Below, in pieces: positions 1 to 64,000 of a DNA stretch of 64,000 nt. Source of the stretch: Deltaproteobacteria bacterium (GTDB lineage Bacteria > Desulfobacterota > SM23-61); assembly GCA_016875165.1 (NCBI GenBank), contig VGSF01000007.1, positions 15,616 through 79,615 of the forward strand, in the 5' to 3' direction. The position numbers and the translations under genes were made by a program. Below the pieces are notes generated by a model. The model had not been told where the DNA came from. It searched no databases and saw only the letters and a list, made by a program, of their open reading frames with translations. Within the stretch, counting starts at the first letter, position 1. Each line of letters starts with the position of its first letter.

Positions 1-530
1 ATTCCCCGGCGAATGCCGAATTTATCCAGGATGACTTTGGCGATCGGAGCCAGGCAATTCGTTGTGCAGGAGGCATTGGAAACGATGTGGTGCTCGTAGG
101 GGTTGTAGTCATACTCGTTAACTCCCATCACCACGGTGACGTCTTCGCCCTTGGCCGGCGCGGTGATGATCACCTTGCGCGCTCCGGCATCCAGATGACC
201 CCTGGCCCGCTTGGCTTCGGTGAAGATGCCGGTCGATTCCACCACGTACTCTACGGACAGGTCCCTCCAGGGAATCTGCGCCGGGTCTTTGATGGCGGTT
301 ATGACCACATCTTTTCCGTTAATCATTAGGCCCTTCTCCTGAAGCTTTACTTCCATGTTCAGACGCCCCATGATGGAGTCGTATTTCAGCAGATGGGCCA
401 GGGTGGAATTATCTGTCAGGTCGTTGATGGCCACAATTTCAATTTCCGAAAAGCTCTCGGCCTTCAAAGCGGCGCGCATCACGCTCCGGCCAATTCTCCC
501 AAATCCGTTGATGCCAACCCGAATAGACAT
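1..530 (-). CDS. gap: Type I glyceraldehyde-3-phosphate dehydrogenase, 5' part (runs off window start)
   Basis: Manual translation from ATG at 530: MSIRVGINGFGRIGR...INDL...KYDS; catalytic SNASCTTNCLAP near position 50-85. Not in ORF track because truncated. Confidence 0.95.
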   Translation of the reverse strand, partial: MSIRVGINGFGRIGRSVMRAALKAESFSEIEIVAINDLTDNSTLAHLLKYDSIMGRLNMEVKLQEKGLMINGKDVVITAIKDPAQIPWRDLSVEYVVESTGIFTEAKRARGHLDAGARKVIITAPAKGEDVTVVMGVNEYDYNPYEHHIVSNASCTTNCLAPIAKVILDKFGIRRG

Positions 531-762
531 GTAGGCCCCCTTTCTAAAAGGCAAGGTCTGAAGCCGTTTCTTCCCTTTCCTCTGTATTATACAGAGGTCG
601 CTTTAGCCAATGTCATACAGATTAAAAATAACATCAACTTTTCCCTTTGTCAAAACCTTTCCCAAAAAAGCTTGCTTCCCTTCACTTTACAAAATCCTAT
701 TCGTGGCCCGGGGTTCGGGGCGATGAGCGCGGGCAGCACTGGCATATAGATTTCGGAATTTT

Positions 763-1036
763 GTAACACTTTAGCCCTTTGAAAAAAGGTGTGTTGTAAA
801 GGCCAAGGAATTCCAGGGGCCGGGGGCCAGAGTGGAATCCGCCTTAGGCGGAGAATCATAAGACGCTGATTTCTCCGCATATGGGGCGGGCAAGAACCCC
901 CGCCTCCTCCGGAGGAAAAGATCTTCTGTCTTCGTGGCCAAGCGGAAACCCAACCGATGCTTCCGGCGCGTTCCGCTCTAACCCCCGGCCCTTAACAAAG
1001 GCTTTTATACCCTTTTTCAAGTCGCTAAACTGTTAC
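763..1036. mobile_element. MITE family A copy 1 (274 bp, IS66-like ends)
   Basis: Ends GTAACACTTTAGCCCTTTGAAAAAAGG / CCTTTTTCAAGTCGCTAAACTGTTAC; near-identical to five other full copies; no TSD (GGAATTTT vs AGGAGGCG). Confidence 0.9.
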
Positions 1037-1059
1037 AGGAGGCGATACAAAATTTGCGA

Positions 1060-1089
1060 TTGACAGCAGGATATCGGCAAAGATATTAT
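1060..1089 (+). promoter_or_regulatory. Putative sigma70 promoter of ilvD
   Basis: TTGACA-18 nt-TATTAT, 45 nt upstream of the ilvD ATG. Confidence 0.55.
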
Positions 1090-1134
1090 GCAAATCTCTT
1101 TTCATATTTCATGAATCCATGCGGAGGATTATTT

Positions 1135-2802
1135 ATGCGTAGCGATCTAATGAAGAAGGGATTGGAGAAAGCTCCCCACCGTTCTCTCTTTAAGGCCATG
1201 GGCTTTACGGACGAAGAAATTCGACGGCCGATGGTGGGCATCGCCAACTCAGCCAATGAAATCATCCCCGGCCACATTCACCTGGATAAGATCGTCGAAG
1301 CCGTTAAAACCGGCGTACGCCTGGCCGGAGGAACGCCGGTGGAGTTCTGCACCATAGGCGTATGCGACGGCATCGCCATGAACCATGAGGGGATGAAATA
1401 TTCCCTGGCCAGCCGGGAGCTGATTGCCGATTCCGTAGAAGTCATGGCCATTGCCCATCCTTTCGATGCCCTGGTCCTGGTTCCCAACTGCGACAAGATC
1501 GTTCCCGGAATGCTTATGGCCGCCATGCGCTTAAACATCCCATCTATTGTGATCAGCGGCGGACCCATGCTGGCCGGAAAATTTGGGGAGAAAGAAGTGG
1601 ATTTGATCAGTGTGTTCGAAGGCGTGGGCCTGGTGGTCCGCGGCGAATGGACCGAAGCCGACTTGAAAGATTTGGAAGATTGCGCCTGCCCGGGTTGCGG
1701 CTCCTGCGCAGGCATGTTTACAGCCAATTCTATGAATTGCCTGTCAGAGGCCCTGGGCCTGGCTCTTCCCGGAAACGGAACCATTCCGGCTGTAATGGCG
1801 GCCCGCATCCGGCTGGCCAAAATGGCCGGGATGAAAGTTATTAAGCTTTGGAAGAAGAACATCCGCCCGGGCGACATTGCCACCCTCGAGGCCTTCCAGA
1901 ATGCCATGGCTGTGGACATGGCCCTGGGCTGTTCCACGAACACGGTTTTGCACCTCCCGGCTATCGCCCATGAGGCCGGAATTAATTTAAACCTGGACCT
2001 CTTCAATACCGTGAGTAACAAGACCCCTCACCTTTGCCATCTCAGTCCCGCAGGCTCTCATCACATACAGGATCTGGATGCTGCCGGAGGCGTTCCGGCG
2101 GTTATGGCCGAATTAACCAAGTTAGGGGAGATCGATAAAACGGTTATGACGGCCACAGGTAAAAACCTCGGCCAGAATTTAAAAGGGGTGAAAGTCAAGG
2201 ATTATCGAGTGATTCGGCCAATCAGCGACCCATACCATAAAGAAGGGGGCATTGCCATCCTGAGGGGGAACCTGGCTCCTTACGGGGCTGTGGTTAAACA
2301 GTCAGCCGTTGCCCCCGAAATGATGGTTAATGAGGGTACGGCTATTATCTTCGAGTCCGAAGAAGAAACCATGGAAGCTATTCTCAAGGGAAAGGTAAAA
2401 CCGGGCCACATAGTGGTTGTGCGATACGAGGGCCCTAAGGGCGGTCCGGGGATGCGGGAGATGCTCTCTCCTACTTCAGCGATCGTCGGCATGGGTCTGG
2501 ATAAAGATGTAGCCCTGATTACTGACGGAAGATTCAGCGGCGGCTCCCGCGGCGCAGCCATCGGACACATTTCTCCGGAAGCTGCCGAAGGGGGTTTGAT
2601 CGCTCTGGTAAAAAACGGGGACCGCATCTCCATCAATATTCCCAAGAGAAATCTAACTTTGCTGGTTGGCGAGGAAGAGATCAGGAAAAGAAAGAAAAAT
2701 TGGAAACAACCGGAGCCAAAAATCAAATCCGGCTATGTTGCCCGTTATGCTCAGATGGTCACCTCAGCGGGCACCGGGGCTGTTTTTAAAGAGAAATTTT
2801 GA
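1135..2802 (+). CDS. ilvD: Dihydroxy-acid dehydratase
   Basis: Motifs [46 protein letters not shown]; start moved to ATG 1135 (GGAGG SD). Confidence 0.97.
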
Positions 2803-2884
2803 TGAATTCGTAAAAAAGTATTTTTTGCCACCGGGGACACAGAGATCACAGAGCAATAACTAAAATTTTAGAACAAAAAAACCT

Positions 2885-3166
2885 GATGGTTTCGTAAAAA
2901 GTCAAAAAGCCACTTTCCCCGTCATTCCGGCGAAAGCCGGAATCCAGTAATTTTGATGATCTCGTAAAAAGTCCAACCACATGTCATTGCGAAGAGCGTA
3001 GCGACTAAACAATCTCATGAAATCAAGCACTTACGAAATACGAGATTGCCTCGCTCCGCTCGCAATGACCACTTTTGGGACTTTTTACGACTCCATCATT
3101 GTTAAGTGCTTATAAATATCCTGGACTCCGATTTTCACCGGAGAGACGACTTTTTACGAGATCATC
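2885..3166. mobile_element. MITE family C (outer copy) containing a nested family C copy at 2955-3097
   Basis: Ends GATGGTTTCGTAAAAAGTC / GACTTTTTACGAGATCATC, TSD ACCT. Outer cargo is a GTCATTCCGGCGAAAGCCGGAATCCAG-type pair; inner cargo is a GTCATTGCGA...GCAATGAC pair. Confidence 0.85.
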
Positions 3167-3197
3167 ACCTTTTTTTACAAAAACTTGCATTTTTTTC

Positions 3198-3241
3198 TTG
3201 ACAAGTTTTTTTTATTGGCATAATCTATAGAAAAATAGATT
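3198..3241 (+). promoter_or_regulatory. Putative promoter with overlapping palindromic operator upstream of merR-kamA
   Basis: TTGACA at 3198, TGG-CATAAT at 3216-3224; perfect inverted repeat AATCTAT-6-ATAGATT at 3222-3241. Confidence 0.5.
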
Positions 3242-3313
3242 TAGATTTATTTGTAGATTTATATTTCTCAGAGTTACTTATTTGACTGGCTTACGCTCCT
3301 CTGGAGACTGCCT

Positions 3314-3568
3314 ATGAGGACTTCCGATATACTAAAAAAACTTAATATTCCAAGGCATAAGCTTTATTACCTGGAACAAAAAGGGTATATCAAGCCGAAA
3401 CGGATTCCTATGGGAGAGCTTGAAACCAGGGAATACAGCGAAGAAGATTTTAAAAGACTCGAACTGATCTGGAAATATTTGCAGAATGGCTTCAAACACA
3501 AGATTGCCTACCAGAAAGCAATGGAAGAACTGCAAAGTCCAAAACTTGACCTTGAGAGGGGATCATGA
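3314..3568 (+). CDS. Small MerR-family HTH regulator without effector domain
   Basis: MRTSDILKKLNIPRHKLYYLEQKGYIKPKR...REYSEED...GF pattern of a MerR wHTH; ATGA overlap with next gene. Confidence 0.8.
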   Translation: MRTSDILKKLNIPRHKLYYLEQKGYIKPKRIPMGELETREYSEEDFKRLELIWKYLQNGFKHKIAYQKAMEELQSPKLDLERGS

Positions 3569-4755
3569 GCGTCGCTGGCAGTATTGTGCTCCCAAGGGAG
3601 CCAATGAAAATGGTGATAGGCGCAGAGGCCATACTTTCTGCAGAGGAGGAGTATCAACCCAACCCATGGAAAGAGGCCACCAACGAGGAATGGGAAGACT
3701 GGCGGTGGCAATTAAAACATCGGGTTACCAGAGCGGAGCAGCTTAAATTAATCTTAAATCTCAGCCAGGAAGAAATTGCGGCCATTGAAGTTTCCAAAGG
3801 CAGAATGGCTACAGCTATAACCCCTTATTTTGCTAAATTAATGGACCGCAATGATTCCAACTGCCCCATCCGCCGGCAGGCCATTCCCACCCTGGAGGAA
3901 TTCCACTTTTCCCCCCATGACCTTTTTGATCCCTGCGCAGAAGATGAAAATTCCCCGGTCCACGGCCTAGTCCACCGGTATCCGGACCGCGTGCTCCTCC
4001 TGGTTACGGATAAATGCGCGGTTTACTGCCGGTACTGCACACGCCGCCGGATGGTGGGTTCCAGCGAAAACTGCATTACCGAAGCGAAGCTTGATGAAGC
4101 AATATCCTACATCCAGGCCACCAAGAAGATTCGGGATGTTTTAATCTCGGGTGGCGATCCCCTGCTCTTAGAAGACGACCATCTTGAAGGAATCATTGCC
4201 AAAGTGAGAAGGATTCCCCATGTGGAGATCATCCGCATCGGCACCCGGGTGCCGGTAACTCTTCCCCAGAGAATTACCCCCTCGCTAACTGGGATATTGA
4301 AGAAATACCATCCGCTCTGGATGAGCATTCATTTCAGCCACCCCAAGGAGATCACTAAGGAAGTTCGCCGGGCCTGCGCCCTGCTATCTGAGGCAGGCGT
4401 TCCCTTAGGAAGCCAGACCGTTCTTCTGCGGAGGATCAACGACCGTTCTGTGGTCATGAAGCGCCTGATGCACGAACTGTTGAAGATCCGTGTCCGTCCC
4501 TACTACATATATCAATGCGACCTGGCTATGGGCACTGAGCATTTCCGCACCCCCATTGCTGTAGGAATTAATATCATCGAAAAATTACGCGGGCATACCA
4601 CCGGCTATGCGGTTCCCAGTTTTGTCATAGACGCCCCGGGCGGCGGCGGCAAGATTCCGGTGGGCCCCACGTACCTGATTTCCCAGGATAAAGGAAAGAT
4701 GGTCCTGCGCAACTATCAGGGTAAGGTTTTTGAATATCAGGAACCCCAGAGTTAG
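3565..4755 (+). CDS. kamA: Lysine 2,3-aminomutase (KamA/AblA family radical SAM)
   Basis: HRYPDRVL, CAVYCRYCTRRR, SGGDPL, YQCD, DAPGGGGKIP (PLP lysine). Confidence 0.9.
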   Translation: MSVAGSIVLPREPMKMVIGAEAILSAEEEYQPNPWKEATNEEWEDWRWQLKHRVTRAEQLKLILNLSQEEIAAIEVSKGRMATAITPYFAKLMDRNDSNCPIRRQAIPTLEEFHFSPHDLFDPCAEDENSPVHGLVHRYPDRVLLLVTDKCAVYCRYCTRRRMVGSSENCITEAKLDEAISYIQATKKIRDVLISGGDPLLLEDDHLEGIIAKVRRIPHVEIIRIGTRVPVTLPQRITPSLTGILKKYHPLWMSIHFSHPKEITKEVRRACALLSEAGVPLGSQTVLLRRINDRSVVMKRLMHELLKIRVRPYYIYQCDLAMGTEHFRTPIAVGINIIEKLRGHTTGYAVPSFVIDAPGGGGKIPVGPTYLISQDKGKMVLRNYQGKVFEYQEPQS

Positions 4756-4779
4756 GGGGCCTGAAAACAAAGCGCAGGG

Positions 4780-4820
4780 AATAAGAAAGCCCTCTTAAAA
4801 TGCAAGAGGGCTTTCTTATT
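4780..4820. terminator. Bidirectional intrinsic terminator between convergent kamA and lon
   Basis: 17-bp perfect stem AATAAGAAAGCCCTCTT / AAGAGGGCTTTCTTATT. Confidence 0.8.
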
Positions 4821-7236
4821 TATTGGCCTTTTTCTTAAGAGCCAGCTCGATGACTTCGTCCATACGCTTAACGAAGTGAAACTTTAAGTCTTTCTTTACC
4901 TGCTCAGAAACTTCATCCAGATCCTTCTCGTTCTTCTTGGGCAGGATAACCGTGGCGATGCCGGCCCGTCTGGCTGCCAGCACTTTCTCTTTAATCCCGC
5001 CCACCGGAAGGACCAGTCCCCTAAGAGTTATCTCGCCGGTCATGGCCACATCGCTGCGCACGGGCCTTCCGGTGAGCAGGGAGGTGAGGGCTGTAAGCAT
5101 GGTCACGCCTGCAGACGGCCCATCTTTGGGAATGGCTCCGGAAGGAACATGTATATGGATGTCGCTGCTGTCGAAGAAGTTTTCCGGAATTTTCCAGGCT
5201 TTGGCCCTGGTGCGCACGTAACTCAGGGCGGCCTGGGCTGATTCCTTCATTACGTCCCCTAATTGACCGGTAAGGGAAAATCCTTTACGCCCTTTCATGC
5301 GCGTGGCCTCGATAAAAAGGATGTCTCCCCCCGTAGGAGTCCAGGCCAGGCCTGTGGCCACACCCGGTTCCGAAGTGCGTTCCGCGACCTCCGAGAAAAA
5401 TTTAACGGGCCCGAGGTAAGAGGACAGGCCCTCGGCATCGATGACCGTGAGGATTTCCCGGCCTTCAGCCACGCGCCTGGCCACTCCCCGGCAGACGTTG
5501 GCGATCTCCCGTTCCAGGTTGCGCACTCCTGCTTCCCGGGTGTATTCGAGAGCAATGCGCCCGAGAGCCCCGTCTTCGAATCTTATGTCCCGCTCCGAAA
5601 GGCCGTGGGCCTCGATTTGTTTAGGAACCAGATAATCCCTGGCAATCTTCAACTTCTCTTCTTCCGTATATCCCGGAAGATCCAGAACCTCCATCCGGTC
5701 CCTAAGCGCCGGAGGAATCGGATCCAGGATGTTGGCCGTGGTAATGAACATGACTTTGCTGAGGTCGAAAGGCACGTCGAGATAATGATCGGAAAAGGCG
5801 TAATTCTGCTCGGGATCCAAAACCTCCAGCAAGGCAGCCGAGGGGTCGCCGCGAAAATCCATCCCTAACTTATCGATCTCATCGAGCATGAAAACCGGGT
5901 TATTCGAGCTGGCCTTGCGCATTCCCTGAATTATCCTCCCGGGGAGAGCGCCGACGTAGGTGCGGCGATGGCCGCGGATCTCCGCTTCATCACGCACGCC
6001 GCCCAGGGACATGCGGATGAACTTACGTCCCAGGGCTTTGGCGATGGACTTTCCCACAGAAGTCTTGCCAGTCCCTGGAGGCCCGACAAAACAGAGGATG
6101 GGACCCTTCATGTCGGCTTTGAGCTTGCGCACCGATAGATATTCCAGGATACGTCTCTTCACCTTCTCCAGGTCGTAGTGGTCTTCATCCAGAACTTTCT
6201 GGGCCTGGATAATCTCCAGGTTGTCCGTAGTGGAAACGGCCCAGGGAAGTTCGATGAGCCAGTCGAGGTAAGTCCGGGAGACGGTGTATTCCGCGGCTGA
6301 CGGCGGCATCTTGGCCAGACGATCCAGCTCCCGTTCCCCTTCTTTCATGGCTTCCGGCGGGAGCTTGGCCTGGACCAGGCGCTTGCGCAATTCATCAATT
6401 TCAACCCCCCGTTCATCCCTTTCGCCCAATTCCTTCTGGATGGCTTTGAGCTGTTCGCGCAGGAAATACTCCCGCTGCGACTTATCGATCCCCTCCCGCA
6501 CCTGGCTCTGGATTTTGGAGCTTAGTTCCAGGACGCTGAGCTCCTTGGAGAGCAGAAGATTGGCCTTTTCCAACCGGTCTTTGACGTTCAGCGTCTCCAG
6601 GATGGCTTGCTTGTCAGTTAGAGGAACGTTTAAGGTGGAGGCAACCAGATCAGCCAGAGCTCCGGGCTCGTCGAGATTCATGGCCATGATAGCCAGCTCT
6701 GCCGGAAGGTTGGGGGCCATTTCCACAACCTTCTGGAAGATGGACTTCACTCCGACCATCAGGGCCTGAGCATCCGCGTGTTCTCCAACCTGATCTTGCA
6801 GGGGAACAACCTTGGCCCGCAGGAAGGGTTCCCGCTGGGTGAATTCGGCAAGGCGAATGCGGGTAGTGCCCTGGATGAGCAGGCGAAGACTGTTATCGGG
6901 CATTTTGATCATCTTTAAGATGTAAGCCGCGCACCCGGTTTCGAATAAATCTTCCGGTTTGACCTGTTCCACCTCTTTATTTTTGATGGCCACGACCCCG
7001 GTCATTTTATTGGCCAGCAGAGCGGCATCGATAAGCTTGATCAGAGGTTCCTGGCTGACCAAAAGCGGCAGGATCATCCTTGGGTAGAGCGCAGCTTCAC
7101 GGATGGGGATGATGGGTAGTTCTTCCGGAATCTTAAGGCCTTTTATCCCTTCTCCTTTGCCGGCCATCTCACTCATGCCAGAATCCTCTATAACGATATT
7201 TCCCTCGTCGGGGATGAGGAATTGGTTCGCCTTCAT
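4816..7236 (-). CDS. lon: ATP-dependent Lon protease
   Basis: LON N-domain, Walker A GPPGTGKT, RGHRRTYVGALPG, catalytic DGPSAG and GGIKEK. Confidence 0.97.
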   Translation of the reverse strand: MKANQFLIPDEGNIVIEDSGMSEMAGKGEGIKGLKIPEELPIIPIREAALYPRMILPLLVSQEPLIKLIDAALLANKMTGVVAIKNKEVEQVKPEDLFETGCAAYILKMIKMPDNSLRLLIQGTTRIRLAEFTQREPFLRAKVVPLQDQVGEHADAQALMVGVKSIFQKVVEMAPNLPAELAIMAMNLDEPGALADLVASTLNVPLTDKQAILETLNVKDRLEKANLLLSKELSVLELSSKIQSQVREGIDKSQREYFLREQLKAIQKELGERDERGVEIDELRKRLVQAKLPPEAMKEGERELDRLAKMPPSAAEYTVSRTYLDWLIELPWAVSTTDNLEIIQAQKVLDEDHYDLEKVKRRILEYLSVRKLKADMKGPILCFVGPPGTGKTSVGKSIAKALGRKFIRMSLGGVRDEAEIRGHRRTYVGALPGRIIQGMRKASSNNPVFMLDEIDKLGMDFRGDPSAALLEVLDPEQNYAFSDHYLDVPFDLSKVMFITTANILDPIPPALRDRMEVLDLPGYTEEEKLKIARDYLVPKQIEAHGLSERDIRFEDGALGRIALEYTREAGVRNLEREIANVCRGVARRVAEGREILTVIDAEGLSSYLGPVKFFSEVAERTSEPGVATGLAWTPTGGDILFIEATRMKGRKGFSLTGQLGDVMKESAQAALSYVRTRAKAWKIPENFFDSSDIHIHVPSGAIPKDGPSAGVTMLTALTSLLTGRPVRSDVAMTGEITLRGLVLPVGGIKEKVLAARRAGIATVILPKKNEKDLDEVSEQVKKDLKFHFVKRMDEVIELALKKKANK

Positions 7237-7661
7237 AGAAGTTTCACCTCCACCGTCCTTGTGACCGACTCTTTCATCTTGGGGATGGTGACGAAGAGGA
7301 ACCCTTCCCGGTAATTAGCCTTGATTCCGTCCGTTTTGAGGGGGAAGGGGATACGCAGCGTGCGCTCGAAATACCCGTAATCTATCTCCATCTGATGAAG
7401 CCGGGTTTTGGGGGAGGGTGAGTATTCGGTCCTCGTCCCGGAGATGGAAAGGAGGTCTTTTTCAAAGAGGACATGAATATCGCTTGATTTCAGGCCGGCG
7501 ATCTCCATAACCACGGCAAGGCTGTCTTCTGTTTCATAAATGTCCATCGGCGGGTGGAAGGACTGCTCCGGCTGGTAGCCCAGCGGTTTCAAATCCTTAA
7601 AAAATTCACCCATGAGTCGATGCATCCTGTTTCTCATCTGGTCGAAATCATCTATCTTCAT
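7233..7661 (-). CDS. Hsp20/alpha-crystallin small heat-shock protein
   Basis: PPMDIYET...EIDYGYFERTL...ANYREGFLFVTIPK; ATGA-coupled to lon. Confidence 0.93.
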   Translation of the reverse strand: MKIDDFDQMRNRMHRLMGEFFKDLKPLGYQPEQSFHPPMDIYETEDSLAVVMEIAGLKSSDIHVLFEKDLLSISGTRTEYSPSPKTRLHQMEIDYGYFERTLRIPFPLKTDGIKANYREGFLFVTIPKMKESVTRTVEVKLL

Positions 7662-7872
7662 GATTCCCTCCCTATTTTCTCCGGCTATCTACAAGAATCT
7701 ACCAAAAATAAACCAGGAGTCAATAGGCGATTTCTCCTCGCCAACCCTCTCTTTTTTCCGCTTACTTCCTTGAAGAGAAGTTTTTTTTCTGATAATATAC
7801 CCTCGTAATTCAGGCAAAGTTATACGGTTTTAGCAAATCGCCGGATTATGATTTTTTGCAGGAGGACCGAGC

Positions 7873-8409
7873 ATGGCGGAGATTAAGAGGGCCATCGAGC
7901 TGGCCATGGAAAAAACCAAGAGCCTTCACCTTTCGCACGAGGAGCTGGAAAAGCTAAGAGAGGAAGAAATGCAAGCCAAGGCCCGCAGCCTGGCAAACCG
8001 CTTCCTGGAAGTCGATTTTCATTTCAAGGAAGTGGAAAAGGAATTATTGAAACTGGCCCTTGATCAGCGAGAGCCTTTAAAAAAGCTCCTGCGCCAATAT
8101 TTATCCGAAGCCATCCAGTTAGACCGGGATAACGCCCTCATCTTCCAGGGAATTGAAACCTTACAAAAAGAGAGCAACAGCATAAAACGAAAATTTCAGC
8201 AGTTGATAAAAAACTACCGGGAGCGGAAAGAACGCGCCTTTGCCGAGACAGAAAAAAAGGTTCTTTTTAAACTGGAAGAGCTGGGTATTGCCGGCTCTGC
8301 AGTTCAGGCGAAGGTTGAAGGCAGCCAGGAGTGGGAGCAAGCCCTGGTTAAATTTAAACCGGACTTCGAAGAAAAGCTTCGTGTTTTGCAAGAAGAATTG
8401 AAAAAATAA
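7873..8409 (+). CDS. Hypothetical helical protein
   Basis: 178-aa ORF with strong AGGAGG SD; MAEIKRAIELAMEKT N-terminus; function not recognised. Confidence 0.75.
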   Translation: MAEIKRAIELAMEKTKSLHLSHEELEKLREEEMQAKARSLANRFLEVDFHFKEVEKELLKLALDQREPLKKLLRQYLSEAIQLDRDNALIFQGIETLQKESNSIKRKFQQLIKNYRERKERAFAETEKKVLFKLEELGIAGSAVQAKVEGSQEWEQALVKFKPDFEEKLRVLQEELKK

Positions 8410-8418
8410 GGATTCCTT

Positions 8419-8693
8419 GTAACAGTTCAGCGATTTGAAAAAATGGCATTAAAGCCTTTGTTGAGGGCCGGGGGTTAGAGCGGAACGCGCCGGAAGCATC
8501 GGTTGGGGTTCCGCTTGGCCACGAAGACAGAAGATCTTTTCCTGCGGATGAGGCGGGGGTTCTTGCCCGCCCCATATGCGGAGATATAAGCGCCTTATGA
8601 TTCTCCGCCTAAGGCGGATTACGCTCTGGCCCCCGGCCCCTGGAATCCCTTGGCCTTTACAACACACTTTTTTTCAAAGAGCTAAAGTGTTAC
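8419..8693. mobile_element. MITE family A copy 2 (reverse orientation)
   Basis: GTAAC...GTTAC ends with perfect 8-bp TSD GATTCCTT. Confidence 0.92.
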
Positions 8694-8735
8694 GATTCCT
8701 TATTAGATTGAGGATCAAGGAGGATCAAGAAAATT

Positions 8736-9692
8736 ATGTCTCTTGTCATTGTTCCAGATGATTTTCCGTCCATTCTGTCAGGGACGGAATCTTTGCAACG
8801 CCTCCGGCAATTTGCCGAGGTAATCGTTTACACTGAAAAAGCTTCCTCCCCGGAGGAACTACAACAAAGGCTTAAGGGGGCGGGGGTGGCCATTAACATC
8901 CGGGCCTACTCTAAATTTACCGAACCGTTGCTGCGCTCCTGTCCACAGTTAAAGTTGATTGCTGTTCTGGGCATCGGCACGGATAATGTCGACCTGACCG
9001 CAGCTTCCCGGCTGGGTATCAAGGTCAGTAACACCCCCGGATTCTCGGCCGTCTCTGTGGCCGAGCATACCTTGGCTTTGATGATGGCCGCAGCCCGAAA
9101 AATTCCGGCCCACGAACAGGAGTTGCGCAACGGCCGCTGGACCAGGCTGCCCATGACCCAGCTTCACGGCAAAACCCTGGGCATCGTGGGGCTCGGCAAC
9201 ATCGGCCGCCAACTGGCTTCTTTGGCCAGAGGGATCGGCATGAACATCATGGCCTGGACTCTCAACCCCAGTCCGGATAGAGCGGCAGAAGCTGGCGTCC
9301 AGTTCGTCGAATTTGATCAGCTCCTCTCCCAATCCGACGTCATCGCCATCACCATCCGCGCTTCCGAAAAAACCAGAAACCTCATCTCCCGGCAGGCTCT
9401 GGCCAGGGTAAAACCATCCTGTATCCTGGTAAACACAGCCCGGGCCAGCATCGTGGATACGGCGGCAATGATCGAATTTTTGCAGACCGGAAAACTTGCT
9501 GCGGCGGCCCTGGACGTCTATGACCAGGAGCCTCTGCCCCCGGCAGATCCTCTTCTTTCCCTGGCCAACGTAGTGCTCTCTCCCCACAATGCCGGCATGA
9601 CCGCGGAAGCCATTGAGAAGGGAAATCAGATGGTGGTGGATAACGTAATTGCCTTTCTTCAGGGCCGGCTGATCAATCTGGTCAACGAATGA
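8736..9692 (+). CDS. D-isomer-specific 2-hydroxyacid dehydrogenase (SerA-like, no ACT domain)
   Basis: VAEH, GIVGLGNIG, VNTARA, LDVYDQEP, SPHNAG. Confidence 0.9.
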   Translation: MSLVIVPDDFPSILSGTESLQRLRQFAEVIVYTEKASSPEELQQRLKGAGVAINIRAYSKFTEPLLRSCPQLKLIAVLGIGTDNVDLTAASRLGIKVSNTPGFSAVSVAEHTLALMMAAARKIPAHEQELRNGRWTRLPMTQLHGKTLGIVGLGNIGRQLASLARGIGMNIMAWTLNPSPDRAAEAGVQFVEFDQLLSQSDVIAITIRASEKTRNLISRQALARVKPSCILVNTARASIVDTAAMIEFLQTGKLAAAALDVYDQEPLPPADPLLSLANVVLSPHNAGMTAEAIEKGNQMVVDNVIAFLQGRLINLVNE

Positions 9693-9698
9693 AAGACT

Positions 9699-10209
9699 TT
9701 AGCCACAGAGGGCACAGAGATCGCAGAGCTATAAAATAAATTTATAACAAAAAACGAAACACTTTAGCTCTTTGAAAAAAGGTGTGTTGTAAGGGCCAAG
9801 GGATTCCAGGGACCGGGGGCCAGAGCGGAATCCGCCTTAGGCGGAGAATCATAAGGCGCTTATATCTCCGCATATGGGGCGGGCAAGAACCCCCGCCTCC
9901 TCCGGAGGAAACGATCTTTTGTCCTTGTGGCCAAGCGGAAACCCAACCGATGCTTCCGGCACGTTCCGCTCTAACCCCCGGTCCTCAACAAAGGCCTTAA
10001 TACCATTTTTTCAAATCGCCAAACTGTTACCAAAAAACATTTTAGAACACGGATGAACGCAAATAAATTCAGATAAAATGCTTTTTAAAAAATTTTATTA
10101 AGCATATTTTAATTTTATCTGTGTTTATCGATGGTTATCTGTGTCCTAAATTTTCTTTTTTAAGATCTTTCTTTATATCTCGGCGATCTCTGCGTCCTCT
10201 GCGGTGAAT
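9699..10209. repeat. CACAGAG-type palindromic repeat pair enclosing a MITE and an inner CACGGAT/ATCTGTG pair
   Basis: Left arm GCCACAGAGGGCACAGAGATCGCAGAG; right arm CTCGGCGATCTCTGCGTCCTCTGCGGTGAA. Confidence 0.75.
9756..10030. mobile_element. MITE family A copy 3
   Basis: GAAAC(variant)...GTTAC ends; TSD CAAAAAAC. Confidence 0.92.
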
Positions 10210-10214
10210 TTTTC

Positions 10215-11396
10215 TTAAAGTCTTTCGAAGATCGTGGCTAACCCCTGACCTCCGCCGATGCACAAAGAAGCGATGCCGTACCTTCCGCCGCTCCTCTTAA
10301 GTTCGTTGATCGTGAATATAGCCAGGCGGGTTCCGCTCATGCCGTTGGGATGCCCAAAGGCAATGGCTCCTCCGTTGGGGTTGAGTTTTTCCGGGGTAAT
10401 AGAATTTCCCTGCGCTTCCAGGTCCTTCACGCAGGCCAGCACCTGGGCGGCAAAAGCCTCGTTGATCTCGATGACCTCCATATCGGACATCCTTAACCCG
10501 GCTCTTTGCAGGGCTTTGGGCATGGCATAGGCCGGCCCAATGCCCATGATTTTGGGATCCACGCCCGCTACCGCGCAGGTTACCCACCGGGCCAAAGGTT
10601 TATAACCCAATTCCTTAGCCTTCTCCGCGGTCATCATAAGGACAGCGGCTGCGCCGTCATTACGCCCTGAAGAAGTTCCGGCCGTAACCGTCCCATTTTT
10701 TTTAAATACCGGAGGCAGGGTGGCCAATTTTTCCATGGAGGTCTCCCGGGGATGTTCGTCCGTGTCGAAAACAATCTGGCCTTTTTTCTGGGAAATGATC
10801 AGGGGAATAATCTCTTCTTTGAAATAACCGGCGCGGATGGCTTTCATAGCCAGCTCCTGGCTGCGCAAGCCAAAGGCCTCCTGTTCTTCCCGCGATATTT
10901 TATATTTCTCCACCAGGTTTTCAGCTGTGACCCCCATAACCAGGCTGTCCTCGGGAGTGGGCGCGGTCTCGCGGCGAAGGATCTGCGGAGGAGTGAAGGA
11001 GTAAGCTTCCTCGGCCCTGGGTATCATCCAGGGGCACTGGCTCCAGCTCTCCATTCCTCCGGCGATGTAGATGTCGCCCAGCCCGGCCAGGATCTGGGTG
11101 GCCGCATAATTGATGGCCTGCAATCCTGAAGAACACTGCCTTTCTACCGTGGCGCCGGGAAGACTGTAGGGGAGGCCGGCCTTTAGGACCGCCCAGCGTG
11201 TCGGGTTATAGGCCGCATGCCAGGAATTGGAAAGGCCCATGATTGCATCCTCGACTAAGCTGGGGTCAATGCCGGTTTTATCAACGATTCCCCGGATAAC
11301 AAAGGCCCCTAATTCTTCGGGCCGGTAGCGCGCTATTGTGCCGCCCATGCGTCCAATGGCTGTCCGCACACAGCCCACGATCACCACTTCTCTCAT
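10215..11396 (-). CDS. Thiolase (acetyl-CoA C-acyltransferase)
   Basis: RQCSSG, NEAFA, GHPNG, CIGGGQG catalytic motifs. Confidence 0.95.
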   Translation of the reverse strand: MREVVIVGCVRTAIGRMGGTIARYRPEELGAFVIRGIVDKTGIDPSLVEDAIMGLSNSWHAAYNPTRWAVLKAGLPYSLPGATVERQCSSGLQAINYAATQILAGLGDIYIAGGMESWSQCPWMIPRAEEAYSFTPPQILRRETAPTPEDSLVMGVTAENLVEKYKISREEQEAFGLRSQELAMKAIRAGYFKEEIIPLIISQKKGQIVFDTDEHPRETSMEKLATLPPVFKKNGTVTAGTSSGRNDGAAAVLMMTAEKAKELGYKPLARWVTCAVAGVDPKIMGIGPAYAMPKALQRAGLRMSDMEVIEINEAFAAQVLACVKDLEAQGNSITPEKLNPNGGAIAFGHPNGMSGTRLAIFTINELKRSGGRYGIASLCIGGGQGLATIFERL

Positions 11397-11702
11397 ATCC
11401 TTGCTCCTTTCTGGTTTTTTATCACTCTCAGTATCCTCTCGGGTTTTAAGATATTAATGAACAATTGCGCGCAAGTCAATTTTTTCAAACCGTTAAACTG
11501 ATGCAAAAATTTTTATTTCTGGATGATTTCAGTTATAATACTCGTCAGATGAAATTTTAATCTGGATGCATGTTATAGCCGATGATTACTGGAAAATTTA
11601 TTTATCTAACCCTCTTTTGAATTCTGTATTCGAAAGTTCAGTCCCGGCCATCAGCGTTCATCTGTATCCCCAAATATATTATGTGGAGGTTTTGGAAAAA
11701 AC

Positions 11703-13124
11703 ATGGAGGCGGAGCGAAGAAGTATCTTTGATAAAATTTTCTTTCCTGAAAGTGTGGCCATTGTCGGCATATCCCGGACATACACCGGCCTCGGCGGGCA
11801 ATTCTTCTTGAGGAATCTGCAACGGGCTGGATACCCCGGGCGGATTTTTTTGATTAATCCCACTGCCGGGGAGATCAACGGAATACCCGCTTATTCCAGC
11901 CTGGCGGCTCTTCCAGAATCAGTGGACCTGGCCATCATTTGCGTTCCCGCTCAGTTTGTTCCATCAGTTCTAAATGAATGCCGCTTGAAGGGGATACTAA
12001 ACGTGCATATCCTGACATCCGGGTTCAAGGAATTGGGAACCCCTGAGGGCATTCGTCTGGAGAAGGAGATAGAGCAGATCGCCTTAAAAGGCCGGATCAA
12101 CGTCATCGGACCCAATTGTATGGGGCCGTACGCGCCCGCTTCCCGGTTGATGCTCTGGGGCCAGATACCCGCAAGTTCTGGCTCTTTAGCCTTTTTGTCG
12201 CAGAGCGGGACTCTCACTCAGCGAATTACCGAACACGCCCATTTCACGGGAATAGGTCTCAGTAAAGCAGTCAGTTTCGGAAATGCTGCGGGACTCGACA
12301 GTACGGAATATCTGGAATACCTGGCCGATGATCCGCAAACAAAAGTTATTGGCCTTTATCTGGAGAGCGTCCGGAACGGGCGGCGTTTATTGAATCTGGC
12401 CCGGCATATCAATCCTGTAAAGCCCCTGGTAATCTGGAAGGGAGGGGAAACCCCCTCGGGGGCCGGGGCTGTAGCTTCCCATACCGGAACGCTTTCCGGG
12501 CAGGATCAAATCTGGGAGAGCGGCCTAAGACAAGCGGGAGTCACCCGGGTTCGTTCTCTGGATGAGGTCGTTGGCACAGCCATGGCTTTCCTCTATCTAC
12601 CTCCGGCCAGAGGGCGGCGGTTGTTCATCCTGGGAGGAGGAGGAGGAAACAGCGTCTATTATGCGGACATTTGCATGGGCATGGGCCTGCAAACGCCATC
12701 CTTAACCGGTAAGACCCGGGAAAAATTGACGGCCCTGGTCCCTGCCGTCGGTTCCTTCGCCCGCAACCCTGTGGATGCCTGGAGGTCTTTTCACGACCCG
12801 GATTTTTTGGGAAAAATCCTGGAGCCGGTTTTTGAGGATCAGGGGCTGGATATGATCATCGTGGACCGGTTGATTCCTCGTATGACTTATGCTCAGCCTG
12901 AAGAAAAAGACACCACCCACGAGGCCATCGAATACCTCAGGAAAAACCGCTCCCGCAAACCCCTGGCGGTTGTAGTCGACGGTAACGGAGAAGACCCTGT
13001 CCTGGCTACGAAAGCAGCGCGGCTGCGCCAGAGATTCTGCCGGGCCGGCGTTCCGGCTTATGCTTCGCTGCCGTTAGCCTCCCGGGCCTTGGCTCATCTT
13101 GCGGCCTACTATGAGAAGAAGTAA
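11703..13124 (+). CDS. Acyl-CoA synthetase (NDP-forming), alpha-type subunit only
   Basis: PESVAIVG, GPNCMG, SQSG, ASHTG phospho-His, NPVD; no ATP-grasp domain. Confidence 0.85.
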   Translation: MEAERRSIFDKIFFPESVAIVGISRTYTGLGGQFFLRNLQRAGYPGRIFLINPTAGEINGIPAYSSLAALPESVDLAIICVPAQFVPSVLNECRLKGILNVHILTSGFKELGTPEGIRLEKEIEQIALKGRINVIGPNCMGPYAPASRLMLWGQIPASSGSLAFLSQSGTLTQRITEHAHFTGIGLSKAVSFGNAAGLDSTEYLEYLADDPQTKVIGLYLESVRNGRRLLNLARHINPVKPLVIWKGGETPSGAGAVASHTGTLSGQDQIWESGLRQAGVTRVRSLDEVVGTAMAFLYLPPARGRRLFILGGGGGNSVYYADICMGMGLQTPSLTGKTREKLTALVPAVGSFARNPVDAWRSFHDPDFLGKILEPVFEDQGLDMIIVDRLIPRMTYAQPEEKDTTHEAIEYLRKNRSRKPLAVVVDGNGEDPVLATKAARLRQRFCRAGVPAYASLPLASRALAHLAAYYEKK

Positions 13125-13183
13125 GCTTTCAGCTGTCAGCAATCATCTTTCAACTAAAAACAAACAGCTGAAAGCTGAGGGCA
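13123..13183. repeat. Heptamer (TCAGC/GCTGA) inverted repeat pair between convergent genes
   Basis: GCTTTCAGCTGTCAGCAATCA...AGCTGAAAGCTGAGGGC. Confidence 0.6.
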
Positions 13184-13185
13184 AC

Positions 13186-13374
13186 TTATTTCTTTTCCGA
13201 TTCCAGGACTCCGGCAATAGCATAGTTGTTCTTAGCCATGTCATGCAGGATGATGCGCACGGCTTCGGGTTTGACGTTCAGGGATTTGGTCACGGCCTCG
13301 GTCATGGATTCGACCAGACTTCTCTTTAGGTCCAAAGTTCTTCCTTCCAGCATGTGCACGTGAATGATGGGCAT
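13186..13374 (-). CDS. 4-oxalocrotonate tautomerase family protein
   Basis: 62 aa, catalytic Pro after Met, EGRT...KR motif, AIAG C-terminus. Confidence 0.92.
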   Translation of the reverse strand: MPIIHVHMLEGRTLDLKRSLVESMTEAVTKSLNVKPEAVRIILHDMAKNNYAIAGVLESEKK

Positions 13375-13568
13375 GGGCTCCTCCTTTTTTTACCTCGACA
13401 GAAATAAAGGTCGAGATATTATAGAATGGGAATGGCGCTTATTATAAACGAATTGGGGAGGGAATAAAAGCAATCATTTGCCCAACCACTGAGGCCTGGA
13501 ATATTTTTCCAAAAAAGACGTGAATTTGTTAAAATGATCCTTCCAAATATTTTTGAGGTGAATAATTT

Positions 13569-15545
13569 ATCGTCGAGATAAAAGAAATCGAGAAATCTTA
13601 CGGAGAAAAAATTCTCTTTACTGGCTCCTCCCTGCGTCTGGGGGCGCGGGATCGCCTGGGGCTGGTGGGTCCGAATGGATCGGGGAAAACCACGCTTTTC
13701 CGGCTGATCGCCGGAGAGGAGCGTCCGGACCGGGGAGAGATTTTGATTCGGCGGGGAGTCCAGATCGGCTATCTTTCCCAGGAACCCATGCCGGCCAGGG
13801 GGGAGTCCCTGCTGGCAGAAGTCCAGAGCGGGATGAAAGGCCTTCTCATCCTGGAAGATAAAATGCGCCTCTTAGCAGAAGAAATATCCGAAGAAAAGGA
13901 GCAACAAGCCCTGGAAGCTCTGGCGAAAGCCTACGGGCAGCTCGAGGAACGCTATGCCCGCCAAGGGGGATACGCCCTGGAAGCCCAGGCCAAGGCCATT
14001 CTGCTTGGCCTGGGATTTCGAGAAGCCGATGTAAATCGTTCTACTGAAGAACTCAGCGGAGGGTGGCTGATGCGCTTGGCCCTGGCCAAAATCCTCCTGG
14101 CCACTCCCGACTTGCTTCTCCTGGATGAGCCCACCAATCACCTGGACCTGGAATCGCTCATCTGGCTGGAAAATTTTTTAAGCGAATATATGGGCGCTAT
14201 CGTTGTGGTCTCCCACGACCGCGATTTTTTGAACCGGGTGGTTACCAAGATCCTGGCTATAGAAGAGAAGAAAATCAACTCTTATCCGGGAAATTACGAC
14301 TTCTATATGCAGGCCCGGGAAAAAAAGAAAGCCCTCCTAATAGCGGCCCTGGATAATCAACGCAAAAAAATCAAACAGACCGAGAAGTTCATTGAACGCT
14401 TTCGCTATAAGGCCACCAAAGCCCGGCAGGTGCAAAGCCGGATGAAAATGATGGAAAAACTGGATCGGGTGCAGATGGCCGACTCGCCCAAGACCATTCG
14501 TTTTAACTTTCCCCAGCCGGCCCGCAGCGGCAAGGTGATTGTAGAATTAAGATCAGTGCACAAGGCTTATGGACCTGTGCAAGTTTATTCCGGCGTTGAC
14601 CTGACTCTTTTGCGGGAGGACAAAGTAGCCCTGGTAGGGCCCAATGGCGCCGGAAAATCGACCCTCCTTAAGCTTCTGGCAGGAATTCTTAAGCCGGATG
14701 GTGGAAGAATCGGATGGGGGCACAAGGTCACTTCCGCCTACTTTGCCCAGCACCAATTGGAACTTCTGGATCCGGCGAAAACAGTCTGGGAAGAAATTTT
14801 TTTTCTGGCCCGGGATGAATCCCTAAGCTTTCTCCGGGGCCTGCTGGGGGCGTTTCTTTTTTCCGGAGATGAGGTGGAGAAAAAAGTTTCCGTCTTAAGC
14901 GGCGGGGAAAAGAGCCGGCTGGTGCTGGCCAAGATGCTCATGCGTCCGGCTAATTTCCTGCTGCTGGATGAACCCTCCAACCATCTGGACATTGCCGCCC
15001 GGGATGTATTGGAAAGGGCCTTGCGAAACTTCCAGGGCGCTCTTTGCTTCATCACCCATGATCGCCATCTGATTAACGCTGTGGCCAATAAAGTCATTGA
15101 AGTGAAGGCAGGTTGCCTCTCTGTCTACCCGGGAAATTACGACGACTACCTTTACAAAAAGAAAATGGAAACAGAGAATGCTAAACCATCTGCGGATGAT
15201 AATTCGGAATTTAAGGAACACTCATCCCGAAGAACCAGAGAACACAAGCGGCTGGAAGCCGAGGCCCGCAACCTTTTTTATCGGGAAACGCTGGAGTTGC
15301 GGCAGAAAATTCAGGGAGTGGAACAGAATTTAGATCAGGCCACGGAAGAGATGGAAAAGGTAGCCATCCGATTGTCCGACCTGGAAATTTATCGCCAGGG
15401 AGAAAATATTCCCGGGCTTTTGAAAGCTCACGCCGAAGCTAAGAAGCGCGTTGACACTTTGACGACCGAATGGGAAACGCTGGCTCAGCAGCTTGAAAAG
15501 CTGGAGCAACCCCGGCTATCTTTTTTGGATGCCGTTGAACGTTAA
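13569..15545 (+). CDS. ABC-F family ATPase with C-terminal coiled coil (start codon non-canonical or uncertain)
   Basis: Two ABC cassettes (GPNGSGKT/LSGGW/DEPTNHLD; GPNGAGKS/LSGGE/DEPSNHLD), no TM segments. Frame stays open upstream of ORF-track start 13665 and encodes IVEIKEIEKSYGEKILF. Confidence 0.9.
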   Translation: MVEIKEIEKSYGEKILFTGSSLRLGARDRLGLVGPNGSGKTTLFRLIAGEERPDRGEILIRRGVQIGYLSQEPMPARGESLLAEVQSGMKGLLILEDKMRLLAEEISEEKEQQALEALAKAYGQLEERYARQGGYALEAQAKAILLGLGFREADVNRSTEELSGGWLMRLALAKILLATPDLLLLDEPTNHLDLESLIWLENFLSEYMGAIVVVSHDRDFLNRVVTKILAIEEKKINSYPGNYDFYMQAREKKKALLIAALDNQRKKIKQTEKFIERFRYKATKARQVQSRMKMMEKLDRVQMADSPKTIRFNFPQPARSGKVIVELRSVHKAYGPVQVYSGVDLTLLREDKVALVGPNGAGKSTLLKLLAGILKPDGGRIGWGHKVTSAYFAQHQLELLDPAKTVWEEIFFLARDESLSFLRGLLGAFLFSGDEVEKKVSVLSGGEKSRLVLAKMLMRPANFLLLDEPSNHLDIAARDVLERALRNFQGALCFITHDRHLINAVANKVIEVKAGCLSVYPGNYDDYLYKKKMETENAKPSADDNSEFKEHSSRRTREHKRLEAEARNLFYRETLELRQKIQGVEQNLDQATEEMEKVAIRLSDLEIYRQGENIPGLLKAHAEAKKRVDTLTTEWETLAQQLEKLEQPRLSFLDAVER

Positions 15546-15607
15546 AACCGTTTAGTTGGTTAACTCCCCAAACGAACCTAACTAAGCTAACGAACTTGAT
15601 TGTATAG

Positions 15608-15771
15608 GAGCCTCTTGCAAAACTCAAAATATGGCGCTCAATCGTCATTCCGGGCAAGCGAAGCGCGACCCGGAATCCAGGATTATCAAATACTTCTGGA
15701 TTCCGGCTGGAGTTTATCCCGATGAAAATCGGGGCCGGAATGACCGAATAAATGACATTTGCAAAGGCCTC
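15608..15771. mobile_element. MITE family B ends with GTCATTCCGG-type cargo (164 bp)
   Basis: GAGCCTCTTGCAAAA / TTTGCAAAGGCCTC ends; TSD ATAG; an uninterrupted copy of the target sequence is present at 17030-17062. Confidence 0.85.
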
Positions 15772-15797
15772 ATAGGAAATTCCTTTTTTCAACTTTA

Positions 15798-16082
15798 GTA
15801 ACACTTTAGCCCTTTGAGCCTCTTGCAAAAGTATTTTTTTGTGGTTCGACAAGCTTGTCCTGAGCGAACCGTTCACCCTTCGAGAACCTCAGGGCGAACG
15901 GTGAGTCGAAGGGCTCACCACGAACGGAAAAAATAAATAATTTCAACCTAAGCCCGTTCACCCTGAGCTTGTCGAAGGGTAAATTACGCACTTTTGCAAG
16001 AAGCTCCTTTGAAAAGAGGTGGGGCGTACGGTCAGAGGGAATCCATGGTCCGGGGGCCTGGGCGGCCTCCGCCTTAGGCGGA
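15798..16082. mobile_element. Degenerate partial MITE family A interrupted by family B
   Basis: GTAACACTTTAGCCCTTT left end, resuming after 16010 as GAAAAGAGGTGG...TCCGCCTTAGGCGGA. Confidence 0.75.
15816..16006. mobile_element. MITE family B copy 1 (191 bp)
   Basis: GAGCCTCTTGCAAAAGT / ACTTTTGCAAGAAGCTC; TSD CTTT. Confidence 0.92.
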
Positions 16083-16231
16083 TCACTTTTGACACTTATC
16101 CTTTATTTTTTCGGTCTTAAGAACTCTGTGATCTCTATGCCCTCTGTGGCTAATTTAATCTTTTTCAGCGTATATCGACGCAGATCAGCGTCCTGATTGT
16201 TTGATTTTAAAACCCAATGAGGAGGAGAATA

Positions 16232-17002
16232 ATGAAAGATCTGTTCAGTTTACGAGGCAAAGTCGCTATTGTGACCGGAGGTAACGGAGGAATCGGCCTG
16301 GGAATTGCCAGGGGGTTCGCGGGAGAAGGGAGCGATATGGTCATCGCCGCTCGCAACCAGGGCAAAACGGCCGAAGTAGTGCGGGCGATGGAAAAAGAAT
16401 ATGGAGTAAGCGTGTTGGGTGTTAAGCTGGATGTGCGGGAGGAAGAGCAGATCCGGGCCATGGTCAAGCAAGTAATTGAAAAATTCGGACGAATCGATAT
16501 TCTGGTGAATAACGCCGGCATGAATATCCGCAAGCTCCCCCAGGAATTGTCTGCATCAGAGTGGGATGAAATACTCGATGTCAACCTGCGCAGCGCCTTC
16601 TTATGTTCCAATGCCGTTTACCCGGCGCTGAAGAAAACAGGCGGAGGAAAGATCATCAACATCGGCTCGATGACTTCCATCCTCGGAGGCGCCAAGCTGG
16701 CGCCCTATGGGGCAAGCAAAGGAGGGATCGTGCAACTGACGCGCAGCCTGGCCGCCGCCTGGGGACCGGATAACATTCAAGTGAACGCCATTTTGCCGGG
16801 GTGGATCAACACCGATCTGACCGTGGGGGCGCGCAGGGATATGCCCGGTCTGGACGAGAAGGTGCACTCAAGGACGCCAGCCGGCCGCTGGGGCGAGCCC
16901 GAAGATTTAATGGGCACAGCCGTTTTCCTGGCCAGCAGAGCCTCGGACTTCGTGACAGGAGTGGCTTTGCCGGTCGATGGCGGTTTTTCCATAATGCTCT
17001 GA
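16232..17002 (+). CDS. Classical SDR oxidoreductase (KduD/gluconate 5-dehydrogenase-like)
   Basis: TGGNGGIG, NNAG, YGASK, ILPGW; start moved to ATG 16232 after GAGGAG. Confidence 0.9.
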   Translation: MKDLFSLRGKVAIVTGGNGGIGLGIARGFAGEGSDMVIAARNQGKTAEVVRAMEKEYGVSVLGVKLDVREEEQIRAMVKQVIEKFGRIDILVNNAGMNIRKLPQELSASEWDEILDVNLRSAFLCSNAVYPALKKTGGGKIINIGSMTSILGGAKLAPYGASKGGIVQLTRSLAAAWGPDNIQVNAILPGWINTDLTVGARRDMPGLDEKVHSRTPAGRWGEPEDLMGTAVFLASRASDFVTGVALPVDGGFSIML

Positions 17003-17213
17003 TAAAATAACGAATCTCCGTTTAATTCAATTGTATAGGAAATTCCTTTTTTCAACTTTAGTGTAGCCTGCAGATGGATCACTTTAGATGTTTGAGATAT
17101 TCTTTACTTTTTCTTTTTCTTAATCATGGTTTTAAAACTCTGTGATCTCTGTGCCCTCTGTGGCTAATTTTAATTTAAGGTGATCAATAATTCTTTTACC
17201 TTAGGAGAAAAAT

Positions 17214-19313
17214 ATGCGCGAGATTTTTTACCCCAACAGCGTAGCCGTGATCGGAGTCTCCACTTCCTCCGACAACATGGGACGGGGGATTGTCTTTAAC
17301 CTTACTGAATTTGGCTTTCAGGGAATCATTTATCAAGTAGGGCCTAAAGGAGGGGTCTTCGCCGGACGGCGAATCTACAAATCCGTCCTGGACATTCCCG
17401 ACCACCTGGACCTGGCTGTCATCCTCACGCCCGCCCGTACAGTCCCGGCAATTCTCGAAGAATGCGGGCAAAAAAGAATTCAGTGGGCAGTCGTGGAGTC
17501 CGCCGGCTTTCGCGAATTTGGAGAAGCCGGGAAAAAAATCGAGGAAGAGATCATCCGGGTGGCCGCGAAATATAACTTGCGCTTTGTGGGCCCGAACTGC
17601 ATCGGGGTGATCAACATGGAGAATGGCCTCTGTACTCCTTTTCCGCCCCTGAGACGTATCGTCCGCCACGGAGACATCTCCATGATCTCCCAGAGCGGGG
17701 GGGTAGGCATGTCCGTTCTAAACCTCATGGGCAATGAAGGTTTGGGTCTGAACAAGTTCGTTTCCGCCGGGAATATGCTGAACATTCAGACCGAAGAGCT
17801 TCTATCCTATTTTATCGAAGACCCGGGAACAAAGTACATCCTGCTCTACTTAGAGGGCATCCAGGACGGGCGCAAGCTCATGGAGGTCGCCTCTCGTTCC
17901 ACCAAACCCATCGTGGCCTTTAAAGCCAATATCGGGCAGTTCGGCAAAGCTATTGCCTCCTCCCACACGGCTTCCCTATCCAGCAATGACAAAGTAGTGG
18001 ATGCGGCCTTCCGCCAGTGCGGAATCATACGCGTCCACGATGCCACCACTCTGGGCAACGATCTGAAGATTCTCCGCCTGCCGGCGATGCGGGGAAAGAA
18101 CCTGGCCATCATCTCCCGTTCGGGCGGCCATGCCGTGATTGCCGCCGATGCCTGCGAAATGTCCGGATTTTCCCTGGCGCCATTTCCCCGAGAATTCCTT
18201 GAAGAAGTCGAAAGTCATTTTCGGGCCTCGGTGATCAAGCTGACCAATCCCCTTGACCTGGGCGATCTTTTCGACCTGGACATCTACCTAAAAATTATCG
18301 ACCGCACCCTGGCCCAGAAAGGAGTGGATGGAATTGTCTTTCTGCACACCTTCAACGCCATGATGGAAGGACAGAAGTCCAGGGACCTCTTCCTTCAGGT
18401 TATTGAGCTTTCCAAAAAATATGATAAGCCGGTGGCCCTCTATGTATCCACCGAAGACCAGGAAGTGAACTACCTGAAAAGAAATTTAAATTATCCCGTT
18501 TTCACCCAGGTGGTGGAAACTGTTCGGGCCTTAGGACTGAACCGCCGGTATCATGGCGAGATGCTCCGTATCCGTCAACCCAAGGAGATTTTATCCTTCC
18601 AGGTGGATGAGAAAACAGCCCGGTATTTGCTGGAAAAACCCCATCTGGAGAAAAGGGATCTATTACTGCATGAAGCGGCTGAAGTCCTTAGCATATACGG
18701 AATTCCCATGGTGCGCGGCGCGCCCGTTCCCGATGAAAAAGAGGCCATCAAAGCAGCCAAAGATCTGGGTTTTCCCGTAGCCATGAAAGTCATCTCCAAG
18801 GAGATTTCCCATAAATCCGACGTCGGGGGAGTACAACTGAACCTGCGCAGCGAGGTCGGAGTGGCGGATGCTTACCAGGATATGACCAGAAGGATCCGCC
18901 AGGCTTACCCGGAGGCAAAGATCGAGGGCGTCCTGATTCAACCCATGGTCACAGGGGGACGGGAGTTGATCGTTGGCGGAAGACAGGATGAGCAATTCGG
19001 ACCCGTGGTTATGGTCGGACTGGGCGGGATCTTTGTGGAGATCTTCGGCGAAGTGTCCGTGCGGGTGGCCCCCATTTCCCGCGGCGAGGCCCTGGAGATG
19101 ATCGACGAGCTGCGATGCTCAGCCATTTTTAAAGGGGCCCGGGGTATGAAACCGTCTGACCTTGAGGCCGTGGCCGAGGTACTCCTGCGGCTTTCTCAGT
19201 TACTCTGTGATCTCCCCGAGATCCGCGAGATCGACATCAACCCCCTTAGGGTCTTCCAGGAGAAAGAAGGCTGCCTGGCCCTGGACGTGCGCATGATTTT
19301 GGGAAAAGATTAA
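17214..19313 (+). CDS. Acetate/acyl-CoA ligase (ADP-forming), fused alpha-beta
   Basis: CoA-binding N-domain, GPNCIG, SSHTA, ATP-grasp HKSDVGGV...FGPVVMVGLGG...DINP. Confidence 0.92.
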   Translation: MREIFYPNSVAVIGVSTSSDNMGRGIVFNLTEFGFQGIIYQVGPKGGVFAGRRIYKSVLDIPDHLDLAVILTPARTVPAILEECGQKRIQWAVVESAGFREFGEAGKKIEEEIIRVAAKYNLRFVGPNCIGVINMENGLCTPFPPLRRIVRHGDISMISQSGGVGMSVLNLMGNEGLGLNKFVSAGNMLNIQTEELLSYFIEDPGTKYILLYLEGIQDGRKLMEVASRSTKPIVAFKANIGQFGKAIASSHTASLSSNDKVVDAAFRQCGIIRVHDATTLGNDLKILRLPAMRGKNLAIISRSGGHAVIAADACEMSGFSLAPFPREFLEEVESHFRASVIKLTNPLDLGDLFDLDIYLKIIDRTLAQKGVDGIVFLHTFNAMMEGQKSRDLFLQVIELSKKYDKPVALYVSTEDQEVNYLKRNLNYPVFTQVVETVRALGLNRRYHGEMLRIRQPKEILSFQVDEKTARYLLEKPHLEKRDLLLHEAAEVLSIYGIPMVRGAPVPDEKEAIKAAKDLGFPVAMKVISKEISHKSDVGGVQLNLRSEVGVADAYQDMTRRIRQAYPEAKIEGVLIQPMVTGGRELIVGGRQDEQFGPVVMVGLGGIFVEIFGEVSVRVAPISRGEALEMIDELRCSAIFKGARGMKPSDLEAVAEVLLRLSQLLCDLPEIREIDINPLRVFQEKEGCLALDVRMILGKD

Positions 19314-19404
19314 ATATCTGTTTAAGGACCAACGATCTTATATCTTAATGGAATTTAATTATAAAACCTAACCAAAGATATTTGAAATTTTAAGGTTTGC
19401 TTTT

Positions 19405-19541
19405 TAAATCCGAAATCCGAATATCGAAATCCGAAACAAATTTCAAATTCGAATGTTCAAATGACTTAAACAAAAGCGATGTTTGGGATTTGGAACATTT
19501 GGAATTGTTTCGAGTTTCGAATTTCGTGCTTCGAAATTAGA
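19405..19541. repeat. AAATCCG/TTTCGAA heptamer inverted array
   Basis: AAATCCGAAATCCGAATATCGAAATCCGAAAC...GTTTCGAGTTTCGAATTTCGTGCTTCGAAATT. Confidence 0.75.
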
Positions 19542-19596
19542 ATTTAGGCATCCCTTTTTTATAAATGTTAGAAGAAAATTCTCAGACTGAATGGGA

Positions 19597-19659
19597 CACC
19601 GGGAGGGACGTTGTTGCACCCGTTGCGCACCGGGAGGGACGTTGTTGCACCCGTTGCGT
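19597..19659. repeat. 31-bp tandem duplication containing the RAYT-flanking repeat
   Basis: CACCGGGAGGGACGTTGTTGCACCCGTTGCG x2; 24-bp inverted copy at 20085-20108. Confidence 0.9.
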
Positions 19660-19733
19660 AGCGGGATCAGATGAGGAATATGCATTATAGCATTACTGGA
19701 TACGTTGCTTGAGAATCAGGAACAGAAACGCAC

Positions 19734-20066
19734 ATGCCAAGAAAAGCGCGATTAGATGTTCCCGGAGCTTTACACCACATCATGGTGCGCGGGGTCAACA
19801 AGTCAGCCATCTTCGATGATGACCAGGATAGACAGAAGTTAATGGAGCGGTTGGAAGAGAACATTGTTGAAGCAAAGTGCTCGATTTATGCCTGGGTTCT
19901 TATGACAAATCATTTATTATTCAAGAACGGCGGCAAAGGCAATTCAACGGTTATGCGGAAGCTTCTGACCTGGTACGCCATCTATTACAACCGACATCAT
20001 CGGCGAATAGGCCAGTGTACATCGACTGTCACGCGAGCACTAACCAGATCGGAGAAGGCGGCATGA
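19734..20066 (+). pseudogene. Internally deleted REP-associated tyrosine transposase (RAYT/Y1)
   Basis: MPRKARLDVPGALHHIMVRG...YAWVLMTNH; second His of HUH missing; ends shortly after YYNRHHRRIG, before the catalytic Tyr region. Confidence 0.85.
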
Positions 20067-20405
20067 TGACGCTGATAAACCGCCACGCAACGGGTGCAAC
20101 AACGTCCCCCACTACATTTTTCTAGGTTAAGCCTCAATTTTTCAACTTTTGATCCATCGCCCTTCCCCAACCCAATTTTTTCACACCTTTGGAGTTAGGG
20201 GGGGTTTCGGGTAATCCATTCGCCCCGCCAGGCGGGGTTAACCTGCATAATGTCAACTTATTTAATACGTTCGCAATAATTCAGAAATATTTAACCGGAG
20301 GTTGGCTTCATCTTCAACCGCCATTTCCTTTTTAAGACATTGCGGAGGAAATTACAGGTAGATCAAGGAACCGGCAAAATCCGAGGACACCCAATCGATT
20401 AATAA

Positions 20406-20873
20406 TCAGGGTATGGATGGAAAGTTTGTTAGATTATATTCTTTCCCGTCAATGGAGATGAAAAAGCGCTTTTCTTGCTCATCCTGCTGGATGAAGGGGG
20501 CAAGAAGTTGATAGGCGCCGCGGGAGAAGCGGGCTTCGAACATTCCGCCCCGAACCCGGCAATAGGGAATATGATCTGATCCGATGCGGAGGGTTTCAGG
20601 AATGAGCGGCTCTCCACTTTCATCGTTCAAGATTAACCAAACAGACTCCAACTCACCTTGTTCAGAAGTGACAAACTCGAGGGTCTTGACCACAAAAGGA
20701 GCATCTTCCGCTTCCACGGGGCAGGTTTCTTGCCCGATCCGTAGAATGAGGCGGCCGGATTTGTCGTAGGTAAGATTTTTATTGTAAAGAAGGTAGGTAC
20801 GGCGGTGAGTAATTTCCTCTCCCTGGATGAACCAGCGGCCTTCTTTATTGATACGGATCAGAGCTTCCTTCAT
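20406..20873 (-). CDS. DUF1285-like conserved protein
   Basis: IRINKEGRWF...VEAEDAPFVV...PYCRVRGGMFEARFSRGAY; ATGA-coupled to mnmE. Confidence 0.75.
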   Translation of the reverse strand: MKEALIRINKEGRWFIQGEEITHRRTYLLYNKNLTYDKSGRLILRIGQETCPVEAEDAPFVVKTLEFVTSEQGELESVWLILNDESGEPLIPETLRIGSDHIPYCRVRGGMFEARFSRGAYQLLAPFIQQDEQEKRFFISIDGKEYNLTNFPSIP

Positions 20874-22261
20874 TTGCCGATACAGAACTGCTCGAAAATG
20901 CGGTCCAAGACATCTTCCGGAGTTACTTCCCCGAGAATTTCTCCCAAGGCTTCAAGAGCCGCCTTTAAATCCAAGGTGATGAATTCATAAGAAAGATCAG
21001 CTTTCAGGCTTTGCCAAGCCTGGTCGAAAGAGTCCCGGGCCGAGCCGAGAGCCTTTTTATGGCGGAGGTTAGAAATAATAACTTCAGCCGCTGGTTCCAG
21101 CTTGCCGTCCAAAACTAGATTACGGATGGTCTCTTTCAGGTGGTCAATCCCTGAGCCATAAAGGGCCGAGATGGGAATAAAAGGAGCTTCCGGAAGTTGC
21201 GCCCGCAAACTTTCCAGGGCAATTCGTTGCGGAAGGTCGTTTTTATTGACGGCTATTATGGTTTTTTTGGATTGGACTTCAGGCAAAATAGCTAAGTCTT
21301 CGGAATTAGCCGGTTCGGACCCGTCCAGAACCCAAATAACCAGGTCAGCCTGGCTTAGGTGTTTTTTTGTCCGCTTTACGCCTTCTTCTTCAATCAGGTC
21401 GCGAGCATGGCGGAGGCCGGCCGTATCGAGAATCCGCAGAGGGATTCCCTGAATATTGATTGTTTCTTCGATGCTATCGCGAGTCGTACCAGGGATAGCG
21501 GTTACGATAGCGCGTTCTTCCCCCAGGAGGGAATTCAGCAGGCTGGATTTTCCAACGTTGGGTTTACCAACAATGACCGCGGCTATTCCTTCCCGGTAAA
21601 TCATGCCTTCCTGATAAGTTTGCAGAATAGCATTCAGGCGATCAAGTAAATTTTTAATTTGCCGGGAGATTACAGCCGGAGAAATTTCCGGAATTTCTTC
21701 TTCGGGAAAGTCAACGCCGGCCTCCAATAAAGTTAGGAGATTAAGCACCCCTTCTTTCATCTGCCGCACTTCCGTGGCCAAATTACCAGCAAGCTGGCGG
21801 TTGGCTAATTTTAGAGACTGCTGGGTCTTGGCGTTAATCAGATCGATGACGGCTTCGGCCTGGGTAAGGTCAATCCGGCCATTTAAAAAGGCGCGTTTGG
21901 TGAATTCACCTGGTTCGGCCAGGCGAGCTCCCCAGCGGAGGACAACCTCTAAAATCTCTTTAAGGACTAATACTCCGCTGTGACACTGGATTTCGACTAC
22001 ATTCTCCCGGGTGTAAGTCTTAGGCTGGCCCATGAAAACAAACAGAACCTCGTCAATGACCGTTTGGTCTTCGGGGCGGATGATTTCACCGAAGTAAAAA
22101 CGATGGGAGAGTAGGGAACCAACCTCCTGTCCTCGACGCCGAAAAATCTTTTTGGCAATTGGTAAGGCCTGGGGGCCGCTTATCCGAACGATTCCGATTC
22201 CTCCCATCCCTAGGGGGGTGGAAATCGCGGCGATCGTATCCCCCAATGTTCCTTTGCTCAT
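20870..22261 (-). CDS. mnmE: tRNA modification GTPase MnmE
   Basis: DTIAAIST, GEFTKRAFLNG, GKPNVGKS, GTTRD, DTAG, FCIGK. Confidence 0.98.
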   Translation of the reverse strand: MSKGTLGDTIAAISTPLGMGGIGIVRISGPQALPIAKKIFRRRGQEVGSLLSHRFYFGEIIRPEDQTVIDEVLFVFMGQPKTYTRENVVEIQCHSGVLVLKEILEVVLRWGARLAEPGEFTKRAFLNGRIDLTQAEAVIDLINAKTQQSLKLANRQLAGNLATEVRQMKEGVLNLLTLLEAGVDFPEEEIPEISPAVISRQIKNLLDRLNAILQTYQEGMIYREGIAAVIVGKPNVGKSSLLNSLLGEERAIVTAIPGTTRDSIEETINIQGIPLRILDTAGLRHARDLIEEEGVKRTKKHLSQADLVIWVLDGSEPANSEDLAILPEVQSKKTIIAVNKNDLPQRIALESLRAQLPEAPFIPISALYGSGIDHLKETIRNLVLDGKLEPAAEVIISNLRHKKALGSARDSFDQAWQSLKADLSYEFITLDLKAALEALGEILGEVTPEDVLDRIFEQFCIGK

Positions 22262-22941
22262 GAAGGTTTTTTTTCGGGGCTGATAATGATTTTCCGGTAA
22301 AGGCCCGTCCCTGTTGACCGGGTGCGCAGGGCTTTATCGTCCTGGAGAGCAAGGTGGATGATGCGCCGGTCATGGGCATTCATCGGGCTTATGGTCACCG
22401 GCCTGCCCAGCTCTTTAGCTTTATCGGCCAGGCGGTGAGCCAGGTTCGCTAAAGATTCTTCCCTGCGGGAACGATAATTTTCCGTGTCCACGATAATCCG
22501 CTTTTTGTCTTCGGCCCCTTTATGGACAATCTTGTTGATCAAGTATTCCAGGGCATCGAGGGTCTGGCCCTTGCGGCCGATCAAAAGGCCGCTGCCGTCA
22601 CCCTTTATGCGCAGCAAGATACGTTCGGGTTCGTCTTTCAGTTCGACCTCGGTTTCCATCCCCAACAGGTGGAGGAGGTCTTGCAGGGTTTTTTTGGCAG
22701 TTTCCGCCGGAGAATGACCCGGAGGGGGAGAAGAAAAATCAGCCTCTTTTCTCTCCGGAGCGGGGGGTGTTTTTCGGGTGGCCCGGATTTGAGCCTTCTT
22801 TGCGCCCACCAGCCCTAAGAAGCCACTGGAGCCGTTGGCCAGAATCTCAATCTCTAAATCTTCCCGCGAGGCCTTTAATTCCTGGCAAGCTTTACTTATG
22901 GCCTCTTCGATGTTTTTGCCTTCGGTCTCGATAGAATTCAT
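22258..22941 (-). CDS. jag: Jag/KhpB RNA-binding protein (Jag_N-KH-R3H)
   Basis: GFLGL, LIGRKGQTLDAL, RRIIH; start at ATG 22941 after GGAGG. Confidence 0.93.
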   Translation of the reverse strand: MNSIETEGKNIEEAISKACQELKASREDLEIEILANGSSGFLGLVGAKKAQIRATRKTPPAPERKEADFSSPPPGHSPAETAKKTLQDLLHLLGMETEVELKDEPERILLRIKGDGSGLLIGRKGQTLDALEYLINKIVHKGAEDKKRIIVDTENYRSRREESLANLAHRLADKAKELGRPVTISPMNAHDRRIIHLALQDDKALRTRSTGTGLYRKIIISPEKKPS

Positions 22942-22955
22942 AGTTTCCTCCGGCA

Positions 22956-24605
22956 CTACTTGGAATATTTATTTATGTATATTTGCTGCCCGATGGAGAG
23001 CAGGTTGTTGAACAGCCAATAAAGCACCAGGCCTGTGGGGAAGGTAAGGAACATAAAAGTAAACACCACGGGCATGATCAGCATCATCTTGGCCTGGGTA
23101 GGGTCTCCAGGGGTAGGCGTCATCCACTGCTGGACGAACATCGAAGCTCCCATGAGAATGGGAGAAATGTAATAAGGATCCTGGGCTGAGAGATCCTGGA
23201 TCCACCAGTAGAAGGGAGCGTGGCGAATCTCGATGGAGTAGAGAAGAACTTTATAGAGCGCGAAAAAAATGGGGATCTGGATGACGATGGGCAAACATCC
23301 GCTCATGGGGTTGACTTTATAACGGCGATAGAGATCCATCGTCTCTTTGTTGAGCTTTTCCTTGTCATCCTTGAATTTTTCCTTTAGCTTGGCCATTTCG
23401 GGTTGGAGCTTTTTCATCTCCTTCATCGATCTGTAACTGATATGCGTTGGGTACCAGAAAAGAATTTTGATGATCACCGTGAGAAAGATAATGGCCAGAC
23501 CGTAATTTCCGGTGTACTTGTAGAAAAATTTCATGACATAAAGCATAGGCTTGGCCACCACGTCAAACCAGCCGAAGTCCAAAGCATGGTCTAAGTCAGA
23601 ACCAACAGTTTTGAGAATGTCCAGGTCTTTGGGGCCGAAGTAAAGGGCGTAGGATTGGGTAAATTGGGTTTCAGGGGGAAGTGCGGCTTTGGGGCCGCCC
23701 ATGCGCAGGTCGGCGGTGGTTTCCGAGGTTTTTTTCATGATAATCTCCGTGCCCTCGGATTTCTTGGGAATGAAAGCGGCCAGGAAATATATATTCTGGA
23801 ATCCTCCCCATTGAACATTCTGGGAAAAGCGCTTTTCGTCTTTCAAGTCTTTCAGCTCGATCTCGTGGAGTTCTTTCTTAATCAGGGCGGTAAAAGGGGG
23901 AACTTCTGCGCCCATGCTTCCCCCCGAGCCCGGGATGCAAGCCATACCACCGCTTCCCGCAATAGTGAATATCTTTCCCGACCAGAGGAGAACTGGCCTT
24001 CCTTCTAATGACCGGGAGGAACGGTTGATCATCTGCAGGTTCAGGTCCATGCGGTAAGTGTCCGCATAAAATATAATCTGCTGGCTTAGTTGCAGCCCCT
24101 CGGGGGATTCCCAGGTAAAAAGCAACTCACCTTTGTTTTTCTGGGGTCCCAGCTTCAAGCTATCCACGTTCACCTGGAAGAGGGAATCGGGTGTAAATGG
24201 AAAATTGGCCTCCAGAATCTCCAGGCCAAAAGGATACCCGCCGCTTAGCGTATCAGTGGCCAGGTCGAGGGGTTTGGCCCCCTCACCAAGCTTATCCTCA
24301 TATTTTTTAACCTTCCAGCTTTTCAAGCGGGCCCCGCGGGTGTCGAAGACCGCAATATAAAGCGGGGTATCCACCGTAATGTCCTTGCCGGCGTGAGCTT
24401 TGATCGTCTCCGCAGGGCGGGGGTATGCTGGCTGAGCGGCCTCCGGCTTTTTCTCTCCCACCGGGGTTGCTTTTTCCACCGGTACGACTTTCTCCTGGGG
24501 AGGTTTTTCATTATTGGTCTCTGGTGGAGGGGGGGTAAAAAAATACTGGTAAAAAACCAGGATGAGCATAGAAATGATTACAGCTAAAAGCGCGCGCTTT
24601 TCCAT
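22956..24605 (-). CDS. yidC: Membrane protein insertase YidC
   Basis: YFGPK, GNYGLAII, NPMSGCLP, WIQDLS, GLVLYW. Confidence 0.97.
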   Translation of the reverse strand: MEKRALLAVIISMLILVFYQYFFTPPPPETNNEKPPQEKVVPVEKATPVGEKKPEAAQPAYPRPAETIKAHAGKDITVDTPLYIAVFDTRGARLKSWKVKKYEDKLGEGAKPLDLATDTLSGGYPFGLEILEANFPFTPDSLFQVNVDSLKLGPQKNKGELLFTWESPEGLQLSQQIIFYADTYRMDLNLQMINRSSRSLEGRPVLLWSGKIFTIAGSGGMACIPGSGGSMGAEVPPFTALIKKELHEIELKDLKDEKRFSQNVQWGGFQNIYFLAAFIPKKSEGTEIIMKKTSETTADLRMGGPKAALPPETQFTQSYALYFGPKDLDILKTVGSDLDHALDFGWFDVVAKPMLYVMKFFYKYTGNYGLAIIFLTVIIKILFWYPTHISYRSMKEMKKLQPEMAKLKEKFKDDKEKLNKETMDLYRRYKVNPMSGCLPIVIQIPIFFALYKVLLYSIEIRHAPFYWWIQDLSAQDPYYISPILMGASMFVQQWMTPTPGDPTQAKMMLIMPVVFTFMFLTFPTGLVLYWLFNNLLSIGQQIYINKYSK

Positions 24606-24635
24606 CAATAACCTCCGTTGGCCCCCTCTATTCGT

Positions 24636-24887
24636 TCACTTATGGGTTGAACCCGCTTCTTGGCGGCTTTGGGGGGGTAACACTGGATCATAACCACCTG
24701 GGTGAAAGGGATGGCATTTCAAAAGCCTCCACGCGGTCAAAAGTAAACCCTTAACCGGGCCGAATCGCTCGACCGCTTCCAGGGCATAGGCAGAGCATGA
24801 AGGCGCAAAGCGGCAAGAAGAGAAGGTTAGCGGGGAGAGGAAATAGCGATAAAATTGAATGAGGCTAAGGACTATCCGGGTCACCAT
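24636..24887 (-). CDS. yidD: Membrane protein insertion efficiency factor YidD
   Basis: [10 protein letters not shown]...[13 protein letters not shown]. Confidence 0.95.
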
Positions 24888-24902
24888 CTAAAATTTGAAA
24901 AG

Positions 24903-25241
24903 CTATCGCTTTTTTAAAATTCCTTTCAATTCTTCAGATACCTGCCAAAAATTTAGTTTGGCGGCGCCTTCTTTGGCGGTGATGACAAAGTCCGAAGAGC
25001 TTAAGAGTTCTTCTTTGTTCTGGCGAAAAAACTCCCGGATCAACCTTTTCAGGCGATTACGTTCGACCGCTATTCCAACCCGCTTCCCGACCGTGATCCC
25101 CAATCTCAGGCGAGAGAGACGGTTTGGACATATGGAAACCCCGAAATGTTCCGTATGGAATCTTATCCCCTCCCTGGAGATCCTGATAAAATCGCCCCGG
25201 CAACGGATCCTCTCCTCTTTTCCGAATGTGTTTAAGCACAT
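24903..25241 (-). CDS. rnpA: Ribonuclease P protein component
   Basis: RLGITVGKRVGIAVERNRLKRLIRE (RNR motif). Confidence 0.95.
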   Translation of the reverse strand: MCLNTFGKEERIRCRGDFIRISREGIRFHTEHFGVSICPNRLSRLRLGITVGKRVGIAVERNRLKRLIREFFRQNKEELLSSSDFVITAKEGAAKLNFWQVSEELKGILKKR

Positions 25242-25278
25242 CTACCGAGGGCTCCGATCTCTGGCGGTCGGCTGGTTC

Positions 25279-25428
25279 TCAGTATTCGCTCACCACTACC
25301 ACCAATCTCTTTCGGCCTTTGGCCCTCCTGCGTTTCAAGACTAAACGTCCACCCTTTGTGGACATACGGCTTAAAAAGCCGTGGGTTCTTTTCCGGCGAA
25401 TGTTACTTGGCTGATATGTCCTCTTCAC
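25279..25428 (-). CDS. rpmH: 50S ribosomal protein L34 (49 aa, not in ORF track)
   Basis: GTG start; [49 protein letters not shown]. Confidence 0.97.
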
Positions 25429-25653
25429 CGCTTAACTCCCGCTCTGGGTGAATTTTATTCCCTAAAGAGAATTATTTTCCCCAGTTTTTAATAAGCCAAA
25501 ACCTTAAAAAAGGTCCAAGATTCAATTTAATGTGGTATTTTATTATTTTCATCTGGAAAAAGCAAGGGTAAAATGGATTTTCCAAAAAGAGCTCTTTTCA
25601 GGAAATTAGAGTTCTTCATCTGCAAGAAATCTCCAATAAAGGATAAGGGAACA

Positions 25654-26322
25654 TTGAAAGCTAAGCACCTCTGTTTTTTTGACATGGATCGCACGTTGAT
25701 CGCCACGAATTCCGGAGTTTCGTTCATGCGCTATTCCCTTCGCCGCGGGAAAACCACCCGCTGGAAACTTATCAAATCCATCGTGGATTATTTACTTTAC
25801 CGTTTCGACCTCCTGGACATGGATAAGGCCTACCGGGATTCCCTGAAGTCTTTGGTGGGAGTGCGGGAAGAGGAATTAGTGGAATTTTGCCAGGAATGGT
25901 TTGATGAAGTGATCAAAAATCTGATCTATCCCGAGGCGGGCGATTTTGTTCAAAGACATTTAGGCCGGGGGGAAACCGTGGTGATCATTTCCAACTCCAC
26001 AACATATGCTGTGAACCCGCTTGCCCGACACCTGGGAGTTGACCATATTTTGGCCACCCAACTGGAAGTTTCCAGGGGATTCTTCACGGGCAATTATATT
26101 AGACCCCTCTGCTTCAGGCATGGAAAAATATTCTGGGCTGAAAAACTCATCCGGGAATTGGGTGGGGATTTTAGCCAGAGTACTTTCTATACGGATAGCA
26201 TAACGGACCTTCCCTTATTGGAACAAGTGCGGTACCCGCGGGTTGTCAACCCCGACCCCAGACTTCGAGCGTTGGCCAGAAAACGCGGCTGGCCCATTCA
26301 GGATTTTAGCCGGCGGAAATAA
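25654..26322 (+). CDS. HAD-superfamily IB hydrolase (SerB-like)
   Basis: FFDMDRTL, YTDSITDLPLL, VVNPDPRL; likely TTG start at 25654. Confidence 0.88.
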   Translation: MKAKHLCFFDMDRTLIATNSGVSFMRYSLRRGKTTRWKLIKSIVDYLLYRFDLLDMDKAYRDSLKSLVGVREEELVEFCQEWFDEVIKNLIYPEAGDFVQRHLGRGETVVIISNSTTYAVNPLARHLGVDHILATQLEVSRGFFTGNYIRPLCFRHGKIFWAEKLIRELGGDFSQSTFYTDSITDLPLLEQVRYPRVVNPDPRLRALARKRGWPIQDFSRRK

Positions 26323-26346
26323 GCCTTTTTAGATGGGTGGGGGAAA

Positions 26347-26375
26347 AAGAAGGCATCCCTTAAGGATGCCTTCTT
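26347..26375. terminator. Bidirectional intrinsic terminator
   Basis: AAGAAGGCATCC-CTTAA-GGATGCCTTCTT between convergent genes. Confidence 0.8.
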
Positions 26376-26426
26376 CCCGATCATCAAGAAGCTTAGCAGT
26401 CTGGTCGCGTTTCAGTCGGAGAAAAG

Positions 26427-26831
26427 TTAGAAAATCTTTGTTATACCGGTTACAGTTTTGTCGGTAACCCAGACATTAACCACGTCGCCAACATTGATCC
26501 CGGCGAGGTCTTTGGCTGCTTTCTTCCCCACGCTGAGCGTAACCTTTTTTTGCTGCTTCACGGAGTCCTGTTTAATGGTGATTTTTTGGGCGGCAGCATC
26601 AACGGAGACGACACTCCCTCCCATCCGATAGGCGACCGGTTTGGCAGGAGCCTCTTTTTTAGCTGCCTCTGGTTTGGCCGCTTCTGGTTTTGCTTCTGCT
26701 GGTTTGGCTGGCTCGGCGGGTTTGGCTGCTTCCGCTGGTTTCCCGGGTTTACCCTTTTCCTGGGCAACGCCCACCCCGGAAAGAGAAAAAACAAAAATTA
26801 GCCCCATCAAAACTACGACCATTTTTTTCAT
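26427..26831 (-). CDS. Exported protein with Pro/Ala/Glu/Lys-rich linker and small beta domain
   Basis: Sec signal (..GVA-Q), KPAEAAKPAEPAKPAEAKPEAAKPEAAK repeats, double AGGAG SD. Confidence 0.8.
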   Translation of the reverse strand: MKKMVVVLMGLIFVFSLSGVGVAQEKGKPGKPAEAAKPAEPAKPAEAKPEAAKPEAAKKEAPAKPVAYRMGGSVVSVDAAAQKITIKQDSVKQQKKVTLSVGKKAAKDLAGINVGDVVNVWVTDKTVTGITKIF

Positions 26832-26976
26832 GTTTCTCCTTTGCCTCCTTTCCTAAGGAATAGGTAAAAAAAACTTTCCAAATAACTTAAGCCAACATAC
26901 AATAAAGGAGAAAATATTTCAATAAAATTTTTGAGTTGCCATAAAACCATAGGGTTTTTGAGGAAAAGGGTTTAAA

Positions 26977-27387
26977 ATGCCTCGCCGGAATGCTGCCCAA
27001 AGGGGGTTCTCCCGGGGAAAACGTTTTTTTGAAAATTTGGTCAGAGAGGCTATAGAGGCTATTCCAGAAGAGATGAAAAACCGGCTGGAAAACGTGGCCA
27101 TCCTGATCGAAGAGGACCGTTTAAGCAATTCAGGGGAAGGGGAAGAGGAAGAAAACGGGCAAGAGCTGCTCGGGCTCTATGAAGGCATACCGAAAAAAGA
27201 CCGCGGTTTTTGGTATGGAAATACTCTTCCTGATCGCATAGTGATATACCGAAAACCCCTGGAGCGCATGAGCTCGACGTTATCAGAACTTAGGGAGAAC
27301 ATTCGCCAGACCGTAATTCACGAGATTGGCCATTATTTCGGGTTTGATGAAGAAGAACTCCAGCAGTTGGAAGATGGGGATATTTAA
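26977..27387 (+). CDS. Minimal zincin-like metallopeptidase
   Basis: LLGLYEG, PDRIVIYRKP, TVIHEIGHYFG. Confidence 0.9.
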   Translation: MPRRNAAQRGFSRGKRFFENLVREAIEAIPEEMKNRLENVAILIEEDRLSNSGEGEEEENGQELLGLYEGIPKKDRGFWYGNTLPDRIVIYRKPLERMSSTLSELRENIRQTVIHEIGHYFGFDEEELQQLEDGDI

Positions 27388-27472
27388 GCCGGGAAGCAAA
27401 AGAGGGAAGCCGGAAAACGGTCCCAAAGATCCAAACCCGGCGTAGCCAGAACCAAACCGGACTTATGGATTA

Positions 27473-27596
27473 AAATCCCAAATTCCAAATAAATTTCAAA
27501 TCCAAATTACCAATGACCTAAACAATTCTGTTTGAAATTTCGAATTTGGCTATTGGGATTTATTTGTTATTTGGTGCTTGATGCTTGGAATTTGTT
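27473..27596. repeat. AAATCCC/TTGGAAT heptamer inverted array
   Basis: AAATCCCAAATTCCAAATAAATTTCAAATCC...TTTGGTGCTTGATGCTTGGAATTT. Confidence 0.7.
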
Positions 27597-27704
27597 TGCC
27601 ATTTGGTGCTTATTGAACTTGCTATTTATTGCCACCTGGCCAAGGATTTCATTCGTAAGCGCCTAACCCAAAAGTAATCAATCCTTCTGGGGTTGTTAGT
27701 TGAC

Positions 27705-29249
27705 TTAACATGGGGGAATGCCGTGTTTCTTTGAGGCTCTTTCCTCTTTTTTGGCCGAAAGATCTTCCAGAACCCTGATCAATTCCTGCCGGGTGTGCCG
27801 GGGATCGATAATAGCGTTGAGAAGCCCGTAGGAAGCGGCATAATAGGGATGAGAGAATTTCTCCTGGTATTCCTTTTCTTTTTCCCGCCGAAATTTTTCC
27901 GAATCAACGGCTTCTCTGATTTCTTTTCTGAAAAGAATGTTTACTGCCCCTTCCGCTCCCATGACGGCGATAGATGCTGTGGGATAAGCCAGAATATAAT
28001 CAAAGCCCATTCCCTGGGAGCAGAGAGCAATATAAGCCCCGCCAAAGGCTTTGCGTAAAATAAGGGAGATTTTGGGGACGGTGGCCTCGGAGTAGGCATA
28101 CAGAATTTTGGCTCCATGCCGGATAATTCCCTTATGCTCCTGGTCGGTTCCCGGCAAGTAGCCGGGGACATCGACCAGGTTGATTATGGGAATGTTAAAA
28201 GCATCACAGAACCTTACAAAGCGGGCGATCTTATCCGAAGAGTCGATATCCAGGACTCCGGCCATGATCAGCGGTTGATTGGCCACGATGCCCACCACCT
28301 TTCCGGCGAGGCGGGCCAGACCGATCACCGCGTTGGGGGCAAAGAAAGCCTGAACTTCCAAAAAATCCTGATGGTCCACAATGCGGTGAATTACTTCCTT
28401 GATGTCGTAAACTTCCTCGGATGAAACCGGTATAAGTGCTTCTATATTTTCGTCGGGCGCTTCCTGATCTTGCGGGGAGCGGGATACGGGGGGAAGTTCG
28501 TAGCAATTCGCGGGGAGGAAGCTCAAGAGTTTTCTGACGTAAGAAAAACATTCTTCTTCGGTAGGCAAGGCGAAATGAGCCACTCCGCTCACTTCATTAT
28601 GAATTCGGGCTCCGCCCAACTCTTCAAAAGAAACTTCTTCCCCGGTTACCTGCTTGATGACTTCCGGGCCGGTGATGAACATGCGGCCGATTCCCTCGAC
28701 CATGAAGACGAAATCCGTCAGAGCCGGGGAATAAACCGCTCCCCCGGCCGTGGGGCCGGCCATGATAGATATCTGCGGAATGAGGCCGGAGGCCAGGGAG
28801 TTTCTCCGAAATATATGGCCATAGCCGTTTAAGGCCAGGACCCCTTCCTGGATTCTGGCGCCCCCTGAGTCCAGGATCTGGATGAAGGGGCGGCGGTTCT
28901 TTATGGCCAGGTCCTGGCAGGCGGCGATTTTATTGGCCTGCATTTCCCCCAGGGTTCCTCCCATGATCGTAAAATCCTGAGAGACGAGGAAAACCAGGCG
29001 GCCATCAATGCGGCCGCTCCCGCTGACAACCCCGTCGCCCGGGAATTTCCTTCTGTCCATGCCAAAATCCTGGCAGCGGGAGGTGACGAAAGGATCTAAT
29101 TCGTGGAAGCTCTCTTTATCTAAAAGCAGGTCGATCCTTTCCCGGGCGGTTTTCTTCCCGGAGGATTTTTGTTTTTCAAGTTCTTTCGCTCCACCGCCGG
29201 CCCGGGTTTCTTTAATTTTTTTTCGTAATTTTTCGAGCAGTTCTTCCAT
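27705..29249 (-). CDS. Acyl-CoA carboxyltransferase (PccB/MmdA family)
   Basis: TARERI, PGDGVV, GGTLG, DSGGARIQEG, DVPGYLPG, RKAFGGAY, KKHGIPP; true start ATG 29249 (the ORF-track extension runs through a MITE). Confidence 0.93.
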   Translation of the reverse strand: MEELLEKLRKKIKETRAGGGAKELEKQKSSGKKTARERIDLLLDKESFHELDPFVTSRCQDFGMDRRKFPGDGVVSGSGRIDGRLVFLVSQDFTIMGGTLGEMQANKIAACQDLAIKNRRPFIQILDSGGARIQEGVLALNGYGHIFRRNSLASGLIPQISIMAGPTAGGAVYSPALTDFVFMVEGIGRMFITGPEVIKQVTGEEVSFEELGGARIHNEVSGVAHFALPTEEECFSYVRKLLSFLPANCYELPPVSRSPQDQEAPDENIEALIPVSSEEVYDIKEVIHRIVDHQDFLEVQAFFAPNAVIGLARLAGKVVGIVANQPLIMAGVLDIDSSDKIARFVRFCDAFNIPIINLVDVPGYLPGTDQEHKGIIRHGAKILYAYSEATVPKISLILRKAFGGAYIALCSQGMGFDYILAYPTASIAVMGAEGAVNILFRKEIREAVDSEKFRREKEKEYQEKFSHPYYAASYGLLNAIIDPRHTRQELIRVLEDLSAKKEERASKKHGIPPC

Positions 29250-29318
29250 TATCTCCCCCCCTGGGCAATGGCCTAAACCTTTGTGGTTTAAGCGACCGGC
29301 CTGAAAAAAATCACTTAA

Positions 29319-29471
29319 GATGGCCTCGTAAAAAGTCCATCTGCGGCGTTGCGCTTCACCTTCATCGTTGCGGCGTACCTTGTAAGTACGCCTCACTCCT
29401 CAGGTTTTGCGCGCCTTGCATATGGAGCTTTTTACTTTGCCATCCAAATTTTGACTTTTTACGAGATCATC
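29319..29471. mobile_element. MITE family C with GCGGCGTAC-type cargo
   Basis: GATGGCCTCGTAAAAAGTC / GACTTTTTACGAGATCATC; 6-bp TSD ACTTAA. Confidence 0.88.
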
Positions 29472-30669
29472 ACTTAAGTTGCATGATAGTCACGTAAATG
29501 GCGCAGATAATTGCCGTGGTGATCACCCCGGCCACGCAGGGGCCCATGGCATGGGGCAGGATCATGATCGTTTCATCCTCTTCCATGGCGCATTTCTGGG
29601 CCACTTTGGCGGTGGTGGGAACGCAGGAGACGGCGGCAATGCCGATCAGGGGGTTGATCTTTCCCCCTGACCACTTGCAGACGATCAAACCCCCGATTAT
29701 TCCTCCGATTCCCGAAAGGAGGAGGGCTACCATTCCCAGGATCATGATCAAAAGAACCTTGGGATCCATCACGGTGGTTACGCTCAAAAGGGCCCCCAGG
29801 GTAATCCCCAGGAAAAGAGTCGAACCAGAAAGAAGGATGTCCAGAAATTCCCGGAATCGCCCGATATTGGCCTCTTTCACGGCCACGCCCAAAAAGAAGC
29901 AAGTAAAAAGAGGGGCAGCCACCGGGAAGAGCAGACACAAAGTCACTCCCGCCACAACGGCAAAGAAAAATTTTTCCGCGGGGGTGACCGGGCGGATATC
30001 CATGGGATCCATGGCAATGGCCCGCAGCCTTTTGGGAATTAACAGTTTAGCTAAATAGGGGAAGACGGCGTAGCAGATTCCCAGATATACATAGGCCACA
30101 ACGGAAATAGGCACGAAAAGGTGCTTGGCCAGGATCAGAGAGGTGAAGAGAACCATGGGGCCGTCCGCTCCCCCCACAATGGCAATCGAGGCCGCCTCTT
30201 TGAAGTCAAATCCCAGGGCCACCGCCAGAGGAAAGGTCAGGATCGTTCCCAACTCGGCAAAGACCGCGAGAAAAAGGCTGAGAAAAGGGCGGGCCATGAA
30301 AAAATCCAGGTCGGTGATAGCCCCGATCCCTAAAAAAACCAAGCAGGCGATCAGGCCGTTGGCAAACGTGAAAGTATAAATAGGCTGGAGAAAATAAATC
30401 TGCAGGGCCTCAAGGAGTTTGGCCGGCTCGCTGGCCAAAGGATCGATAAAAAGAGTGCCCAGTTCTCCTTTGGTCATGATCAGTATGCCGGCATTGACCA
30501 CGGCCATCATGAAGCCCATGGGCACCATGAGCAGGGGATCGAGCTTCTCTTTGAACCCCAGATAAACCAGGAGGAACCCCAGGAGAATGAGAAAGATGCG
30601 GATCAGGATTTGTCCGGTTTCCATCAGGGCAAAGGAAGAAAGCCCCGGGAAGAAGTCCCATATGTTCAT
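29470..30669 (-). CDS. Ion-translocating carboxybiotin decarboxylase beta subunit, MadB-like subgroup of the OadB family
   Basis: 399 aa, very hydrophobic; GGADGP, INPLIG; signatures LQPIYTFTFANGLIAC, GPMVLF, VSCVPTTAK as recalled for MadB rather than OadB/MmdB (VSAVPMAAR). Confidence 0.88.
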   Translation of the reverse strand: MNIWDFFPGLSSFALMETGQILIRIFLILLGFLLVYLGFKEKLDPLLMVPMGFMMAVVNAGILIMTKGELGTLFIDPLASEPAKLLEALQIYFLQPIYTFTFANGLIACLVFLGIGAITDLDFFMARPFLSLFLAVFAELGTILTFPLAVALGFDFKEAASIAIVGGADGPMVLFTSLILAKHLFVPISVVAYVYLGICYAVFPYLAKLLIPKRLRAIAMDPMDIRPVTPAEKFFFAVVAGVTLCLLFPVAAPLFTCFFLGVAVKEANIGRFREFLDILLSGSTLFLGITLGALLSVTTVMDPKVLLIMILGMVALLLSGIGGIIGGLIVCKWSGGKINPLIGIAAVSCVPTTAKVAQKCAMEEDETIMILPHAMGPCVAGVITTAIICAIYVTIMQLK

Positions 30670-30684
30670 GCTGGCGCTCCTTAT

Positions 30685-30807
30685 TTATTCGCGGCTGGAG
30701 GTGATCTTTCTCAGAAGGAGGATGATCACCCCCATGAGCATGGAAGCGGCGAGGGTCACAGCATAGGTAAAACCAGCTATCTCAAGGGCTGATATGATTT
30801 TTTCCAT
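30685..30807 (-). CDS. 40-aa single-TM peptide, probable gamma/delta-type pump subunit (not in ORF track)
   Basis: MEKIISALEIAGFTYAVTLAASMLMGVIILLLRKITSSRE fills the gap between biotin carrier and beta subunit. Confidence 0.7.
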   Translation of the reverse strand: MEKIISALEIAGFTYAVTLAASMLMGVIILLLRKITSSRE

Positions 30808-30815
30808 GATAAATA

Positions 30816-31034
30816 TTAACTGATCACGGCCAGGATGTGCCCTTTATTAAGGACCTGGCCTACCTGGGCATTCAGCTCCCGGACAACCCCTTCCACGATG
30901 GAGTAGATCGGGATCTTCATTTTCATGCTTTCCATGACGGCAATGACGTCTTTCTTACGGACAGGGTCGCCGACTTTGACTTTCAGTTCGATCACTTTGC
31001 CCACCATAGGGATTTTGATTTCGGTTTTTTCCAT
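30816..31034 (-). CDS. Stand-alone biotin carboxyl carrier protein (72 aa)
   Basis: PMVGKV...VKVGD...MESMKM biotinylation motif; true start ATG 31034. Confidence 0.9.
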   Translation of the reverse strand: MEKTEIKIPMVGKVIELKVKVGDPVRKKDVIAVMESMKMKIPIYSIVEGVVRELNAQVGQVLNKGHILAVIS

Positions 31035-31077
31035 ACCTGATCCCCCTAAAATTCCTCCCTCATTATTATTATAATCT

Positions 31078-31268
31078 GAGGCTCTTGCAAAAGTATTTTT
31101 TTGTGGTTCGACAAGCTTGTCCTGAGCGAACCGTTCACCCTTCGAGAACCTCAGGGCGAACGGTGAGTCGAAGGGCTCACCACGAACGGAAAAACTAAAT
31201 AATTTCAACCTAAGCCCGTTCACCCTGAGCCTGTCGAAGGGTAAATTACGGACTTTTGCAAGAAGCTC
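31078..31268. mobile_element. MITE family B copy 2
   Basis: 191 bp, near-identical to 15816-16006; flanks ATCT/ATCA. Confidence 0.9.
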
Positions 31269-31286
31269 ATCAATCTCCGGTTTCGT

Positions 31287-32636
31287 TCAGCGGGTAATCA
31301 TCTTGTGCGGCAACCACAGGGTCAGCTCCGGCCAGATGGAGCAGATGACGATCCCCAGGAGGAGAATGATCACAAAAGGAATGGAGCCCATGAGCACCCT
31401 GGAGAGTGGAACGTCAGGAGCAATTCCCTGCACAATATAAAGATTCAGACCTACAGGAGGAGTGATCAAACCCACTTCCATGTTGATGGTCATGATTACC
31501 CCGAACCAGATAGGGTCGAAACCGTACTTCATTAATATTGGATGCAAAATAGGGGCCAAAATCAGGATGATGGCCACCGGCGGCAAAAAGCACCCCAGGA
31601 TCAGGAGGAAGACATTGATCAGAAACATAAGCATCCATTTGGAAAAGCCGGAGGCAACAATATGGTTAATGATCGACTGGGTAATGTAGAGTTTGGTCAG
31701 GACAGCCCCGAAGAGGAAAGAAGTCGCGATGATCAGCATGATCATGGTGCTCTCTTTTATGGTCATATGCAAAATATTTTTATAATCCTTTAAACGGAGG
31801 CGGTAGATGACTATGACCAGGAAAAAAGCGGCTACAGAGCCCACGCCCGCTGCCTCGCTGGGGGTGGCCCATCCCCCGTAGAGGCTGCCCATGATGATCA
31901 TGATAAGAAAGATGAACGGCGCCACCCGGGAGAGGGCTGAAAATTTTTCCTTCCAGGTGTAGGTAACCGTGTCAAAAAATTCCGCTCCGGCGGTTAAGGC
32001 GGGATTGACTGGTTCCCTGGCCTCCTTCAAGCGGGCCCACTGGGAATAAATGACCACCCAGATGGACATGAGGAGAGTAAGCATAATTCCCGGAATGATT
32101 CCGGCGATGAACAGCTTGCCTATCGAAGTCTGGGTGGCTATGCCGTAAACGATCATGGTCACGCTGGGAGGGATGAGAATTCCCAGGGTTCCCCCGGCTA
32201 CGATGCATCCCGTGGCCAGAGAATCCGGATATCCCCGTTTGCGCATCTCCGGGATGCCCATGGAGCCAATGGCCGCGGCCGTGGCCGGGCTGGAGCCGCA
32301 GAGGGCGGCAAAGATGGCGCAAGAAAAAATGTTGCTGACAGCCAGTCCTCCGGGCAGGCGGTGGAGCCATCGGTGCAGGCCTTCGTAAAGGTCAGAGCCG
32401 CTTTTGGTGGCGGCGATGGTGGCTCCCATGAGGATGAAAAGGGGAATGGCCAGCAGGCCGAAGTCGTTAATCCCTTCGTATACGATATGGGCCATGAGGT
32501 CGAACTGCATACGGTCCATAAAGAGAATAATGAAAATAACCGATGGAAAACCAAGAGCGAAGGCAATGGGCATGCCGCTCAGCAGAAAAAGAAGGGTAAC
32601 CAAACCAACGACAATTCCTAATATATTTGGGTCCAT
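31287..32636 (-). CDS. dctM: TRAP transporter large permease
   Basis: LLAIPLFI, GSSPATAA, GTLGILIPPS, ATPSEAA, ITPPVGLNL. Confidence 0.95.
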   Translation of the reverse strand: MDPNILGIVVGLVTLLFLLSGMPIAFALGFPSVIFIILFMDRMQFDLMAHIVYEGINDFGLLAIPLFILMGATIAATKSGSDLYEGLHRWLHRLPGGLAVSNIFSCAIFAALCGSSPATAAAIGSMGIPEMRKRGYPDSLATGCIVAGGTLGILIPPSVTMIVYGIATQTSIGKLFIAGIIPGIMLTLLMSIWVVIYSQWARLKEAREPVNPALTAGAEFFDTVTYTWKEKFSALSRVAPFIFLIMIIMGSLYGGWATPSEAAGVGSVAAFFLVIVIYRLRLKDYKNILHMTIKESTMIMLIIATSFLFGAVLTKLYITQSIINHIVASGFSKWMLMFLINVFLLILGCFLPPVAIILILAPILHPILMKYGFDPIWFGVIMTINMEVGLITPPVGLNLYIVQGIAPDVPLSRVLMGSIPFVIILLLGIVICSIWPELTLWLPHKMITR

Positions 32637-32716
32637 GGAGTTTTTTTCTCCTTCTGTTCAGATTACAGAGGCTCTCCCGCTCAGGGCTATGAAGTTCCGC
32701 CCTGCCAGTATAGGAG

Positions 32717-33226
32717 TTATTTTTTGGGAGATTCTTTTATATCTTTGAACCATCCGATTTTGAATAGATATTGAATAGATAAAAGGGTCATGCCCAGGGG
32801 CAAGAAAAAATAGGGAAAGGCCAGAGGAGGGCCCCATAAAGATTCCGACTTCCACCCTTTGGAGAAAGCTTCCCACCACATCTCCCACCCTTTCCAGGCG
32901 ATCAGGACGCAAAAAACAAAAGATAGGGCGGAGGTGACCTGGGAGAGTCTAACGTTGAACCCCGGGGGGAGCAGGCGGGTGATCAAGTCGATGTTGATGT
33001 GCGCGCCGTCTTTGAGCCCGTAGGCCGCTCCCAGGAAAGTGGCCATGATGGTCAGATAAACCGAGAACTCAATCTCCCATATGGTCGCGATTCTCAAGAC
33101 GTATCTCACGATTACTTCATAAGTAAGGACAAAGGCCGCAAGAACAATGGCCAGGCTGCTTAAAGTATAGAGAAATTGATTGAAACCCTCGACCCTCCGC
33201 GCCAGTCCCGAAAAAACCCTTTTCAT
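32717..33226 (-). CDS. dctQ: TRAP transporter small permease
   Basis: YEVIVRY, WEIE, GAHINID; about four TM helices. Confidence 0.92.
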   Translation of the reverse strand: MKRVFSGLARRVEGFNQFLYTLSSLAIVLAAFVLTYEVIVRYVLRIATIWEIEFSVYLTIMATFLGAAYGLKDGAHINIDLITRLLPPGFNVRLSQVTSALSFVFCVLIAWKGWEMWWEAFSKGWKSESLWGPPLAFPYFFLPLGMTLLSIQYLFKIGWFKDIKESPKK

Positions 33227-33270
33227 CGCTGCTTTCACCTCGCTGTTGCTTAAAAATCCTAAGTGCAAAC

Positions 33271-33301
33271 AGGTGCGACGCGGTCTTTTGGCGCCGCACC
33301 T
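33271..33301 (-). terminator. Hairpin between dctP and dctQ
   Basis: Minus strand AGGTGCGGCGC...GCGTCGCACCT followed by GTTT. Confidence 0.5.
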
Positions 33302-33352
33302 CTTTAGGGTTGCTTATTGGCAATTTTGTTCGCCCGGAAAGTTTGAGCTATT

Positions 33353-33636
33353 GTAACAGTTTAGCGATTTGAAAAAATGGTGTAAAAGCCTTTGTTTTGG
33401 GCCGGGGGTTAGAGCGGAACGCGCCGGAAGCATCGGCTGGGTTTCCGCTTGGCCACGAGGACAGAAGATCTTTTCCTCCGGAGGAGGCGGGGGTTCTTAC
33501 CCGCCCCATATGCGGAGAAATAAGCGCCTTATGATTCCAAGCGTTCCGCTCTGGCCCCCGGCCCCTGGAATCCCTTGGCCTTTACAACACACCTTTTTTC
33601 AAAATTTCAAAGAGCTAAAAAGAGCTAAAGTGTTAC
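33353..33636. mobile_element. MITE family A copy 4 (reverse)
   Basis: TSD GAGCTATT containing the dctP stop codon; small duplications within the terminal repeat. Confidence 0.92.
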
Positions 33637-33639
33637 GAG

Positions 33640-34680
33640 CTATTTAACTGCCAGAGCCATATCTAAAAGCTCTTTTCCGCCCTTGACTTTCTCGGTGTAC
33701 TCCTTCCAGGCCGTCTTCTTGGCCACCTCGGTCCAGAGCTTCAATTCCTCAAGGGTCAGGTCATGAACGATGACCCCTTTGGCCTTAAACAGGTCGGTGA
33801 CCTCGGTATCGTCTTTCACCGCTTCTTCCAGGGCAAATTTTTCCAATTCCTTGCCGACTTCCATCATGATCTTCTGCTGCTCCGGAGAAAGTTTTTTCCA
33901 GGTTATCATGCTTATCACTAACGGCTCGAACATATACCAGGTGGTGGTAATCCGGGGAGAGGTGTAGTATTTCACCTGCTCATAAAGGCGGAAGGATTCG
34001 AAGGAAGATGAAGAGGTCATGCAGGCATCCAGCACGCCGGTCTGCAGAGCAAAATAGATCTCTGTGGAAGGCATGCTGGATATGCCTGCTCCTGCGCCTT
34101 CGTGGAGCATCTTCTCAAACATTTTGCCGGCGGCCCGGATCTTGATGCCCTTCAAATCATCCGGACGAATGAGGGGTTTTGTCTTGGCGGCCAGGCCGCC
34201 CCCGCACCAGGCCCAGGTGAGGATCTTCATGCCGTTATCATCGCAGAGCTTCTCAATTGCTTTGCCTATGGGCGCGTCTTTCCAGCGCATGGCCTGGTAA
34301 TGGTCTTTGACCACGCAGGGCATAAGCGTTATGGAAAGTTGAGGAATTTTACCGGCGGCATAATCCAGGGGATAGACCGACATGTCCAGGGCCCCTTTGA
34401 GCATGGCGTCATATTGGGGAACTGGCTTAAAAAGGGCTGAGGCTGGGTAAATCTCAAATTTCAGAGACCCGCCGGTCCTCTCCTCAACCTTTTTGGCAAA
34501 AAGGCGACACAGGCGATCCCGGAAATCACCTTTGTCAATTGTTCCCGCCGGCCATTGATGGGAGATTTTCAGGGTGATGGATGGGCCCACCGGCTTGGCC
34601 TGGGCATGGGCCTCACCCCAGGTTAAAATAAAAAATAATGGTAACATTAGAACGCCAACTTTCATGATTCCCCTGTTCAT
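33640..34680 (-). CDS. dctP: TRAP transporter substrate-binding protein
   Basis: Signal peptide, LKISHQW, DLKGIKIRAAG (carboxylate-binding Arg), EIYFALQTGVLD. Confidence 0.93.
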   Translation of the reverse strand: MNRGIMKVGVLMLPLFFILTWGEAHAQAKPVGPSITLKISHQWPAGTIDKGDFRDRLCRLFAKKVEERTGGSLKFEIYPASALFKPVPQYDAMLKGALDMSVYPLDYAAGKIPQLSITLMPCVVKDHYQAMRWKDAPIGKAIEKLCDDNGMKILTWAWCGGGLAAKTKPLIRPDDLKGIKIRAAGKMFEKMLHEGAGAGISSMPSTEIYFALQTGVLDACMTSSSSFESFRLYEQVKYYTSPRITTTWYMFEPLVISMITWKKLSPEQQKIMMEVGKELEKFALEEAVKDDTEVTDLFKAKGVIVHDLTLEELKLWTEVAKKTAWKEYTEKVKGGKELLDMALAVK

Positions 34681-34766
34681 AATTACCCTCCTCTATTATT
34701 TAGTGCAAAACTCACCCCCTAAGGAGGTGTCCTAATTTTTTGGGAACCTGGTTTTTAAGAATGGCA

Positions 34767-35059
34767 GATGATCTGGGAAAAAGTCTCTTAGGTCGTCACC
34801 CCGGCGAAAGCCGGGGTCCAGAACATCTTGAAATAACTGGATTCCGGCTTTCGCCGGAATGACGGAAAACCGCATTGCCAGACTTTTTACGAAACCAGCA
34901 ATATATGATGATCTTGGAAAAAGTCGGCAGAAGAGTCATTGCGAGCGAAAGCGAAGCAATCTCGTTTTTATAAGTCCTTGAAAATACGGGATTGCTTCGT
35001 CGTCCCGCATTGGCGGAACTCCTCGCAATGACGAAAACGGGACTTTTTACGAGACCATC
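34767..35059. mobile_element. Two tandem MITE family C copies (34767-34899 degenerate; 34907-35059)
   Basis: Family C ends; second copy has 7-bp TSD AATATAT and is near-identical (inverted) to 54053-54205. Confidence 0.85.
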
Positions 35060-35180
35060 AATATATGCTGCCACAGGCTTCTAACAGATTCAATGGCCTT
35101 TTTTTGGCCACCGGAGCGGGGATTCTGCCCCTATTCCCTTTCCCGGTTCTCTATTATTTTAATCTCGGAGGAATAATGAA

Positions 35181-36227
35181 CTACGACAAGTAAGTTTCCA
35201 GCTCCTGGATGGCTTTCTCCATAGAGGCCTTATCTTCCATGTTGAGAAATTTGACGTTCGGATTGATTTTGCTGATCATGCCGGTGAGCACTTTTCCAGG
35301 GCCGATCTCGATGAAAAGTTCCACCCCGCTGGCGATCATTTTATCCACGCAGGATTTCCATAAAATCGGATTGTGAATCTGACTTACCAGCTCTTCGGCG
35401 ATGTGCCGGGGATCAACGATCCCCTGGGCGGAGGTGTTGGCGATAATGGGTCGTCTGGCCAGGCGAAGGTCCATCTTTTTTATGAAAGTTTCCATTTTTT
35501 CCGCGGCTGGTTTCATGAGGTAGGTGTGGAATGGGCCGCTAACCTTTAAGGGAATGGCTTTCAGCCCCATCTGCTCGGCTACTCTTTTGGCGTTCTTCAA
35601 ATTATCATCGAACCCGCCGACCACTATCTGAAAGTCCGTGTTATAAAGGGCGGTGTAGGTTTTTGACGATTTACAGACGACTTCGATGTCGCCGATCTTT
35701 TCCCGGCTCAGGATGGAGAGAAGGCCGGCATTGCCGATCTCTTCGCCGCAGCTTTGCATGAACTCCCCCCGGGCTTTGACCAGCCGTACGCCGGTTTCGA
35801 GATCTATTGCCCCGGCAGCGTAAAGCGCGGCGTATTCCCCCAGGCTGTGGCCGGCCGTGACATAGAAATCCAGGGCCAGACCCCTTTCTTTCAGAAGTTC
35901 CCGAAAGGCTTCGTAACAAGCCACCGAGGCGGTAAAGATAGCCGGCTGGGAGTACCGGGTCTGGTCGAGAATCCTCGTTCCCAGGCGGCCGATGAATTCC
36001 AGATGCAGCCGATCACCGACGTTTTCCAGCCATGTTTTGAACTTTTCCAGGGATCGTTTCTCATCCTTATCAAAACAAAGGTGGCAGAGGTTGTATCCCA
36101 GAATTTGGTTGGCCCGGTCGAAGACCGTACGGGAAGCGGGGAATTTTTCATAAAGATCCCCTCCCATCCCGGAATATTGGGACCCCTGGCCGGGGAAAAT
36201 CAAAGCAATTTTGGAAAAATCTTTCAT
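35181..36227 (-). CDS. fabD: Malonyl-CoA:ACP transacylase with an N-terminal-region insertion
   Basis: FPGQGSQ, GHSLGEY, RGEFMQ, VSGPFH, EIGPGKVL. Confidence 0.93.
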   Translation of the reverse strand: MKDFSKIALIFPGQGSQYSGMGGDLYEKFPASRTVFDRANQILGYNLCHLCFDKDEKRSLEKFKTWLENVGDRLHLEFIGRLGTRILDQTRYSQPAIFTASVACYEAFRELLKERGLALDFYVTAGHSLGEYAALYAAGAIDLETGVRLVKARGEFMQSCGEEIGNAGLLSILSREKIGDIEVVCKSSKTYTALYNTDFQIVVGGFDDNLKNAKRVAEQMGLKAIPLKVSGPFHTYLMKPAAEKMETFIKKMDLRLARRPIIANTSAQGIVDPRHIAEELVSQIHNPILWKSCVDKMIASGVELFIEIGPGKVLTGMISKINPNVKFLNMEDKASMEKAIQELETYLS

Positions 36228-36312
36228 AGTTTCGGCCGCATTCTCTCATCTTTTAAAAAAATGCCTTATTAATATCCTTTGTCAATAGATTTTTGTCAAG
36301 GGAAAAAGTCAG

Positions 36313-36610
36313 CTTGCCCCCCTTCACTTTTGATTTTCGTTCATGATTCCAGAATGATAAAAAGGACACGGCCCGCACGGGAGGGGGAATCTCTCGGGAG
36401 CACAAGGCAAGACTTCTTTCATGGCTGAGGGCGGGGCTTCCCTCCATGATGATCTGTATTCCTACGATCCCGCCTTTTCTTTGCGGAAGAAAAGCATGGG
36501 CTATGGTCCAATCTTGTTCCCGCCGGTGCTCCCTCTTTCATCCCCCTCCCGTTCGGGCTTCGTCTATCACAGTGATTTCATCAATTTATTCAAAAGTGAA
36601 GGGGGGCAAG
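36313..36610. mobile_element. MITE family D, 298-bp foldback element
   Basis: Perfect 21-bp terminal inverted repeat CTTGCCCCCCTTCACTTTTGA; 10-bp TSD AAAAAGTCAG; extensive internal pairing. Confidence 0.88.
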
Positions 36611-36616
36611 AAAAAG

Positions 36617-36907
36617 TCAGGGAAAAGGACAGGTGCAGGGGGCAGATGAACAGATTGGGCATACCTTTGGGTATTTTTTCAGGACCTCGGACTCCAGGTC
36701 CACGCTAAGGAGGTTGGCCATCGAGGCCAGCCAGGCAAAGACGTCAGCCATCTCTTTGCCCAGGTTTCCCTTTTCTCCCCGCCGGTAAGCTCGGGTGAGT
36801 TCCCCGACCTCTTCCAGAAACCAGAGGAAAGTTTTATCCGCACCCCGTTTAGCGTCGCGAGATAGGTAGAGTTCCCTAATCAAATTCTGGAATTCTTTGA
36901 TTTCCAA
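36617..36907 (-). CDS. MazG-like nucleotide pyrophosphohydrolase (single domain)
   Basis: WFLEEVGEL...EMADVFAWL...KKYP, Cys-rich tail; TTG start after GGAGGTG. Confidence 0.88.
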   Translation of the reverse strand: MEIKEFQNLIRELYLSRDAKRGADKTFLWFLEEVGELTRAYRRGEKGNLGKEMADVFAWLASMANLLSVDLESEVLKKYPKVCPICSSAPCTCPFP

Positions 36908-37006
36908 AGTCCACCTCCAGACCCCCACAGCTTATAAAAAGGCAAAATATTCTATTCATTTAACACGAATAAGGAGGTAAAACAAGGGTGAGGAAAAGAT
37001 TTCTTC

Positions 37007-37034
37007 TTGACAAAGAAACAATTCATTATATATT
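37007..37034 (+). promoter_or_regulatory. Putative sigma70 promoter of the yceD-rpmF-plsX operon
   Basis: TTGACA-16 nt-TATATT. Confidence 0.6.
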
Positions 37035-37072
37035 AAAACTTTAAAATTTATTCTCGGCTTTGGAAAAGAACC

Positions 37073-37603
37073 TTGAAATTTCGCGTTGATGAGATCAGCG
37101 GAGAAGGTCGAGAGGAAACCTTTATCCAGGATGAAAACTGGATGGAAGAGCGCTTGGCCGGGGAGACCAAGAGGCCATTTCATTTCACGGGACCGATCAA
37201 GACACATTTAAACCTTTCTCGGTCCGGCAGGGTTATACTACTCCGCAGCCGGATAGAAGTCAGGGTAGAATGGATTTGCGCCCGGTGCCTTGAACCGTTT
37301 CTAAGGACTCTGACGTCGGAATTTACCACCAGTTTAAAACCCAAGCCTGATTTTCCTCTGCCGGAGGAAATTGAGCTGAGTCCAGAAGATCTGGAGACAG
37401 AGTATTATCAAGGGGGAGAAATAAATGTCGCTCCCCTGGTGCAGGATCAAATTTTGTTAACCCTTCCTCCCAAGGCTATATGTGGGGAAGAATGCCGGGG
37501 ATTATGCCCTAAGTGTGGAAAGAACCTGAACCGAGAAAATTGCCATTGTTCAGAGGAAGTAGTTGACCCCCGGCTCGAGCCCTTAAAGAGCTTCCGGGTT
37601 TAA
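37073..37603 (+). CDS. yceD: DUF177/YceD family protein
   Basis: CARCL, CGEECRGLCPKCGKNLN...C, DPRLEPL; directly upstream of rpmF. Confidence 0.92.
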   Translation: MKFRVDEISGEGREETFIQDENWMEERLAGETKRPFHFTGPIKTHLNLSRSGRVILLRSRIEVRVEWICARCLEPFLRTLTSEFTTSLKPKPDFPLPEEIELSPEDLETEYYQGGEINVAPLVQDQILLTLPPKAICGEECRGLCPKCGKNLNRENCHCSEEVVDPRLEPLKSFRV

Positions 37604-37623
37604 TAACCATGAGGTGAAATTTT

Positions 37624-37806
37624 ATGCCCAACCCCAAACGGAGACATTCCAAAACAAGAAGAGATAAGCGGCGAACCCATGATCGCCTTGCTTCCCCCCA
37701 ATTTTCCACCTGTCAGCAGTGTGGGGAACCAAAAGCACCCCACCGGGTTTGCCCCCATTGCGGTAGTTATAAGGGGCGGACGGTGGTCGAAACGGAAGAA
37801 ACCTGA
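37624..37806 (+). CDS. rpmF: 50S ribosomal protein L32
   Basis: [17 protein letters not shown]...CQQC...PHRVCPHCG. Confidence 0.97.
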
Positions 37807-37821
37807 AGGGAAAGATAACCA

Positions 37822-38886
37822 ATGAAAATTGCCGTAGATGCCATGGGCGGAGACTTCGCCCCCCAAAGTATCGTGGAAGGGGCGGTGCTTGCGGCTGGCG
37901 AGCACGGGATACACGTAGCGCTGGTCGGGGATGAGAAGATCATCCGCCGGGAAGCGGCCAAATACCCGGGGAGCAATTCGCTTCCCCTGACTTTTGTCCA
38001 CGCTTCGGAAGCAGTGGGTATGGATGAATCTCCCCTGACTCCCATCCGCAAAAAGAAAGATTCTTCAATTAAAGTGGCCTTCGACCTGCTCAAGAAGGGA
38101 GAAGCCTCGTCTGTGGTAAGCGCCGGAAATTCCGGAGCTGTTTTAGCCACTGCGGTCTTCATATTGGATAAATTACCCGGCGTGGACCGGCCGGCCATTG
38201 GGACGATCTTCCCCACCTTAAAGGGTTGGACCCTTTTACTTGATGCCGGGGCGAATGTGGACTGCAAATCCTTTCACCTGGTCCAGTTTGCCATCATGGG
38301 TGAGGCCTACGCCAAATATATCCTTAAGCAAGAGCGGCCCGCGGTGGGTTTGCTGAGCAATGGCGAAGAAGAATCCAAGGGTAACGAGTTGATCCGGGAG
38401 ACCAACGCCATCCTGAGGAAGAGCTCGATCGGGTATATCGGTCCGGTTGAGGGACGGGATATTTTCAATGGCCGGGCTGACGTGGTTATTTGTGACGGGT
38501 TTGTGGGCAATGCGGCTTTAAAGATCTGCGAGGGCCTGGCCGAGGCCATCGGGGCCATGATCCGGCAGGAGCTGCAAGCCAGCTTGCGGGCTAAAATCGG
38601 CTATTTATTTGCCCGCCACGCCATAAACGACGTCAAGAAAAAACTGGATTATTCTGAATACGGCGGCGCTCCCCTCCTGGGTGTGGATGGAGTGGTCATC
38701 ATTGGCCATGGGCGTTCTTCAGCCAAAGCTATAAAGAACGCAATTCGCCTGGCCCACGATTTTGCCCAGATCGGCCTTCCTAAGCTCCTGGTGCGCAACC
38801 TGGAAGAGAATCAAGACCTCCAGCGGCTGGGCGGTAAGAACTTGTCCAAAGTCTGGGAGCAGATCAAAGAAAAAATTATTAACTGA
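37822..38886 (+). CDS. plsX: Phosphate acyltransferase
   Basis: IAVDAMGGDFAP, SAGNSGA, LDAGANVD, DGFVGN, YGGAPLLG. Confidence 0.97.
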   Translation: MKIAVDAMGGDFAPQSIVEGAVLAAGEHGIHVALVGDEKIIRREAAKYPGSNSLPLTFVHASEAVGMDESPLTPIRKKKDSSIKVAFDLLKKGEASSVVSAGNSGAVLATAVFILDKLPGVDRPAIGTIFPTLKGWTLLLDAGANVDCKSFHLVQFAIMGEAYAKYILKQERPAVGLLSNGEEESKGNELIRETNAILRKSSIGYIGPVEGRDIFNGRADVVICDGFVGNAALKICEGLAEAIGAMIRQELQASLRAKIGYLFARHAINDVKKKLDYSEYGGAPLLGVDGVVIIGHGRSSAKAIKNAIRLAHDFAQIGLPKLLVRNLEENQDLQRLGGKNLSKVWEQIKEKIIN

Positions 38887-38962
38887 AAGAATCGCTCTGC
38901 ATGCGGATTCCTCTATTCTTGCCTGGCGGAGGAAAAGGATTGCCAAGCGAAGGGAAGAAGAG

Positions 38963-39943
38963 ATGATCAGGTCGCGGATAATTGCTACGGGTTCTTACGC
39001 TCCTCCAAAGGTTTTGACTAACTTTGATTTGGAGAAGATGGTGGAGACCTCCGATGAATGGATTATCTCCCGTTCCGGGATCAGGGAGCGCCGGATTGCG
39101 GAGAAAAACACCTCCACGTCGGACCTGGGAACTCAGGCAGCCCTTAGGGCTCTGGAGATGGCCGGTCTTGCGCCGGAAGACCTGGACTTCATCATCACCG
39201 GAACAAACAGCCCGGATATGTTCTTCCCCTGCACGGGGTGCTTCATTCAAGCCAAGATCGGAGCCAAGAAAGCCGCGGCCTTCGATGTCTCAGCCGGGTG
39301 CACGAGCTTTATCCACGCCCTCTCCCTGGCGGACAAATTCATCAAAGAAGATCCGAGCCGAAAGGTCATGGTCCTGGGCGCGGAGATCATGTCCAAAGTG
39401 ACCGACTGGACCGACCGGGGAACCTGTGTCCTTTTCGGGGATGGGGCGGGGGCGATTATTCTCGCGGGGGAAGAAGGGGAACGGGGAATTCTTTCCACCC
39501 ATCTGCACTCCGACGGGGCGCTTTGGGAACTCCTCTACATGCCCGGAGGGGGGTCGGCTAATCCGTCTTCTCACGAGACCGTGGACAAAGGCATGCATTA
39601 CATAAAGATGGCCGGAAATCAGCTCTTTAAAGTGGCCGTGCGGGCTCTGGCTGACGTTTCCCAGGAAGCCTTGAAATATAACAGACTCAAAAGCCAGGAC
39701 ATCGACATCATGATTCCCCACCAGGCCAACACGCGCATTATCGAGGCTGCGGCCAAACTCATTAGTTTTCCCATGGAGAAGGTTTTTTTAAACATCGAGA
39801 AATACGGGAATACTTCCTCCGCCACCATCCCCATAGCCATGGATGAAGTTCAGCGAGAAGGAAAAGTGAAGGCCGGAGATTTGATGCTGCTGTGTTCTTT
39901 CGGCACCGGGGTTACCTGGGGCTCGGCGGTTATCCGCTGGTAA
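38963..39943 (+). CDS. fabH: Beta-ketoacyl-ACP synthase III
   Basis: Cys-His-Asn triad: AGC, PHQAN, YGNTSS; LFGDGAGA; start ATG 38963. Confidence 0.96.
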   Translation: MIRSRIIATGSYAPPKVLTNFDLEKMVETSDEWIISRSGIRERRIAEKNTSTSDLGTQAALRALEMAGLAPEDLDFIITGTNSPDMFFPCTGCFIQAKIGAKKAAAFDVSAGCTSFIHALSLADKFIKEDPSRKVMVLGAEIMSKVTDWTDRGTCVLFGDGAGAIILAGEEGERGILSTHLHSDGALWELLYMPGGGSANPSSHETVDKGMHYIKMAGNQLFKVAVRALADVSQEALKYNRLKSQDIDIMIPHQANTRIIEAAAKLISFPMEKVFLNIEKYGNTSSATIPIAMDEVQREGKVKAGDLMLLCSFGTGVTWGSAVIRW

Positions 39944-40044
39944 ATTTATTTTCACCGCAGAGCGCGCAGAGGCCGCAGAGAATAAGGACTCAAACATTCA
40001 GCAAAAAGAATTATTCAAAGATAAACAGAAAAATTCTTTTTTGT

Positions 40045-40235
40045 GAGTTTCTTGCAAAAGTCCGTAATTTACCCTTCGACAGGCTCAGGGTGAACGGGCT
40101 TAGGTTGAAATTATTTAGTTTTTCCGTTCGTGGTGAGCCCTTCGACTCACCGTTCGCCCTGAGGTTCTCGGAGGGTGAACGGTTCGCGGAGGACAAGCTT
40201 GTCGAACCACAAAAAAATACTTTTGCAAGAGGCTC
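40045..40235. mobile_element. MITE family B copy 3 (reverse)
   Basis: 191 bp; TSD TTGT. Confidence 0.92.
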
Positions 40236-40324
40236 TTGTTTGTTATGATTTCCTTTTTTGGCTGTTTTTTATTATTCTCTGTACTACTAAAGTTCAATTT
40301 CTGAAAATTTTATTAAGATTTTTT

Positions 40325-40592
40325 GTAACACTTTAGCTCTTTGAAAAAAGGTGTGTCGTAAGGGTCAAGGGATTCCAGGGGCCGGAGCGGAATCCGCCTA
40401 AGGCGGAGAATCATAGGGCGCTTATATCTCCGCATATGGGGCGGGCAAGAACCCCCGCCTCCTCCGGAGGAAAAGATCTTTTGTCCCCGTGGCCAAGCGG
40501 AAACCCAACCGATGCTTCCGGCGCGTTCCGCTCTAACCCCCGGCCCAAAACAAAGGCTTTTGTACCATCTTTTCAAATCGCTAAACTGTTAC
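40325..40592. mobile_element. MITE family A copy 5
   Basis: TSD GATTTTTT. Confidence 0.92.
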
Positions 40593-40730
40593 GATTTTTT
40601 TATTTTATCTATATTTATCTGTGGTTATTTGTGTTCTAAATTGTCTTTTTTAACATCTTTCTTTATATCTCTGTGATCTCTGGGCCCTCTGCGGCAATAT
40701 TGTTTTAATTTAAAAGGAGATGGGCAAAGA

Positions 40731-41885
40731 ATGGATTATTTTTTGAACGAGGATCAGAAAGCCATCCGGGACCTGGCGCGAAAAATCGCCCAGGAGCGGG
40801 TGATGCCCGTGCGCGCGGAACTGGATGAAAAAGAAGAATTTCCCTGGGGGCCTTTGAAATATCTGGCCGATGTCGGCCTTTTCGGAGTGTACATTCCCGA
40901 AGATTATGGCGGCCTGGGGTATGGCTCTTTCGAGAATTGCCTGGCCATTGAGGAGATCTCCCGCGCCTGTATCGGGGTTTCTGTGTCCTTTGCCGCCTCC
41001 GGCCTGGGATCATATCCCTTCCTCCTCTTCGGCAGCGAAGAGCAGAAGAAAAGATACCTGCCGGATGTGGCCTCCGGGCGGAAACTGGCGGCATTCGGCC
41101 TTACGGAAGCCGGCGCCGGGAGTGACGCCGGGGGAATCCGCACTACGGCCAAGCGCGATGGAGATTCTTACATCCTTAACGGAACGAAGCAGTGGATCAC
41201 CAATGGGGGTGAAGCGGAATTTTATTCCGTGATTGCCCTGACGGACAAAGCCAAAGGTCCGCGCGGGGCCAGCGCTTTCCTCTTGGAAAAAGGCATGTCC
41301 GGGTTCAACTTCGGCAAAAAAGAAAAGAAATTGGGTATCCGCTGTTCAATGACCCGGGAGCTTGTCTTCGAGGACTGCCGGGTTCCCAAAGAGAGTCTTA
41401 TCGGACGGGAAGGGCTGGGGTTCATCGTAGCCATGCGCACGCTGGACAAGACCAGGCCGGGGATTGGCGCCCAGGCTGTCGGATTGGCCCAGGGGGCCTT
41501 TGAGGCGGCTGTGGAGTACGCCAGGGAGCGGCGCCAGTTCGAAAAGCCGATTATTTCCTTCCAGGCTGTCCAGCATATACTGGCCGACATGGCCGCAGAG
41601 ATCGAAGCCGCCCGCGCTCTGGTTTACGCCGTAGCCCGTTGGGTGGATACTAATCCCAAGGACATCTCCAGGTACTCGGCCATCTCCAAACTATTTCCCA
41701 CAGATGTGGCCATGAAGGTGACGGTTGATGCCGTGCAGATTTTCGGCGGCTATGGGTTCATGCGGGATTACCCGGTAGAAAAGATGATGCGCGACGCCAA
41801 AATCCTGCAGATCTATGAAGGAACAAATCAGATTCAACGCAACGTCATCGGCCAGTCGCTGATTAAAGAGTATGCCAGTAAATAA
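40731..41885 (+). CDS. Acyl-CoA dehydrogenase (short-chain/butyryl-CoA type)
   Basis: AFGLTEAGAGSDA, NGTKQWITNG, QIFGGYGF, KILQIYEGTNQIQR (catalytic Glu). Confidence 0.95.
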   Translation: MDYFLNEDQKAIRDLARKIAQERVMPVRAELDEKEEFPWGPLKYLADVGLFGVYIPEDYGGLGYGSFENCLAIEEISRACIGVSVSFAASGLGSYPFLLFGSEEQKKRYLPDVASGRKLAAFGLTEAGAGSDAGGIRTTAKRDGDSYILNGTKQWITNGGEAEFYSVIALTDKAKGPRGASAFLLEKGMSGFNFGKKEKKLGIRCSMTRELVFEDCRVPKESLIGREGLGFIVAMRTLDKTRPGIGAQAVGLAQGAFEAAVEYARERRQFEKPIISFQAVQHILADMAAEIEAARALVYAVARWVDTNPKDISRYSAISKLFPTDVAMKVTVDAVQIFGGYGFMRDYPVEKMMRDAKILQIYEGTNQIQRNVIGQSLIKEYASK

Positions 41886-41895
41886 GGAGAGGCTG

Positions 41896-42642
41896 ATGGG
41901 TGAGAGGCTTTTAGGAAAAGTCGCTTTGATTACCGGCGGAGCCCAGGGCATTGGAAGAGCCATTGCCCTGCTTTTTGCCCGCGAGGGGGGGAGAGTAGCG
42001 CTTTCCGACATCAACCTGGAGAAAGCTAAGGAGACCTGCCGGGAAATTGAGTCCTTCGGCCAGGAAGCGCTGGCTGTGGGGGGGAACGTCGCTGATGCCC
42101 GGGAGGCTGAAGCGATGGTGCAACAAACCCTGGAAAAATTTGGCCGCCTGGACATCCTGGTTAACAACGCTGGAATTACCCGGGATCAAGTCCTTTTACG
42201 CATGAAAGAGGAAGAATGGGACCTGGTTATTTCTGTAAACCTGAAAGGGGCATTCCATTGCACCAAAGCTGCCCTGCGCCCTTTCCTAAAACAAAAAGGC
42301 GGAAAAGTGCTGAATATCGCTTCGGTCACTGGCCAGATGGGGAATGCCGGTCAGTCCAATTACGCCGCCTCCAAGGCCGGTCTGATCGGCTTCACCAAGT
42401 CCATCGCCCGGGAATACGCCAGCCGGAACATTCAGGTGAATGCCGTGGCTCCGGGGTTCATCGATACGGCCATGAGCCAGGCTATCCCCGAGAAGGGAAG
42501 GGAAATCTTGATCAAACAGATTCCCATGGAACGGCTGGGCAGTCCGGAAGATGTAGCCGAGGCGGCGCTTTTCCTGGCCAGCCCGGCGGCAGATTACATC
42601 ACCGGCCAGGTGCTAAACGTCAACGGCGGGATGTATATGTGA
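41896..42642 (+). CDS. fabG: 3-oxoacyl-ACP reductase
   Basis: TGGAQGIG, NNAGITRD, GNAGQSNYAASK; upstream of acpP. Confidence 0.95.
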   Translation: MGERLLGKVALITGGAQGIGRAIALLFAREGGRVALSDINLEKAKETCREIESFGQEALAVGGNVADAREAEAMVQQTLEKFGRLDILVNNAGITRDQVLLRMKEEEWDLVISVNLKGAFHCTKAALRPFLKQKGGKVLNIASVTGQMGNAGQSNYAASKAGLIGFTKSIAREYASRNIQVNAVAPGFIDTAMSQAIPEKGREILIKQIPMERLGSPEDVAEAALFLASPAADYITGQVLNVNGGMYM

Positions 42643-42767
42643 TTCGCCAGGGATAAAAAATGATAGGGTGTCCGAATCACCCTTGACACTATTTGGCAAA
42701 AAAGTTAAAAGAATTTACCTTGAAATTTATTTAGATTCGTACGGAAGATTTTAAAGGAGGTGCGATT

Positions 42768-43004
42768 GTGGAAAAATCAGTGGAACGGAGGGTAGTCGAG
42801 ATCATCGTGGAGCAGTTGGGGGTGAGCGAGGAAGAAGTGACCATGGAGGCTTCCTTTACAGATGATCTGGGCGCCGATTCATTGGATTTGGTAGAACTGA
42901 TCATGGCCATGGAGGAGGAATTCGGGCTGGAAATCTCCGATGAAGATGCGGAGAAGATCCAGACCGTCCAGGATGTCGTTAATTATATCACTGAACACAT
43001 CTAA
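42768..43004 (+). CDS. acpP: Acyl carrier protein
   Basis: [20 protein letters not shown]; AGGAGG SD. Confidence 0.98.
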
Positions 43005-43109
43005 TAAGACATCAATCGAGCTCCTGAGGGAGAAAAATTTGCAGGCCGAGGCCGGAAAGATCGATAGCGGGGGTCCGATGATGTTCTTGTCTTTGGACAG
43101 GGAGGTTTT

Positions 43110-44354
43110 ATGTTGGGACGGAGAGTAGTGGTCACCGGACTTGGGATGGTATCTCCGTTGGGCATTGGCGTGGAAAATACCTGGCAGGCGCTCATCCAGG
43201 GGAAATCCGGCGTGGCCAGGATCACCAAATTCGACCCCACGGGGTTCGATACCCAGATCGCCGCAGAAGTTAAAGGCTTCGTGCCAGAAAATTTCATCGA
43301 CAAAAGAGAGATCAAACGGATGGACATCTTCATCCAATACGCCATGGCTGCGTCCATCATGGCCACAGAAGATTCCCAACTCAAAATCACTCCCCAGAAT
43401 GCCGACCGGGTAGGTGTAGTGGTGGGGGCCGGACTTGGCGGGTTGACCACCATCGAGTCTTTCCATAAAATCCTTATGGAAAAGGGACCTGGCCGCATCT
43501 CTCCCTTTTTCATCCCCGCTCTCATCGTCAATGAAGCCCCCGGTCAGATTTCCATGCGCTTCGGGGCTAAAGGGCCGAATTCCTCTGTGGTTACTGCCTG
43601 CGCCACGGGCAATCATAACATCGGAGACGCCTGGAGAATGATCCAGCGGGGCGATGCCGATGCCATTATCTCCGGAGGAGTCGAAGCGACGATTACCCCC
43701 CTGGCCGTAGGCGGATTTAACGCCATGAAGGCTCTTTCCACCCGCAACCATGAGCCGGAAAAAGCATCACGACCCTTTGACAAGGATCGGGACGGATTCG
43801 TCATTGCCGAAGGCTGCGGCATTATTATCCTGGAAGAGCTAACCCATGCCCTTAACCGGAGGGCCAAGATCTATTCGGAAATCATCGGCTATGGGCTCAA
43901 CGGAGACGCCTACCACATCACCGCTCCTTCGCCTGACGGAGAAGGCGCGGCCCGCTGCATGGCCATGGCCCTGAGAAGCGCCGGGATTCAGCCTGAAGAA
44001 GTGGACTATATAAACGCCCATGGAACTTCCACTTATTACAATGACATCTACGAAACGATGGCCATTAAGACCGTATTCCAAGAGCACGCCAAAAAGTTGG
44101 CGGTGAGCTCAACTAAATCCATGACTGGCCACCTCCTGGGGGGAGCGGGCGGTGTAGAGACAATCTTCACCGTCCTGACCATTTTTCAGGGAGTGATTCC
44201 CCCGACGATCAACTACGAGACCCCGGATCCAGAGTGCGATCTGGATTACGTGCCCAACGTGGCTCGGAAAACCGAAGTGCGGATTGCTTTATCCAATTCT
44301 TTTGGCTTTGGGGGCACCAACGCGGTCCTCGCTTTCAAGAAATTCGAACAGTGA
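43110..44354 (+). CDS. fabF: Beta-ketoacyl-ACP synthase II
   Basis: TACATG, NAHGTST, TGHLLG, SFGFGG. Confidence 0.97.
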
Positions 44355-44355
44355 C

Positions 44356-44817
44356 ATGAAAATAGTCATCGGCAGCGACCACGCCGGCTTTGAGCTGAAA
44401 GCCCATTTGGCGGCTTTCCTTATCGAGCAAAAAATCGAAGTGGCCGATTTGGGCGCTCCCGGAGAAATTTTTGTTGATTACCCGGACATCGCCTCTGCCG
44501 TGGCCGAGAAGGTTTCCCGGAAAGAATTTGAACGGGGCATCCTGATCTGCGGCAGCGGCGTTGGCATGTCCATCGTGGCCAATCGTTTTCCCGGAGTCAG
44601 GGCAGCCCTCTGTAATGACCTTTACGCGGCGCGGATGAGCCGGGAGCATAACGATGCCAACATTTTAGTTCTGGGCGGAAGGGTGACCGGAAAAGATCTG
44701 GCCAGGGAGATCCTCAAGGTTTGGCTGGAGAGCACCTTCCAGGGGGGACACCACCAACGCCGGCTGGAAAAGATCGAATCCCTGGATGAAAAAATTCGCC
44801 ATTGCCGAAAAAAGTAA
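44356..44817 (+). CDS. rpiB: Ribose-5-phosphate isomerase B
   Basis: GSDHAG, DYPD, ICGSGVG, REHNDAN, GGHHQRR. Confidence 0.95.
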
Positions 44818-44890
44818 TCATGCCTTATTTGCATATTTCCCGCCCCGCTTGAGCTTCTTCGAGCGAAGCGGCATACACTTGAGGCCTGCC

Positions 44891-45340
44891 ATGAATCGTC
44901 CAACCTGGGAAGAGTATTTCATGGACATTACCCGCCTGGTGGCCAAGCGGGCTACCTGTATCCGCCGGCAGGTGGGAGCCGTCCTGGTCATGGACAAACG
45001 CATCCTGGCCACGGGTTATAACGGGGCTCCTTCGGGCCTGGCCCACTGTCTGGAGGGCGGCTGCCTTAGGGAGAAGAATCAGATTCCCTCGGGGGAACGC
45101 CATGAACTCTGCCGGGGGTTGCACGCCGAACAAAACGCCATCATCCAGGCTGCCTTTCACGGAATTCGCATTCAGGGGGCCACCCTTTACTGTACAAACC
45201 TCCCCTGCGTGATCTGCACCAAGATGATCATCAACGCCGGTATCAAAGAGATCATCTATGAGAGCGGATACGGGGATGATTTATCCCGGGAGATGTTGAT
45301 GGAAGCCCACATTTCCACCCGCCAGAGGGGCAAAGGCTAA
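44891..45340 (+). CDS. dCMP deaminase (ComEB-like)
   Basis: [24 protein letters not shown]. Confidence 0.93.
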
Positions 45341-45435
45341 GAGGACAATTAAAAACTTCTGGCGGCAATTGGACTTTTCTTAAATATAACGATAATTTTG
45401 CACTACACCGCAAGAGCCAGGAGAAGCCGTTAAAA

Positions 45436-45831
45436 ATGGAAACGACAGAAGAAGAAAAAAAGGTGAAAAGCCGTTTTGGACTGGCCAATTTCGAAAGGCG
45501 CAGGCATCCCAGGTTCTCAGTGGATTTGCCGATCGAATACCATCCAGTCAATGCCTCGACGGATCATCCTGGCCGCGCGGGCAATGTCAGTGAAGGGGGC
45601 TTGATGGCCTATCTCGCGGAAAAACCAGAATTAGGCCAATATTTACAGGTCAAACTCTTTTTCCCCGCCGGTTCTGATTTAGAGCAGGTGGAGATGCTGA
45701 CTGAGGTGGCTTGGGTGGATATCCACCTGGGTGAAAACAGGGATTATCGGTCGGGATTGAAATTTGTGGACATCTCCCCGGACCACTTAAATAAATTGAG
45801 CAGCTTTCTCTTTAACCTTTCAAGAATTTGA
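45436..45831 (+). CDS. PilZ-domain c-di-GMP receptor
   Basis: ERRRHPRF (RxxxR) and NVSEGG (D/NxSxxG). Confidence 0.88.
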   Translation: METTEEEKKVKSRFGLANFERRRHPRFSVDLPIEYHPVNASTDHPGRAGNVSEGGLMAYLAEKPELGQYLQVKLFFPAGSDLEQVEMLTEVAWVDIHLGENRDYRSGLKFVDISPDHLNKLSSFLFNLSRI

Positions 45832-47390
45832 AATCGCCCGAAATTCAAACAACAAGCCGACTCATTCCCGCAAAGGCCCGGCTACCTGTTCACCTTGGGG
45901 GTGGGCGGGGCAAAATCCAGGTCGTCTATTCCTGGATAGAGAGGAAGCCGGAACGGTTCCTTTTTCTTAGCATATTTTTCTTCAGCCTTATCCGCCTGGC
46001 CGTCGTTCCTTCATTTGGCCTGGGCGTTGACGAAGCCCACTACGTTTTGTATGCCAGGCATTTAGACTTAAGCTACGTCGATCATCCTCCCCTGGTCGGC
46101 TGGATCCATGCCCTCATCTATTATTCATTGGGGACTAACGAATTTCTGGCCCGACTGCCCGCGATTGTTTTATTTGCGCTGCTCTCTTACCTCTCCTATG
46201 GTTTTATGCTCAGAGTTTCTCATTCCCCCCCCATTTCCCTGTTGGGGGTTTTAGCGTTGAATAGCTCCTTTCTATTGAATGCCCTAAGTGTGATGCTTTT
46301 GCCGGATTCTCTTTTCCTGGTGCTGGCCCTTTTGCTCATGCCGGTGATAATAAAAATTGTCGAAAGCGGTGAAAGGAAATATTTTATCTATTTGGGGGTT
46401 CTTTTGGGACTGGCCGGGCTGGCCAAATATACGGCGGCATTGCTGATCCCGCCGCTTCTGATTTATTCTCTTTCGAAGAAGAGAACTGATTTGCTGTTTT
46501 CCAAATATATGCTGATGGCCGCCGGCATGGCCATTTTATGCGTTACTCCGGTCATTTATTGGAACCTGCAAAATCAGTGGGTCAGCTTTGGCTATCAGGG
46601 AAGCCGTATGGCCGGCTCATCAGCGATGAGTTTCCAGAACTTTTCCCTTTCGCTATTGGCCCAGTTTGGCAGCTACAGCCCCTTTTTATTTCTCATAGCT
46701 TTTTACGGGTTTTTTAAGGCCTTCCGCTCAGCAAACGATTGGATCCGTCTGGCCTTTTATTTTGGCGGAACCATTCTAACTTTTTTTTGTTACCCGGCCC
46801 TTTATGACCCCGTTCTCCCTCACTGGAATAGCCTTTTCTATTTGCTCTTCATACCCATTGGGATTTATTTTTTGTGCCAGGAAGTAAGCAGAAAAAAAAG
46901 ATTTTTTCTGAAATTTTCTTTGGGATTCAGTTTGGTCGTAACCCTGCTGCTTTACGTGGAACTATCCGCGAAGTTTTTTACTTTTCCCGATTTTCAATCT
47001 CCCTTTCAGGACATCTATGGCTGGGCAGAGATTTCTAAGGAGGCCAATACCCTTCTTAAAGAGAATCCCCAATCCCTTAAAGCCCTGGCCGTGACCAACT
47101 GGACGATGGGCAGCCGGATGATGTATTATTCTTTGCCCTATCAAAATGAGGTTTTTGTGATCGATCGCCGATTTGACCAGTTTGATTTTTGGCAGAAGAA
47201 TTCTCCTCACGGGTACGATCTTCTTTTCGTCAATACCCATTTTACCCACGAGGATATTTCCCAAAAATTCAAGTGCGGCGAGGTCAGGGCGGCCAAAAAA
47301 ATTGATATTCTCCTGAATGGAGGCAAAGTGAACCAGATTGAATATGTGTGGTGCAAAAATTATCAAGGGATGAAAAATGAAAAACCTTAA
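45828..47390 (+). CDS. ArnT/PMT-like GT-C membrane glycosyltransferase
   Basis: DEAHY, YVDHPPL, ARLP, LAKY; many TM helices; start uncertain. Confidence 0.85.
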   Translation: MKSPEIQTTSRLIPAKARLPVHLGGGRGKIQVVYSWIERKPERFLFLSIFFFSLIRLAVVPSFGLGVDEAHYVLYARHLDLSYVDHPPLVGWIHALIYYSLGTNEFLARLPAIVLFALLSYLSYGFMLRVSHSPPISLLGVLALNSSFLLNALSVMLLPDSLFLVLALLLMPVIIKIVESGERKYFIYLGVLLGLAGLAKYTAALLIPPLLIYSLSKKRTDLLFSKYMLMAAGMAILCVTPVIYWNLQNQWVSFGYQGSRMAGSSAMSFQNFSLSLLAQFGSYSPFLFLIAFYGFFKAFRSANDWIRLAFYFGGTILTFFCYPALYDPVLPHWNSLFYLLFIPIGIYFLCQEVSRKKRFFLKFSLGFSLVVTLLLYVELSAKFFTFPDFQSPFQDIYGWAEISKEANTLLKENPQSLKALAVTNWTMGSRMMYYSLPYQNEVFVIDRRFDQFDFWQKNSPHGYDLLFVNTHFTHEDISQKFKCGEVRAAKKIDILLNGGKVNQIEYVWCKNYQGMKNEKP

Positions 47391-48051
47391 TCCTCTTTTC
47401 TACCGGTCTCTGGCGGTCCTTTTTATTCTGGTGGCCTTAAGCTATCTTTTTATCGATATCCCTCTGGCCGTCTATTGCCGGAATATGGATGCTGGGGTGC
47501 GCAATTTTTTTGGGGTGGTTACCGAGCTGGGGATTTCCACCTGGTATTTAATCGGCTCTTTTGCCTTATTCCTGTTTTTCCGGTTTGTTTCCAAACAGAC
47601 CATTAACGCTCAGCGAGCCCTTTTTTTCTTCGTCTCTATTGTGATATCCGGGATTCTGGTAAACGTCGTCCGCTTCACCGCCGGCCGTTACCGGCCCGAA
47701 ATGCTTTTTAGCAAAGGCCTTTACGGTTTTACTTTCTTCGAGATAGAACATGCCCTCGTTTCTTTCCCTTCAGGACATACCACTACCGCCTTTGCTATAG
47801 CCATGGCGCTTTCCTTCTTTTGGAGAAAATACTGGCCTTTTTTTGGTCTTTTTGCTTTGATGGTGGGGGTGAGCCGGATGATTATTACGGCCCATTATCT
47901 CAGCGATGTAATTGCCGGGGCTTATGTCGGTATCGTATCGGTTATTTTCTTAAAAAATTTTACCGCGGGTTATTGGGAGAAGAATCTGTTTTCGAACAGA
48001 AGTTTAGGAAGCCCAGATAAGGGAAGGGACGCTTCTGTTCCTTTCCGCTAA
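47377..48051 (+). CDS. PAP2-family lipid phosphatase
   Basis: [23 protein letters not shown]. Confidence 0.92.
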
Positions 48052-48065
48052 GAGGTCGGTTCAAA

Positions 48066-48530
48066 TTGCGTTGTCCCTTTTGTCAGCACATCGATGACCG
48101 GGTTATTGACTCCCGACTGAGCAAGGAAGGAGGCATGATCCGCCGCCGCCGGGAATGCGCCAATTGTCAGCGCCGATTTACCACCTATGAAAGGGTGGAA
48201 GAAACCATGCCCCTGGTGATCAAGAAGGACGGGCGCCGGCAGACTTTCGATCGGGGAAAAATCCTGGCCGGCCTGCACAGAGCCTGTGAAAAACGTCCGA
48301 TCAGCGTAGAGGTCCTGGAAAAAATGGCGGAGCGCATTGAGCAGCGTCTGGAAGAAGCAGGAGAGCGGGAAGTGCAAAGCCGGGAGATCGGAGAACAGAT
48401 CATGCAGGAGCTGCAAAACCTCGACGAAGTGGCTTATGTGCGCTTTGCCTCGGTCTACCGTTCTTTCAAGGATGTCAACGAATTCATGAACGAGGTGAAG
48501 GAACTTTTGGAAAAAGGGCAAAAAAAATAA
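48066..48530 (+). CDS. nrdR: Transcriptional repressor NrdR
   Basis: [33 protein letters not shown]. Confidence 0.97.
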
Positions 48531-48587
48531 AATATAGGCTCAGGGCGCAAGGCGCATGGCCTAAGGTGTAAAAAAACAAAGAATTTT

Positions 48588-48862
48588 GTAACAGTTTAGC
48601 GATTTGAAAAAATGGTATAAAAGCCTTTGTTTTGGGCCGGGGGTTAGAGCGGAACGCGCCGGAAGCATCGGTTGGGTTTCCGCTTGGCCACGAGGACAGA
48701 AGATCTTTTCCTCCGGAGGAGGCGGGGGTTCTTGTCCGCCCCATATGCGGAGAAATAAGCGCCTTATGATTCTCCGCCTAAGGCGGATTCCGCTCTGGCC
48801 CCCGGCCCCCGGAATCCCTTGGCCTTTACAACACACCTTTTTTCAAAGAGCTAAAGTGTTAC
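48588..48862. mobile_element. MITE family A copy 6 (reverse), inserted inside an AGGCGCA/TGCGCC heptamer pair
   Basis: TSD AGAATTTT/AGAATCTT; flanking arms at 48536-48567 and 48877-48895. Confidence 0.92.
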
Positions 48863-48903
48863 AGAATCTTTAACTTAAGCCTTGAACCTTGCGCCGGTTT
48901 TTT

Positions 48904-50016
48904 ATGAATATAGACGAAAAGTATATGCGGCTGGCCCTGCGGCTGGCTAAAAGAGGCATGGGGCAGACGAGCCCCAATCCGATGGTTGGGGCGGTCATTG
49001 TCAAATGGAAAACCATCGTTGGGAGGGGTTACCATCATCGGGCGGGAGAGCCCCATGCTGAAATCTTGGCGCTCAGACAGGCTGGAAAGAGGGCTTGCGG
49101 GGGAACCCTCTATCTAAATTTAGAACCCTGCAATCATTTTGGAAGGACTCCTCCCTGCACTTCGGCAATTCTGGATGGGGGAATCAAACGGGTAGTTGCC
49201 GGGATGAAGGATCCTAACCCTTTAGTTTCAGGCCGGGGGATCAGGCGTTTGAGAAGAGCGGGGGTTCGGGTCGATGTTGGAATATTGGAAAAAGAATGCC
49301 GGGAATTAAACGCGCCCTTTTGTAAATTTATTACTTCCGGAAAACCTTTCGTGATCTTAAAAGCAGCCGCCAGCCTGGACGGGAAAATCGCCACCAGGTC
49401 CGGTGATGCGCGCTGGATCTCCGGTGCTGTTTCCCGGAATTATGTCCACCGCCTGCGGCAAACCATGGACGCAGTGATGGTAGGGATTGGCACGGTTATG
49501 AAAGATGACCCGCTGTTGAATGTCCGACTTCCTGGTGTAAGGCGGGCCGGCCATCCGCTGCGGGTTATCGTTGATAGCCATCTGCGAATTCCTCTAACCT
49601 CCCGGTTGGTCCGTACGGCCGGGCAATACCCCACGCTGGTAGCCACCACCAAGGCAGCTTCTTCTTCCAAGATGAAGCAAATGACTAAAGCAAAACTGGC
49701 AGTATTGGTCATCGAAAACGACGCTCAGGGAGGGGTTAACCTAAACGCACTAATGGGGGAGCTGGCCAGCCGCGGCATTGTCTCAATCCTCCTGGAAGGC
49801 GGGTCCACCTTAAACGCCAGCGCCATAAAAGAAGGCATAGTTGACAGGCTCCTTTTCTTTATTGCTCCAATGATCCTCGGCGGTAAGTTAGCGCCTGGAA
49901 TAATCGGCGGAGAAGGAACCCTTCGAATCAAAGATGCGCAGTTAGTGAAAATTCTTAAAGCCCGGCACATCGGTCCCGACCTGCTGATCGAAGGAGCCAT
50001 TGGTAAAGAGGAATAG
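48904..50016 (+). CDS. ribD: Riboflavin biosynthesis deaminase/reductase
   Basis: PNPMVG, HAE, LEPCNHFGRTPPC, SLDGKIA, EGG. Confidence 0.96.
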   Translation: MNIDEKYMRLALRLAKRGMGQTSPNPMVGAVIVKWKTIVGRGYHHRAGEPHAEILALRQAGKRACGGTLYLNLEPCNHFGRTPPCTSAILDGGIKRVVAGMKDPNPLVSGRGIRRLRRAGVRVDVGILEKECRELNAPFCKFITSGKPFVILKAAASLDGKIATRSGDARWISGAVSRNYVHRLRQTMDAVMVGIGTVMKDDPLLNVRLPGVRRAGHPLRVIVDSHLRIPLTSRLVRTAGQYPTLVATTKAASSSKMKQMTKAKLAVLVIENDAQGGVNLNALMGELASRGIVSILLEGGSTLNASAIKEGIVDRLLFFIAPMILGGKLAPGIIGGEGTLRIKDAQLVKILKARHIGPDLLIEGAIGKEE

Positions 50017-50079
50017 CTTTTGCCAATAGAGTGAGGGGTATGTTAGAATTATAAAAGGAAAAGGCTTCTTTCCAACTTT

Positions 50080-50235
50080 GATGGCTTCGTAAAAAGTCGT
50101 CACTCCGGCCTGCCTGTGCCTGGCAGACAGGTGAAAACCGGAGTCCAGAGGTTTGATAAATCCTGGAAATTACTGGATTCCGGCTTTCGCCGGAATGACG
50201 GGGAAAGGGGCTTTCGGACTTTTTACGAGTTCATC
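50080..50235. mobile_element. MITE family C
   Basis: GATGGCTTCGTAAAAAGTC / GACTTTTTACGAGTTCATC; 6-bp TSD AACTTT. Confidence 0.9.
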
Positions 50236-50254
50236 AACTTTAGGCATTTTTTTA

Positions 50255-50911
50255 ATGTTCACCGGCCTGATCCAGGATGTGGGAAATATACGAATCATTG
50301 ACCGCAGGGGCGGGGGAATTTCCCTGACGATCTCCACCCGGCTCGACCTTAGTTCGGTAAAGATCGGGGACAGCATTGCCGTTGATGGAGTTTGCCTTAC
50401 TGTGGTGAAGCTTGCCGGCCGCACCTTCACTATGGAGGTTTCTCCGGAGACGCTTCAGCGAACGACTCTTTCCAGCGCTAAAGAAGGGCAAGCGGTCAAC
50501 CTGGAAGCGGCCTTGAAGATGTCCGACCCCCTGGGAGGGCATTTAGTGGCCGGGCATGTGGATGGAACAGGAGAAATCACCGGAATTACCCTAGAAGGAA
50601 ACTCCCTCCGTTATCAATTCCGGGTTCCCCTGGATATTGGCCGCTACTTGATAGAAAAAGGATCATTGGCCGTGGACGGAATCAGCCTGACCGTAGCCGA
50701 ATGTCTTGACCAGGAATTCAGTGTTAGGCTTATTCCCCATACGGCCGAGAGAACGACTCTGGGAAAAAAGAAGGTCGGGGATCGGGTGAACCTGGAGAAT
50801 GATATGATTGCTAAATACGTAGAAAAATTCGTGAGGCAGCGGGATGATCAGGCCCGGGGAAGCTCGCGCATTGACGCCGAATTCCTATCTAAACACGGTT
50901 TTATCCCATGA
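50255..50911 (+). CDS. ribE: Riboflavin synthase
   Basis: MFTGL N-terminus (true start 50255), GVCLTV, GGHLVAGHVD, IPHT. Confidence 0.96.
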   Translation: MFTGLIQDVGNIRIIDRRGGGISLTISTRLDLSSVKIGDSIAVDGVCLTVVKLAGRTFTMEVSPETLQRTTLSSAKEGQAVNLEAALKMSDPLGGHLVAGHVDGTGEITGITLEGNSLRYQFRVPLDIGRYLIEKGSLAVDGISLTVAECLDQEFSVRLIPHTAERTTLGKKKVGDRVNLENDMIAKYVEKFVRQRDDQARGSSRIDAEFLSKHGFIP

Positions 50912-51077
50912 GGCCCCCGCAGAAACGTAAAAAAGATGAGAATGCTTCAAGGCCCTTCCATAGCTGGATGACAATGAAAGATAATCAAAGAAAATAGTCA
51001 TTGCCGGCGAAGCCCTGCAGCGCATGTTGCTGGGGACAAAGCGGGCTATCCAGGGTTTAGGGTTTTGCAGGAGCTTC
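50910..51077. mobile_element. Degenerate family B-like element with a different cargo
   Basis: GAGGCCCCCGCAGAAAC / GTTTTGCAGGAGCTTC ends; flanks CCAT/CAAT; decayed GTCATTGCCGG REP inside. Confidence 0.5.
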
Positions 51078-51104
51078 CAATAGAATAGACGGAGTCAAAA
51101 AGAT

Positions 51105-52310
51105 ATGCCAGTTAGCGCTATCGATGAAGCATTATTGGATATTCGCAAAGGGAAAATGGTCATCCTGGTGGATGACGAGGACCGGGAGAACGAAGGAGAC
51201 CTCTGCCTGGCCGCGGAGAAAGTGACCCCCCAGGCCGTCAATTTCATGGCTAAATACGGCAGGGGCCTGATCTGCCTCTCTTTGATGGAGGACAAGATTA
51301 AGGAGCTTCAGCTTCCTTTGATGGTTTCGGACAATACTTCGTCTTTCAAGACGGCCTTTACTATTTCCATCGAGGCCAAGCGCGGGGTGACCACGGGGAT
51401 TTCGGCTGCTGACCGGGCGACTACCATCTTAACAGCGATCGCTGAAGGAGCCAAAGCCGAAGACCTGGTTCGTCCCGGGCATGTTTTTCCTCTCCAGGCT
51501 AAACGCGGAGGTGTTCTCGTCAGAACGGGCCAGACCGAAGGTTCCGTTGACCTGTCCCGGCTGGCTGGATTGAAACCGAGCGGGGTCATTTGCGAGATTA
51601 TGAACGACGATGGCACCATGGCCCGGATGCCCGACCTGGAAATTTTTGCCCGGAAGCATAACCTAAAAATTGTAACTATTGCCGACCTGATTAAATACCG
51701 GCTGCAGAACGAATGCCTGGTTCATCGGGCGGCCATTACTACCTTGCCAACAGTTTACGGCGGGGACTTTAAAGCCATTGCTTACACAAACGAAGTGGAT
51801 ACCCAGCAGCATCTGGCTTTAATAAAGGGCGATATCCCTACGAAAGATGCGGTTTTGGTCCGGGTTCACTCAGAGTGCCTGACAGGAGACGTCTTTGGCT
51901 CCCAGCGTTGTGACTGCGGCGAACAATTGCACGCAGCCATGCGCATAGTCTCCAGGGAGGGAAAAGGGGTCATCGTGTACATGCACCAGGAGGGGCGGGG
52001 AATCGGGTTGATCAACAAGATGAAAGCCTACGCCCTCCAGGATCAAGGCCAGGACACTGTGGAAGCAAACGCAGCTTTAGGGTTTGAGCCTGATTTGCGG
52101 GATTACGGGCTGGGAGCCCAGATTTTAAGGGACCTGGGGGTGCGCAAGATCCGCCTGATGACCAACAACCCCAAAAAGATCGTGGGCCTGCAAGGGTATG
52201 GCCTGGAAGTCGTGGAACGGGTGCCCATAGAAATCAAACCCAGCCGCAAGAACATTGCCTATCTAAAGACGAAAAAGAAGAAGATGGGGCATCTTTTATC
52301 GGTCGATTGA
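51105..52310 (+). CDS. ribBA: DHBP synthase / GTP cyclohydrolase II
   Basis: [41 protein letters not shown]. Confidence 0.97.
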
Positions 52311-52395
52311 AAAAAGCTATCAGCTTTCAGCAAAGGAAAACAGGTCTTAGATTTAGTTGATAGCTGATTGCTTCTAAAAAGGGGAGGAAAAACCA

Positions 52396-52872
52396 ATGCC
52401 CAGAGTGATCGAAGGGAAACTTATTGCCAAAGGGATGAAGTTCGGGATCGTGGCCAGCCGGTTTAACGACTTTGTTTGCGAACGTCTTCTGGCCGGAGCG
52501 CTGGATGCGCTCATACGCAACGGAGCAGATGAGAAGGACATTGAGATCCTCAAGGTGCCCGGAGCTTTCGAGATTCCCCAGGTAGCCCGCAAAATGGCCC
52601 TGTCGAAAAAATACGACGCGGTCATCTGTTTGGGAGCAGTCATTCGCGGAGCCACACCGCACTTCGATTACATCGCCGCTGAGGTGTCCAAAGGGGTGGC
52701 CATGATTGGGATGGAAAGCGAAGTCCCCGTGGCCTTCGGCGTGCTGACTACCGACAACTTAGAGCAAGCCATTGAGCGAGCCGGGTCCAAAGCCGGGAAT
52801 AAGGGGTGGGACGCAGCTCTCTCGGCCATCGAAATGGCCAATCTTTACCGGGAAATGAAAGAGAAAAAATAA
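52396..52872 (+). CDS. ribH: 6,7-dimethyl-8-ribityllumazine synthase
   Basis: [25 protein letters not shown]. Confidence 0.97.
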
Positions 52873-52878
52873 AAAATA

Positions 52879-53077
52879 TTCACCGCAGAGGACACAGAGA
52901 AAAAAATTAAGACCTAAATCATAAACAAATCCAAACCTCTAAATTAAATTTATAACATATTTGTTATTGCCTTTTAAAGATGCGGATTTGTTTAGTCCCG
53001 TGATTTAGGTGATTTGTGTTTAGTATTTTGAATTTTAATTTATTTTCTCAGCGGTCTCTGCGCTCTCTGCGGTGAAT
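52879..53077. repeat. CGCAGAG-type palindromic pair with AT-rich spacer
   Basis: TTCACCGCAGAGGACACAGAG ... CTCAGCGGTCTCTGCGCTCTCTGCGGTGAA. Confidence 0.75.
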
Positions 53078-53094
53078 GGGTGTAAGGATTTTGA

Positions 53095-53538
53095 ATGAGT
53101 ATCCGGCGGAGGGCGAGGGAAATTGCCCTTCAGGTTCTTTATCAATTGGATATTAGCCAGGAGGAGGCCGGTGAGGTTTTGGACCTTTACTGGGAAAACT
53201 TTGAACCTTCGCCGAAGGCCCGGGAGTTTTGCCAGCGACTGGTGGATGGGGTGCGCCGGAACCAGAGCCAGATTGACCGGTTCATCGAGGAAAATTCCGA
53301 AAATTGGACCCTGAAGCGCATGTCCATGGTGGATCGCAATATTTTACGCCTGGCTACTTTTGAGCTTCTACAATGTCCGGACATTCCTTTCAAATCCACC
53401 CTCAACGAAGCCGTTGAACTGGCTAAAAAATTCGGAGCGGATGACTCCGGAGCTTTTGTCAACGGTATTCTGGATAAGATTCATTCCATCCAGGCCGCGG
53501 CCGGGAACGACCATCCGGCGAATCCGCCCTCGATATGA
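53095..53538 (+). CDS. nusB: Transcription antitermination factor NusB
   Basis: RRRAREIALQVLY, VDRNILRL, NEAVELAK, FVNGILD. Confidence 0.96.
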   Translation: MSIRRRAREIALQVLYQLDISQEEAGEVLDLYWENFEPSPKAREFCQRLVDGVRRNQSQIDRFIEENSENWTLKRMSMVDRNILRLATFELLQCPDIPFKSTLNEAVELAKKFGADDSGAFVNGILDKIHSIQAAAGNDHPANPPSI

Positions 53539-53566
53539 AATAGGCCACCCTTTTGGATATACACGG

Positions 53567-53757
53567 GAGCTTCTTGCAAAAGTCCGTAATTTACCCTTCG
53601 ACAGGCTCAGGGTGAACGGGCTTAGGTTGAAATTATTTAGTTTTTCCGTTCGTGGTGAGCCCTTCGACTCACCGTTCGCCCTGAGGTTCTCGAAGGGTGA
53701 ACGGTTCGCGGAGGACAAGCTTGTCGAACCACAAAAAAATACTTTTGCAAGAGCCTC
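53567..53757. mobile_element. MITE family B copy 4 (reverse)
   Basis: 191 bp; TSD ACGG. Confidence 0.92.
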
Positions 53758-54052
53758 ACGGCAACCGCTCATAAAAAGATCATAGCTTAAGGCCTTCCGC
53801 TTATTTAGCCCACCGTCTCGGTAAGGTAATTTAAATACCGCAGTCATATATTTGTCATCTATTGTTCTCTTTTTGACGGGCATATCATAAATTGTACATT
53901 TTTAGGTACTGATCCTACCCGTTTACTACCAATTTTCAATTCTTCCCAAAATTTTTAATAGCTTTTAAATAATAAACAGTTGGTCACAGTTGTTAATTGA
54001 TTTTTAAAAATTTGGAACATTTTGGAATAAAAATTGCTAATCATTCAATTAT

Positions 54053-54545
54053 GATGGTCTCGTAAAAAGTCCCGTTTTCGTCATTGCGAGGAGTTCCGCC
54101 AATGCGGGACGACGAAGCAATCCCGTATTTTCAAGGACTTATAAAAACGAGATTGCTTCGCTTTCGCTCGCAATGACTCTTCTGCCGACTTTTTACGAGA
54201 TCATCAATTATGATGGCTTCGTAAAAAGTCTGAAAAGACGTTTTTCTGTCATTCCGGCCCCGCATCAAGTGCGGGATAAACTCCAGCCGGAATCCGGTTT
54301 TTTCAATTAGTTATAAATTTTCTGGACTCCGGTTTCCACCGGAGTGATGACTTTTTACGAGTTCATCAAAGCTACAAAAATGATGGTATCGTAAAAAGTC
54401 GTAAAACTGTCACTCCTGCGAAAGCAGTCCGCCTTAGGCGGACAGAACTGCTTGAATTTACTGGATTCCAGCTGGAGTTTATCCCGATGAAAATCAGGGC
54501 CGGAATGACATAATGAAGGGAGTTCTGACTTTTTACAAGTTCATC
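54053..54545. mobile_element. Three tandem MITE family C copies (54053-54205, 54212-54367, 54382-54545)
   Basis: Each has GATG..CGTAAAAAGTC / GACTTTTTAC..CATC ends; spacers AATTAT and AAAGCTA(CA)AAAAT are duplicated. Confidence 0.88.
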
Positions 54546-54577
54546 AAAGCTAAAAATGAAAGATTGGAGTAATTTCT

Positions 54578-54766
54578 ATGAAAGAGATTATGACCCCACA
54601 GGAAGCAGCGGAATATTTGAGCATTCATGTCAGAACCATATATAGGCTGGTAAAAAAGGGGGAGATCCCCGGCCGCAAGGTGGGCGGAAGCTGGAGGTTC
54701 AAGAAGGATGCTCTGGATGAATGGCTTTCATGGAAAGGAAATCCTTCCCCAAAAGAAAAAGAGTGA
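54578..54766 (+). CDS. Excisionase-type HTH DNA-binding protein
   Basis: IMTPQEAAEYL...TIYRLV..GEIPG.KVGGSWRF....LDEW. Confidence 0.9.
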   Translation: MKEIMTPQEAAEYLSIHVRTIYRLVKKGEIPGRKVGGSWRFKKDALDEWLSWKGNPSPKEKE

Positions 54767-54769
54767 AAG

Positions 54770-56308
54770 ATGGAAAAAAGGGTTTTAGTGGTCGATGACG
54801 AACAAGAAATTCGGAGTCTTCTTTATCAGGCGCTCACCCAATTCGGGGGGTTCGAGGTAGAGTTGGCCGAAAATGGAGAAGAAGCGCTTAAGAAAATCAA
54901 GGACAACAAATTTGACCTGGTTTTGACTGACTGGAAAATGCCCAAATTGAATGGCCTCCAATTGGTAGATGAAATCACCAATACGAATCCCGAAATCGTC
55001 TCGGTTTTGATGAGCGGGCAGGGGACCATTGATTCGGCGCTGGAGGCAATGAGGCGGGGTGCGAGCGATTATCTCACCAAGCCCCTTAACCTTCCGGAGA
55101 TGATGATTCGGCTGCACAAGGTTCTTGAGGAGAAACGCCGCTTAAAGAGGCTAAGTGATTTCATCCTGCAACTGGAAAAGTCCATTAAAGAACTTCGCAA
55201 GATCGATGAAATCAAATCTGAATTTGTATCGGTGGCTTCCCATGAATTGAGAACTCCCCTGGCCGCGATTAAGAATGCGGTTCAGTTGATCCTGAAAGGG
55301 AAGACCGGAACGATTAATGAGACTCAGGTAAAGTTTCTTTCGATGGCTGAAAGAAACATCAATCGCCTGATGAACATCCTGAATGACCTTCTGGATATAT
55401 CCCGGATTGAGTCCGGAAAGATGATGATGAAATTTGAGGAGATGGATTTAAGAGGTCTCATAGATTTTATTTTTTCCTCATTCAAACCCCAAGCCGACGG
55501 GAAATCGATTAAGCTCGCAATGGAGATTTCCCAGGAGGTCCCAGATGTTTATGGCGATCGGGGGAAGGTCGAGCAGATATTAACCAACCTTGTAGGCAAT
55601 GCGATCAAATTCACCCCCGAAGGAGGGGAGATTGTGATCTCGGTAAAGCCCTATGATGGGGATGGAAACAGGGTAGCCATATCGGTCAAAGATTCAGGTC
55701 CCGGCATTCCCTCAGATCAACTCGATAAGATCTTTGAAAAATTTCATCAGGTGGAAGGATCCTTACAGCGATCCGTGGGGGGGACAGGCTTGGGTCTGGC
55801 CATCACCAAAGGATTGGTAGAAGCCCATCAGGGAAAAATCTTTGTGGAAAGCCAAGTCGGCCAAGGAAGCGCTTTTACCTTTACCTTGCCCGGCGCAAAG
55901 GGCGAAATGAGGGAAGCCCATTTTCGCATGATCCTGGATCGGGAGTTCCGCCGGGTCCAGGAGAGCCGCTCTTCGCTTACTCTTTTTCTAGTCGGAGTAT
56001 TGGGAGATGAAGAAGGGACGAAGGATTCTTTATTGGATCAGGTGGAGAGGGAAATGAAAAAATGCCTTTGCCGGAAGGGCGATATTCTCTTAAGACGAAA
56101 CAGAGAAAAAATATTGGTGGCCATGTGTGCCACAGATAAAAAAGGGTCTTTGGTCATCCGGAAACGGATTGAGGAAAAATTCCTCCAAATTCCCGGTGAT
56201 GGTTTGAATGCCCCGCCAGTCGTCAAAGTCGGGGCAGCCACTTATCCCGATGAGGTCCTTTCCAAAAGAGACCTCTTCCGGAAAGCCAAAGAAAGGTTGA
56301 GGGGGTAA
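54770..56308 (+). CDS. Hybrid sensor kinase REC-HisKA-HATPase with degenerate GGDEF-like tail
   Basis: VLVVDDE, TDWKMP, SHELRTPL, NAIKF, GTGLGL; tail ...KVGAATYPD without GGDEF. Confidence 0.9.
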   Translation: MEKRVLVVDDEQEIRSLLYQALTQFGGFEVELAENGEEALKKIKDNKFDLVLTDWKMPKLNGLQLVDEITNTNPEIVSVLMSGQGTIDSALEAMRRGASDYLTKPLNLPEMMIRLHKVLEEKRRLKRLSDFILQLEKSIKELRKIDEIKSEFVSVASHELRTPLAAIKNAVQLILKGKTGTINETQVKFLSMAERNINRLMNILNDLLDISRIESGKMMMKFEEMDLRGLIDFIFSSFKPQADGKSIKLAMEISQEVPDVYGDRGKVEQILTNLVGNAIKFTPEGGEIVISVKPYDGDGNRVAISVKDSGPGIPSDQLDKIFEKFHQVEGSLQRSVGGTGLGLAITKGLVEAHQGKIFVESQVGQGSAFTFTLPGAKGEMREAHFRMILDREFRRVQESRSSLTLFLVGVLGDEEGTKDSLLDQVEREMKKCLCRKGDILLRRNREKILVAMCATDKKGSLVIRKRIEEKFLQIPGDGLNAPPVVKVGAATYPDEVLSKRDLFRKAKERLRG

Positions 56309-56318
56309 AGAGACAAAG

Positions 56319-56696
56319 ATGATTCAGCCCAAAATTTTGGTCATAGATGATGAACCCGATTTAGTGGAAACTCTCCGTTTCTCCCTGGAGGCGGAAGGGT
56401 ATGAAGTCCTGGTATCTTTCAACGGCGAGGAAGGATTGAATTTAGCCCGTAAAGAAACCCCGGATTTAATCCTTCTGGACCTGATGTTGCCGAAACTGGA
56501 TGGATACAAAGTATGCCGTTTATTAAAATTCGATGAAAGGCACAAGCACATTCCCGTCCTGATGCTAACTGCCAAGATCCAGGAGAAGGATAGGATTTTG
56601 GGGATGGAAACCGGAGCAGATGAGTATATTACCAAACCTTTTAACATCGATGAATTGATGGCCAAAGTAAAATCTTATTTGAGCAAAAAAGAATAA
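56319..56696 (+). CDS. Single-domain response regulator
   Basis: ILVIDDE, LLDLMLP, MLTAK, YITKPF. Confidence 0.93.
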   Translation: MIQPKILVIDDEPDLVETLRFSLEAEGYEVLVSFNGEEGLNLARKETPDLILLDLMLPKLDGYKVCRLLKFDERHKHIPVLMLTAKIQEKDRILGMETGADEYITKPFNIDELMAKVKSYLSKKE

Positions 56697-56699
56697 TCG

Positions 56700-57917
56700 A
56701 TGCCAAACTTCAAGTACAAGGTAAGGGATAGATTGGGGAGGTCCATAGCCGGGACAATCGACGCCCCTACCCTACAAATTGCCGGGGACCGACTCTACCA
56801 ATTAGGGTATTTCCCCATTGACATCAAGGAAGAGGGAAGGAGCGCCCTGTCCGATCTATCGGAATTCTGGCTGCGATTTCAGAAGGTAAAGATGGAAGAT
56901 CTCATCTTCTTCAGCCAGCAACTTTCCACTCTATACAAAGCAGGACTGCCTTTGCTTGCCGGAATGGAGAGTTTAATCGAACAGACCGAAAATAAAAAGT
57001 TGAAGTCCGTATTGGCGGGAATCCAGCGCCAGATCGAAGGAGGAAGTACGCTCTCCCAGGCCATATCCAGGTATCCCGATGTTTTCCCCCTGATTTATAT
57101 CAATATGATTCGAGCCGGGGAGACCTCGGGAATGCTGGGCGAATCAATGGACCGTTTCGTTACTCTGGCCGATCGGGAATTAAGAACCAGGCAGAGAGTG
57201 AAAGAGGCCACCCGTTATCCCAAAATCATCGTCGTGTCCCTGATCATCGCCCTTGGGGTCCTGGTAATTTTTGTCATTCCCCGATTTGCCATTGTCTTTG
57301 CTCAATTCAAGACTCCCCTGCCCTTACCGACCAGGGCGCTGATCGGAATCAATGATGTTTTTCAGGCTTACTGGTATCTAATCCTTTTAGGGGCTGGCGG
57401 AATTCCCTTGCTGATCAAAAGGTATTTAGGGACCGAAAGCGGGAAAAACCGCTGGGATCGATGGAAACTTCATATTCCGGTTTTCGGGCAAATCTTTCTA
57501 AAAATTGCCCTCTCCCAGTTTGCCTACACCTTTGTCATGCTGAACCGGAGCGGGATTCCCATCCTGCAGACCCTGGAGGTCACTTCCGGCACGATTCAAA
57601 ATACCCACCTTTCCCAAACCATTGATGAAATGGGCCTCAAAATCAAGGAAGGCAAAAGTTTGACTGCGGCCATGCGGGAAACCAAGAGATTTACCCCGCT
57701 GGTCATTCAGATGGTTTCGGTTGGGGAGTCTTCGGGTTCATTGGATAAGATGTTAATGAGCGTTACGGAGTATTATGACCGCGAAGCGGAAAACGCCATT
57801 AAAAAAATGTCCGCTTATATCGAACCCATTTTAACGCTTTTCATGGGAGTGAGCATTCTATTCCTGGCCCTGGCCGTATTTTTGCCCTGGTGGAACGTTG
57901 CTGCTCTTTTCCGGTAG
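56700..57917 (+). CDS. Type II/IV secretion platform protein (PilC/GspF/MshG)
   Basis: QLSTLYKAGLP, AGETSG, LPLPT, VGESSG, IEP. Confidence 0.93.
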   Translation: MPNFKYKVRDRLGRSIAGTIDAPTLQIAGDRLYQLGYFPIDIKEEGRSALSDLSEFWLRFQKVKMEDLIFFSQQLSTLYKAGLPLLAGMESLIEQTENKKLKSVLAGIQRQIEGGSTLSQAISRYPDVFPLIYINMIRAGETSGMLGESMDRFVTLADRELRTRQRVKEATRYPKIIVVSLIIALGVLVIFVIPRFAIVFAQFKTPLPLPTRALIGINDVFQAYWYLILLGAGGIPLLIKRYLGTESGKNRWDRWKLHIPVFGQIFLKIALSQFAYTFVMLNRSGIPILQTLEVTSGTIQNTHLSQTIDEMGLKIKEGKSLTAAMRETKRFTPLVIQMVSVGESSGSLDKMLMSVTEYYDREAENAIKKMSAYIEPILTLFMGVSILFLALAVFLPWWNVAALFR

Positions 57918-57962
57918 AACACAGGAGTTATAAGGAATCAATAGTGGATCGGGGGAGAAAAT

Positions 57963-58484
57963 TTGATTTTTCTATTATGGCCAAAGATCGGATTCAAGGA
58001 ATCAAGTGATCAAGTGAAAAAAACTGAAAAAAAAACCTTGGACCGTCGAACCCTTGGGCCCTCGAACCCAAGGGGAATGACCCTTGTGGAAGTGATCGTG
58101 GTCATGGTCATCATCGGAACCCTGGCCGCTGTCTTCATTCCCCGATTGGAAACAACTACATCTTCCCGGGCTGCGGTGGATGGAGCGGCCTACATGATCG
58201 CTTCCGACATTCGCTATGCCCAGGAGTTTGCCATGGCCAGGGGGATATCCAAGGGAGTCATTTTTACATCCGGGGCATCGGTTTACACCTTCAACCCCGG
58301 AAGCGGTCTGGATTCTTCAGGTCAACTTCCAGCAGGGGCAACGGTTGTTAACAATTTCACCATTACCTTTAATTCCCTGGGAGAACCCACCACCGGGGGA
58401 GGCGGATCAGTAACGGTTTCCGGGGGGGGACAGACAAAAACCATCAGCATTGTGATTTATACGGGAAAGGTGAACATTACCTAA
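57963..58484 (+). CDS. Minor prepilin (MshC/FimT-like)
   Basis: RG|MTLVEVIVVMVIIG cleavage/methylation motif; start uncertain (TTG 57963 has GGAG SD). Confidence 0.85.
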   Translation: MIFLLWPKIGFKESSDQVKKTEKKTLDRRTLGPSNPRGMTLVEVIVVMVIIGTLAAVFIPRLETTTSSRAAVDGAAYMIASDIRYAQEFAMARGISKGVIFTSGASVYTFNPGSGLDSSGQLPAGATVVNNFTITFNSLGEPTTGGGGSVTVSGGGQTKTISIVIYTGKVNIT

Positions 58485-58939
58485 TGAGAGGGGTCAAGGG
58501 GTCGAGGATTCAAGGGGTCATGTATAGGCAAAAAAAAAGAAGTAAAGGATTCACCCTCATTGAAATCATTATTGTGATCGTGATGGCCGGGATCCTTCTG
58601 CCGGCTATTATTGTCCCCTTTATTGCCTCCGTTAAGGGGAGCGGAAAACCCGAGATGGCCGGCAAAGCCATGTATCTTGCCAAACAGAAGATGGAGGAGT
58701 TCATGAAATTCGAATACGGCAATCCAGCCCTTAACCCCGTGAATCTCACTCCCTATGCCGCCGCGGATCTTCCCAACTACCAATGGCGATGGGAGAGGCT
58801 TTATGTGCCTAGTAATAATCTAATGGCTGCTGGGTCTGTTAATCCACCGGATACAGGGTATAAACGGATTCGAGTTCTGGTAAGAGATCCGGAAAACAGT
58901 ACTTATGAGGTCTATTCAGTGGTCACAAATTTTCCATAA
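58484..58939 (+). CDS. Minor prepilin (MshD/PilV-like)
   Basis: KG|FTLIEIIIVIV; TAATG coupling with previous gene. Confidence 0.87.
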   Translation: MRGVKGSRIQGVMYRQKKRSKGFTLIEIIIVIVMAGILLPAIIVPFIASVKGSGKPEMAGKAMYLAKQKMEEFMKFEYGNPALNPVNLTPYAAADLPNYQWRWERLYVPSNNLMAAGSVNPPDTGYKRIRVLVRDPENSTYEVYSVVTNFP

Positions 58940-58956
58940 GAGAAAGGGGCCAAGAA

Positions 58957-59565
58957 GTGGCCAAATTGCGGATTATGAATTGTCGATTATGGAATCTTAA
59001 CTCCGAACTCCGAGCTCCGAGCTCCGAATTTCAAAGGGGTTTCACCTTAATAGAAATAATTATCGTGATGGTCATTTTGTCCATCGTTTCTGCTATTACC
59101 ATCAAATTCTTAGTAGATAGCCTGAAAGTCTACACAATGTCGGTCAATCAGAAGACTCTTTTAGACGAGGGGAAACTGGCCCTGGAAAGGATGTGCCGGG
59201 ACATACGGGATGCCCGGAGCATTATTTCTCCGGCCGCCGGGGGATCAGGGAATCTGATCACTTTTGTCAGAACCCATGCTACGGCCCACGATGGGGCGAA
59301 TGAGAGTATTACCTTCCAGTTGAGCGGGGGCAATCTGGAAAAAGTCAAATCATCCCCCGCTGCCGTCAGCGCCCTGGCCGAAAATGTTTCTGCTTTCACA
59401 GTAGCCCGGGAAACGCTGAATGATGAGATTCGCATTTTTTTGACTCTCTCGCTGGGAAGCGGAGAAATTATGACTTTACAGACGAAGGTCTATCCGAAAA
59501 ATCTTGCGGATAGTTTGGCGTATAAAAACTTTTTTGCCAACTGGCGGGAGGAGCAGAGCAGTTGA
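58957..59565 (+). CDS. Minor prepilin (MshO/PilW-like)
   Basis: RG|FTLIEIIIVMV; ALERMCRDIR. Confidence 0.87.
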   Translation: MAKLRIMNCRLWNLNSELRAPSSEFQRGFTLIEIIIVMVILSIVSAITIKFLVDSLKVYTMSVNQKTLLDEGKLALERMCRDIRDARSIISPAAGGSGNLITFVRTHATAHDGANESITFQLSGGNLEKVKSSPAAVSALAENVSAFTVARETLNDEIRIFLTLSLGSGEIMTLQTKVYPKNLADSLAYKNFFANWREEQSS

Positions 59566-60347
59566 AAAATCCCTTGCGGATGGACGCAAAAGGAGTATCC
59601 GCGCTCTTCCTGATCATGGCCATGATGCTCCTGACCGCGGTCGGTTACGTCCTTTCTTATTTGATCCCCACCAAACAGAAATCGGTCAGCTTGGCCATCT
59701 ACTCTCCTCAGGCCTTTTTCATTGCCCAGGCCGGGGTGGAATACGGGGTCCGCTATAGCTCGGACCAGGGCTGGAGGAATTCAACGGATCTCCTCCGTCT
59801 TAACGGAGCCGGAGTGAACCAACGAAACCTGGGAAATGGAAGGTTCACCATCAGTTATAACAGCGGAAGCGATCGTTTGACCTCCAGGGGAGAGATCAGC
59901 AATTCCAGCGAGCGCAGGACTGTGGAGGTTTCCAACTTCAGCCAATTCCTGCGGGTGGTCTTTGCTCCAGCTTCTCCGGCCGCGTGCTGGAGTGCGGGAA
60001 CTTCGCGGGCCAGGTTCTTTATTCAAAATGCCCGGGGAAGCAGCCTGACGCTGACCGCTTTTTCCGCCTCCTGGACCCAAACCCCGCCCAACAGGATGAT
60101 TCGGCGAATCGACATGGATGGCCTTCAAAAATATGACGGAAATTATATCAACGGCAGCGAGGCGGTAAATTTTAACCGGGGGGGCAATCAGCATACGATA
60201 CTCCCCAACGGTGTGACCCAGGTGGATATTGAGTGGAATAGCGATGTAACGAACGGGGCCAATATCCGCATTACATTTTATACAGCAACCGGAAAGAATT
60301 ATCCCTTTAACCTGGATGCGCCGGGAGATGGATTGCCGGCTTGTTAA
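59562..60347 (+). CDS. PilX/MshP-like minor pilin
   Basis: KG|VSAL (no Glu5), QAFFIAQAGVE motif. Confidence 0.8.
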   Translation: MKNPLRMDAKGVSALFLIMAMMLLTAVGYVLSYLIPTKQKSVSLAIYSPQAFFIAQAGVEYGVRYSSDQGWRNSTDLLRLNGAGVNQRNLGNGRFTISYNSGSDRLTSRGEISNSSERRTVEVSNFSQFLRVVFAPASPAACWSAGTSRARFFIQNARGSSLTLTAFSASWTQTPPNRMIRRIDMDGLQKYDGNYINGSEAVNFNRGGNQHTILPNGVTQVDIEWNSDVTNGANIRITFYTATGKNYPFNLDAPGDGLPAC

Positions 60348-60440
60348 ACCCTTTTAACCCTTCTTATAAAAGAAGGGTTTGGGTGATTTAAACAAAAGCG
60401 ATACCCGTGAGCAGGATTGCCACAAAAAGGTAAATATCCT

Positions 60441-62129
60441 ATGGCCAAAGTAAAAATCGGTTTAGACATTGGCAGCCATTCCATTAAGCTAACAGGTTTC
60501 CAAATGACTTCCCGGGGCCTTTTTCTCACCCATGCCGGGATAAAAGAGATTCCCCATGGACGAGAGGAAGGGGATTTAAATTTCATTGCCGAAGTCACCA
60601 AGGCTCTTTACAGGGAAATGGATCTGCCTCCCGGGAAAGTCAGGCTATGTGTTTCCGGTCCGGGAATACATATCCGGCGGATAACCTTTCCTGCTATGCC
60701 CAAAGCCGACCTGAAAGAGGCCATCCGCTGGGAGTTGAAAGGGCAGCTTTCCTATCCCATCGAATCAGCCCAGATCGACTTCCATGTCTTGAATGAATTT
60801 GTTGAAGACGACTCGAAGAAGCTTAACATGATTGCTGTAATATGCCCCCATCAGCAAATCGAGCGCACCCTGGCCATTGCCGGAAAAGCCGGACTCCATC
60901 CCACCCATCTAAACGTGGGTCCCTTTGCCCTGTGGAATGCCCTGTTAAATTTTCATGGGCTGGAAAAAGAGGAAAGGGTTGCTTTGATCGACCTGGGGGC
61001 GGAAAAAACAGGGATTCATATTTTCCAAAAAGGGGTTTTACAAGTCAGCCGGGAATTTACCCCGGCCGGGAATGATATTACCCTGGCCATTCAGGAAGGA
61101 ATCGAACCTGCGCCAGGTCTCCATTCCCTCTTTGATCGGGCGGAAAGAGTAAAATACACCATTGGAATTCCGGCAAAAGGTCCTTATGAAAAAATTGAGG
61201 GGGAATCGATCAGTGTAGCCAAGATAACCTTTCTCGTCCGGCCGGTGCTGGAGAGGCTGGTGGCCGAGATCAGCCGTTCCCTGGCCTATTACCGAGCCCA
61301 ATTTCCCGCCGAACGAATCGATCGAGTCCTGCTTAGCGGGGGTTGCGCCAGTTTAAAAAATATATCATCTTATCTTGCCGATGAGCTCCATTTGCCGGTC
61401 GAACGGTTCAATCCTTTGCAAGAGATTCCCTTTGACACGCGCCTGGTCCAGCCGCAACTGCTGGATGAAATGGGTCCGGCGCTTACCGCAGCGGCAGGGG
61501 CGGCCTTTTCCCAGCCCAAGCGGATTGAACTCCTTCCCGTAAAAGACCCATTCCTTTCCAAGATTCGCCAGGGGGAAACCATTCCCGTTCTAACTGCCCT
61601 GGTGATCGGCCTTATCTTTTTCTGGATTGGCTGGGATATGAATGCAGAGCTATCCCAGCTGAAAAAAGAATACGAGGCAAAAATGATCCAGATGAAAACC
61701 ACGGAAGCGCTTCCGGAAAAGCTGGGCTTGTTAAAGGAAAGAGAGAGCCAGATGAAACAGGATCTCTCTATTTTTGCCTCGGCCATGGTCTTGCCGGCCC
61801 AGTTCCAGGGAGTTCTAAGAAAATTGCCCATCCTGATTCCCCAGAATGTGACCGTGACAATTCTTTCTGTGCAAGCAAAGCCGCAGCCGGCCAAAGAGGA
61901 ATCCCCGGCCAAAGAAGGAAAGGAATTGCAAATCACCGGCCTGGCCTTTGGCAGTGATTTAAACTGCCTCACGGCTCTGGCCCAGATGATCGAGGGCCTG
62001 GAAAAATCTCCCCTCTTTAAAAATGCCCGATTAATATCCGCCGATGAAACTAACTCATATACCCGCCCCGGGATTCGATTTGAGATGACCTGTGAGCTCG
62101 AATCCGAAGGACAAAAAGGAAAACCGTAA
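60441..62129 (+). CDS. PilM-PilN fusion (MshI-like)
   Basis: IGLDIGSHSIK, LIDLGA, LSGG actin-like fold, then IELLP, TM helix, coiled coil and LEKSPLF PilN domain. Confidence 0.85.
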   Translation: MAKVKIGLDIGSHSIKLTGFQMTSRGLFLTHAGIKEIPHGREEGDLNFIAEVTKALYREMDLPPGKVRLCVSGPGIHIRRITFPAMPKADLKEAIRWELKGQLSYPIESAQIDFHVLNEFVEDDSKKLNMIAVICPHQQIERTLAIAGKAGLHPTHLNVGPFALWNALLNFHGLEKEERVALIDLGAEKTGIHIFQKGVLQVSREFTPAGNDITLAIQEGIEPAPGLHSLFDRAERVKYTIGIPAKGPYEKIEGESISVAKITFLVRPVLERLVAEISRSLAYYRAQFPAERIDRVLLSGGCASLKNISSYLADELHLPVERFNPLQEIPFDTRLVQPQLLDEMGPALTAAAGAAFSQPKRIELLPVKDPFLSKIRQGETIPVLTALVIGLIFFWIGWDMNAELSQLKKEYEAKMIQMKTTEALPEKLGLLKERESQMKQDLSIFASAMVLPAQFQGVLRKLPILIPQNVTVTILSVQAKPQPAKEESPAKEGKELQITGLAFGSDLNCLTALAQMIEGLEKSPLFKNARLISADETNSYTRPGIRFEMTCELESEGQKGKP

Positions 62130-62132
62130 CCC

Positions 62133-62702
62133 ATGGTGCTTAAAAATCGAGAAAAGATCGTGCTTCTAATAGGCCTCTTGGCCGTGGCTATATGGGCCTT
62201 TGATCAATTCTATTACGCCCCCCAGAAGAAAAAAATCCTGAACCTTAAGGCGGAGATCCATGCTGCTGAATACAGGCTGAATGAATCGCTCGTCTTTAGC
62301 AAAGGCGTGGCCACAGTGGAGGCGGAGGTGGCCCGCCTGGAGAAGGAACTCCATGGAGTGCGGGAACGGATGCTAAGGGGGGAAGAATTCAGGGCGTTTC
62401 TCAAACAATTGGCCAGGGACAGCGATCGCCTTAAGATGAAAATGATTTCCCTTTCGCCTCAGGAAGAGAAGATTGTAAGGCCTCAGGGGAAGCTGGAAAG
62501 CGCTGCTCTGCAGTTCAAAAAGGTCACAGTGCAACTGATTTTGCATGCCAGCTATAATGCCCTGGGGAATTATCTGAAAGGGATTGAACAACTTCCCTTT
62601 GTGGTGGCGATTGATCATCTTAAGATCGAGAGGAAAGAGGAGATTCTGCCTTGTTTAAAAGTAACCATGGATTTGAGCGTGCGCATCCTTTCTCCAGAAT
62701 AA
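62133..62702 (+). CDS. PilO/MshJ-like protein
   Basis: REKI + TM helix, coiled coil, ASYNALGNYLKGIEQLP. Confidence 0.85.
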   Translation: MVLKNREKIVLLIGLLAVAIWAFDQFYYAPQKKKILNLKAEIHAAEYRLNESLVFSKGVATVEAEVARLEKELHGVRERMLRGEEFRAFLKQLARDSDRLKMKMISLSPQEEKIVRPQGKLESAALQFKKVTVQLILHASYNALGNYLKGIEQLPFVVAIDHLKIERKEEILPCLKVTMDLSVRILSPE

Positions 62703-62719
62703 AGAGGCAAATTACACTT

Positions 62720-62852
62720 GATGATCTCGTAAAAAGTCTGAAAATGCCCTTTTCCGTCATTCCGGCGGAAGCCGGAATCCAGTATTTTCAAATGCTTATA
62801 AATACCCTGGACTCCGGTTTTCACCGGAGTGACGACTTTTTACGAGAACATC
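62720..62852. mobile_element. MITE family C inside the pilus operon
   Basis: GATGATCTCGTAAAAAGTC / GACTTTTTACGAGAACATC with GTCATTCCGG cargo. Confidence 0.88.
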
Positions 62853-62888
62853 ATTCTTAACAATGGATTTCTTTGCAGGAGGGAATTT

Positions 62889-63356
62889 TTGAAGCAAATT
62901 ATAATAACTTTTCAGTCTCTTTGTTTAGCGGCCCTTATGCTTGGGTCGGGCATACCTCCTGGCCAACCCGCGGCAGCCTACGGACAACCTCTGAAGAAAA
63001 CCGGTCAACCCCGAGAGGAGGGAAGGGATCCATTCCTCTTACCGCCGGGAGTTCGCCATCTTTCCCAAGGACAGGAAGGAGTAGCCCCTGTCCGTACAGA
63101 AACAGGCCCCGTGGTAACGCCTGATGTGCAGCCCGCGGAAACCGCTCCCCGGCCGCTTTCCCTTAAGGCCATTTTAATTAGCGATCACATTCGCCTGGCC
63201 ACGATCGATCAACAGATTGTCGCAGTGGGAGATACTATAAACGAGGAAAAGATCCTGGAGATTCAGAAAGACCGGGTAATATTGGGGAAGGGGGATAGAA
63301 GAAGGACCCTTCTTTTATCGCAGAGCCCGATTCGATTAACCATCGAGGGGAAATAA
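62889..63356 (+). CDS. MshK/PilP-like exported protein
   Basis: RDPF, LKAILIS, ATID..VAVGDTI; TTG start after AGGAGG. Confidence 0.7.
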   Translation: MKQIIITFQSLCLAALMLGSGIPPGQPAAAYGQPLKKTGQPREEGRDPFLLPPGVRHLSQGQEGVAPVRTETGPVVTPDVQPAETAPRPLSLKAILISDHIRLATIDQQIVAVGDTINEEKILEIQKDRVILGKGDRRRTLLLSQSPIRLTIEGK

Positions 63357-63370
63357 AAAGGAGAAAAGTC

Positions 63371-64000
63371 ATGAAAGCGAAGATCTTCTTCATGTTTTTT
63401 CTAATTGTAACTTTAGCGGTGGGGTGCGCCACAGCCCCGAAGAAGGAGCGGGCAAAATTACCTTCCCAGGTGGCCGAACGCCCAGAGCCTCCCCTTCCAG
63501 CGAAAGAGCCATTGAAAGAGCTGGTCGTCCCCCAAAGAGAGGAAGCTAAAAAGATTCCCGAAAAAAGGTTCTCCTTAAGCGCCCGGGATGCGAATATACT
63601 GGATGTGCTTTTGGCTTTCTCCAGGGAAAGTGAGATCAATATTATCATCGATCCGGAATTAAGCGGAAAAGTCACCGTGGACCTGAAACGGCTGACCTTG
63701 ACCGAAGCCCTCGAAGCAGTTCTTTTTCCGCTGGGCTGGACCTACCGCCTCGATGAAAAATTTATCAAAATCCAAAAAGCCCAGATGGAAACCCGCATTT
63801 TCACTTTGAACTATATCGCGACGAAACGGAGCGGCAAAAGGGAGATTTTTGCCAGCCATGGCGGGGGCTTGCAGACTGGCGTCCCTGCCGGACAACAGGC
63901 CGCGATCAGTGTCGCCAGCGCCCGCACAGGATATAGCGACCTGGTGAGCATTGATGAAATGGATCTATGGAAGGAAATTCAGAAAGGGTTGGAGACAATC
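63371..64000 (+). CDS. Lipoprotein secretin (MshL-like), 5' part, runs off window end
   Basis: Manual translation: MKAKIFF..LAVG-C lipobox, FSLSARDA, GKVTVDLK, TRIFTLNY, DLWKEI. Confidence 0.85.
   Translation, partial: MKAKIFFMFFLIVTLAVGCATAPKKERAKLPSQVAERPEPPLPAKEPLKELVVPQREEAKKIPEKRFSLSARDANILDVLLAFSRESEINIIIDPELSGKVTVDLKRLTLTEALEAVLFPLGWTYRLDEKFIKIQKAQMETRIFTLNYIATKRSGKREIFASHGGGLQTGVPAGQQAAISVASARTGYSDLVSIDEMDLWKEIQKGLETI

Follow-up and report, generated by a model that had tools for sequence, protein, structure and literature searches.

A predicted malonate import and decarboxylation gene block with a MadB-related beta subunit in a deltaproteobacterial genome

Background

The methylmalonyl-CoA decarboxylase of Veillonella also accepts malonyl-CoA. 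In the Mad system of Malonomonas rubra, the decarboxylation of malonate is coupled to the export of Na+, as set out in passages of two papers (PMC8085960, PMC7274780). For the related beta subunit OadB of the Salmonella oxaloacetate decarboxylase, a passage of PMC7274780 gives Glu40, Asp203, Arg304, Asn311, Ser382 and Asn412 as essential residues, with Asp203 and Ser382 forming the first Na+ site and Asn412 located in the second. A TRAP malonate transporter, matPQM, is also on record (excerpt of PMC13134296). Here we compare with these systems a gene block from an uncultured Deltaproteobacteria bacterium of sediment, located in a stretch of 64,000 nucleotides (the window; contig VGSF01000007.1).

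Results

Positions 27705 to 36227 of the window carry eight co-oriented genes on the minus strand, and a preliminary description of this DNA had given their identity, order and shared orientation correctly. In the direction of reading, these are:

35181 to 36227, minus strand: FabD variant (FabD-prime), 348 aa; PF00698 108 bits, TIGR00128 257.8 bits
33640 to 34680, minus strand: dctP, TRAP solute-binding protein; PF03480 168.8 bits
32717 to 33268, minus strand: dctQ, small TRAP permease; PF04290 98.7 bits
31287 to 32636, minus strand: dctM, large TRAP permease; PF06808 329.7 bits, TIGR00786 373.7 bits (cut-off 268.45)
30816 to 31034, minus strand: biotin carrier, gamma-like, 72 aa from ATG; PF00364 60.4 bits, SMKM motif
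30685 to 30807, minus strand: 40-aa single-helix membrane peptide; no family match
29470 to 30669, minus strand: beta, carboxybiotin decarboxylase/ion-pump subunit of a MadB-related clade; PF03977, TIGR03136, TIGR01109
27705 to 29249, minus strand: PccB/MmdA-type acyl-CoA carboxyltransferase, alpha-like, 514 aa from ATG; PF01039 609 bits

The transporter is of the DctP type, with its P, Q and M components all above the cut-offs (PF03480, PF04290 and PF06808). As had been described, ORF and profile searches of the cluster found neither a biotin carboxylase nor Mad or Mdc ACP genes.

The beta subunit (PF03977, 352.3 bits, cut-off 31.6) scored 462.6 bits with TIGR03136 (MadB), which is under the equivalog cut-off of 596.9, and 216.7 bits with TIGR01109, which is above the cut-off of 190.6, while four ordinary betas showed the reverse (148-178 bits with TIGR03136 vs. 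446-545 bits with TIGR01109). The TIGR03136 cut-off was reached in none of the 401 + 11 genomes searched (best score, 528 bits), and the best score among six other members of the clade was 560 bits. These profile scores assign the beta subunit to a deep clade related to MadB and not to the ordinary OadB/MmdB/GcdB type, which agrees with the MadB subgroup initially claimed. The motifs quoted for it, i.e., GPMVLF, LQPIYTFTFANGLIAC and VSCVPTTAK, are all present in the sequence, and their columns are invariant or almost so in a 12-sequence alignment of the clade; OadB has VSAVPMAAR at the position of VSCVPTTAK (alignment to 6iva). OadB (PDB 6iva, 150 bits) is the sole solved homologue. In a hand-read alignment to 6iva, the beta subunit is identical to OadB at Asp203, Arg304 and Ser382 (here Asp169, Arg271 and Ser348), the equivalents of Tyr229, Asn373 and Gly377 are also retained, and three positions are substituted (Glu40 by Asp44, Asn311 by Asp277 and Asn412 by Cys378). 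We counted the retention of the first Na+ site (Asp203/Ser382) and of Arg304 in favor of a malonate pump, and the replacement of Asn412 by Cys in the second Na+ site against it.

The carrier gene lies immediately upstream of the beta gene in 52 related loci, 48 of which have a small hydrophobic membrane ORF between the two, and the carrier-peptide-beta core is conserved. The ORFs from these carrier-beta gaps align without internal gaps. The carrier reached only 34.6 bits with the MmdC model (NF047903; cut-off 200). A complex model of the 40-aa peptide with beta scored 0.62 (0.60-0.65 over the runs; best of three controls, 0.00), with a contact agreement of at least 98% and a partner pLDDT of at least 78; 58 of 80 solved complexes and 2 of 110 mismatched pairs attain the mark for such models. 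According to this model, the peptide is probably an anchor subunit bound to beta. The peptide-beta model may have passed because the pair resembles the solved OadB-OadG complex (6iva).

For the carboxyltransferase, the best curated model was TIGR01117 (mmdA; 744.2 bits, under the cut-off of 998.8), and the best solved relatives were 1vrg (642 bits), 1x0u (605), PccB (584) and 12S (568), as compared to only 119.8 bits for GcdA (3gf3). Family scores thus make it a protein of the PccB/MmdA/12S kind and not of the GcdA type. The residue aligned with PccB position 422 is Ile; as 1vrg and 1x0u have Ile there too, this position does not discriminate between substrates. The pairing of a MadB-type beta with a CoA-ester carboxyltransferase, as claimed in the preliminary description, is supported by the solved relatives 1vrg, 1x0u and PccB. 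It is not a special hybrid, though: among 80 species-representative loci of the MadB-clade beta, the same pairing was found in 33 by tblastn and in 35 by ORF clustering, so that it is not rare.

Betas 78-84% identical to that of the block have carboxyltransferase partners that are just 52-56% identical, or approx. 80% identical in three loci (L172, L182 and L188), and the host genome has 11 Carboxyl_trans matches vs. 2 betas. Two of the carboxyltransferase paralogues have no beta or carrier of their own; one (on C33) lies beside a CoA-transferase III gene and the other (on C14) beside a TAXI-type binding protein and a CoA-transferase. These observations would fit a machine that acts on ethylmalonyl-CoA or another short alkylmalonyl-CoA, or a beta/carrier/peptide core that serves several carboxyltransferase paralogues; as the DctP evidence given below points to malonate itself, we regard either version as quite improbable.

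The solved structure nearest to DctP is PDB 4mco/4mev (E 7.5e-94, 317.7 bits; runner-up, 100 bits), with approx. 56% identity to 4mco over the first 103 aligned residues (hand count), whereas solved C4-dicarboxylate DctPs scored approx. 72 bits. [quoted passage not shown] The crystallization liquor could be the source of the malonate in 4MCO. DctP orthologues with 43-49% identity occur in 10 of 151 genomes of one betaproteobacterial family, and in 5 of 9 fetched loci dctPQM directly precedes mdcA, mdcD and mdcE (and, in 4, also mdcH); mdcA of these loci scored 925-962 bits (cut-off 789). Closer orthologues (68-82% identical) are found in 10 genomes of the phylum without a MadB-clade beta, where their neighbors vary (an AMP-ligase; biotin transport genes and birA), and these genomes count against the malonate reading of the block. 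By subfamily, DctP is a probable malonate binder. The likeness to 4mco and the orthologues in mdc operons fit the earlier proposal that energy is conserved from malonate imported by the TRAP transporter.

The same parts recur in another order in a metagenome contig (L188), which carries a LysR gene followed by the divergent series sucC-sucD-carrier-peptide-beta-carboxyltransferase-dctPQM-usp-CoA-transferase III, and which is 82% (beta), 79% (carboxyltransferase) and 78% (DctP) identical to the window. Its sucC and sucD scored 399.4 bits (cut-off 375.55) and 393.4 bits (cut-off 353.2), respectively, and the CoA-transferase in the operon is of the succinate-glutarate type. The sucCD genes of this contig are equally suited to a route from succinate to methylmalonyl-CoA. 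In Accumulibacter and Propionivibrio genomes, a beta of the same clade and a carboxyltransferase are placed among glycolysis and PHA genes.

Both of these contexts speak for the alternative that the block encodes a methylmalonyl-CoA decarboxylase sodium pump, for which succinate (via succinyl-CoA, mutase and epimerase) or methylmalonate would be imported and propionyl-CoA formed. This alternative also draws on mmdA as the best curated model of the carboxyltransferase and on solved relatives annotated as propionyl-CoA carboxylase beta or methylmalonyl-CoA decarboxylase alpha. However, the mmdA score is under its cut-off, no mutase or epimerase was found within the cluster, DctP is much closer to the malonate-holding 4mco than to C4-dicarboxylate DctPs, and its orthologues accompany malonate (mdc) operons. 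Overall, we consider a methylmalonyl-CoA pump unlikely.

Searches of the whole genome (99% complete) found no match to mdcA (TIGR01110) or to the malonate ACP (TIGR03130) at E ≤ 0.001, and tblastn with betaproteobacterial MdcA found nothing at E ≤ 1e-5. The preliminary description had reported no Mad ACP machinery in the cluster, and the genome search for mad genes extends this result. A standard Mad or Mdc enzyme was rejected on these grounds, and, as mdcA and the malonate ACP were not found, a CoA ester rather than an ACP ester is the likely substrate. No malonate-activating enzyme was found within the cluster of the window, and no malonyl-CoA synthase reached the cut-off in the genome (best of 48 matches, 394 bits vs. 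558). The ATP-dependent acetyl-CoA carboxylase is complete, with accA at 459 bits (cut-off 319.3), accD at 407.8 bits (cut-off 317.45) and accC at 677.9 bits (cut-off 626.5); the sole accC, on contig C185, is adjoined by its own AccB-like Biotin_lipoyl ORF.

Gene order in relatives and repeats in the spacers bear on the history of the block, for which the following features are relevant:

26977 to 27387, plus strand: Zincin_1 gene (PF06262), flanking the inserted block on the left
36617 to 36928, minus strand: MazG-like gene (PF03819), flanking the inserted block on the right, then yceD-rpmF-plsX-fabH
41872 to 41885, plus strand: acyl-CoA dehydrogenase/fabG junction, canonical fabD missing (synteny)
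34752 to 35058, no strand: repeat insertion in the fabD-dctP spacer, absent from the contig of a related strain, which has 13 other letters instead
33350 to 33621, no strand: repeats E2 and E3 in the dctP-dctQ spacer, with inverted copies at 40408-40595 and 40322-40385
31078 to 31269, no strand: repeat E1 in the dctM-carrier spacer, with a 97% inverted copy at 40044-40235

In two relatives (G002 and G005), the Zincin_1 and mazG genes are direct neighbors, separated by 57 and 22 nt, respectively, and by this comparison the whole block, including the fabD variant, is an insertion relative to a congener. The FabD variant scored 257.8 bits with the fabD model TIGR00128 (cut-off 260.9), the match being split by an insert of approx. 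30 aa after residue 56, and 195.7 bits with mdcH; its best solved relative, 3ptw, likewise matches in two stretches. It retains GQGSQ, GHSLGE, RGxFM and PFH, which we take to be the catalytic motifs of FabD. No other FabD is encoded near the fab genes; the second copy in the genome belongs to a secondary cluster on C10. In G000, G004, G005 and G007, the variant is the single FabD adjoining the fab genes. In two genomes (G001 and G002), the acyl-CoA dehydrogenase and fabG genes enclose a canonical fabD with 37-38% identity to FabD-prime; in the window, these two genes overlap and the canonical fabD is gone. Synteny thus indicates that the variant arrived as part of the block and took the place of the canonical fabD. 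A relocated native fabD, as originally described, was rejected, since the gene is a divergent variant within the inserted block and the canonical gene was lost.

The FabD variant lies near TRAP/pump genes in three arrangements, i.e., that of the window and G003, with fabD and dctPQM divergent in G004 and G007, and approx. 3 kb from them in L188. This proximity, together with the loss of the canonical fabD, which implies that the variant does feed fatty-acid synthesis, would suit a pump that runs in reverse and uses the ion gradient instead of ATP to supply the adjacent FabD with malonyl-CoA made from acetyl-CoA by carboxylation, as had been suggested. The complete ATP-dependent carboxylase, which the preliminary description had itself named among the findings that would count against a biosynthetic role, speaks against such a gradient-driven enzyme, as do the probable malonate importer, the LysR regulator and the CoA-transferase (L188), which are marks of catabolism. 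Moreover, imported malonate would yield malonyl-CoA directly and make carboxylation needless, G005 has the FabD variant without pump or TRAP genes, and all 80 species-representative pump loci are without the variant. We therefore judge the reversed pump to be extremely improbable.

All three long spacers of the block (fabD-dctP, dctP-dctQ and dctM-carrier) contain high-copy repeats. The 500-nt fabD-dctP spacer has 424 blastn matches in the genome, E2 has 272 near-full-length copies, and E1 has 45 near-full-length copies and 199 matches. The dctP-dctQ spacer is 83 nt in G003, and, at E1, a related strain's contig is without 31047-31268. In a contig of a related strain from an independent run, dctP and fabD are joined with no repeat between them, so that the adjacency of the two genes is not an assembly artefact. 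The order dctPQM-carrier-peptide-beta-carboxyltransferase is found in the window and in G003; as G000 and G003 are 97-98% identical, the TRAP-pump linkage is effectively seen in two independent assemblies. TRAP and fabD genes were absent from 80 of 80 species-representative pump loci, and the site adjoining the fab cluster varies among G002, G005, G004/G007 and the window.

Repeats, a variable site and pump loci without TRAP and fabD genes could mean that the TRAP, pump and fabD genes are functionally unrelated and were gathered at a rearrangement-prone site by history only. Against this, relatives without the repeats are tightly spaced (83 and 65 nt in G003; a fabD-dctP distance of approx. 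200 nt in the X12 contig), and L188 has the set in a different order, with no fab gene within 10 kb on either side. A purely historical association is thus, in our view, highly improbable.

Discussion

With moderate confidence, we read the block as a malonate catabolic module that imports malonate and decarboxylates it while pumping sodium ions, because its DctP resembles 4MCO, DctP orthologues are linked to mdc genes, and L188 has the same parts in another order. DctPQM would import malonate, with uptake possibly coupled to Na+, and a CoA-transferase or ligase encoded elsewhere would convert it to malonyl-CoA, which we infer to be the substrate. The MadB-clade beta, held with the 40-aa membrane peptide, would then decarboxylate carboxybiotin and export Na+, the presumed coupling ion, with the reaction running in the direction of decarboxylation. 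In its predicted architecture, the system resembles methylmalonyl-CoA decarboxylase, from which it differs by its MadB-type pump and minimal anchor. FabD-prime would be a working malonyl-CoA:ACP transacylase, now serving fatty-acid synthesis, and could draw on the same malonyl-CoA pool as the pump.

More tentatively, the block may represent a fifth kind of sodium-translocating decarboxylase, i.e., a malonyl-CoA pump in which a MadB-clade beta is combined with a PccB-type alpha, a biotin carrier of 72 aa and a conserved anchor of approx. 40 aa. The pump would move together with a malonate TRAP importer and a FabD of its own, which has displaced the native fabD, so as to form a self-contained malonate island; its widespread core is possibly a common socket for carboxyltransferase paralogues. 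If so, the carrier-peptide-beta socket would allow a single pump to gain energy from several dicarboxylates.

Comparison with known systems

The block shares with the M. rubra Mad enzyme (EC 7.2.4.4) a small stand-alone biotin protein, malonate as the probable physiological substrate and, as predicted here, decarboxylation coupled to Na+ export; the MadB equivalog is also the curated model nearest to its beta, which is nevertheless under the equivalog cut-off in a comparison made with the profile model. Unlike in M. rubra, no MadA/MdcA-type ACP transferase and no malonate ACP were found in the host genome, and the block has a fused PccB/MmdA-type CoA-ester carboxyltransferase instead of MadC/MadD and uptake by TRAP instead of MadLM.

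With MmdABCDE of Veillonella and Propionigenium (EC 7.2.4.3), the block has in common a PccB/MmdA-family CoA-ester carboxyltransferase, a separate carrier, a membrane beta and small accessory subunit(s). However, its beta is from another deep clade (TIGR01109, 216.7 vs. 446-545 bits), its 72-aa carrier falls far under the MmdC cut-off, the 40-aa peptide replaces MmdD/MmdE, and its genes adjoin those of a probable malonate TRAP importer.

The betaproteobacterial dctPQM-mdc operons for malonate catabolism begin with a DctP from the subfamily of the block (43-49% identity) and include a FabD homologue, MdcH. In these operons, as well as in rhizobial matABC/matPQM, decarboxylation proceeds without biotin and without ion pumping. 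Moreover, their FabD homologue scores higher with mdcH than with fabD (262-280 vs. 130-136 bits), the reverse of the FabD variant of the block.

The oxaloacetate decarboxylase beta-gamma complex (6iva/6iww) resembles the block in the residues of the first Na+ site and in a single-helix partner that packs on beta (in the block, as modeled). Conversely, the block has no OadA-type alpha subunit, its 40-residue peptide has no detectable OAD_gamma match, and its beta has Cys in place of Asn412 at the second Na+ site.

Gene content of the block and integrity of its assembly

The window belongs to contig C7 of a metagenome-assembled genome (G000) of 5.33 Mb in 234 contigs, which is 99% complete with 7% contamination. 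Near-identical proteins are attributed by NCBI to Thermodesulfobacteriota. Pfam and NCBIfam assignments confirmed the gene content and order that had been proposed in the preliminary description, i.e., eight ORFs on the minus strand at 27705-36227:

35181-36227, minus strand: FabD-kind acyltransferase (348 aa); TIGR00128 257.8 bits (cut-off 260.9), mdcH 195.7 bits
within 27705-36227, minus strand: DctP, DctQ and DctM, in this order
from the ATG at 31034, minus strand: biotinyl-domain carrier, 72 aa counted from this ATG (a longer GTG frame enters a repeat)
within 27705-36227, minus strand: 40-aa ORF, no Pfam or NCBIfam family
within 27705-36227, minus strand: OAD_beta protein (beta subunit)
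from the ATG at 29249, minus strand: Carboxyl_trans protein (carboxyltransferase, CT), 514 aa counted from this ATG

A promoter and terminator scan gave counts at chance level (11 as compared to 9.6 expected and 15 as compared to 16.3 expected). Elsewhere in the window, a reading of 19734-20066 as a REP-associated transposase gene found no Pfam support.

The three long spacers of the block hold repeats with copy numbers in G000 that range from tens to hundreds, i.e., E1 (31078-31269; 45 near-full-length copies, 199 hits), E2 (within 33350-33621; 272 near-full-length copies, 333 hits) and the repeat of the fabD-dctP spacer (424 hits). Several families of intergenic repeats of approx. 190 nt were recognized (window positions 31078-31269, 33350-33621, 34752-35058 and 40044-40595), and repeats are also found between fabH and the acyl-CoA dehydrogenase gene. 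An Rfam search returned only two sub-threshold microRNA chance matches and none for the repeats; the fold of E2 was not notable (z = -1.2), and a hairpin at 34860-34841 falls within a repeat insertion. Such high-copy repeats could be a source of chimeric joins; contig breaks fall at repeats both in G003, a genome that shares 97-98% identity with G000, and in the probable source run. Two contigs from an independent groundwater run argue against chimeric joins: in one, of 1259 nt (record 20), the start of dctP is joined to the end of fabD and 34752-35058 is skipped, and in the second (record 17) the carrier region is joined to dctM and 31047-31268 is skipped. The gene order of the block is real and not chimeric, and the genes are closely spaced in that relative.

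The beta subunit and its clade

The beta subunit had been placed in the MadB subgroup, and it is indeed MadB-related by model scores (462.6 bits for the MadB equivalog TIGR03136 as compared to 216.7 bits for the general model TIGR01109), though it scores below the equivalog cut-off of 596.9 bits; this class assignment is one by curated-model scores. Scores were bimodal between ordinary betas and betas of the window's clade. Four ordinary betas, including a second copy in G000 on contig C152, scored 446-545 bits with TIGR01109 and 148-178 bits with TIGR03136, and six clade betas from Betaproteobacteria, Bacillota, archaea and Alphaproteobacteria scored 186-216 and 457-560 bits, respectively. 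By this bimodality, the window beta falls outside the ordinary OadB/MmdB/GcdB group; it is MadB-related, though distinct from the MadB equivalog. The TIGR03136 cut-off was reached in none of 401 genomes of the phylum and in none of 11 genomes from the order of genome G368, and when the most MadB-like beta served as query, no named MadB was among the 120 proteins listed.

The sole solved homologue of the beta subunit is Salmonella OadB (6iva, 150 bits). According to residue equivalents read by hand off this alignment, OadB Asp203 and Ser382 (first sodium site), Arg304, and the fold residues Tyr229, Asn373 and Gly377 are kept in the window beta, and Asn412 (second site) is changed to Cys378, Asn311 to Asp277 and Glu40 to Asp44, with residue roles as given in sections of PMC7274780.

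The clade is large, with at least 541 confirmed relatives among species-representative genomes, and includes members from Thermodesulfobacteriota, Dehalococcoidia, Bathyarchaeota and polyphosphate- and glycogen-accumulating Betaproteobacteria; its existing annotation is generic only. Clade betas occur in 24 of the 401 phylum genomes and, within the window's own family, only in G000, G003 and G004. One locus context was found with either beta type: CoA-transferase III and an ornithine-cyclodeaminase-family protein are followed by an ordinary beta in G000 (C152:4647-7765) and, in G004 (contig C149, L263:28-4927, with a CitE-like lyase), by a beta of the MadB clade that shares 64% identity with that of the window. 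The two beta types appear interchangeable at this locus.

Pairing of clade betas with carboxyltransferases

Among the best 80 of the at least 541 relatives, a PccB/MmdA-type CT of at least 41% identity was found by tblastn at 33 loci, and ORF clustering within 7 kb found a CT at 35 of the same 80; 11 of 17 close metagenome loci (beta identity 62-84%) also carry one. A MadB-clade beta with a CT is therefore a common, undescribed architecture rather than a one-off hybrid, and the pairing loses the special status that it had been given. Neither the FabD variant nor an orthologous TRAP system was found at any of the best 80 loci, where only weak matches to dctM (two loci) and dctP (one locus) were seen. 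Beyond CT and carrier, no shared catabolic partner was found in the neighbourhoods of the 80 species-representative loci, which include ClpC, RadA, dnaA/dnaN, glycolysis and PHA genes.

In the polyphosphate- and glycogen-accumulating Accumulibacter, Propionivibrio and Sulfuritalea (L048, L049, L061, L074, L079, L082, L084, L086, L089 and other loci), beta and PccB-type CT lie amid gap, pgk and pyk, with the PHA gene phaR and a phaB-like reductase gene nearby.

The best solved relatives of the window CT are 1vrg (642 bits), 1x0u (605 bits), Streptomyces PccB (584 bits) and the 12S transcarboxylase subunit (568 bits), as compared to only 120 bits for GcdA; these scores point to an enzyme of the malonyl-/methylmalonyl-CoA type. 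The CT carries Ile at the site equivalent to PccB residue 422, a feature shared with 1vrg, 1x0u and entry 1xnw; Asp at this site favors propionyl-CoA, and Ile admits acetyl-CoA and malonyl-CoA. The Ile fits malonyl-CoA without distinguishing between substrates. G000 has 11 Carboxyl_trans matches as compared to only two betas. Two further PccB/MmdA-type paralogues stand beside family III CoA-transferases (C14:46251-52598 and C33:17229-20013), both without a beta or biotin carrier of their own; one also adjoins a large membrane protein and a binding protein of the TAXI type (NMT1_3).

The small membrane peptide

Of 52 loci having an upstream carrier, 48 contain a hydrophobic ORF of approx. 37-55 aa in the interval from carrier to beta (a partly redundant set; two of the four exceptions lack the ORF and two are doubtful), and no internal gaps are needed to align the peptides. 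Modelled as a complex, beta and peptide scored 0.62 (runs 0.60-0.65) as compared to 0.00 for the best of three controls, with contact agreement of at least 98% between runs and partner pLDDT of at least 78; of the solved complexes, 58 of 80 pass the mark used, and of the mismatched pairs, 2 of 110. As the OadB-OadG complex has already been solved, this pass may echo the likeness to it.

The TRAP system and malonate

The best solved match of DctP is 4mco/4mev (E = 7.5e-94, 317.7 bits; second best match 100 bits), and a hand count gave 58 identical residues over the initial 103 positions of the alignment. Malonate is a common crystallisation salt. It occupies the 4MCO site according to a passage of PMC4086125, which also cautions that the ligand bound in nature need not be known for such templates. 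DctP orthologues (43-49% identity) are present in 10 of 151 genomes of a betaproteobacterial family. At five of nine fetched loci (eight from this family and one from a Sulfuritalea genome), dctPQM is followed directly by mdcA (925-962 bits; cut-off 789), mdcD and mdcE, and in four of these five also by mdcH; the other four loci showed no mdc genes within the 18 kb examined. This adjacency ties the DctP subfamily to malonate catabolism.

In G003, dctPQM, carrier, peptide and beta are on one contig, with spacers of 83 and 65 nt. DctP orthologues (68-82% identity) also occur in 10 phylum genomes that have no MadB-clade beta, which counts against a universal link; their neighbours vary and include an AMP-ligase (G059) and, in one family, genes for biotin transport together with birA. 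At L257-L259 (G080, G040 and G115, all of one family; DctP 72-76% identical), dctPQM adjoins a CbiQ/ABC_tran ECF/ABC pair and a BirA-type biotin ligase-repressor, a context which suggests a link of the TRAP subfamily with biotin or its dicarboxylate precursor.

The same parts recur in a different order at L188, a locus on a 72.9-kb metagenome contig. DeoR, the FabD variant (74% identical) and LysR form its first part, and the divergent part contains, in this order, sucC, sucD, carrier, peptide, beta (82%), CT (79%), dctPQM (78/62/65%), usp, a family III CoA-transferase and further genes; no fab genes were found within 10 kb on either side. The operon supplies candidate activating enzymes that are missing from the window cluster. 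In G000, no malonyl-CoA synthase reached the cut-off (best of 48 matches 394 bits as compared to 558), and homologues of the L188 CoA-transferase (approx. 51% identity) are found on C12 and C15. A LysR homologue on C29 was uninformative as a clue, as it adjoins a truncated AMP-ligase fragment.

Origin of the FabD variant

In G002, which is of the same genus (plsX, fabH and fabF 89-95% identical), only 57 nt separate the zincin gene from mazG, and the gene order of the fab cluster is yceD-plsX-fabH-ACAD-fabD-fabG-fabF; the fabD in it is canonical and shares 37% identity with the FabD variant. The fab cluster of G001 is the same. In the window, the whole eight-gene block is interposed between zincin and mazG. 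The ACAD and fabG genes overlap here, and the canonical fabD is therefore gone from the window. The only other FabD homologue in G000 (301 aa; TIGR00128 225 bits) is in a secondary cluster on C10 (C10:779-6769), whose neighbours by ORF reading are short-chain dehydrogenase-like, small ACP-like and FabZ-like ORFs.

The FabD variant was found in five of 401 phylum genomes (E <= 1e-90), all of the window's family (G000, G003, G004, G005 and G007). In G004 and G007 it neighbours dctPQM in divergent orientation, and it stands alone between mazG and yceD in G005, which has neither the pump nor a DctP orthologue. FabD motifs are kept, the nearest solved proteins are FabDs and the wider relatives are deltaproteobacterial FabDs. 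The history may also have run in the opposite direction, with the block lost and fabD regained in G001 and G002. We conclude that the variant is probably a competent FabD which entered together with the malonate genes, or next to them, and took the place of the native copy. As a xenologous replacement, the loss of a core fatty-acid gene to a copy from a catabolic island would be an unusual case.

The acyl-CoA dehydrogenase gene (40731-41885) between fabH and fabD/fabG is out of the ordinary for a fab cluster; its best model is the acryloyl-CoA reductase AcrC (439 bits, below the cut-off of 640), and the same placement is seen in G001, G002 and G005 (92-94% identical).

Reaction direction and relation to known systems

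G000 encodes accC (677.9 bits; cut-off 626.5) with an adjacent biotinyl-domain ORF, accA (459 bits; cut-off 319.3) and accD (407.8 bits; cut-off 317.45). Together with the catabolic context, these genes leave a gradient-driven carboxylase, the second role put forward in the preliminary description, without support.

We infer both the substrate and the ion coupling of the window system. If it is a malonyl-CoA pump, the block would represent a gene set for CoA-dependent malonate fermentation, a route by which sediment and groundwater anaerobes could live off a low-energy substrate, and a compact four-subunit sodium pump available for study. In the literature searched, we found no description of a sodium-pumping malonyl-CoA decarboxylase; a malonyl-CoA pump is also missing from the list of sodium-pumping decarboxylases in a 2021 review (PMC8085960), which names four, i.e., those for oxaloacetate, methylmalonyl-CoA, glutaconyl-CoA and malonate. 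The window system would work like methylmalonyl-CoA decarboxylase, yet falls outside that enzyme by its membership tests; likewise, it resembles the final two steps of malonate decarboxylase from Malonomonas, yet the membership tests for the latter also place it outside.
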